Shown here: positions 1 to 24,883 of the stretch, one piece after another
Layout of the letters: each line of letters opens with the position of its first letter
Position numbering within the stretch: position 1 is the first letter of the stretch
Source of the DNA: Candidatus Brocadiaceae bacterium
GTDB taxonomy: Bacteria > Planctomycetota > Brocadiia > SM23-32
Direction: 5' to 3'
Length of the DNA: 24,883 nucleotides
Assembly: GCA_050050635.1 (NCBI GenBank)
Contig: JASFTU010000001.1
Coordinates: forward strand, 1-24,883
The notes under the pieces: model-generated
The model's database searches: none
What the model was told of the DNA's origin: nothing
What the model saw: only the letters and a program-made list of their open reading frames with translations
Program-made: the position numbers and the translations under genes

Positions 1-1056
1 TTCGCCGGCGAGGTCGCCGACCGCACCGGCCGGGCGAAGCGCTGCCTGCTCGTGCTGACGGCGCTGGCCTGCGCAAGCTGCGTGGCCATCAGCTTCGCCG
101 ACGCCGCATGGCTGATCCTCGCCCTCTTCTTCGTGGCCAACTTCTGCTATAACTCGTCGCTGACGTTCTACGATAGCCTCATGCCGTCTCTCGCCCCGAG
201 GCGGCGGCTGGGCACCATCAGTGGCCTGGGCGTTGGGCTGGGGTATGCGGGCGTGGCCTTCGCGCTGCCCATCGGGTGGGTGCTGGTGGAGCTGTACCGG
301 CGGACCGAACCGGTGCACGAGCGTGCTCCCCTGTTCGCGCTGGCCGGCGTCTTGTTCGCTCTGTTCAGCCTGCCGCTGTTCCTTTTCGTTCCGGAGAAGC
401 CGGCGACCAAGAAGACCCCCTTTGGTCGCGGGCTGCTCAAGCTGGCCTACAAGCGTGTGCTCGTCACGCTCCGCATCCTGCCGCGGCACCGGTCGGTGCT
501 GCTCTTCCTGGTGGGCAACTTCCTGCTTGTGGACTCCCTCAACACGGGCATCGTGGCGGCAGCACCGTACATGGTTCACGTCTTCGGGCTCGACAAGCAG
601 GAGGCCATGCTGTGGCTGATACCGTTCAGCGTAGGGGCGGGTGTGCTGGGCACGGTCGGCGGCAAGGTTGCCGACGCCATCGGGCCGCGTCGGGCAATGC
701 TCTCGGCCGGCTTCTGCGTGCTGGCGGCCATACTCGTCAGTGTCTGCACGACGAGCTTCCCCCTGTTCATGGCGGTTTTCATCCTGCTCGGCGGTTACGG
801 GCTGGCGAACATCTGGGTGGCCGGCCGGAAGCTGCTGGTGGAGCTGGTGCCGCCCGGGCAGGTGGGCAAGTACTTCGGGCTGTACAACGTGGGCCACAAG
901 CTCGCCATGGTCGGGGCGGTGGCCTTCGGCTTACTGGCGGACGTGCGTATCCCCGGGGTGCCGGGAGGAGGCTACCGGGCGGGGCTTCTGTTTCAGGTCA
1001 TCCTGCTCACGGGAGGCCTGGTGTGCATCTACAGGGTGGGGGATGAGCGTGGCTGA
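1..1056 (+). CDS. MFS transporter (UMF1/Atg22-like), 5'-truncated by the window edge
   Basis: Frame is open from base 1 (FAGEVADRTGRAKR, an MFS loop motif of the GxxADRxGRK type); second copy GKVADAIGPRR; many hydrophobic helices; FCYNSSLTFYDSLMP and GKYFGLYNV resemble UMF1-family segments. Confidence 0.85.
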   Translation, partial: FAGEVADRTGRAKRCLLVLTALACASCVAISFADAAWLILALFFVANFCYNSSLTFYDSLMPSLAPRRRLGTISGLGVGLGYAGVAFALPIGWVLVELYRRTEPVHERAPLFALAGVLFALFSLPLFLFVPEKPATKKTPFGRGLLKLAYKRVLVTLRILPRHRSVLLFLVGNFLLVDSLNTGIVAAAPYMVHVFGLDKQEAMLWLIPFSVGAGVLGTVGGKVADAIGPRRAMLSAGFCVLAAILVSVCTTSFPLFMAVFILLGGYGLANIWVAGRKLLVELVPPGQVGKYFGLYNVGHKLAMVGAVAFGLLADVRIPGVPGGGYRAGLLFQVILLTGGLVCIYRVGDERG

Positions 1057-1729
1057 GCGCTGCGAGACAGGCTGGGAAGGACGGCTGGCACGGCTGGTCA
1101 CCCACCCTTACTTTGCGGTGGCGCACCGGCTGCGCTGGGAGGGGCAAGAGCGCGTGCCTCTTGAAGGGCCTGCCGTGCTGGCCGCCAACCATCAGAGTTT
1201 TCTCGATCCAGTGGCCCTGGGGCTCGCCCTTCCTCGACCGATCGTATTCATGGGCGCGGCCATCTACTACCGGGCCCCGGTAGTGGGACCGCTTATGCGG
1301 CTGTTCCGCACGGTGCCGGTGGAGGAGGACGCCCCGGGGCCGAGTTCCATCGAGCGCATGCTGGGGGCCCTGCAGAAGGGCTCACTGGTGGGCATATTCC
1401 CCGAGGGGCAGCGCACACGCGACGGCCTGCTGGGACTGCCCCACGAGGGGGTGGCCACGCTGGCGCTGAGGAGCGGAGCGCCGCTGATACCGGCAACCAT
1501 CGCCGGCGCATACGCGGCCTGGCCGGTGGGGCGGCTTTCTCCCCGCCTGGCATCCATCCGCGTGTACTTCGGGCATCCCTTCCGCGTAGAGGGAGAATCC
1601 ACGCGTCTCCGCCGCAGGGAGGTCACCAGGGATTTGATGCTGAGGATCGCCGATGGCTTCCGCCTGCTTGGCGAGCCGGAGCGGGCCGCACGGTCGCGCC
1701 GCCGCTTGCTCACCCAGTACCGCGTCTGA
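1043..1729 (+). CDS. plsC: 1-acyl-sn-glycerol-3-phosphate (lysophospholipid) acyltransferase
   Basis: NHQSFLD (HX4D catalytic motif) and IFPEGQRTRDG (FPEGTR block). ATG at 1043 overlaps the MFS stop. The listed 641 start lies inside the MFS gene and is rejected. Confidence 0.88.
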   Translation: MSVAERCETGWEGRLARLVTHPYFAVAHRLRWEGQERVPLEGPAVLAANHQSFLDPVALGLALPRPIVFMGAAIYYRAPVVGPLMRLFRTVPVEEDAPGPSSIERMLGALQKGSLVGIFPEGQRTRDGLLGLPHEGVATLALRSGAPLIPATIAGAYAAWPVGRLSPRLASIRVYFGHPFRVEGESTRLRRREVTRDLMLRIADGFRLLGEPERAARSRRRLLTQYRV

Positions 1730-1738
1730 AGACCCGTT

Positions 1739-2194
1739 TCACTCCTCGGTGGCAAAGGCTCCCAGGACGGGCTCCTCGAGGGCGACGTAATCCCCGTAGT
1801 TCATCTTGATCGTCTTGTCGTGTGTGCCGGCACGGAAGACGATCTCATCGTACCCCGCAAGTGACTCGTCCACGTAGGTCTTCAGGCCGTATTCGGAGCC
1901 GAAGGGCGGCTCGGCTCCGATTTCGCAATCCGGGAACAGCCCCTTCATCTCCTCCTCGGAGGCCATTTCCAGCTCCGCACCGGCCAGCTCGGAGGCGGCG
2001 TCGAAGTCCACGTGACGGCTCGCGGGCAGCACAAACATGAAGTCCTCCCCGCCCCCCTTCGCGATCACGGTCTTGGCGAACTTGTGGCCCGTCACGTGCT
2101 CGGTCGCCGCCACTTCCTGGGCGGTGAAGGCCTGCTCGTGGGGGATGACCTGGTACTCCACCCCGTTCTCCTTCAGGTACTGCTCGATGTTCAT
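1739..2194 (-). CDS. YbaK/EbsC-family aminoacyl-tRNA trans-editing deacylase
   Basis: HEQAFTAQEVA, conserved Lys in FAKTV, FPDCEIGAEPPFG loop, IVFRAGTH. ATG at 2194 preceded by GAAGGAGG. Subfamily and substrate cannot be assigned by eye. Confidence 0.88.
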   Translation of the reverse strand: MNIEQYLKENGVEYQVIPHEQAFTAQEVAATEHVTGHKFAKTVIAKGGGEDFMFVLPASRHVDFDAASELAGAELEMASEEEMKGLFPDCEIGAEPPFGSEYGLKTYVDESLAGYDEIVFRAGTHDKTIKMNYGDYVALEEPVLGAFATEE

Positions 2195-2251
2195 AAGCCG
2201 TCCCTCCTTCCCCAGAGAGCCGCGCATGGAGGCAGAGCCCCGCTGAGACGT

Positions 2252-2280
2252 ACGATAGCATACGCGGGTTGCCCCGTCAA
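2252..2280 (-). promoter_or_regulatory. sigma70-like promoter for the ybaK-like gene
   Basis: TTGACG (2280-2275), 17 nt spacer, TATCGT (2257-2252), with an extended -10 TG. Confidence 0.65.
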
Positions 2281-2292
2281 TGCTTGCCCGCA

Positions 2293-3162
2293 CTATACCA
2301 GGCAGAGGCCCAGACCCCGGGCAGAGCCGCGGGCCCGGGCATACTCCTCCGCCGTGACGGTGCGGTCTATCTCGGGGTAGTGGCCGGCCCGGTAGACCGG
2401 GCGGTACTGCTGCATGACGTTCACGTGCGTGTTCGGCGAGACTTCCGCGGCGAGGAAGCGCAGTATCGCCTCGCTCTCATCCACGTGCTCCGGCATGACC
2501 AGGTGTCTCACCAGCAGACCCCGCCGGGCAACGCCTCCCTCCACCTGCAGGTCGCCCACCTGCCGGTGCATCTCCCGAAGGGCCTCGCGCATGCGCTCCG
2601 GGTAATCCGGGGCTCCCGTGTACCGGTCGGCAGTCTCGGGGCCCCAGAACTTCGCGTCCGGCATGTAGATATCGACTGTGCCCTCCAGCAGGCGGAGCGT
2701 CTCCAGTGCCTCGTAGCCGCCGCAGTTGTAGACGATGGGCACCCTCAGCCCCTGCAGGCGGGCGCGACGGACGGCGTCCATCAGCCAGGGGGCAACGTGG
2801 GAGGGGGTCACGAAGTTGATGTTCTCACAGCCGCGGCCCTCGAGGGCCATCATGGTTCCGGCGATCCGTTCCGGCTCGGCTGGCGAGCCCGCGCGTCCGT
2901 GACTGATGTCGTAGTTCTGGCAGAACACACACAGCAGGTTGCAGCCGGCCAGGAAGATGGTGCCCGACCCGCCGCGGCCGACCAGACAGGGCTCCTCTCC
3001 GAAGTGCGGGCCGGCGCTGGCGAGAAGAGGCACGCGCCCGATGCCGCAGTAGCCCCGTTGGTCCTCGTGCCGGTTGACGCCACAGTCTCGCGGACAGATG
3101 CGGCAGGCGCCGGCGAGCTCGTACGCGGAGGCGACGCGCTCTTCGGTCGGCTCGGCATCCAT
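2293..3162 (-). CDS. pflX: Radical SAM protein, PflX-like (PFL-activase-related, function unknown)
   Basis: N-terminal CRICPRDCGVNR, HFGEEPCL, radical SAM motif GCNLLCVFCQNYDIS (CX3CX2C), NINFVTPSH, VDIYMPDAKF, LLVRHLVMP, VNVMQQYRP. ATG at 3162. Confidence 0.88.
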   Translation of the reverse strand: MDAEPTEERVASAYELAGACRICPRDCGVNRHEDQRGYCGIGRVPLLASAGPHFGEEPCLVGRGGSGTIFLAGCNLLCVFCQNYDISHGRAGSPAEPERIAGTMMALEGRGCENINFVTPSHVAPWLMDAVRRARLQGLRVPIVYNCGGYEALETLRLLEGTVDIYMPDAKFWGPETADRYTGAPDYPERMREALREMHRQVGDLQVEGGVARRGLLVRHLVMPEHVDESEAILRFLAAEVSPNTHVNVMQQYRPVYRAGHYPEIDRTVTAEEYARARGSARGLGLCLV

Positions 3163-3187
3163 GGGCGCCCGTCCGCCGGGGTTTGGT

Positions 3188-3216
3188 TTGGATTCGGCCT
3201 GCCCTTTCACTATAAT
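3188..3216 (+). promoter_or_regulatory. sigma70-like promoter for the xseB-nadK-oxidoreductase operon
   Basis: TTGGAT (3188-3193), 17 nt spacer, TATAAT (3211-3216). Confidence 0.75.
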
Positions 3217-3237
3217 GGAGGGTTCGCTCGACGGCAA
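3209..3237 (-). promoter_or_regulatory. sigma70-like promoter for pflX; its -10 overlaps the xseB -10
   Basis: TTGCCG (3237-3232), 17 nt spacer, TATAGT (3214-3209). Confidence 0.6.
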
Positions 3238-3326
3238 AAGCTCGCGGTCCGGTGGGCCGGCCCAGGGAGGGGGTGCGTTCGCGCCGGAACGACGTCCGCA
3301 AGCTTCCGGCCGGCACTGGAGAACGC

Positions 3327-3605
3327 ATGAGCGAGGAAGAGACAACGGAAACCCAGCCCCGGCCCGAACCGGCCGACTTCGAACAGAGCCTCAAGAAACT
3401 CGAAGAGGTCGTCGCGCGGCTCGAGGAGGGCAACCTGCCCCTGGACGAATCCCTGCAGCTCTACGAGGAAGGTATCCACGCCTATCAGCAGTGCCAGGAT
3501 CTGCTCCAGCAGGCCGACCTGAAGGTCAGGAAGCTGGTCGAGACGCTCGAGGGGGAGCTGGAGGAGGAGCCGTTCGAGCCCCCTCAGGCTTCCGGTGAGG
3601 ACTGA
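3327..3605 (+). CDS. xseB: Exodeoxyribonuclease VII small subunit
   Basis: FEQSLKKLEEVVARLEEGNLPLDESLQLYEEG...LQQADLKV is the XseB signature; GGAG RBS before ATG 3327. Confidence 0.93.
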   Translation: MSEEETTETQPRPEPADFEQSLKKLEEVVARLEEGNLPLDESLQLYEEGIHAYQQCQDLLQQADLKVRKLVETLEGELEEEPFEPPQASGED

Positions 3606-4438
3606 TGAAGAGGGTCATCATACTCGGCAACCGGCGCAAGGAGGGGGTCCTCCGGGCTGTCGAGCAGGTCGAACCGTGGCTCGGGGATCGCGTTGAGGTC
3701 GAGGTCGATCTCGACATGGAGTCACCGGCGAGCCAGGAGGAGGCGGACTTCGCCCTGGTTCTCGGCGGCGACGGGTCGATGCTTCGGGCCGCCCGGAAGG
3801 TAGGCTGCCGGGGCGTACCGTTGCTCGGGGTCAACTTCGGCAAGTTCGGCTTCCTCACCGAGACCACCGCGGAGCACCTGGAGGAAGTGCTCACCGATGT
3901 CCTGTCCGGTCGCTACGAGCTGGCCGAGCGCATGATGCTCCACTGCGTGCTCCAGCGCGAGGGTGAGCCGCTCCTGGAGACGGCGGCCCTCAACGACGCC
4001 GTCGTCTCGCGCACCGCGCTCTCTCGCATCATCACCATAGACCTCCACGTGGACGGGGATCGGGTCACCACCTACCGTGCGGACGGCCTGATAGTGGCCA
4101 CTCCCGTCGGTTCAACGGCTCACAGCTTGGCGGCCGGTGGACCCATTGTCTATCCCGAGCTGAGTGCCATCGTTGTGACTCCCATCTGCCCGCACACCCT
4201 GAGCAACCGTCCTCTGGTGCTGCCGCCGGAGGTGGAGTTGCGCCTGGCGACCCCGGACTTCGCCCAGCCGCCGGCCCTCACCGTGGACGGCCAGCTCAAC
4301 AGCGAGTTGCGGGACAACGACACCGTGATCGTGCGGAGAGCGGAGGAACCGCTCCGGCTCATCCGGACGGGCAGACAGACGTTCTTCGAGACGCTGCGCA
4401 GCAAACTGGACTGGAGAGGCCAGCCCCGGTATGTCTAA
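3605..4438 (+). CDS. nadK: NAD(+) kinase
   Basis: LGGDGSML, GVNFGKFGFL, LNDAVV, ADGLIVATPVGSTAHSLAAGGP, TPICPHTLSNRP; TGATG overlap with xseB. Confidence 0.95.
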   Translation: MKRVIILGNRRKEGVLRAVEQVEPWLGDRVEVEVDLDMESPASQEEADFALVLGGDGSMLRAARKVGCRGVPLLGVNFGKFGFLTETTAEHLEEVLTDVLSGRYELAERMMLHCVLQREGEPLLETAALNDAVVSRTALSRIITIDLHVDGDRVTTYRADGLIVATPVGSTAHSLAAGGPIVYPELSAIVVTPICPHTLSNRPLVLPPEVELRLATPDFAQPPALTVDGQLNSELRDNDTVIVRRAEEPLRLIRTGRQTFFETLRSKLDWRGQPRYV

Positions 4439-4682
4439 GCAGTTCGAGGTGAGGATCCTGACGAGCTTCTGCAAGGGGTGCGGTCTCTGCGTGGAGTTCT
4501 GCGATCAGGGCAAGCTCTACATCCGGCAGAAGCCGAACAAGAAGGGGATACAGACGGCCGCCGCCCGGCCGGACGTCCCATGCACCGGTTGCATGCGCTG
4601 CGCGCTGATGTGTCCCGACGCCGCGGTGGAGATCGTGCGCAGGGAAGAGGCCCCCGTCGGTGAGGGTGAGCCCGGGAAGTGA
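4431..4682 (+). CDS. 2[4Fe-4S] ferredoxin, delta subunit of 2-oxoacid:ferredoxin oxidoreductase
   Basis: CKGCGLCVEFC and CTGCMRCALMCPD (two CX2CX2CX3C motifs); directly upstream of the alpha subunit. Confidence 0.9.
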   Translation: MSKQFEVRILTSFCKGCGLCVEFCDQGKLYIRQKPNKKGIQTAAARPDVPCTGCMRCALMCPDAAVEIVRREEAPVGEGEPGK

Positions 4683-4685
4683 CAG

Positions 4686-5786
4686 ATGCCTGAAGAAGAG
4701 GGCAAGCGCGTACTGTTCAGCGGAAACGAGATGGCCGGGGAGGCCGCCATCCGTGCGGGATGCCGCTTCTACGCCGGTTACCCCATCACTCCGCAGAACA
4801 GGCTGACCGCCTACATGGCCGACCAGCTTCCGCTGCGGGGCGGGGTCTTCATACAGGCCGAGAGCGAGCTGGCCGCCATCAACATGCTCTACGGTGCGAG
4901 CGCGGCGGGGGCCCGGTGCATGACCTCATCCAGCAGCCCGGGCATCAGCCTGAAGCAGGAAGGGATCTCCTACCTGGCCGGCAGCGAGTTGCCCGCCGTC
5001 ATCATCAACGTGCAGCGTGGCGGCCCCGGCCTGGGGAACATCGCCCCGGCGCAGGGCGACTACTTCCAGGCCACCCGCGGCGGGGGCCACGGTGACTATC
5101 GCTGCATCGTTCTGGCGCCGGCCACCGTGCAGGAGTTCGGCGACCTGACGTACCTCGCCTTCGAGCTGGCCGACACGTACCGCAATCCTGTGACGGTCCT
5201 CAGCGACGGGATGATCGGGCAGATGATGGAGCCGGTCTGCTTCGACCACCTCACAGAACCGTCGCTTCCGCCGAAGCCCTGGGCCCTGACCGGAGAGCCC
5301 GGCCGGCCGCGGAACGTCGTCAAGTCCTTCCACGCCGTGGTCGAGGAGATGGAGCAGTTCCATCACGAATTCCTGGCCAAGTACGAGAGGATAGAGCGCG
5401 AAGAGGTGCGCTTCGAACTGGCCGGGCCGGAAGACGCCGACGTGCTCCTGGTGGCCTATGGAACCAGCGCGCGCATCTGCCGGCAGATCGTCGAGCGACC
5501 ACCGCGCGAACTTCCGTTCCGCGTCGCCCTGTTCCGGCCGGTCACGCTCTGGCCGTTCCCCGCCCGGCAGCTCTCGGAGCTGGCCGGGAGGATGCGCGGC
5601 ATGCTCGTGGTGGAGATGAGCGCCGGACAGATGGTGGACGACGTACGGCTGGCGGTTGAAGGGAGCTGTCCGGTGGAACTGATGTGCTATCTCGGCGGAC
5701 GCCTGCCCCAGGCCGGGTCCGTGACCGAGCGCCTCGTGGACACGTTCGCCCGGACCGACGCCGCCGCGCGCACGACCGGGAAGTGA
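4686..5786 (+). CDS. vorB: 2-oxoacid:ferredoxin oxidoreductase alpha subunit (VorB-type, 2-ketoisovalerate-like)
   Basis: GNEMAGEAAIRAG, YAGYPITPQ, QAESELAAINMLYGASAAGARCMTSSSSPGISLKQE, NVQRGGPGLGNI, QGDYFQAT. Substrate specificity is not provable from sequence. Confidence 0.9.
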   Translation: MPEEEGKRVLFSGNEMAGEAAIRAGCRFYAGYPITPQNRLTAYMADQLPLRGGVFIQAESELAAINMLYGASAAGARCMTSSSSPGISLKQEGISYLAGSELPAVIINVQRGGPGLGNIAPAQGDYFQATRGGGHGDYRCIVLAPATVQEFGDLTYLAFELADTYRNPVTVLSDGMIGQMMEPVCFDHLTEPSLPPKPWALTGEPGRPRNVVKSFHAVVEEMEQFHHEFLAKYERIEREEVRFELAGPEDADVLLVAYGTSARICRQIVERPPRELPFRVALFRPVTLWPFPARQLSELAGRMRGMLVVEMSAGQMVDDVRLAVEGSCPVELMCYLGGRLPQAGSVTERLVDTFARTDAAARTTGK

Positions 5787-5793
5787 GGCAAAG

Positions 5794-6582
5794 ATGGGTA
5801 TCGAACAGAAGACCGAACAGCAGACCACGCCGATCTACACCCGTCCCGACGCCATGGTGGACGTCCCGACCCACTACTGCGCAGGATGCGGGCATGGCAT
5901 CATGCACCGCCTGCTGGCCGAGGTGCTGGACGAGCTGGACATCCGGGAGAAGACCATCGGCGTCGCTCCGGTCGGGTGCGCGGTGCTGGCGTACGACTAC
6001 ATTGACATCGACTGGAGCGAGGCCGCCCACGGCCGCCCGCCGGCCGTCGCAACCGGGCTGAAGCGCATGCGCCCCGACAGGGTGGTCTTCACCTACCAGG
6101 GCGACGGGGACCTGGCCTCCATCGGCATGGCCGAAACCATTCACACCGCCAACCGCGGCGAAAACATAACGGTCATCTTCATCAACAACGCCGTTTACGG
6201 GATGACGGCCGGGCAGATGGCCCCGACCACCCTGGTCGGCCAGAAGACGGCGACCAGCCCGCGGGGCAGAGACGCCGCCACGACCGGCCATCCCATACGG
6301 ATGTGCGAGCTGCTCGACCGGCTCGCCTCCCCCGCACTGCTGGTGCGGACGACCGTGACTTCCCCGAAGCGGGTCCGAGAGACCAAGAGGTACCTGAGGA
6401 AGGCGTTCCGCTACCAGATAGACGAGGTCGGGTTCAGCCTCCTCGAGGTGCTCTCGCCCTGTCCGACCTACTGGCGCATGAGCCCGATGGAGAGCTGTCG
6501 ATACGTGGAAGAGGCCATTGCGAAGGTCTTCCCGCTGGGCGTTGTTCGGGACCTGGAGGCAGGTGAAGATGGGTCAGGGTGA
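5794..6582 (+). CDS. 2-oxoacid:ferredoxin oxidoreductase beta (TPP-binding) subunit
   Basis: HYCAGCGHG, TPP-binding motif QGDGDLASIG...NNAVYGMTAGQMAPTT, LSPCPTYW. Confidence 0.92.
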   Translation: MGIEQKTEQQTTPIYTRPDAMVDVPTHYCAGCGHGIMHRLLAEVLDELDIREKTIGVAPVGCAVLAYDYIDIDWSEAAHGRPPAVATGLKRMRPDRVVFTYQGDGDLASIGMAETIHTANRGENITVIFINNAVYGMTAGQMAPTTLVGQKTATSPRGRDAATTGHPIRMCELLDRLASPALLVRTTVTSPKRVRETKRYLRKAFRYQIDEVGFSLLEVLSPCPTYWRMSPMESCRYVEEAIAKVFPLGVVRDLEAGEDGSG

Positions 6583-7162
6583 GAACAACGGCTCCCTCGA
6601 TGGTGAGCACCGTCTCATAGCCGCAGGTTCCGGCGGCCAGGGCATCCTCACGCTCGGAAAGCTGCTCTGTATGGCCGCCATGGAGGAAGGCAGGTCGGTT
6701 ACCTTCATGCCTTCCTACGGCACGGAGGTACGGGGCGGGACGGCCAACTGCCAGGTCGTCCTGAGCAACGGACCGATCTACAGCCCGGTCGTGGAGGAGG
6801 CCGACTCGCTTATCATCCTGAACCAGCTCTCCCAGGAGCGCTTTGGTCCACGCCTGAGGGAAGGCGGCTGGCTCATCATCAACAGCTCCGGCGTGGACGT
6901 GGCGGCGCCCGAGGGGGCGCCGGGGGACACAACGGTGCCGGTGCCCGCCGCCGAACGGGCCGCCGAGATGGGGGACGTCCGGGTGGGCAACGTCATCATG
7001 CTGGGCGCGTTCGTGGAGGTCAGCGGGCTGGTGCGGCCGGCAAGCTGCCGGAAGGCCCTGCGGGAGGTCTTCACCGGTCCGAAAGCGGGCGTACTCGACC
7101 TCAACCTGGAGGCATTCGACGCGGGCTCGGCCCTGGCGGTCAAGACCACGTCGCAGCGCTGA
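6569..7162 (+). CDS. 2-oxoacid:ferredoxin oxidoreductase gamma subunit
   Basis: AGSGGQGILTLG, MPSYGTEVRGGTANCQV, GNVIMLGA, LNLEAFDAG. ATG at 6569 after GGAGG, overlapping the beta stop. Confidence 0.9.
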   Translation: MGQGENNGSLDGEHRLIAAGSGGQGILTLGKLLCMAAMEEGRSVTFMPSYGTEVRGGTANCQVVLSNGPIYSPVVEEADSLIILNQLSQERFGPRLREGGWLIINSSGVDVAAPEGAPGDTTVPVPAAERAAEMGDVRVGNVIMLGAFVEVSGLVRPASCRKALREVFTGPKAGVLDLNLEAFDAGSALAVKTTSQR

Positions 7163-7165
7163 CGG

Positions 7166-8491
7166 CTACTGCTCCAGCCTCTCCGGTTGTTCCTCTGCCG
7201 GCTCGGCCGGCGGCTGCGCAGCGGCCCGCTCCCTGGAGGGCACCTGGATCGTACGGAACTCGCTCAGCAGCACCCGGACGGACTCGAACCGGCCCGGCGC
7301 GTGCCGGCAGGGCAGATCGCTGAAGCTGTAGAGCCCGTAGTCCCAGATGGCGGGTCCACGCTCCTGTTCCCCCGCCTGCAGGCGCACCCACCACGTCTGC
7401 GCGTCGCCTCGGGCTTCCTGTTCGTCGGGGAAGCCGATGTAGTCCACCAGGACGCAATTCCGGGCCCCCCTGGGTCCGATGGTGGTGCCGCGGATGCGTA
7501 GCCTCTCGCCGGGCAGCAGTCTGGCGGCCTGGTAGCGCAAGGTAGGCCACGTGGCCGGCACCAGGCAGGTCACCCGGCTGACGGTCCCAAACGCGCGCTC
7601 GATCTGCACCTGCGTGGGCATGCCCCGGCGCAAGGTGGGTGCAGTGGCCAGGTCCTGAGGCAGCGGCGGGGAGAGCACATCGCCGACCCGGTCCGTGAAG
7701 TCCACGTTGATTCGGTTGTCGGCGCCTGCGTGGCGATACACCGTGCCGGCCGAATACTGCCCGTAGGTCTTCGCCCCCGCGGACAACCCCTCGATCTGGC
7801 CGATCAAGTTCGCCACCTGCGCGGCCACCTCCTCCGCTCGCAGCGCCTGGACCGTAACGGTCAGGGCCTCCGTCTCGCCCTCCGCGTGTGAGCAGGGGAA
7901 CTCGAACGTCTGTGTGCCCGGTCCGGTGACGACCTCCGCCTCCGGCTTGCCCGGCAGGAAGAGGTGGAGCTCACGGCTGGTGCGAGGCATCCTGACGGCG
8001 CCGAGATAAACGGCGTCGACCAGGACGTACTTCTGCCCGGCAAAGGTGCCGACCACCGTCCCCTCCACGGTCATCTGCTGCCCCGCGTTGAGCACGGGCT
8101 GTGCCTGGAGAACACCGGCGGGGATGGCACGGTCCTGGGGGATGCCGAAGAAGGTTCGGACGACGTTCGGCCCGGAACTCGGGACCGCACAGATGAGGTC
8201 GCCTTCGGTGCGGAACCCGAAGATGATGGAGTGCGTGTATCCGCCAAGTTCGATCTGCTGCGCCTGCGGCGGAACGTCCACCATCTGCACAAACGCGTCG
8301 CGGAAGCGCACGTTCGCCTGTCTGCTCTCTATGGCCGCCCGGTAGACGTCGGCCGGCGCAAGGGCCTTGTACTGCTTGACAGGCACTTTCACTTCTCGGC
8401 CCTCCGGGGTCTCTTCCTGGGCAGCGACCGACAGAGCGGCCGTCACAACGGCGGCAAACGCCACCAGAGCCGCTTTCCGCACGATCTTCAT
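7166..8491 (-). CDS. Hypothetical secreted protein with two internal ~170-aa repeats
   Basis: ATG at 8491 after GGAGG; Sec-type signal peptide MKIVRKAALVAFAAVVTAALSVAA|QE; two alignable halves (see findings); Pro/Glu-rich tail. Confidence 0.78.
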   Translation of the reverse strand: MKIVRKAALVAFAAVVTAALSVAAQEETPEGREVKVPVKQYKALAPADVYRAAIESRQANVRFRDAFVQMVDVPPQAQQIELGGYTHSIIFGFRTEGDLICAVPSSGPNVVRTFFGIPQDRAIPAGVLQAQPVLNAGQQMTVEGTVVGTFAGQKYVLVDAVYLGAVRMPRTSRELHLFLPGKPEAEVVTGPGTQTFEFPCSHAEGETEALTVTVQALRAEEVAAQVANLIGQIEGLSAGAKTYGQYSAGTVYRHAGADNRINVDFTDRVGDVLSPPLPQDLATAPTLRRGMPTQVQIERAFGTVSRVTCLVPATWPTLRYQAARLLPGERLRIRGTTIGPRGARNCVLVDYIGFPDEQEARGDAQTWWVRLQAGEQERGPAIWDYGLYSFSDLPCRHAPGRFESVRVLLSEFRTIQVPSRERAAAQPPAEPAEEQPERLEQ

Positions 8492-8529
8492 GGAGTGCTC
8501 CTCCGCTGATTTCCCAATCCCCGTTTTCA

Positions 8530-9378
8530 CTATGATACCGGTTGGCCGGATGCTGTCAACTGGTCGGGCTCCCTCCCGCTCCCTGCGGCCAGGGCCGCGC
8601 CCAGTGCCGTGGCGAACTGCCCCCCGGGCGGGACGAAGACCTCTGAACCCAGCCGCCTGCCCAGAGCGAGGGCAAGAGCCCGGCTGCGGGACGGTCCACC
8701 GTCGAACAGAGCGGGAGGACGCCACGTGCAGCGCTCCGCCAGTCCGGCAACCTGGTCCGCGATGCTCTCGAAAACCCCCGCCGCCACGCTGCCCCTGGCC
8801 GCTCCTTCGGAGAGGAGCGAGACGACCTCCGACTCGGCGAACACTGTGCAGGCATTGGTGATGCGGCAGGGCGCCGATGCGCCGAGGGCAAGGTCGTCCA
8901 GTCCGGGAAGGTCCACCTCCAGGACTCCGGCCATGACCTCGAGGAACCGTCCCGTGCCGGCCGCGCACCGGTCGTTCATGGCGAAGTCCCTCACCATACC
9001 GTCCGTGTCGAACGTGATGACCTTGCTGTCCTGGCCCCCCACGTCCACTATGGTGCCCACCGGTTCCTCGAACCGGTCGGGAACGGGGACGCGGTCGAAG
9101 ATATCTTCCAAAGAGCCCCAGTGCCGCTGCAGCCAGCCGGCGCCGAAGGCATTGGCCATGATCTCGTTGACGCGCAGATCGGCTCCCTCGACCAGGTGCC
9201 TCCCGTACCCCGTGGCACCGACGCGTACGGCCGGGCCGAACTGCTCAAGCAGCCGTCGGCACTGCTCGGTGATGTTGGCCCGGGTGGGCTCCTCGTGCCA
9301 TCCGGCGGGGCGGCCGTCGGAGACCCGGACGACCTTGACTGCCACGCTGCCGACGTCGATGCCGAGGGTATCGCTCAT
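8530..9378 (-). CDS. 2-hydroxyacyl-CoA dehydratase activase-like ATPase (HgdC / BadF-BadG-BcrA-BcrD family)
   Basis: LGIDVGS, ATGYGR, VDVGGQDSKVI, MNDRCAAGTGRFLE, CTVFAESEVVS; both Fe-S ligand Cys present. Confidence 0.9.
   Translation of the reverse strand: MSDTLGIDVGSVAVKVVRVSDGRPAGWHEEPTRANITEQCRRLLEQFGPAVRVGATGYGRHLVEGADLRVNEIMANAFGAGWLQRHWGSLEDIFDRVPVPDRFEEPVGTIVDVGGQDSKVITFDTDGMVRDFAMNDRCAAGTGRFLEVMAGVLEVDLPGLDDLALGASAPCRITNACTVFAESEVVSLLSEGAARGSVAAGVFESIADQVAGLAERCTWRPPALFDGGPSRSRALALALGRRLGSEVFVPPGGQFATALGAALAAGSGREPDQLTASGQPVS
8532..8559 (-). promoter_or_regulatory. sigma70-like promoter for the secreted protein, inside the last codons of the activase gene
   Basis: TTGACA (8559-8554), 16 nt spacer, TATCAT (8537-8532). 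Confidence 0.65.
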
Positions 9379-9424
9379 GGCGCGAGCCTTTCCGGCATGG
9401 CATTCCGCGGGAGGAAGGCGGCCC

Positions 9425-10345
9425 TCAGACCTCCAGCATCCGGGTGAGCGCCACGGAGGCCCTTTCCCGGACCTCCTCCGGCACGCGCACCACGTTGCTC
9501 ATGCGATCCAGAGCGCGCCGGACGGATACCAGCGTGGTCAGACGCATGGAACTGCACACGCTGCCGGTCATGTAGAACTGCTTCCGCGGATTCTGCTCCT
9601 GGAGGGGGTGCAGCAGCCCTTCTTCGGTGCCCACAACGAAGACTTCGGCCTCCGACTCGGAGGCGAACTCGAGCATCTGCGACGTGCTGCCCACGAAATC
9701 CGCAAGGCGTCTCACGGCCGGGCTGCACTCGGGGTGAACCATCACGACCGCGTTCGGGTGCAGGCGCAGCAGGTCGCGGATGGCATCCGGGCTGATGTTG
9801 GGGTCGTGCACGTAGCAGTGGCCGTCCCACGGGATGATGTCCTTGTCGGTTTCCTCGGCGACGTAGGAGGCCAGGTTGCGGTCGGGCACGAAAAGGACGT
9901 GCTCGTGCGGCAGCGATCCCACCACCTCGACGGCGTTGGCCGAGGTGCAGCAGATGTAGGACTCTGCCTTCACCTCCGCGGTGCTGTTCACGTAGCTGAC
10001 GACGGCCGTACCCTCGGGGAGCTTCTTCAAGCGTTCACGGACCTGCTGGGCGGAAGCCATCTCGGCCATCTGGCAACCGGCGGCGGGCTCGGGCAGCAGC
10101 ACGACCTTGTCCGGGTTGAGGATGTCAGCCGTCTCCGCCATGAACCGGACGCCGCAGAAGACGATGACGTCTGCTTCGGTCTCGACGGCCTCGCGGCTGA
10201 GCGCCAGAGAATCGCCCACCGCATCCGCCACGTGCTGCACCGAGGCCCGCTGATAGACGTGGGCGAGGATCACGGCGTGACGCGTCCGCTTTAGCTCGTC
10301 GATCTCTGCCCTGAGAACGGAGGCATCGGCGTCTTCGAAGGTCAT
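9425..10345 (-). CDS. nadA: Quinolinate synthase A
   Basis: ILAHVYQ, VGDSLAL, FCGVRFMAET, AGCQMA, YVNSTAEVKA, CCTSANA, PDRNL, WDGHCYVH, VHPEC, GSTSQM, GTEEGL, final Cys in VCSSM. Confidence 0.95.
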   Translation of the reverse strand: MTFEDADASVLRAEIDELKRTRHAVILAHVYQRASVQHVADAVGDSLALSREAVETEADVIVFCGVRFMAETADILNPDKVVLLPEPAAGCQMAEMASAQQVRERLKKLPEGTAVVSYVNSTAEVKAESYICCTSANAVEVVGSLPHEHVLFVPDRNLASYVAEETDKDIIPWDGHCYVHDPNISPDAIRDLLRLHPNAVVMVHPECSPAVRRLADFVGSTSQMLEFASESEAEVFVVGTEEGLLHPLQEQNPRKQFYMTGSVCSSMRLTTLVSVRRALDRMSNVVRVPEEVRERASVALTRMLEV

Positions 10346-10348
10346 CTC

Positions 10349-11656
10349 CTACCCCTTCCGGGAATCCATCGACTGCGGTTGCGCCTCCTGCCGCGCAGTT
10401 TCCTCGGCCAGGTCGCGGAAGAGCCTGACCGCGCAGAACTCGCCGCACATGGAGCACCGGTCGCCCTTCTCCTCGGAGGCCAGCATCTCGGCGAACTTCT
10501 CCCGGTCGAGCGCACACGCCACCATCGCGTCCCAGTCCCGGTCGGCTCGCATCCTGCTCATACGCACGTCCAGCTCCCGGGCTCCGGGCAGACCCTTGGC
10601 CACGTCGGCGACGTGTGCGGCGATGCGGCTGGCCATCACGCCCTCCCGCACGTCCGCCTCGCCCGGCAGGCCGACGTGCTCCTTGGGGGTCACGTAACAG
10701 AGGAAATCTGCGCCGTGTGCGCCGGCAAGGGCGCCCCCGATGGCGCCCACGAGGTGATCGTACCCGGGTGCGATGTCGGTGGGGAGAGGCCCCAGCACGT
10801 AGAAGGGGGCTCCATCGCACCATTCCTTCTCCAGGCGCACGTTCTCCTGGATGTGGTCCAGGGGCAGATGTCCTGGCCCCTCGATCATCACCTGCACGCC
10901 GGCATCCCGGCACCTGCGGGCCAGCTCTCCCAGGATTCTCAGCTCGTGCAACTGGGCCTCGTCCGTGGCGTCTTCGATGCACCCCGGCCGCAGCCCGTCG
11001 CCGAGGCTGATGGTCACGTCGTACTCGCGCGCTATGGGAAGAAGCTCGTCGAAGTGCTCGTAGAGGAAGCTCTCCCGCTCGTGGACGCGCATCCAGCGGA
11101 CCAGGAACGCTCCGCCGCGGCTGACGACCCCCATGACACGTTTCTCCAGCATGGGGATCGCCTCCCGGCTGACGCCCGCGTGGACGGTGGCGAAGTCCAC
11201 GCCGTCCCCGGCGTGCCGCTCGAAGACGTCCAGAAAGGAGGCCAGGGTCATCTGCTCCGGCCCCCCCGCCTCGATGGCCGCCTGGTAGATGGGCACGGTG
11301 CCCACCGGCGCATCCGAGTGCTCCAGGACGGTTCGACGGACCTCGTCGATGCCGGGGCCGGTGCTCAGGTCCATGACGGTATCGGCGCCCGCCCGGAGGG
11401 CGCTGCGGAGTTTCCTCAGCTCGTGCTCCGCGTCGCTTCTGGTGGGTGAGGTCCCGATGTTCGCGTTGACCTTGGTGCGCAGATTCTCCCCCACGCCCAC
11501 CGGCTGCACGCCCGCGTGCTCCGTGTTCGCAAGGACAACGGCGCGGCCGGCCGCCAGGGCTCCGCGTAGTTCCTCCTCCTGCAGCGCCTCACCGGCGCAG
11601 ACCAGCTGCATCTCTTCGGTGATGATGCCCTGTCGGGCACTGTCCAACTGAGTCAC
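10349..11656 (-). CDS. thiC: Phosphomethylpyrimidine synthase ThiC (short form); a BzaA/B/F-type paralog is not excluded
   Basis: KVNANIGTS, ADTVMDLSTG, PVGTVPIYQ, TVHAG, VVSRGG, ISLGDGLRPG, MIEGPGH, PFYVLGPL, PGYDH, LCYVTPKEH, C-terminal CSMCGEFC. GTG start at 11656 after GGAGG. Confidence 0.88.
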   Translation of the reverse strand: MTQLDSARQGIITEEMQLVCAGEALQEEELRGALAAGRAVVLANTEHAGVQPVGVGENLRTKVNANIGTSPTRSDAEHELRKLRSALRAGADTVMDLSTGPGIDEVRRTVLEHSDAPVGTVPIYQAAIEAGGPEQMTLASFLDVFERHAGDGVDFATVHAGVSREAIPMLEKRVMGVVSRGGAFLVRWMRVHERESFLYEHFDELLPIAREYDVTISLGDGLRPGCIEDATDEAQLHELRILGELARRCRDAGVQVMIEGPGHLPLDHIQENVRLEKEWCDGAPFYVLGPLPTDIAPGYDHLVGAIGGALAGAHGADFLCYVTPKEHVGLPGEADVREGVMASRIAAHVADVAKGLPGARELDVRMSRMRADRDWDAMVACALDREKFAEMLASEEKGDRCSMCGEFCAVRLFRDLAEETARQEAQPQSMDSRKG

Positions 11657-11786
11657 CTGCGTTGCCTCCGCACCGGAACTCCAACAAGCACAGCCGGCAG
11701 GATGTTGGCACACTCAGCCGTTTGCGGCGGGGTGGGGAAAGACCCGACAGAACGCTCTCCGGCCGGTCTGCGTAGCCCGACTATTG

Positions 11787-11815
11787 ATTATACTTCGCCT
11801 GGGCCGGCAAAGCAA
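11787..11815 (-). promoter_or_regulatory. sigma70-like promoter for thiC-nadA-activase
   Basis: TTGCTT (11815-11810), 17 nt spacer, TATAAT (11792-11787). Confidence 0.72.
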
Positions 11816-11833
11816 CCGGTGCCCGGCGCAGGC

Positions 11834-13528
11834 TCAGCTGAGCAGGACCAGCAGGATGACCATCACGGCCACGATCACCATGGCGAGAAAGAACAGAAGT
11901 GCCAGCCGGTGGATTCTGTCGGGGAACTCCGGGGCCAGCGGCGTCTGCTCCGGCGGAGCCGGTTCCGGTGCCGGCTCCGCAGTCGCCTGCTCCCGCTCGG
12001 CGAGAGCGCCGAGAGTCTCTGTGTCGATGCGGAGGCGACCCCGTCCGGCCGCGACGGCGATACGGCGCAGCCTCTCCCTCTCGGGGCCGCTGGGCAGCCA
12101 TCGGGCCGCCTCCAGCCAGTGCTCCCTGGCCGTTTTGCGGTCGCCGGTCCGGTAGGCCCGCCTGGCGGCCCGGGCGTTGTCAAGAAAGGCTTTCCGGACG
12201 CGGCCCCTCTTGAACTCGCGGACGGCTTCCCGGACTTCCTCCGTGATGGTCCCGCTGCAAAGCGCCCTCTCCAGGAGAGGACGTGCGACGCCGTAGCGAC
12301 CGCTGGCAAGAGCCTTCACGAGGGGTTCGGGCAGATCGCCGGGCGGCGCATCCGGCGAGGGGGCGCCCAGTTCCTCCCTCACGGCGATCACCGTCGAGCT
12401 GTCGCAGTAGAGGCTCTCGGCCTGTTCGATGGTGTCGATGGCCGCGTCGGTTTTCCCCATTCCGGCCAGCCGCACCGCCTCAGCGGCCAGGTCGTCGCTG
12501 GCCTCCTGACGCCGCTCAACTTCGTCCAGCAGTGTCTCGATGCCGGGCGTGTCCGGTGGCAGGGACTCCAGCAGGTCCAGGGCGGCGTGGAGCCGACCCT
12601 TCTCGATCGCGGCTTCTGCCTGTGCCACACGGTCTGCCGCCTCGTGCTCGCGGTCGGTTTCCAACGGCCCCTGGGCCGCGTCACCGACGAGCGCGGCCAT
12701 GAAGCTCGTGGTGCGGTTGGTCCGGACGCTGCGTATGGCTTCGAGCAGTTCCTGACCATCGCCGAAGCGATTGCGCGGCTCCGGCGCCAGACAGCGATCG
12801 GCGATCGGCCGGAGGATGTCCGGCCAGGGAGCCGAGGCCGTGCCCGGAGCGCCCTCCACGACCTTGCCGGTGAGGCAGCGGAGCAGTATCAGGCCGAAGG
12901 AGTAGATGTCCGAACGGGTGTCGTAGTCCCGGGAGTTGATCTGCTGCTCCGGGGCACGGTAGGGGTGGCGGAGACGCGTCCTGAGACGCTCCCCGTCCTT
13001 CTCGAGTTCGTCCAGCCAGAGGGGCAACAGGAAGTCACTGATCAGGACACCCTTGCCGCGCACGGGGAAGACGTTCGACGGCTTGAGGTTGCCGTGAGCG
13101 CCGAGGCGCGGATGCAGGGCGGAGAGTGCCTCGGCCAGGTCACGGGCAAACTCGATGACGTGCGACTCCAGCCACGCGTCGCTCTGTTCCGCCGCAGACC
13201 CCTCCGGCATGTAGCGCATCTGCATGAAGTAGTAGTCTCCCCGCCGGCCGCAGTGGTAGAGATCCACCACGTGCTCACTGCGCAGCTCCCGCCAGAAGTT
13301 CAGCTCGGAGGTGAACCGACGCTCCGCGTCGGGGGACTGAAGGTGCGCGGCAGGGATCACCCTCATGCAGGAATCGGAGACACCCTCTTCCAGGGAGTCC
13401 GTCAACCACAGCGAGCTGAACGCGTCAGCGGCGACGAGGCGACGCAGGCAGACCCCCTCAAGCTCCGCGCCCTCCGTCAGTCCACCGCTGCCCTCGGGTA
13501 GTTCCTGTTCCTCGCTGCTCAACTCCAC
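11834..13528 (-). CDS. Hanks-type Ser/Thr kinase-fold protein (probable pseudokinase) with TPR-like helices and a C-terminal transmembrane anchor
   Basis: RFTSE, HGNLKPSN, SDFL, YRAPEQ, SDIYSFGLIL; helical repeats downstream; ends in LALLFFLAMVIVAVMVILLVLLS. GTG 13528 preferred as start because the ATG at 13576 overlaps the -10 box. Confidence 0.82.
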   Translation of the reverse strand: MELSSEEQELPEGSGGLTEGAELEGVCLRRLVAADAFSSLWLTDSLEEGVSDSCMRVIPAAHLQSPDAERRFTSELNFWRELRSEHVVDLYHCGRRGDYYFMQMRYMPEGSAAEQSDAWLESHVIEFARDLAEALSALHPRLGAHGNLKPSNVFPVRGKGVLISDFLLPLWLDELEKDGERLRTRLRHPYRAPEQQINSRDYDTRSDIYSFGLILLRCLTGKVVEGAPGTASAPWPDILRPIADRCLAPEPRNRFGDGQELLEAIRSVRTNRTTSFMAALVGDAAQGPLETDREHEAADRVAQAEAAIEKGRLHAALDLLESLPPDTPGIETLLDEVERRQEASDDLAAEAVRLAGMGKTDAAIDTIEQAESLYCDSSTVIAVREELGAPSPDAPPGDLPEPLVKALASGRYGVARPLLERALCSGTITEEVREAVREFKRGRVRKAFLDNARAARRAYRTGDRKTAREHWLEAARWLPSGPERERLRRIAVAAGRGRLRIDTETLGALAEREQATAEPAPEPAPPEQTPLAPEFPDRIHRLALLFFLAMVIVAVMVILLVLLS

Positions 13529-13574
13529 GCCGCTCCCACTCCGGACGGCTGTGCTCAGGCCTTTCTGAGTGCCC

Positions 13575-13604
13575 ATTGTAGGGGCCCCCGCGCGCGGAAG
13601 TCAA
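13575..13604 (-). promoter_or_regulatory. sigma70-like promoter for the kinase-like gene
   Basis: TTGACT (13604-13599), 18 nt spacer, TACAAT (13580-13575). Confidence 0.65.
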
Positions 13605-13607
13605 CGC

Positions 13608-13636
13608 TTGCAGCGCGAGCGGCCTTTGCGTATAAG
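13608..13636 (+). promoter_or_regulatory. sigma70-like promoter for zupT
   Basis: TTGCAG (13608-13613), 17 nt spacer, TATAAG (13631-13636). Confidence 0.55.
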
Positions 13637-13651
13637 GGCCGTTTGCACCGG

Positions 13652-14443
13652 ATGTTCCCCGAGGCATACCTCACAGCCACGCTGCTGACGGCCGGGGCGG
13701 GCCTGTCCACCACGCTGGGCAGCCTGCTGGCGGTGATCTGGCGCGAACCGGGCCCCAGGTACATGGCCCTGGCACTGGGGTTCTCCGCCGGCGTGATGAT
13801 CCACGTTTCCTACGTGGAGTTGCTCCACGGCGGGATGGCCACGCTGGCCGCCGGGCCCGGCGGCGAACTGACGGCGTTTGCCATCGCACACCTGGCCCTG
13901 TTTGCCGGGTTCCTGGTGATGTTCCTCATCGACGTCCTCGTCTCGCACTCCTACATCCTGGAGTCGGGGAAGGGGGCGGGGGAGAGCGGCGTCCCCCTGC
14001 GTCGCATGTCGCTGCTGGTGGCGCTCGGGGTGGCCATCCACAACTTCCCGGAGGGCATGGCGACGTTCGCGGGCACCTTGCAGGACACTTCGCTGGGAGT
14101 GTCCATTGCGGTCGCGATCGCGGTGCACAACATCCCCGAGGGCGTCGCCGTGGGAGCGCCCGTTTACGCGGCGACCGGCAGCGCCAGGCGTGCCTTTCTG
14201 TGGTCGTTCCTCTCGGGCGTCAGCGAGCCGGTCGGGGCCCTGGTCGCAGGGCTGCTTCTGTTGCCATTCCTCACCCCCACGGTGCTGGCCTGTGCGCTGT
14301 GTGCGGTGGGGGGCTTCATGATCTACATCGCATTCGACGAGCTGCTCCCGGTTGCGCAGTCCTACGGCAAGCACCACCTGGCCATCATCGGTGTGCTGGC
14401 GGGCATGGCGACGATGGCACTCAGTCTGGCCCTGCTGAGGTAG
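13652..14443 (+). CDS. zupT: ZIP-family zinc/divalent metal transporter
   Basis: LGFSAGVMIHVS, VAIHNFPEG and IAVHNIPEG (ZIP signature), LSGVSEPVGA, IAFDELLP. Start is either TTG 13643 or ATG 13652. Confidence 0.92.
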   Translation: MFPEAYLTATLLTAGAGLSTTLGSLLAVIWREPGPRYMALALGFSAGVMIHVSYVELLHGGMATLAAGPGGELTAFAIAHLALFAGFLVMFLIDVLVSHSYILESGKGAGESGVPLRRMSLLVALGVAIHNFPEGMATFAGTLQDTSLGVSIAVAIAVHNIPEGVAVGAPVYAATGSARRAFLWSFLSGVSEPVGALVAGLLLLPFLTPTVLACALCAVGGFMIYIAFDELLPVAQSYGKHHLAIIGVLAGMATMALSLALLR

Positions 14444-14484
14444 GGGTTCCGGGCGGTTGCGGGCCGGCGGCGGGGTTCGCAGCC

Positions 14485-14514
14485 TTGACGCTATGTTAGC
14501 GCGTGCGATATATT
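14485..14514 (+). promoter_or_regulatory. sigma70-like promoter for the ABC transporter operon
   Basis: TTGACG (14485-14490), 18 nt spacer, TATATT (14509-14514). Confidence 0.6.
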
Positions 14515-14583
14515 GCATGCTTATAGGGGAGCGGTGCGAACGGCCCGCTGTCCACCTTCCGCTGACTCTCTCGACGGGCAACT

Positions 14584-16539
14584 ATGGCGCGTTCGCGTAA
14601 GCGGGGCGACTACTCGGACCTGGTGGGATTCTACCGCTTCGCCGCTCCGCACTGGAAACTGATCCTGCTGGCCGTGCTGGCGCTGCTCGTGTCGGCGGCC
14701 ATGAACGTGAACGTGCTGATCCTGGTGAAGCCCGCCCTGAATAGCCTCCAGCAGAAGGAGCCCGGGGCGGTTGTGCCCGTCGCTGCCGAGCAGGAACCCA
14801 CCACGCCGGTGCGTGAGGAGCCGTTCCATGAGTGGCGGGACCGGGCCAGGGAGCGCGTGCTGAACCTGCCCGGGCTGAAGCAGCTTATCAGTTGGCTGGG
14901 GAGTGGGGACAGGCTGAAGAAACTGGCCATCCTGATGGCGCTGGGGATCGCGCCGCTGCTGTTCGGGTCCGGCTTCGCCTACCAGTACCTGCACCGCAAG
15001 GCGGTGTGGCGGATCATGGCCGATCTGCGCATGGCCGTCTTCGAGCACCTCTCGGGCCTGTCTCTGGGTTACTTCGGCCGGCAGCGCACCGGCGAGGTGG
15101 TCAGTCGGCTCACGAACGACATCCACAGCGCGCAGAATGCCCTGAAACTCCTCTTCGGGAAGATAGTCCAGCAGCCTCTTCTGTTGATCGGCTTCTTCAG
15201 CGTGGCCGTGCTGGCAAGCTGGGAGCTTACTCTGCTGGTCGTGGCGTGCTTCCCTGTGATCGTACTCGTCCAGGGGCGATACGGCCGCCGCATTCGCCGA
15301 CACAGCCAGAAGAACCTGGAGAGGCTGGCCGACATCACGGACTCCATCACGCAGATGCTCCAGGGGATCCGGGTCGTCAAGTCATTCGACCGGGAGGAGG
15401 AGGAGAACGAGCAGTTCCGCTCCCGCACGTATCAACAGCTCAGGCGCGCCTTCAAGCTGGTGCGGACCCGGGCACTGGCCGACATGTTGCCCGAGTTCCT
15501 CCTGGTGCTGCTGCTGGCCTTCGTGGTCGTCTTTGCCGGGCGGCTGGTCGAGCAGGGGAAGCTCACGGTGGCGGGGATGATCCAGTGCGTTGCCGCCCTT
15601 GCCGCCACGGCCGGTCCGGTGCGCCGCATCGTCAGGGCATACAACGACCTGCAGGAAAGCCTGGCGGGGGTGAGCCGGTTGTTCGACCTGCTGGGGAAGA
15701 AGGCCGAGATAGAGGACAGGCCGGACGCGATCGAGATCGGTGGCGTCCGGCAGGGCGTCGCCTTCGAGAACGTCTGGTTCGCTTACGATGACGAGCCCGT
15801 GCTGCGCGGCATTGAGCTGTTCGTGCCCTGCGGAAGCATGTACGCCATTGTCGGTGAGACAGGGGCCGGCAAGAGCACCATGCTCGACCTGATCCCCCGC
15901 TTCTACGACGTGGAGGAGGGGGCGGTCAGGATAGACGGGGTGGACGTCCGGCGCATCAAGCGCGAGAGTCTCATGCGCCAGATCGCCATCGTGGGGCAGC
16001 ATCCGTTCCTGTTCAACCGGACCATCGGGGAGAACATCCGCTATGGCAAGCCGGACGCCACGGATGAGGAACTCGTCGCCGCCGCCGAGGCCGCCAACAT
16101 CCACGAGTTCATCCAGGAGTTGCCGGAGGCCTACGAGACGCTGGCGGGGGAACGGGGTGGTCGCTTCTCAGGGGGGCAGAGGCAGTGCATCACGATCGCC
16201 CGCGCCATTCTGAAAGATGCCCCCATCCTTATCCTCGACGAGGCCACCTCGAACCTGGACGCGGAGTCGGAGATGCTCGTCCGGATGGCGCTCAGCAACC
16301 TGATGGAAGGCCGGACGACCTTCGTGATCGCGCACCGGCTCTCCACCGTGCGGCACGCCGACAGGATCATCGTCCTGAAGGAAGGACGCATAGTCGAGCA
16401 GGGGAGTCACGATGAACTGCTCGAACTGAAGGGCGAGTACGAGCGGCTCTACCGACTGCAGTTCTTCGAGGATCCCGCCGACGCCGACCGGGACACCACT
16501 TTGCCGGGCCTGGCCAGGGAAACACACGAAGACGCCTGA
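14584..16539 (+). CDS. ABC exporter, fused permease and ATP-binding domains (MsbA-like)
   Basis: N-terminal TM domain with GEVVSRLTND and GIRVVKSF; Walker A GETGAGKST, signature FSGGQRQ, Walker B ILILDEATS, H-loop IAHRLST. Confidence 0.92.
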   Translation: MARSRKRGDYSDLVGFYRFAAPHWKLILLAVLALLVSAAMNVNVLILVKPALNSLQQKEPGAVVPVAAEQEPTTPVREEPFHEWRDRARERVLNLPGLKQLISWLGSGDRLKKLAILMALGIAPLLFGSGFAYQYLHRKAVWRIMADLRMAVFEHLSGLSLGYFGRQRTGEVVSRLTNDIHSAQNALKLLFGKIVQQPLLLIGFFSVAVLASWELTLLVVACFPVIVLVQGRYGRRIRRHSQKNLERLADITDSITQMLQGIRVVKSFDREEEENEQFRSRTYQQLRRAFKLVRTRALADMLPEFLLVLLLAFVVVFAGRLVEQGKLTVAGMIQCVAALAATAGPVRRIVRAYNDLQESLAGVSRLFDLLGKKAEIEDRPDAIEIGGVRQGVAFENVWFAYDDEPVLRGIELFVPCGSMYAIVGETGAGKSTMLDLIPRFYDVEEGAVRIDGVDVRRIKRESLMRQIAIVGQHPFLFNRTIGENIRYGKPDATDEELVAAAEAANIHEFIQELPEAYETLAGERGGRFSGGQRQCITIARAILKDAPILILDEATSNLDAESEMLVRMALSNLMEGRTTFVIAHRLSTVRHADRIIVLKEGRIVEQGSHDELLELKGEYERLYRLQFFEDPADADRDTTLPGLARETHEDA

Positions 16540-16582
16540 GCCGAGCCGGGCTGTTTGCTGTATCTGACGAAAGGCGACCCGC

Positions 16583-16792
16583 ATGAAACTGACGTACCTC
16601 ATCGGCTGGGTGATATGCCTGCTGATCGCGTTCATGGCGGCCGTGCTCTCGGTCAACAACAGCGTGAAGCTCGTGGTCATGGAACAGCGGCTCGAGGAGG
16701 TCAGGAAGACCGCGAACGATGAGCGCGCCGTGCTGGAGGAGATCCGGGACGTGCTGCAGGCCGTCGAGGCGGATCTCGCGGCTCGGCGCTGA
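16583..16792 (+). CDS. Small bitopic membrane protein (N-terminal TM helix plus coiled coil), hypothetical
   Basis: 69 aa; LIGWVICLLIAFMAAVLSV followed by heptad-like MEQRLEEVRKTANDERAVLEEIRDVLQAVEADL; fills the gap between co-oriented genes. Confidence 0.7.
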   Translation: MKLTYLIGWVICLLIAFMAAVLSVNNSVKLVVMEQRLEEVRKTANDERAVLEEIRDVLQAVEADLAARR

Positions 16793-16841
16793 GTAGCGCT
16801 CCGGGCCGGCTGTCGCTCACGGGAGACGGGACGGACTGGCC

Positions 16842-17411
16842 ATGAAGCTCGGATTACGCGACTTCTGGTACGACCTGAGGAATCGTCGCTACAGGTTCCG
16901 CCAGTTCGCCGGTGCCCTCTTCGCCGTCCTCCTCCTGCTGTGGGCACTGCCGCGGAAGTGGGACTTCTGGGTCGGCATACCGTTCATCGGCCTGGGGGAA
17001 GGGGTGCGTCTGCTGGCGGCCGGCTACCTCCGTAAGGACTCGAGCCTGGCCACGGGCGGACCGTACGCCTTCGTCCGCCATCCGCAGTATCTGGGCAACA
17101 TCCTGTTGGCCGTCGGGCTGTGCATCGCTTCGGGTTACCCGTGGGCCGTGGGCGCCTGGGTTTTGCTCTTCTGGCTTTTCTACCTCCCGGCAATCCGGCG
17201 CGAGGACAAGAGGATGGAGCACAAGTTCGGCCCGCACTGGAGGGAGTGGCGCAGCCGGACACCGGCGGTTCTCCCCCTCAAATGGCCGTTGCGGGGGTCG
17301 CCCGGGCGCTTCGGTGGCTGGTCGCTCCGAAGGGCCATCCTGAACGGAGAGCCCTTCTGGATGCTTTGCGTACTGGCGGGGGTGGCTTCGCTCTACGTGC
17401 GCCTGGTATGA
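16842..17411 (+). CDS. Isoprenylcysteine carboxyl methyltransferase / PEMT-family membrane methyltransferase
   Basis: LATGGPYAFVRHPQYLGNIL, RREDKRMEHKFGPHWREW (EE..L...FG..Y-type), TPAVLP. Confidence 0.85.
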   Translation: MKLGLRDFWYDLRNRRYRFRQFAGALFAVLLLLWALPRKWDFWVGIPFIGLGEGVRLLAAGYLRKDSSLATGGPYAFVRHPQYLGNILLAVGLCIASGYPWAVGAWVLLFWLFYLPAIRREDKRMEHKFGPHWREWRSRTPAVLPLKWPLRGSPGRFGGWSLRRAILNGEPFWMLCVLAGVASLYVRLV

Positions 17412-17426
17412 CGCCGGGCCCGGGAC

Positions 17427-17909
17427 TCAGAAGTGCTCCGCCTTGTAACGGGCGAAGTCTGTGACGTGTTGCCGTTCCTCGGCGATGATCTCCTCCAGCA
17501 GCGGGCGATCCTGCTCGGGCACGAACTGCAGCATCTCATGGTAGAACAGCAACGTGTTCCGCTCCATGGACATCGCCGTGTCCACCGCCTCCCGGTCGGA
17601 CTCCTGCCTCCTGGCCATCTGCTCGCCGTCCTCCCCCATGGGGAAGATGCGCCCTTCCACCAGGTAGGACATGTACGACTCATACTCGCCCGGATACTGC
17701 TCTCCGGTCGGCGCGTAGTCCCCCAGCCTGTCCAGGAGTCGACGGAACTTCTCCTCGTGCTCGTCTTCCATCTGTGCCACCTCCAGGGCGAACTCACGGA
17801 GTTCGGCGGAGTCCGTGCTCTCCGCCAGCTCCCGGTAGAAGGTGGCCCCCGTCTTCTCCTCGCGGACCGCGATCTCGATCAGCTCGCGCGCTGAGAATAG
17901 CTCCGGCAT
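17427..17909 (-). CDS. Ferritin-like di-iron protein (rubrerythrin-type four-helix domain, no rubredoxin domain)
   Basis: EIAVREEKTGATFY...MEDEH and MSMERNTLLFY...AEERQH (paired E and ExxH motifs); AGGAG RBS. Confidence 0.88.
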   Translation of the reverse strand: MPELFSARELIEIAVREEKTGATFYRELAESTDSAELREFALEVAQMEDEHEEKFRRLLDRLGDYAPTGEQYPGEYESYMSYLVEGRIFPMGEDGEQMARRQESDREAVDTAMSMERNTLLFYHEMLQFVPEQDRPLLEEIIAEERQHVTDFARYKAEHF

Positions 17910-17998
17910 TGACTGCTCCTCTCGGTATGGACTCGACCCGGCGGCCCTGCGGGGCAGCGTGACCGCCCGCGCGACGCCCCCGGATTCGGTAAGCCCCC

Positions 17999-18027
17999 AT
18001 GTTAATCCAACCCCGCGCGGGATGCAA
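17999..18027 (-). promoter_or_regulatory. sigma70-like promoter for the ferritin-like gene
   Basis: TTGCAT (18027-18022), 17 nt spacer, TAACAT (18004-17999). Confidence 0.55.
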
Positions 18028-18039
18028 CGGCGGCGGCGT

Positions 18040-19071
18040 TCACGCTCCCGGGGCGCGCACCAGCACCTTCCGGAGCACCTCGCCGCAGTAGTCGCACTCC
18101 TCGCACCGGCGTCGGCAGCTCGAAGTGCGCTCGAACCAGTCCTCGGGGAAGCGTTCGTTGTCCACTATGTGGGGGGCCACCGCGGGGGAGAAGCCCGGCT
18201 CGAGCAGGTCCAGCAGGTTCCCCCGGTGCCGTCCCCCGGCATAGGCGTGGACGACCATCCGGGGTCGCGCGTGCATCCGGGTGGCCAGCTTCACCTGCCC
18301 GAACATCTCCTCGTAGTGATGCAGGTCTTCGGGCCGGACCCAGCTCGCCTGCAGGATGGCCGGCCAGTGCACGGGATCCTCCAGGTAGTTCCAGCACACG
18401 TGCGGCGTCCAGTCGGGCACGTTGCGGGTCTCGTCCACCTCCTGCTCGTGGGCCACAAGGTTGTCGTGGAACGTCTGCCCGGAGCAGAAGGCCAGACATC
18501 CGCTGTTGACCAGCAGGTGGATCCGCTTGCCGTGCCGGTCGGCCCACGCCTTCAGGCGCCGCAGGTGCTCGAGGTCGCGGTTGTACTCGCGCCTCACGTA
18601 GTAGCTGTCGAACAGGCCCCCCACGTAGGCCATCGCCTGAACCGTGTCGATCCGCATGTTGACCGACGCCCGGACGTCCACCTCCGGGAAGTTGCGCCGG
18701 ACGGTCCGGGCGATGAGCAGGGAAGTGGTGGTCACCGCGTCCACGCCGTCCACCAGATGATGCAGATAGTCCAACGCGGAGAGGACCTTCTGCTCCAGCC
18801 ACTGGCTCGCCGCTCTGCCCCCGTAGCAGTTCGCGTTGAACAGCAGGTTCAGCCGGATGCCCATCTCCCGGAAGGCCCGCAGGTCCTCCTCCAGCCGCCG
18901 CTGCGCCGTCCAGTCCGTGTATCCCCGTCGGCTGGCCATCGCCGCCCGGCCACTGGGCATGTCGGCCCAGGGGAAGTAGACCTCGTCAATGCGGTCGGCG
19001 AAATCCCGCACCACCTCCAGGAGACTTTCCTCACCGGGTTCACTGAGCTGGTACCCAACAGAGAACTGCAT
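18040..19071 (-). CDS. Peptidase U32-family-like Fe-S protein (divergent subfamily)
   Basis: LNLLFNANC, VRASVN, LLVNSGCLAFC..QTFH, SWVRPEDLHHY, KLATR, GNLLDLL, C-terminal CRRRCEECDYC. ATG at 19071. Family call from motif recall. Confidence 0.72.
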   Translation of the reverse strand: MQFSVGYQLSEPGEESLLEVVRDFADRIDEVYFPWADMPSGRAAMASRRGYTDWTAQRRLEEDLRAFREMGIRLNLLFNANCYGGRAASQWLEQKVLSALDYLHHLVDGVDAVTTTSLLIARTVRRNFPEVDVRASVNMRIDTVQAMAYVGGLFDSYYVRREYNRDLEHLRRLKAWADRHGKRIHLLVNSGCLAFCSGQTFHDNLVAHEQEVDETRNVPDWTPHVCWNYLEDPVHWPAILQASWVRPEDLHHYEEMFGQVKLATRMHARPRMVVHAYAGGRHRGNLLDLLEPGFSPAVAPHIVDNERFPEDWFERTSSCRRRCEECDYCGEVLRKVLVRAPGA

Positions 19072-19210
19072 CGGGGCTATCCCCCTTTCCTCACCGGGGC
19101 CATCTGCCCTCTCTGAAGCGCCGGTGCCTCTTGGAGGCCAGTTCGCGGACCGGCCCGGGCCGGACGCCGGGTCGTTCCACGACATCGCCCTCGAACGGAC
19201 GCGAGCGGGG

Positions 19211-20230
19211 TCACTCCCCCGAGTAGGGCTCGGGTGGCTGGGACGGGGCCCGGGGATTGACTTCGGGCGCCGGCTCCGACCAGTCGATCCGCCACGGTTT
19301 CCTCCGCCGGAATGGCATCCTGAACGTGTTCTCCAGCACGCCGCGCTCCTCCAGGTGGATCATGCACGCGCGCATGCACCCGCGGGCGCCGCAGATCGCC
19401 TGCCCGTACTGGTAGAGATTGCGCGGCTTGTCCACGAAGGGCGACCACCAGCCGGGACGGGTGGTGTGTCCCCAGAAGGTGGTGTACGACTCCTCGTCTT
19501 CCACCTCGTCATCGATGACGGCTCCCCGGAAGGCCATGTCGCAGGCCGCCAGATCCAGATCCATCCATTCCACTTCGTGGCCGGCGAGCGTTACGCGGAC
19601 CGTTCTGTCGGGATCGAAGGCCCCGATGGGGCACTGGCGGACGCAGTCCAGGCACCGGTCGCAGAGCTGCGGGCCACCATAGATGGGGTCCGGCTCCAGC
19701 TCCGCGTCGGTGATCACGATGCCCAGGCGCTGTCGGGGGCCGAACTGGGGGGTCAGGAAGATCTTGGAGAAGCCGATCTCGCCCAGTCCGCACAGGAACC
19801 CGGCGATGCGCAGGTGCACCATCACGTCCGGGGCGGCCCGCCCCTCGGCCGCCGGCCGGCTGTAGTCGGGCTTCAGGGCCCCGTCGGCCGTGATGCCACG
19901 CCAGGGACTCAGATGACCGTAGGGGACAGCTTCATGTCCGTGGTCCTCGATAAATTTCGAGAGATTGATGGCAACCAGGGGCATGTAGAGCCAGTTCAAG
20001 CCGCCGTAGCCCATCGAGGAGTAATTGCTGAAGAAAGTGCCCTCCTCCACGCCCCGCAGGCTGCCGCGCATGACCCGAAACGCCATGCCGACGATGCTCT
20101 TCGCCTCGGGCATGATCTGGCGGGGATCCATCTGGATGGGCGCGCCCTCCCAGCGGTCGATTGAGCCGATCCGCACGGCGTCGGCACCGAGGGCGCGCGC
20201 CGTCTTCTTAACGTCCCCTGCTTCCAGCAT
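19211..20230 (-). CDS. RdhA/QueG-superfamily Fe-S (probably cobalamin-binding) oxidoreductase
   Basis: ARALGADAVRIG, IMPEAKSIV, CGLGEIGFSKIFLTPQFGPRQRLGIVITDAELEPDP, CDRCLDCVRQCP, C...CGARGCMRAC. ATG at 20230 after AGGAGG. Confidence 0.82.
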   Translation of the reverse strand: MLEAGDVKKTARALGADAVRIGSIDRWEGAPIQMDPRQIMPEAKSIVGMAFRVMRGSLRGVEEGTFFSNYSSMGYGGLNWLYMPLVAINLSKFIEDHGHEAVPYGHLSPWRGITADGALKPDYSRPAAEGRAAPDVMVHLRIAGFLCGLGEIGFSKIFLTPQFGPRQRLGIVITDAELEPDPIYGGPQLCDRCLDCVRQCPIGAFDPDRTVRVTLAGHEVEWMDLDLAACDMAFRGAVIDDEVEDEESYTTFWGHTTRPGWWSPFVDKPRNLYQYGQAICGARGCMRACMIHLEERGVLENTFRMPFRRRKPWRIDWSEPAPEVNPRAPSQPPEPYSGE

Positions 20231-21005
20231 GCTCGGCCTCCTGCTGTTCCACGGTCTGTTCGCCGGCGGATGAAAGCCTGCCCGCCGACTCCACAAGTGC
20301 GTCGATCGCCTCTGCCCTGCGTTCGGAGAGGCCGGCCGGCAACGCTATGCCCAGGGCACCGTGCAGGACGCCGCCCGCGCCGAACACCGGGACGGCAAGG
20401 GGCAGGATGGCCTTGCCCGATAGCCGGGGCGCGGCGTAGCCCGAAGAGCGCACCTCCTGCAGGAAGCCCTCCACCTCCTCGATGGTGTCCCACAGGTGGG
20501 CACCGTGCTCCCAGAAGGGATGCCGCCGGCGGTAGGCGGCGCGTTCCTCCTCCGTCCAGTACGCCTGAAACACGAGGGCGCTGGCCGTGCCGTAGGGATG
20601 CATGGAACGAGTGGCGTCCCGCTGGATGAAGCCCGGCCTCTCCGGGCTCGTGCGGAGCACCGCGACCACTGCCTCCCCGATGTGCCGGGAGTAGGTCACC
20701 GTGGCCGCCGGAAAGCGCTCCGCAAGGTCCCGAACCACCTCTGCAGCGCGCTCCATCAGGCCGCCCTCCCACCGGGCGCGGGCCAGGTCGAACACCACCG
20801 GCCCGAGGGCGTAACGCACGGGTCCGGTGTGCCGCTCGACGAAGCCCCGCGCGGCGAGGGTGCGCAGCACCTTGTGCGCCGTGGGCGGCTTCAGGCCGAG
20901 CCGACCGGCCAGCTCCTTGAGGGCCACCCCCTCCGGCTCACCGGCCAGCTCGACCAGAACGTCGAGGGCGCGGAGCACGGACTGGATCAGACGGCTGGCG
21001 GCCAT
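20208..21005 (-). CDS. IclR-family transcriptional regulator
   Basis: IQSVLRALDVL...LKELAGRLGLKPPTAHKVLRTLAARGFV...YALGP (IclR wHTH); C-terminal VRSSGYA and LAVPVF..GALGI. Confidence 0.9.
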   Translation of the reverse strand: MAASRLIQSVLRALDVLVELAGEPEGVALKELAGRLGLKPPTAHKVLRTLAARGFVERHTGPVRYALGPVVFDLARARWEGGLMERAAEVVRDLAERFPAATVTYSRHIGEAVVAVLRTSPERPGFIQRDATRSMHPYGTASALVFQAYWTEEERAAYRRRHPFWEHGAHLWDTIEEVEGFLQEVRSSGYAAPRLSGKAILPLAVPVFGAGGVLHGALGIALPAGLSERRAEAIDALVESAGRLSSAGEQTVEQQEAEHAGSRGR

Positions 21006-21042
21006 GATTCACGACCGACAAAGAATTGTTTACCACACGGAC

Positions 21043-21070
21043 ATTCTACCGTGCATCGGCTCCGTGTCAA
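21043..21070 (-). promoter_or_regulatory. sigma70-like promoter for the iclR operon
   Basis: TTGACA (21070-21065), 16 nt spacer, TAGAAT (21048-21043). Confidence 0.75.
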
Positions 21071-21110
21071 GGCCCGCAGCACAGAAGTGAGAGAAAACCA
21101 GGAATCCGAC

Positions 21111-21138
21111 TTGACAGATCGAGCCGAGGGCTTATAAT
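21111..21138 (+). promoter_or_regulatory. Consensus sigma70 promoter for the DUF134/ORP-like operon
   Basis: TTGACA (21111-21116), 16 nt spacer, TATAAT (21133-21138); both hexamers are exact consensus. Confidence 0.85.
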
Positions 21139-21155
21139 GAACATATGTTCATAAT
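21134..21155. promoter_or_regulatory. Palindromic operator candidate
   Basis: ATGAACATATGTTCAT (21137-21152) is a perfect 16-bp palindrome, extending to 22 bp with one mismatched pair; it overlaps the -10 and the expected start site. Confidence 0.75.
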
Positions 21156-21163
21156 CGAGACCG

Positions 21164-21508
21164 ATGCCCAGGAATAAGAAAACAAGGCTTGTCCGCCACC
21201 GACCACCGGCGGCCGTGTTCAAGCCGGCCGGGGTTCCGGCGCGGGGCCTGGAGCGTTGTGTGCTCCCGCTGGATCAGTACGAGGCGATCCGGCTGGCCGA
21301 CCACGAGGGGCTCAACCAGGAGGAGGTGGCCGAGAGGCTTGGCGTCTCGCGGCCCACCGTGAGCCGCATGCTGGCCGAGGCCCACCACACGGTGGGGGAG
21401 GCCCTGGTGGAGGGGCGGGCACTGCTGATCGAGGGCGGGCCGGTCTCGTTCGCCCCGCCGTTCGGTCGGGGTCGCCGCCGCCGCTGGCGTGGCGGAAGAA
21501 CCTGGTAG
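21164..21508 (+). CDS. DUF134 (UPF0251) HTH-containing putative DNA-binding protein
   Basis: MPRNKKTR, FKPAGVP, YEAIRLADHEGLNQEEVAERLGVSRPTVSRML...ALVEGRALLIEGG. Confidence 0.9.
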   Translation: MPRNKKTRLVRHRPPAAVFKPAGVPARGLERCVLPLDQYEAIRLADHEGLNQEEVAERLGVSRPTVSRMLAEAHHTVGEALVEGRALLIEGGPVSFAPPFGRGRRRRWRGGRTW

Positions 21509-21521
21509 GAAAGGAGTTGCC

Positions 21522-21710
21522 ATGGGAGCCGGAGCAGGTCGAGGTGCAGGTGGAGGAGGCGGGCGTGGCCGCAAGGGAGGCTTCGGCGCCGGCCCGGGCG
21601 GCAACTGCGTCTGCCCGAACTGCGGAACCAAGAAGTCGCATCAGCGCGGTGTGCCCTGCTACCAGACGAAATGCCCGAAGTGCGGCACGGCCATGACTCG
21701 GGAGCGCTGA
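21522..21710 (+). CDS. Small Gly/Arg-rich protein with a Cys-rich metal-binding ribbon
   Basis: AAGGAG RBS before ATG 21522; GPGGNCVCPNCG...HQRGVPC...CPKCGTAM. Confidence 0.8.
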   Translation: MGAGAGRGAGGGGGRGRKGGFGAGPGGNCVCPNCGTKKSHQRGVPCYQTKCPKCGTAMTRER

Positions 21711-21880
21711 GCAGGCAGTGTCGCCCTCAGCGGGACATTCACGGAGACACTCGAGAAGGAACGTAGAGACAGACCGGTGCCCGCGGCAGAGCCCCGACGG
21801 ACTGTCGCGGCAGCCGGGGGGATGGTCCCGGTAAGTGGATGGACCAGAAGCGAACCTCACTATCTAAGGAGGTGCATGTC

Positions 21881-22279
21881 ATGCCAGGTGGAGACGGAAC
21901 TGGACCTGCCGGAATGGGACCCATGACGGGACGGGCGGCCGGCTACTGCGCCGGTTACCCCGTGCCCGGTTACATGAATCCCGGGCCGAGAGGCGGCTAC
22001 GGCTTCTGGGGCCGGGGCGGCGGCCGTGGGCGCCGTAACTGGTACTATGCCACGGGCCTGCCCGGATGGGCAAGGAGCGCTCAGGGATTGCCCGCCTTCG
22101 GTGGGGTTGCCCCGGGGCGTGGCCGGGCGCCGTATGCGGCGCCCTATGCCGCACCACCGGGCGTCGGCCCGACGCCGGAGCAGGAACTCGAAGCCTTGAA
22201 GGGCCAGGCCGAGTACCTCGAGGACGCTCTGGGCGACATTCGCCGGCGTATCGAGGAACTGGAGCAGGAAGGATCCTGA
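21881..22279 (+). CDS. DUF5320-type Gly/Arg-rich protein with C-terminal coiled coil
   Basis: TAAGGAGGT RBS; MPGGDGTGPAGMGPMTGRAAGYCAG, GRGGGRGRRNWYYATGLPGW, ELEALKGQAEYLEDALGDIRRRIEELE. Confidence 0.88.
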   Translation: MPGGDGTGPAGMGPMTGRAAGYCAGYPVPGYMNPGPRGGYGFWGRGGGRGRRNWYYATGLPGWARSAQGLPAFGGVAPGRGRAPYAAPYAAPPGVGPTPEQELEALKGQAEYLEDALGDIRRRIEELEQEGS

Positions 22280-22298
22280 GCCACCCCCAACCGGCGGC

Positions 22299-22340
22299 GC
22301 ATCTCCGGGAGCGTAACAAAGCAACTGCTCCCGGGGATGC
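22299..22340 (+). other. Intergenic 14-bp RNA stem-loop without U-tract
   Basis: GCATCTCCGGGAGC (22299-22312) pairs with GCTCCCGGGGATGC (22327-22340), 13 Watson-Crick pairs and one G-U, 14-nt loop. Confidence 0.6.
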
Positions 22341-22375
22341 TCCCCGCACTTCACAGTCAGACAGGAGCAAGACAA

Positions 22376-22735
22376 GTGAAACTGTGTATCACCAGTCAGG
22401 GACCCGAACTCTCCTCCCCGGTCGACCCCCGCTTCGGGAGGGCCAGGTACTTCCTGATCTACGATGAGGACACCGAGGCCGTAGAGGCAATCGACAACGC
22501 ACAGAACGTCAATGCGGCCGGTGGTGCGGGCATACAGTCGGCGCGGACCGTCGTGGAGCGCGGAGCCGACTGGGTGGTGAGCGGCCACATCGGTCCGAAG
22601 GCGCTCTCCGTGCTGAAGGCCGGTGAAGTGAAAGTGGCCGTGGGTGCCGACGGCACCGTGCAGGATGCCATCGCGGCCTTCCGGCAGGGCGAACTCGAGC
22701 GGGCAGACGAAGCCGACGTTCCGCCCCGGTGGTGA
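22376..22735 (+). CDS. NifB/NifX-family protein, Orange protein (ORP)-like
   Basis: GTG after AGGAG; VDPRFGRARYF, GGAGIQSA, SGHIGPKA match the ORP-type motifs DPRFGRA / GAGI / GxxGPKA as I recall them. Confidence 0.88.
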   Translation: MKLCITSQGPELSSPVDPRFGRARYFLIYDEDTEAVEAIDNAQNVNAAGGAGIQSARTVVERGADWVVSGHIGPKALSVLKAGEVKVAVGADGTVQDAIAAFRQGELERADEADVPPRW

Positions 22736-22819
22736 CCGCTGGCAAGTCGGCGTGACGGGCAGCGGGAGCGGGGTCCGGTAGCGCAGGGCTCGCCGCGGCC
22801 GCAGCCCCGGGAGGATCAG

Positions 22820-23692
22820 ATGAAGGGGAGTCGCCCCGGCGAGGCCGGGACCGACCAGGCGCGCCGCGAGCAGATGGAGCGCCAGAACCGCAAGCTACAG
22901 GAGCGCATGTCCGGCATTCGCCACGTCGTGGTGGTCCTGTCCGGGAAGGGCGGCGTGGGCAAGAGCACCGTGGCTGCCAACCTGGCGGTCGCCCTGACCG
23001 GGGCCGGGCTCCGGGTGGGGCTGTTGGACGCCGACATGCATGGTCCCAGCGTGCCCAGGTTGCTTGGCCTGAGCGCCGCCCAGGTACTCTCGGACGGTGA
23101 GGATATCCTGCCCGCCGTCTACGGGCCGCACATGAAGGTGATGTCCATCACGTTCCTGGTGCGGGCGCCGGAGGAGGCGGTCATCTGGCGAGGTCCACTG
23201 AAGATGAACGTGCTCCGGCAACTGCTGGCGGACGTGGACTGGGGCGAGCTGGACTTCCTGGTGGTGGACCTCCCGCCGGGCACGGGGGATGAGCCACTGT
23301 CCATATGCCAGCTCATACCCGACGCGACCGGCGCCATCGTCGTCACCACTCCTCAGGAACTTGCGGTCTCCGACGTGCGCAAGTGCATCACGTTCTGCCG
23401 GCGACTGGAGCTCCCCGTTCTGGGTGTCCTGGAGAATATGAGCGGGTTCGTCTGCCCGCACTGTGGAAAGACGGCGAACATCTTCGGCGACGGCGGCGGC
23501 CAGAAGCTGGCCGTAAGCATGAACGTGCCTTTCCTCGGAGCCGTGCCGATCGACCCGGAGGTCGTCAGATGCTCGGATGAGGGTGAACCCTTCGTCGAGC
23601 ACCGACCGGACAGCCCCGCCACCCGTGCCTTCCAGAGTGCTATGAAACCAATCATCGAGTTGGGCGCCGAGGCGCCTGGAGAGGAGAACTGA
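22820..23692 (+). CDS. mrp: Mrp/NBP35 (ApbC) Fe-S cluster carrier ATPase
   Basis: Deviant Walker A SGKGGVGKST, DADMHGPS, VIWRGP, VDLPPGTGD, ENMSGFVCPHCG; GGAGG RBS. Confidence 0.93.
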   Translation: MKGSRPGEAGTDQARREQMERQNRKLQERMSGIRHVVVVLSGKGGVGKSTVAANLAVALTGAGLRVGLLDADMHGPSVPRLLGLSAAQVLSDGEDILPAVYGPHMKVMSITFLVRAPEEAVIWRGPLKMNVLRQLLADVDWGELDFLVVDLPPGTGDEPLSICQLIPDATGAIVVTTPQELAVSDVRKCITFCRRLELPVLGVLENMSGFVCPHCGKTANIFGDGGGQKLAVSMNVPFLGAVPIDPEVVRCSDEGEPFVEHRPDSPATRAFQSAMKPIIELGAEAPGEEN

Positions 23693-24030
23693 TGCGCGTT
23701 GCATTGCCGCTCGCAGACGGGCTGCTGGCCCGCCACTTCGGCCATTGCCAGGAATTCGCGATATTCGACGTAAACCGGGAGGACGGCTCGATCGAAGAGT
23801 CGGACAGACTCCAGGCGCCGCCGCACCGTCCCGGCCTTCTTCCCGGATGGCTCAGGGACCAGGGCGCCGAAGCCATCATCGCGGGCGGCATGGGGCGCCG
23901 AGCACAGGACCTGTTCGCCCGGGCCGGCATCGAGGTCGTCATCGGTGCTCCCCATGAGGAGCCCGAGCGCATCGTCGAACGCTACGCAACAGGCCGGCTG
24001 GAGACAGGTGAGAACATCTGCGACCACTGA
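23692..24030 (+). CDS. Second NifB/NifX-family protein (His/Cys-rich type)
   Basis: RVALP, HFGHCQEF, PPHRPG, IIAGGMG, C-terminal NICDH; TGATG overlap with mrp. Confidence 0.88.
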   Translation: MRVALPLADGLLARHFGHCQEFAIFDVNREDGSIEESDRLQAPPHRPGLLPGWLRDQGAEAIIAGGMGRRAQDLFARAGIEVVIGAPHEEPERIVERYATGRLETGENICDH

Positions 24031-24047
24031 CAGGTGGAGCCCATCCG

Positions 24048-24883
24048 GTGGTCATCACCGTTGCCAGCGGCAAGGGGGGCACGGGCAAGACCACGGTTGC
24101 CGTCAACCTGGCGACCGTGCTGGCGCGAAGCGAGGAACTCAGGCCGAGGGTGTGCCTGCTGGACTGCGACGTTGAGGAGCCGAACGACCATCTGTTCGTG
24201 CGGCCCCGCTTCACGCAGGACCTGGCAGTGGAGGCGTTGAAGCCCGTTTGGGACGAGGAACGCTGCACCGGTTGCGGCAGGTGCGGCGAGGCGTGCAACT
24301 ACAACGCCATCGCCGTGGTGCGTGGCCGCGTCCTGCTGTTCCCGGAGCTCTGTCACGCCTGTGGGGTGTGCAGCTTCGTGTGCCCCGAAGGAGCGATGGC
24401 CGAACGGGAGTCCGAGATAGGCCGCGTGCAGCTTGCGCCGGATCATCGGGGCTTTGCCTTCGGGCACGGAGTGCTGAACGTGGGCGAGTCGCTGGCGCCC
24501 GCCGTCGTGGCGGCGGTCAAGAGCCACATCCGGCCCGGCGACTGCACCATCATAGACGCTGCGCCGGGCACGGCCTGTCCCGTCGTGGAGGCCGTCCGAG
24601 GTTCCGACCTGGCGCTGCTCGTCACGGAGCCGACGCCCTTCGGACTGAGTGACCTGCGGGTTGCGGTCGGCGTCACCCTCAGAGTCGGGGTTCCGTGCGC
24701 CATCGTCGTCAACAGGTCGGACGGCTCGGACGAACTGATCCAGCGCTATGCGGACCACGTCGGCGTGCCCGTGGTCGGCCGGATCCCCTTCCGCCGTGAG
24801 TATGCCGAGACCTACTCACACGGCGAACTGCTCGTGGACCGCCACCCGGAACTCAATGCCCTTCTGATGGATATGTACCGCCG
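24048..24883 (+). CDS. MinD-superfamily P-loop ATPase with inserted 2[4Fe-4S] ferredoxin domain, 3'-truncated by the window edge
   Basis: Absent from the ORF track because it runs off the end. My translation from GTG 24048: VITVASGKGGTGKTT, DCDVEEPNDHLF, CTGCGRCGEAC, CHACGVCSFVCP, IDAAPGTACPV, VTEPTPFGLSDL. Confidence 0.9.
   Translation, partial: MVITVASGKGGTGKTTVAVNLATVLARSEELRPRVCLLDCDVEEPNDHLFVRPRFTQDLAVEALKPVWDEERCTGCGRCGEACNYNAIAVVRGRVLLFPELCHACGVCSFVCPEGAMAERESEIGRVQLAPDHRGFAFGHGVLNVGESLAPAVVAAVKSHIRPGDCTIIDAAPGTACPVVEAVRGSDLALLVTEPTPFGLSDLRVAVGVTLRVGVPCAIVVNRSDGSDELIQRYADHVGVPVVGRIPFRREYAETYSHGELLVDRHPELNALLMDMYR

Follow-up and report, generated by a model that had tools for sequence, protein, structure and literature searches.

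Two divergent iron-sulfur proteins of the RdhA/QueG and U32 superfamilies form a conserved unit with an IclR-family regulator

The three genes iclR, RdhL and U32L, on the minus strand of the window (the whole stretch of 24,883 nucleotides analysed here), are a real, conserved unit of a regulator and two unusual iron-sulfur enzymes, in which RdhL is a deep, unannotated branch of the RdhA/QueG superfamily and U32L a deep, unannotated branch of the U32 superfamily. In the reading that we prefer, with a probability of about 0.5, the three genes make up an operon that is horizontally mobile, self-contained and inducible by an effector, and that encodes a two-enzyme Fe-S redox unit of the cytoplasm. 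The original prediction proposed an IclR-controlled module of this kind acting on a small metabolite, and it holds for the unit, for the two superfamilies and for their distinctness from known systems; its cobalamin, its hydroxylase activity and its small-metabolite substrate we infer. The features discussed below are the following.

18040..19071, minus strand: U32L, a divergent U32-superfamily TIM-barrel protein (343 aa)
19211..20230, minus strand: RdhL, a cytoplasmic RdhA/QueG-superfamily Fe-S protein with two 4Fe-4S motifs (339 aa)
20208..21005, minus strand: iclR, an IclR-family transcriptional regulator (265 aa)
21070-21043, minus strand: sigma-70-type promoter TTGACA-16-TAGAAT preceding iclR, matching the consensus at 11 of 12 positions
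21134..21155, no strand assigned: near-perfect palindrome ATAATGAACAT-ATGTTCATAAT in the intergenic region between divergent genes, possibly an operator

Gene structure and regulator

The layout agrees with what had been read from the letters. The promoter expected ahead of iclR is present; two promoter sites, this one among them, were found in positions 17300-21300, with 0.4 expected from shuffles, and terminator-like sites were not found within this scanned region around the unit. The proposed overlap of 23 nt between the stop of iclR and the start of RdhL (20208-20230) was confirmed, because the MLEAG start of RdhL is consistent with the homolog alignment (A2). The U32-like gene lies downstream of the Fe-S gene, as predicted, and its start is placed 139 nt past RdhL because the MQFSVGYQ start fits a second alignment (A1) and the called protein P0124.

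The IclR protein matches Pfam HTH_IclR at 6e-12 (45.5 bits, cut-off 22) and IclR_C at 22.2 bits, slightly below the 24-bit cut-off, in an alignment spanning residues 83-242. NCBIfam models align across residues 4-243, with full-length yet sub-threshold matches to the BhcR, PcaR/PobR and KdgR models. The regulator has an N-terminal HTH_IclR domain and, with IclR_C below cut-off, a C-terminal effector domain, like the IclR regulators of aromatic and organic-acid catabolism (PcaR/PobR, KdgR, BhcR, AllR), and as in those systems its gene heads the operon that it presumably controls. Unlike them, it obtains at most 60 bits with the equivalog models, whose cut-offs are 250-350.

Relatives of IclR resemble the same known regulators in having a palindromic operator that overlaps the promoter-proximal region. 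This putative operator, a TTCAKC-N3-5-GMTGAA palindrome, lies between the -10 box and the start codon, and operator palindromes are present in about 14 of 21 upstream regions. In the window the typical operator was not found: TTCATC-N3-GATGAA is absent near the iclR promoter, even allowing up to 3 mismatches, and this counts against our best explanation. The palindrome at 21134..21155 is a possible operator, and its TGAA-N6-TTCA core resembles the everted half-sites beside the IclR operators of two other loci (L058 and L052). It also shares positions with the -10 of the opposing DUF134 promoter and therefore may belong to the DUF134 operon instead.

Two divergent branches of known superfamilies

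The prediction of RdhA/QueG-like and U32-family enzymes was borne out at the level of fold and superfamily, where profiles and Foldseek support both assignments; in Pfam and NCBIfam, no family scored above cut-off for either protein. The RdhL profile matches PceA-type RdhA at 7.5e-15, NpRdhA at 1e-8 and QueG at 2.4e-5. Its predicted model is moderate only (pLDDT 70, residues 54-78 disordered), and with it Foldseek recovers the cobalamin-binding core fold of RdhA/QueG in 8Q4H, 4UR3, 5D6S and 4RAS (E 4e-8 to 1e-6, TM-scores 0.36-0.43). Both cluster motifs of RdhA are present in RdhL, namely CX2CX2CX3CP (C190-x2-C193-x2-C196-x3-C200-P201) and a second Cys set (C230...C280-x4-C285-x3-C289), and all eight Cys are invariant in an alignment of 16 sequences. 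The invariant R168 aligns with PceA R305 and NpRdhA K488, which counts in favour of our best explanation as a matter of active-site logic. For base-off corrinoid binding no sequence motif exists; RdhL is predicted to carry cobalamin.

RdhL shares its fold and superfamily, its two [4Fe-4S] motifs and the conserved basic residue with NpRdhA/BhbA and the respiratory RdhA (PceA), and with NpRdhA a cytoplasmic location. In contrast to these systems, it is only 339 aa long, has no Tat signal, RdhB, fused NAD(P)H reductase or vestigial second B12 domain, and has a U32-like protein as its partner; its very high conservation across phyla, at about 60-80%, contrasts with the hypervariability of the RdhA family. 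A classical dehalogenase was rejected, as the reductive dehalogenase model TIGR02486 gives 41.5 bits against a cut-off of 160.35 and covers residues 144-209 only, the N-terminus MLEAGDVKKTARALGADAV shows no Tat signal or RRxFxK motif, and no small membrane-protein gene that could encode an RdhB-like anchor adjoins RdhL in the window. QueG is similar to RdhL in its class-III cobalamin fold, Fe-S motifs, size and cytoplasmic location, but RdhL is without the HEAT-like tRNA-binding C-terminal domain of QueG, is patchily distributed and presumably substrate-regulated, and scores 23.1 bits with the QueG model TIGR00276, far below its 200-bit cut-off. We know of only two reactions of class-III cobalamin reductases, dehalogenation and epoxyqueuosine reduction. 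An association of cytosolic RdhA-like genes with IclR/MarR regulators has been noted, in general terms only (PMC12219181).

The AF2 model of U32L (pLDDT 83) has the U32 TIM-barrel fold, its top Foldseek match being 5D88 (U32 protein Mk0906; E 1.6e-9, TM(target) 0.68). A broad-family profile (A3) matches 5D88 at 1.1e-9 and, by hhalign, UbiU with E 9.5e-5 and a probability of 59%. The link by profile comes from this broadened profile only; the narrow U32L profile gave no match among PDB sequences and no significant hhalign match to E. coli UbiU and UbiV. Pfam U32 (PF01136/IPR001539) reaches 15.4 bits on U32L, below its gathering score of 22.4, and matches 12 of 25 diverse relatives, at best with 6.5e-14.

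UbiU/UbiV, TrhP and RlhA are O2-independent, prephenate-dependent hydroxylases, and to our knowledge the mechanism of U32 oxidases is not known. U32L has in common with them the U32-type TIM barrel and a Cys-rich loop that follows the equivalent beta-strand, and like UbiU-UbiV it works beside a second Fe-S protein. In characterised U32 oxidases, an essential four-Cys motif, CX6CX15CX3C, binds [4Fe-4S] (PMC11574389). The alignment of U32L lacks this motif and shows instead CX3CX29C with an additional C82 (C82 and C192-x3-C196-x29-C226, with M=1 as in A3; numbering in A1 is +1, its first row having an extra N-terminal residue), together with an extra C-terminal CX3CX2CX2C cluster (C319-x3-C323-x2-C326-x2-C329). 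U32L also differs from U32 oxidases in its partner, which is the RdhA-like protein and not SCP2/UbiT, and in lacking the U32 C-terminal domain. Because CX6CX15CX3C is missing, O2-independent hydroxylation by U32L is suggested by analogy and not by membership. As had been anticipated, the pair is set apart from bona fide QueG, TrhP, RlhA, UbiU and UbiV, with scores far below the QueG, reductive dehalogenase and U32 family cut-offs.

Distribution, linkage and neighbours

U32L is encoded in about 470 species genomes, from uncultured Planctomycetota, Armatimonadota, Lentisphaerota, Chloroflexota, Bacillota and others, and the distribution of the module is patchy and crosses phyla. Linkage was counted in the best 80 U32L loci, all from MAGs, in nine named phyla. 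The pairing, whose confinement to this genome would have refuted the original prediction, recurs widely: RdhL occurs in cis with U32L in 62 of the 80 loci and directly upstream of it in 43, where the two genes are a median of about 50 nt apart. Among the 18 loci scored as lacking RdhL, the upstream flank is shorter than 1.2 kb in 7 and shorter than 1.9 kb in another 3. IclR lies directly upstream of RdhL in 19 of the 62 linked loci and heads an IclR-U32L-RdhL cluster in one more; it accompanies only about one third of modules, and others have AraC or GntR neighbours, with AraC regulators flanking Clostridia loci and GntR regulators adjoining one module (L084).

The two enzymes are also associated at the level of genomes. 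All five genomes with unlinked U32L still encode RdhL-family genes (three with scores of 546-656 bits, a fourth at 399 bits whose gene has an in-frame stop, and a fifth with only a 244-bit paralog). In a sample of 301 genomes of the phylum, only 5 carry U32L, all 5 have RdhL, and the four RdhL matches of at least 430 bits are confined to U32L genomes. RdhL and U32L co-diverge (Mantel r 0.41, with 0 of 999 permutations as high), and IclR identities correlate with those of each enzyme at r of about 0.63. Identity across phyla is about 60-80% for both enzymes (averages 62-67%), against 38% for IclR. RdhL-RdhL tandem and fused modules occur without any U32L, and one genome (G268) has 11 RdhA-like matches and four IclR-linked modules, which we count as substrate diversification.

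Clustering the neighbour ORFs of the 80 loci revealed no conserved fourth gene or transporter and no conserved pathway neighbour, none being found in more than about 9% of loci. A sulfatase, adjacent in 7 loci, was rejected as a fourth gene, since this adjacency equals the genomic background (11-105 sulfatases per genome, or roughly 0.05-0.27 expected per 12 kb). Rubrerythrin, encoded downstream in the window, was rejected as a module member, its adjacency not being conserved elsewhere. In Armatimonadota, a DUF3604 protein and a cupredoxin-like lipoprotein are inserted between RdhL and U32L and are probably unrelated to the module. A literature search found no description of the RdhL/U32L pair, in agreement with the claim that no system of such composition had been described.

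Proposed function and alternatives

Our best guess is that the module is inducible and acts in the cytoplasm to transform a small, diffusible compound. IclR would keep its own promoter repressed until it binds a small-molecule effector. RdhL, a minimal-core member of the class-III-cobalamin (RdhA/QueG) family that bears two [4Fe-4S] clusters, would most likely catalyse a reductive elimination, taking a halide or an oxygen function off an activated carbon, probably aromatic or heteroaromatic, with low-potential electrons from ferredoxin. U32L, a TIM barrel with a non-canonical cluster site, would share the substrate or pathway of RdhL, most plausibly in an O2-independent oxidation or hydroxylation, and its extra C-terminal four-Cys cluster may relay electrons to or from RdhL, with which it may form a complex. 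We are doubtful about, and put forward tentatively, the stronger proposal that RdhL and U32L are an obligate heteromer coupling corrinoid-type reduction to U32-type O2-independent oxygen handling on one substrate. If this were true, the reaction would be of a new anaerobic type, in which an aromatic or heteroaromatic ring might, for instance, undergo net substitution or O-atom transfer, and the U32 and QueG-like branches would gain their first catabolic small-molecule role, in abundant uncultured anaerobes.

It is also conceivable, if unlikely, that RdhL is the sole catalytic subunit and that U32L is a dedicated redox or maturation partner, with its two clusters as a wire, and not a hydroxylase; its proposed task would be to deliver electrons, to reactivate Co(II) to Co(I) or to handle the cofactor. 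The C-terminal cluster of U32L is typical of electron relays, RdhL has neither a reductase domain nor an RdhB partner, and the tight coupling and co-divergence of the two genes and the missing oxidase motif would all fit. However, the tandem and fused RdhL modules do without U32L, which in some genomes is itself unlinked from RdhL, and its TIM-barrel core is conserved as strongly as RdhL, suggesting a substrate site. The substrate is open to a similar doubt: some loci adjoin GH20, GH84, BNR sialidase, fucosidase, GH29 or GH106 genes, which would fit a glycan-derived rather than an aromatic compound, and the pair might then act in anaerobic breakdown of an amino, deoxy, sulfated or N-acyl sugar and not on anything aromatic or halogenated. 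The hosts (PVC, Armatimonadota, Sumerlaeota and Clostridia glycan degraders), the AraC or GntR neighbours and the KdgR-like similarity of IclR point the same way, but the low ceiling on any neighbour, the background-level sulfatases, the lack of a consistently linked kinase, aldolase or transporter, and the housekeeping surroundings of many modules, the one in the window included, make this improbable.

Far less credible is an RNA-modification pair at or near the wobble position, with RdhL as a short QueG and U32L as a TrhP/RlhA-type RNA hydroxylase. By superfamily, QueG and TrhP/RlhA come closest among the characterised relatives other than dehalogenases, and the window's own genome (64% complete) yielded no canonical QueG or Tgt. 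Yet another genome (G031) has a true QueG (254 bits) alongside the module, which argues strongly against a tRNA-modification role, and the low QueG score and missing tRNA-binding domain of RdhL, the absence of the U32 oxidase Cys motif, the 5 of 301 genomes with U32L, the dedicated IclR or AraC regulators with putative operators and the up to 11 paralogs in some genomes all speak against it. Chance adjacency of three functionally unlinked genes has practically nothing in its favour except the unrelated housekeeping genes around the unit, and is contradicted by a gene order conserved in nine named phyla, by co-divergence and by genome-level co-occurrence.

With the effector-inducible two-enzyme operon as the preferred reading, two anaerobic metalloenzyme superfamilies that are among the least understood meet in a tightly conserved, co-inherited, presumably substrate-regulated pair, whose genes metagenome surveys probably mis-count as reductive dehalogenases, epoxyqueuosine reductases or collagenases. 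Through its effector, the dedicated IclR, whose operator can be recognised, gives practical access to the substrate. The reaction, once found, would be the third known for the RdhA/QueG family and could clarify the role of Fe-S clusters in U32 proteins. As a further point against the preferred reading, distant relatives of U32L occur in rSAM/SPASM peptide-maturation clusters, and this branch of the superfamily is therefore not restricted to small-molecule hydroxylation.

Organization and distribution of the module

The original prediction placed iclR, an overlapping Fe-S gene and a U32-like gene in this order behind one promoter, and the coordinates confirmed this arrangement, overlap included. 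The Fe-S gene encodes RdhL, a protein of the RdhA/QueG superfamily, and the U32-like gene encodes U32L.

21111-21138, plus strand: DUF134 promoter, exact consensus
21134-21155: near-perfect 22-bp palindrome (ATAATGAACAT-ATGTTCATAAT), the only strong palindrome of the window
21070-21043, minus strand: promoter TTGACA-16-TAGAAT
21005-20208, minus strand: iclR
20230-19211, minus strand: RdhL Fe-S gene, overlapping the iclR stop by 23 nt
19071-18040, minus strand: U32L Cys-rich gene, 139 nt after RdhL
17909-17427, minus strand: rubrerythrin gene, 130 nt downstream of U32L

The rubrerythrin gene may be co-transcribed with U32L in the window; terminator prediction between the two genes gave no terminator-like site, and a rubrerythrin gene adjoining the module is absent from all 80 related loci. 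The surroundings in the window (G+C ~67%) include thiC, nadA, a 2-oxoacid:ferredoxin oxidoreductase, NAD kinase and an ABC exporter, with a DUF134/DUF5320/NifX-like/Mrp cluster on the other flank of the module, whose closest relatives are found in Candidatus Brocadiia/Brocadiaceae MAGs.

Homologs at 60-80% identity number in the thousands for RdhL and for U32L alike; they come from many phyla and often share contigs. A U32L relative is encoded in 470 of the 185,579 species genomes scanned, and loci were compared in the best 80 of these 470, all MAGs, from Armatimonadota (26), Planctomycetota (20), Lentisphaerota (7), Bacillota (5), Chloroflexota (4), Verrucomicrobiota (2) and Sumerlaeota, Spirochaetota and Firestonebacteria (1 each), with 10 lacking a named phylum. 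Conservation of the pairing elsewhere was borne out across many phyla, as RdhL shares the locus of U32L in 62 of the 80: directly upstream in 43 of these (median gap ~50 nt), upstream with inserted genes in 15 and downstream in 4. Among the 18 RdhL-less loci, the upstream flank is shorter than 1.2 kb in 7 and than 1.9 kb in a further 3. All five solitary-U32L genomes carry RdhL-family genes elsewhere, three scoring 546-656 bits, one 399 bits with an in-frame stop, and the fifth having only a 244-bit paralog. When 301 genomes of the window's phylum were sampled, U32L was present in 5, each with RdhL; RdhL matches of at least 430 bits (n = 4) were confined to U32L genomes, and 10 further genomes had more distant RdhL paralogs only.

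Pairwise identities co-vary between RdhL and U32L (Mantel r 0.41, a value reached in 0 of 999 permutations), and those of IclR co-vary with both enzymes (r ~0.63), mean identity being 62-67% for the enzymes versus 38% for IclR. On the U32L tree, from which two of the 80 loci were dropped, 17 changes of phylum label are needed where 8 would be the minimum, and Bacillota sequences are intermixed with those of Planctomycetota. This pattern and the patchy distribution fit repeated lateral transfer.

An Armatimonadota clade carries a cupredoxin-like lipoprotein (lipobox LMGCPP; Cys/His/Met type-1 copper pattern) between RdhL and U32L (L030:5293-5904, L034:3453-3959), sometimes together with a DUF3604 protein. 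In one lineage of JGI metagenome contigs (L087/L088), the gene after a 66%-identical RdhL is BNR/sialidase-like, not U32L.

RdhL and U32L within their superfamilies

No Pfam family matched RdhL above cut-off, and the NCBIfam RDH and QueG models scored 41.5 bits (cut-off 160) and 23 bits (cut-off 200), over residues ~144-209 only. A 16-sequence RdhL profile retrieved from the PDB the RdhA chains 8Q4H (7.5e-15), PceA (1.5e-9) and NpRdhA (1e-8), as well as QueG (2.4e-5), and Foldseek with the AF2 model (pLDDT 70) matched the same proteins at 4e-8 to 1e-6. In the 16-sequence alignment, eight invariant Cys form two Fe-S cluster motifs, and the invariant R168 (in FGPRQRLG) aligns by profile with PceA R305 and NpRdhA K488, the basic residue of the active site in both enzymes. 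The RdhL sequence has no Tat signal, membrane anchor, reductase domain or QueG C-terminal domain; since the Tat signal and RdhB are both absent, identity as a respiratory dehalogenase was rejected.

For U32L, the Pfam U32 match was 15 bits (E = 0.011) and a narrow profile matched no PDB sequence. Its AF2 model is a TIM barrel (pLDDT 83, pTM 0.86), with the U32 protein Mk0906 (5D88) as best PDB match (E 1.6e-9). An exhaustive HMM search gave 1836 cluster representatives at E <=1e-3 and 203 at <=1e-30; an alignment of 25 diverse relatives, 12 of which match Pfam U32 (best 6.5e-14), matches 5D88 by sequence (1.1e-9) and E. coli UbiU (E 9.5e-5). Therefore, U32L belongs to the U32 superfamily as a deep but genuine branch. 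In start-corrected numbering (M=1), the conserved Cys of U32L comprise C192-x3-C196-x29-C226, frequently accompanied by C82, and an invariant C-terminal set, C319-x3-C323-x2-C326-x2-C329; this pattern differs from CX6CX15CX3C, the motif that PMC11574389 describes as essential for U32 oxidases. The original interpretation is supported in part: the module is real and widespread and its enzymes belong to the superfamilies originally named, whereas the canonical U32 oxidase Cys motif is absent.

The module brings together new subfamilies from two known superfamilies, a combination that is itself new. In line with the original prediction that no described system has this composition, full-text literature searches gave no description of the pairing; a cold-seep survey reports cytosolic RdhA-like genes adjoining IclR/MarR regulators and does not mention a U32 partner (PMC12219181).

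Regulation and possible function

In 19 loci RdhL is immediately preceded, on its own strand, by an IclR gene, and in one more (L056) IclR is the first gene of an IclR-U32L-RdhL cluster; at least five named phyla are represented among these loci. In Clostridia the place of IclR is taken by a divergently oriented AraC regulator, and one module (L084) is flanked by GntR regulators. About 14 of 21 upstream regions contain a palindrome, TTCAKC-N3-5-GMTGAA, located past the -10 box and ahead of the iclR start; no site of this type occurs in the window. The palindrome at 21134-21155 shares bases with the -10 box of the divergent DUF134 promoter and is separated by 64 nt from the iclR -35 box, which lies downstream of it. 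Its core, TGAA-N6-TTCA, is similar to additional half-sites present in two related loci (L058 and L052), and the palindrome could serve as an operator for DUF134 or for IclR.

A tRNA/rRNA modification pair was rejected because a true QueG (254 bits) occurs alongside the module in one genome (G031), and because of the rarity of the module in the phylum, its substrate-type regulators and its paralog expansion. Neither canonical QueG nor Tgt was found in the window's own MAG, which is 2.64 Mb and 64% complete (closed genomes of class-level relatives are ~3-4 Mb).

No transporter, kinase or pathway enzyme accompanies the module consistently in the 80 loci, and a membrane-permeant substrate would suit a stand-alone, inducible, cytoplasmic two-enzyme unit that lacks an uptake system. 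The active-site-type arginine of RdhL and the IclR regulator recall those catabolic dehalogenases whose substrates are substituted phenolic acids, and to our knowledge every U32 enzyme characterised so far hydroxylates an sp2 carbon of a ring. On these analogies, we favour a scheme in which RdhL would reductively remove a ring substituent and U32L would carry out a coupled O2-independent oxidative or hydroxylating step, or relay electrons; that U32L is a redox partner only seems rather improbable. A glycan-derived substrate is suggested by GH20, GH84, sialidase or fucosidase genes around some loci, but others, the window's included, lie among housekeeping genes, and we consider such a substrate unlikely. 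The most frequent neighbour, a sulfatase (7 loci), was rejected as a link, this count equalling chance expectation in genomes with 11-105 sulfatases.

Paralogs and distant relatives

The window's own genome encodes on contig C19 (L092:4318-5442, minus strand) an RdhL paralog (35% identity) that keeps all Fe-S motifs and is located without a U32L partner between a cyclophilin gene and mnmG, and on C355 a third, more distant RdhA-like fragment. Another genome, G268, has 11 RdhA-like matches; its IclR-linked modules number four, of which two are RdhL+U32L pairs, one is an RdhL-RdhL tandem and one a fused double RdhL. Tandem pairs, short plus long, recur in other genomes, and the tandem and fused arrangements make up a second type of module in this family. 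IclR-linked RdhL-only modules (L094, L095 and L096 in G268; G307:C6, G306:C245, G310:C55, G309:C140) consist of tandem short and long genes or encode one fused 756-793-aa protein, and their neighbours include a PaaK-like CoA ligase, an ACT-thioesterase and a URO-D-like protein.

Distant U32L relatives (24-29% identical; L102-L106, L099/L100) share the C-terminal four-Cys motif and sit in radical-SAM/SPASM, PqqD, ScmC and ABC-transporter clusters, which resemble loci for peptide (RiPP) maturation. The Bathyarchaeia relatives lie directly 3' of a B12-binding radical SAM gene, and those of Omnitrophota have a TPR region fused at the C-terminus.

Follow-up and report, generated by a model that had tools for sequence, protein, structure and literature searches.

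An ORP-type metal-sulfur gene set in a wetland planctomycete, preceded by a sigma-70 promoter and a candidate DUF134 operator

A locus of the Candidatus Brocadiaceae bacterium was found to hold an ORP-type metal-sulfur gene set in a wetland Planctomycete. The original prediction was that this gene set has a regulatory logic separate from that of Desulfovibrio, and the analysis supports it, as a predicted operator, most likely bound by a DUF134 protein, lies at the promoter. The best explanation for the locus as a whole, an ORP-type operon with a sigma-70 promoter and autorepression by DUF134, is given a probability of roughly 0.7. ORP clusters occur widely among strict anaerobes, and that of Desulfovibrio has been partly characterised; to our knowledge, no cellular role has been established for them.

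The window (the whole stretch of DNA analysed, 24,883 nt) spans all of contig C1. ORF calls together with Pfam and profile searches recovered all seven genes that had been named between 21164 and 24883, all on the + strand. The features, from the promoter onwards, are as follows:

21111..21138, + strand: sigma-70-type promoter, TTGACA-16 nt-TATAAT, 12/12 consensus
21137..21152, no strand: 16-bp perfect palindrome ATGAACATATGTTCAT, candidate DUF134 operator that overlaps the expected start site as well as the -10 box
21164..21508, + strand: DUF134 (UPF0251) helix-turn-helix protein, probable autorepressor (PF02001, E 2e-20)
21522..21710, + strand: small Cys-ribbon protein with a Gly/Arg-rich N-terminus and six Cys; ORF opens with GTG at 21489
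21881..22279, + strand: DUF5320 protein whose N-part is Gly/Arg-rich, with a C-terminal helix (PF17253, E 2e-22)
22376..22735, + strand: ORP-type single-domain NifX-like protein, Orp8 equivalent (PF02579, E 1.5e-23)
22820..23692, + strand: Mrp/NBP35 P-loop Fe-S carrier, equivalent to the MrpORP N-terminal domain (PF10609, E 2e-99)
23692..24030, + strand: second NifX-like protein, a stand-alone Di-Nase domain equivalent to the MrpORP C-terminal domain (PF02579, E 5.5e-20)
24048..24883, + strand: ATPase of the MinD type carrying a 2x[4Fe-4S] ferredoxin insertion, Orp3/Orp4 type (CbiA/ParA and Fer4 matches; P-loop)

The order of the genes (DUF134, Cys-ribbon, DUF5320, ORP-type NifX-like, Mrp, second NifX-like, MinD-ferredoxin ATPase) recurs in the relatives' loci that were fetched, in the GTDB family of the source in the Brocadiia, and because it recurs there the arrangement exceeds chance. 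No terminator-like site was found within the operon, and the seven genes probably form a single transcript. The 170-nt gap at 21711-21880 may hold an internal promoter. The probable start of the Cys-ribbon gene (ORF 21489-21710) is the ATG at 21522 after AAGGAG, that of the DUF5320 gene (ORF 21839-22279) is the ATG at 21881 with AAGGAGG 8 nt upstream, and the real start of the first NifX-like gene (ORF 22337-22735) is the GTG at 22376, which matches database entry P0001. The Cys-ribbon protein gave only weak zinc-ribbon matches in Pfam; in 17/18 relatives' loci, identity over its 35-42 C-terminal residues is 61-82%. DUF5320 is present in one to three copies in the relatives.

The expectation that the first NifX-like protein would group with ORP was borne out, as its top PDB match is D. 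gigas ORP (2WFB; 75.9 bits with the single sequence, 95.4 bits with the family profile) and it falls in an ORP-like clade in the tree, which also supplies the locus with the single-domain PF02579 protein (Orp8) of an ORP cluster. The profile scores are nearly tied (ORP 95, TM1290 92 and MTH1175 91 bits), and TM1290 and MTH1175 are about as close to the protein as ORP is. NifX, NafY and NifB proper were unmatched in the PDB comparison, and 333 homologues were found at E<=1e-8. The gene described before as a second NifX is present, and its identity has to be amended to a detached C-terminal domain of MrpORP; it groups with PH0822 and TM1816 and not with ORP. Judged by their sequences, Mrp and the second NifX-like protein together are the counterpart of the fused Desulfovibrio MrpORP, so that the Mrp/NBP35 and Di-Nase domains of an ORP cluster (MrpORP/Orp9) occur here as two adjacent genes. 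Against the MrpORP equivalog NF041136, Mrp scored 381 bits over model positions 1-253 of 365 and the second NifX-like protein 120 bits over positions 265-364; lying on separate genes, these scores do not reach the fused-protein cutoff of 450 bits. There is a 1-nt overlap between the Mrp stop and the start of the second NifX-like gene, and in relatives the Mrp and NifX-like genes are likewise separate, with gaps of 10-265 nt.

The MinD-ferredoxin gene is open at its 3' end, where it is cut by the contig end, and its product is 62% identical to the N-half of a paralogue on contig C73 of the same genome. Since the window is the entire contig C1, the assembly holds no sequence downstream. The second MinD-ferredoxin gene that had been anticipated there stands directly next in at least 10 relatives' loci, the source's own contig ending inside the first; the paired MinD ATPases (Orp3 and Orp4) are thus represented by one partial gene on C1, with the second assembled in relatives.

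The predicted sigma-70 promoter proved genuine as a motif, with all 12 consensus positions matched. Promoter-like sites in the 4-kb region numbered 2, against 0.2 expected from shuffles, both hexamers are kept at equal distance from DUF134 in relatives, and the lexA promoters of the source's family are of the same type. The upstream DNA of the relatives has otherwise diverged, with the promoter and the palindrome as the sole conserved blocks. Of the 18 relatives' loci read, 17 keep the palindrome ahead of DUF134; in searches that allowed up to 2 mismatches it was single-copy in 6/6 genomes (G000, G003, G004, G011, G012 and G015), always before DUF134. Changes affecting both arms (GAGC/GCTC in G009, GGGC/GCCC in family f4) indicate that palindromy is retained. 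Perfect palindromy alone is within chance, as 2 perfect 16-nt palindromes were seen in the window and 1.0 was expected. CATATG-centred palindromes such as that at 21137-21152 are also located on DUF134 promoters in at least 12 of the 22 DUF134-bearing Planctomycetota genomes, in Cloacimonadota loci and in one unclassified bacterium.

DUF134 is the sole regulator gene that travels with the palindrome, and in alignment the residues of its recognition helix change with the half-site (SRPT where this is GAAC, SRQT where it is GGC, SRST where it is GCAC). In other phyla, too, the palindrome varies on both arms in step with this helix. These patterns suggest that DUF134 is the most likely binder of the palindrome, and autorepression is the best reading of the control. 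In the protein (114 residues; 73.4 bits against PF02001, gathering cutoff 27), beta strands flank the helix-turn-helix and the Arg/Gly tail is disordered. In the AF2 model (pLDDT 81) its helix-turn-helix superposes on the B. subtilis DeoR DNA-binding domain and on sigma region 4 within 0.5-0.9 A, and the predicted fold is a DeoR/sigma-4-type helix-turn-helix. The alignment of the source's family contains no conserved Cys in DUF134, and therefore no obvious sensor. A search for literature naming DUF134 or UPF0251 found no functional work. The Arg/Gly-rich tail of DUF134 is seen again in the two small proteins whose genes follow directly, and it is reminiscent of the tail with which IssA binds thioferrate.

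Elsewhere in this genome, contig C73 carries a paralogous ORP-like set adjoining an OrpR-like PAS/sigma-54 activator:

L050:5143-6525 (contig C73), strand not given: OrpR-like activator, PAS, sigma-54 AAA+ and Fis-type HTH (HTH_8), from domain matches
L050:6670-6686, strand not given: sigma-54 promoter TTGGTACGGTGTGTGCG, motif match, about 40 nt before a NifX-like gene

The PAS domain of the activator has a Cys triad, C-x8-C-x3-C (C62, C71 and C75), with E64 at +2, and both the triad and the Glu are invariant in 7 orthologues. All OrpR-linked clusters have TTGGCAC-N5-TGTGC about 40-55 nt before the first gene, and five orthologous loci have it in a clearer form than C73. In sister families the OrpR-like activator heads the ORP-like cluster; DUF134 genes were not found at these activator-headed clusters. 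The source organism thus appears to retain the Desulfovibrio-type logic, in an OrpR-like activator with its own ORP-like genes on C73.

It is quite unlikely that the palindrome is bound by another regulator (LexA, the divergent IclR or a global factor) with DUF134 as a mere passenger. The palindrome's core, GAAC-ATAT-GTTC, is similar to the Gram-positive SOS box and equals the core of the Cheo box, and the operon has its intergenic region in common with the IclR gene, which has a promoter of its own. However, at the family's lexA promoters the conserved box is another one, ATACATTTGT, and GAAC-N4-GTTC is absent, and a site that is single-copy per genome is not a regulon site. The variants GGGCATATGCCC and TGCACATATGTGCA lack GAAC/GTTC and still stand at DUF134 promoters, and the IclR gene is missing from 18/18 relatives' loci that keep the site. 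The stem of an RNA hairpin would likewise show symmetric base changes, but the chance that the palindrome acts in the 5' leader as an attenuator or stability element, and not as a DNA operator, is slight indeed. The left arm begins within the -10 hexamer and the start is expected about 7 nt past the -10 box, so the RNA holds the right arm only; shuffled sequences fold about as well as the predicted leader (z -0.65), and at locus L068 the palindrome sits in the untranscribed -35/-10 spacer.

Control of the sigma-54/OrpR type, with the C73 activator acting through a degenerate promoter that motif searches missed, is very improbable. Sigma-54 activators encoded in the genome do number 11, including the OrpR-like one, and near-complete relatives have rpoN. 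Against this, and in agreement with the original prediction, no -24/-12 box was found on the + strand at <=2 mismatches from 20900 to the end, no sigma-54 activator lies within the window, and the DNA ahead of the operon shows no sigma-54 motif that would indicate a sigma-54-dependent start. TGG-N9-TGC is absent from all four intergenic gaps, and an OrpR-type TTGCA..TGCAA upstream site was not found at the window operon. All OrpR-linked clusters show a clear sigma-54 motif, so it is easily seen where present, and the consensus sigma-70 promoter requires no activator. It is also doubtful that the system handles a Mo-Cu-S (thiomolybdate) cluster specifically, like the purified Desulfovibrio orange protein, and not Fe-S. 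The closest structural relative is ORP, a Mo-Cu cluster protein, and Orp8 is known from the literature on Desulfovibrio ORP to carry a non-covalent S2MoS2CuS2MoS2 cluster. However, genes for Mo, W or Cu and Rfam elements, the Moco riboswitch included, were absent from the operon and its immediate surroundings; TM1290 and MTH1175, for which no report of a Mo-Cu cluster was found, score equally; and what the literature demonstrates for the partner proteins is the binding and transfer of Fe-S.

In the preferred reading, that of an autorepressed ORP-type operon, the genes would encode a carrier of the ORP type, ferredoxin-MinD ATPases, an Fe-S donor in the form of a split MrpORP, and a pair of small proteins rich in Gly and Arg, and would be transcribed from the consensus promoter by the housekeeping sigma-70 polymerase. 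DUF134, the first gene product, would hold the operon off by default, its dimer binding the CATATG-centred palindrome over the -10 box and start site and blocking the polymerase until some signal releases it. By analogy with Desulfovibrio, from which the biochemical roles are taken, Mrp would load [4Fe-4S] clusters onto the MinD-ferredoxin partners, and these may associate with the ORP-like protein. A more speculative idea, to which we give little weight, is that this one genome runs two paralogous ORP-type modules with two sensors: the OrpR-like redox Fe-S PAS activator, and a Cys-free DUF134 repressor whose Arg/Gly tail senses anionic metal-sulfur species, so that the operon would be induced by its own substrate, with regulators swapped on one gene set across the class.

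The DUF134-led ORP operon provides a candidate DNA site and target genes for a family of unknown function. The class also offers a natural comparison, in which one gene set lies behind DUF134 in one family and behind an OrpR-like activator in some others; the source genome has both control types. Such a comparison could reveal which signals, redox state or other, govern the ORP proteins, and so hint at their role.

In D. vulgaris Hildenborough the orp genes are arranged as orp5-orp4-orp3, orpR and orp7-orp8-orp9 (PMC8359166, PMC3897727, PMC6345978), and MrpORP transfers clusters to Orp3/Orp4 (PMC6345978). The window shares the protein kinds Orp8, Orp9/MrpORP and Orp3/Orp4, both lineages being anaerobes. 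It differs in being one co-directional operon and not two divergent ones, in having a sigma-70 promoter and a candidate DUF134 operator in place of sigma-54, OrpR and IHF, and in the additional DUF134, Cys-ribbon and DUF5320 proteins; no Orp5 equivalent was identified. The Desulfovibrio-type pairing of a sigma-54 promoter with OrpR, a regulatory and not a protein-set feature, is lacking at the window. OrpR (DVU2106) is a [4Fe-4S] PAS redox-sensing sigma-54 activator, and the C73 activator, which does not flank the window operon, shares its PAS-AAA+-HTH_8 build, orp-like neighbours and downstream sigma-54 promoter. The Cys spacing equals that of published OrpR (C52, C61 and C65, position 54), whereas the upstream palindromes, of the TTGCA..TGCAA type, differ from the published GGGCGYRTTTTGCGCCC.

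MrpORP (NF041136; DVU2109, Dde3202) is fused, whereas the window has two separate, translationally coupled genes. The CXXC motif of the Mrp part (here CPHC) and the HFGHC and terminal CDH motifs of the Di-Nase part are retained (as in PMC6345978); at the leading Cys of CXHFGHCE, the motif as published, the second NifX-like protein has Ala. The first NifX-like protein resembles D. gigas ORP (2WFB), TM1290 (1RDU) and MTH1175 (1EO1) as a single PF02579 domain of about 119 residues, and aligns with them at the DPRFGRA and GAGI loop motifs. The DUF134 helix-turn-helix is 41-44% identical over about 40 residues to the domain of B. subtilis DeoR (SorC family), with Foldseek E-values of only about 0.03; unlike DeoR, DUF134 has no SorC effector domain. 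IssA of Pyrococcus furiosus, as cited in PMC6345978, stores thioferrate and belongs to the NifX-like domain family with a cationic tail. The window recalls it, by description, in having three proteins with Arg/Gly-rich segments beside the NifX-like ones, the cationic segments being on DUF134, the Cys-ribbon protein and DUF5320 and not, as in IssA, on the NifX-like member. The literature searched contained no description of a DUF134-led ORP cluster with its operator, and in this comparison the DUF134-led operon appears as a new version of the known ORP system.

The genome that carries this DNA was assembled from a metagenome (2.64 Mb in 475 contigs, 64% complete), and the window comprises all of contig C1. 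The genome is placed in a GTDB family of the class Brocadiia termed f1 here; the complete genomes of the class sit in another family, f5. The window DNA was found in only one public sequencing run, a wetland metagenome (DNA), and in no RNA runs. From position 21164 to the contig end there are seven genes, all on the + strand, and the gene list of the original prediction was recovered in full.

Genes of the operon (window positions)
21164-21508, + strand: DUF134 protein
21522-21710, + strand: Cys-ribbon protein of 62-73 residues with a Gly/Arg-rich N-terminal part and six Cys
21881-22279, + strand: DUF5320 protein
22376-22735, + strand: first PF02579 (NifX-like) protein, 119 residues
22820-23692, + strand: Mrp protein
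23692-24030, + strand: second PF02579 protein (Di-Nase), the start of which shares 1 base with the Mrp stop
24048-24883, + strand: MinD-type ATPase with an inserted two-cluster ferredoxin domain, interrupted by the contig end

The genes are separated, in order, by gaps of 13, 170, 96 and 84 nt, a 1-nt overlap and a gap of 17 nt. The operon region contained only one promoter-like site on the + strand and no terminator-like sites.

A DUF134 homologue is present in 18 of the 24 other f1 genomes and in 1/4 genomes of family f4, and was found in none of the 7 f5 genomes. The order that recurs in the 18 loci fetched from relatives, with some permutations and insertions, is DUF134, Cys-ribbon, one to three DUF5320, one or two ORP-like (orange protein-like) genes, Mrp, Di-Nase, MinD-ferredoxin and a second MinD-ferredoxin that is about 33% identical to the first; additional Brocadiia loci have the same DUF134-led order. 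Because this order ends in a second MinD-ferredoxin gene directly following the first, the expectation that such a gene lies just past the window is supported. None of the remaining contigs of the assembly, which is 64% complete, holds the missing partner; the assembly's sole MinD-ferredoxin gene outside the window lies on a different contig. Several relatives (L026:3171-3272, L027:6791-6901, L033:6751-6873 and others) have an extra short ORF after the Cys-ribbon gene and ahead of the full-length DUF5320 gene; it matches no more than the N-terminal 34-43 residues of DUF5320 (MPGGDGTGP...GYC motif). The window has its 170-nt gap at this place.

The sigma-70 promoter TTGACA-16-TATAAT at 21111-21138 matches the consensus at 12/12 positions. 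A perfect 16-bp palindrome, ATGAACATATGTTCAT, occupies 21137-21152, overlapping the 3' end of the -10 box by two bases and ending 11 nt before the DUF134 ATG. A perfect 16-nt palindrome is not unusual by itself, as two were seen in the 25-kb window where 1.0 was expected; the other, CCGCCGGGCCCGGCGG at 13848-13863, is GC-only. The upstream DNA of 17 relatives has diverged except for the -35 box and the block TATAATGAACATATGTTCATAAT. When up to two mismatches were allowed, each of the six genomes searched had exactly one copy of the palindrome, which in every case preceded DUF134, and its two arms vary together (GAGC/GCTC in the relative G009, GGGC/GCCC in f4). Of 301 Planctomycetota genomes sampled, 22 have DUF134, and in at least 12 of these a CATATG-centred palindrome lies at the DUF134 promoter; one other family has the identical palindrome. 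CATATG-centred palindromes also lie at the DUF134 promoters of Cloacimonadota loci and an unclassified bacterium. In a small sample, the recognition helix residue after an invariant Ser-Arg varies with the half-site, being Pro where this is GAAC, Gln where it is GGC and Ser where it is GCAC. Since the candidate operator would cover both the -10 box and the start site (+1) of a consensus promoter, its position points to repression by occlusion.

Other explanations for the palindrome were considered. LexA could be suspected from the GAAC-ATAT-GTTC core, and was rejected because the lexA promoters of the family bear a different box. That block, TAT(A/G/C)ATACATTTGT(T/G/A)GAGA, lies about 70-100 nt before lexA in four loci (L091, on contig C63 of the same genome, and L090, L092 and L093), overlaps the -10 box and may be an SOS box of a kind other than GAAC-N4-GTTC. 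The product of the divergent IclR gene was also dismissed as the binder, the gene being syntenic in no relative. The IclR gene (21005-20208) has its own 11/12 sigma-70 promoter, TTGACA-16-TAGAAT at 21070-21043 on the - strand, back to back with the DUF134 promoter, and the IclR/RdhA-like unit is unlinked to DUF134 in all relatives. An RNA hairpin is unlikely, because the left arm of the palindrome begins inside the -10 box; a search for a hairpin or riboswitch showed the leader to be unstructured and gave no Rfam match.

The AF2 model of DUF134 (pLDDT 81, core >90) contains a three-helix HTH that superposes at 0.5-0.9 A on two known folds, sigma region 4 and the B. subtilis DeoR DNA-binding domain in its operator-bound form; neither DUF134 nor DUF5320 had a sequence match to any solved structure. 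In contrast to most other DUF134 proteins, which have a C-terminal CxxC..CxxC ribbon, those of the window's family lack conserved Cys and terminate in an Arg/Gly-rich tail. Similar Arg/Gly-rich stretches are present in the next two operon proteins. Longer Planctomycetota DUF134 proteins (L099, L101, L103, L104, L118 and L121) carry a C-terminal CxxC..CPxC ribbon, followed in some by an Arg/Gly-rich tail; the small gene right after DUF134 in the window's family holds comparable elements and may represent a gene split.

To place the two NifX-like proteins, the NCBIfam MrpORP model, PDB 2WFB and published motifs were used as stand-ins for the D. vulgaris Orp proteins. The first had its best match to D. 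gigas ORP (2WFB, 75.9 bits), with TM1290 close behind (72.2 bits). A family profile of 19 homologues scored 95.4 bits with 2WFB, 91.8 with TM1290 and 91.2 with MTH1175, and did not match NifX, NafY or NifB proper. These near-equal scores place the protein in the ORP/TM1290/MTH1175 subfamily, so that its description as ORP-like stands at the level of the subfamily and not for the Desulfovibrio branch in particular. Its top 120 homologues carry generic names, and a scan of genome contigs gave matches only in Brocadiia and a few other phyla. The second NifX-like protein gave about 48 bits with PH0822 and TM1816 versus only 16 bits with ORP. The MrpORP model is covered by Mrp at positions 1-253 and by the second NifX-like protein at 265-364, and MrpORP is therefore split into two coupled genes in the window. 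The second protein carries HFGHC close to its N-terminus and ends in CDH, and differs from the published MrpORP motif (PMC6345978) in that the first Cys is replaced by Ala. Mrp and Di-Nase are also separate in the relatives, with 10-265 nt between them. In a tree of the PF02579 proteins from all loci studied, in which the row of the ORP-like protein from contig C73 of the same genome carries no meaning (this protein and that of the window were compared pairwise instead), three clades were resolved: ORP-like, MrpORP-Di-Nase-like and a third type, whose members lie solely beside a sigma-54 (OrpR-like) activator.

Motif searches of the window revealed neither a cryptic sigma-54 promoter nor an upstream site of the OrpR type: TGGCAC-N5-TTGC at up to two mismatches was absent from the + strand from 20900 onward, and TGG-N9-TGC was absent from the operon's intergenic gaps. 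The "separate regulatory logic" proposed for this operon is correct. Sigma-54 is nevertheless in use in the lineage: the rpoN gene is present in 4/4 near-complete relatives and was not found in the window's own incomplete genome. Genomes of the lineage encode 10-17 sigma-54 activators, and the window genome encodes 11, one of which lies on C73 (locus L050) within a second ORP-like cluster at 1138-7785, with all genes on one strand.

Features of the C73 cluster
L050:1138-1497: ORP-like gene, 53% identical to the window's ORP-like gene
L050:1555-3141: Fer2-RACo-like gene
L050:3181-5133: fused double MinD-ferredoxin, 650 residues, first half 62% identical to the window's gene
L050:5143-6525: PAS-AAA+-HTH_8 activator (OrpR-like)
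L050:6670-6686: sigma-54 motif TTGGTACGGTGTGTGCG, about 40 nt upstream of the third-type NifX-like gene
L050, after the activator: third-type NifX-like gene
L050, after the third-type NifX-like gene: DUF89/ARMT1 gene

The PAS domain of the C73 activator contains C62-x8-C71-x3-C75 and Glu64, which are invariant in seven orthologues. The Cys spacing is the same as in OrpR, where C52, C61 and C65 occur with Asp/Glu at position 54 (PMC8359166). Loci orthologous to C73 have TTGGCAC-N5-TGTGC at the equivalent place. Judged by these motifs, Desulfovibrio-type logic coexists in the same organism, on C73; both regulators are present in the window genome and in the relatives G008 and G009. In families f2, f4 and f6, an OrpR-like activator leads a cluster built on the same core (genes of the third NifX type, Cys-ribbon, DUF5320 and ORP-like genes, two MinD-ferredoxins, Mrp and Di-Nase), and tblastn found no DUF134 in these loci. 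Compared with the DUF134-led loci, the same gene set therefore stands behind either regulator within one class.

At L050:3181-5133 the Orp3-like and Orp4-like units share one frame with no intervening stop, as do the G009 orthologues (L083:5694-7628), and these may be natural Orp3-Orp4 fusions. A gene for a Fer2 and RACo-like protein (ASKHA reductive-activase type; L053:8410-9993, L055:955-2538 and L050:1555-3141) is inserted between ORP-like and Mrp in some Brocadiia ORP clusters, which hints at ATP-driven low-potential reduction inside the system.

Both domains of MrpORP bind Fe-S clusters, which are passed on to Orp3/Orp4; the cluster carried by Orp8 is of the Mo-Cu-S type, and IssA binds thioferrate via a cationic tail (PMC6345978). 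No signs specific for Mo, W or Cu were found in the window, nor was a Moco riboswitch. By homology, the window most likely encodes an ORP-type complex that handles Fe-S. It may be speculated that the Arg/Gly-rich tail of DUF134 and the similar stretches of the next two proteins share an anionic ligand. The literature searched held no description of DUF134 control of an ORP cluster. The DUF134-led ORP-type operon is a real feature. While the ORP cluster itself was already known, this window adds to it a split MrpORP, a Cys-free DUF134 variant, and probable DUF134 and OrpR-like control that stand side by side in one genome and alternate across the class.
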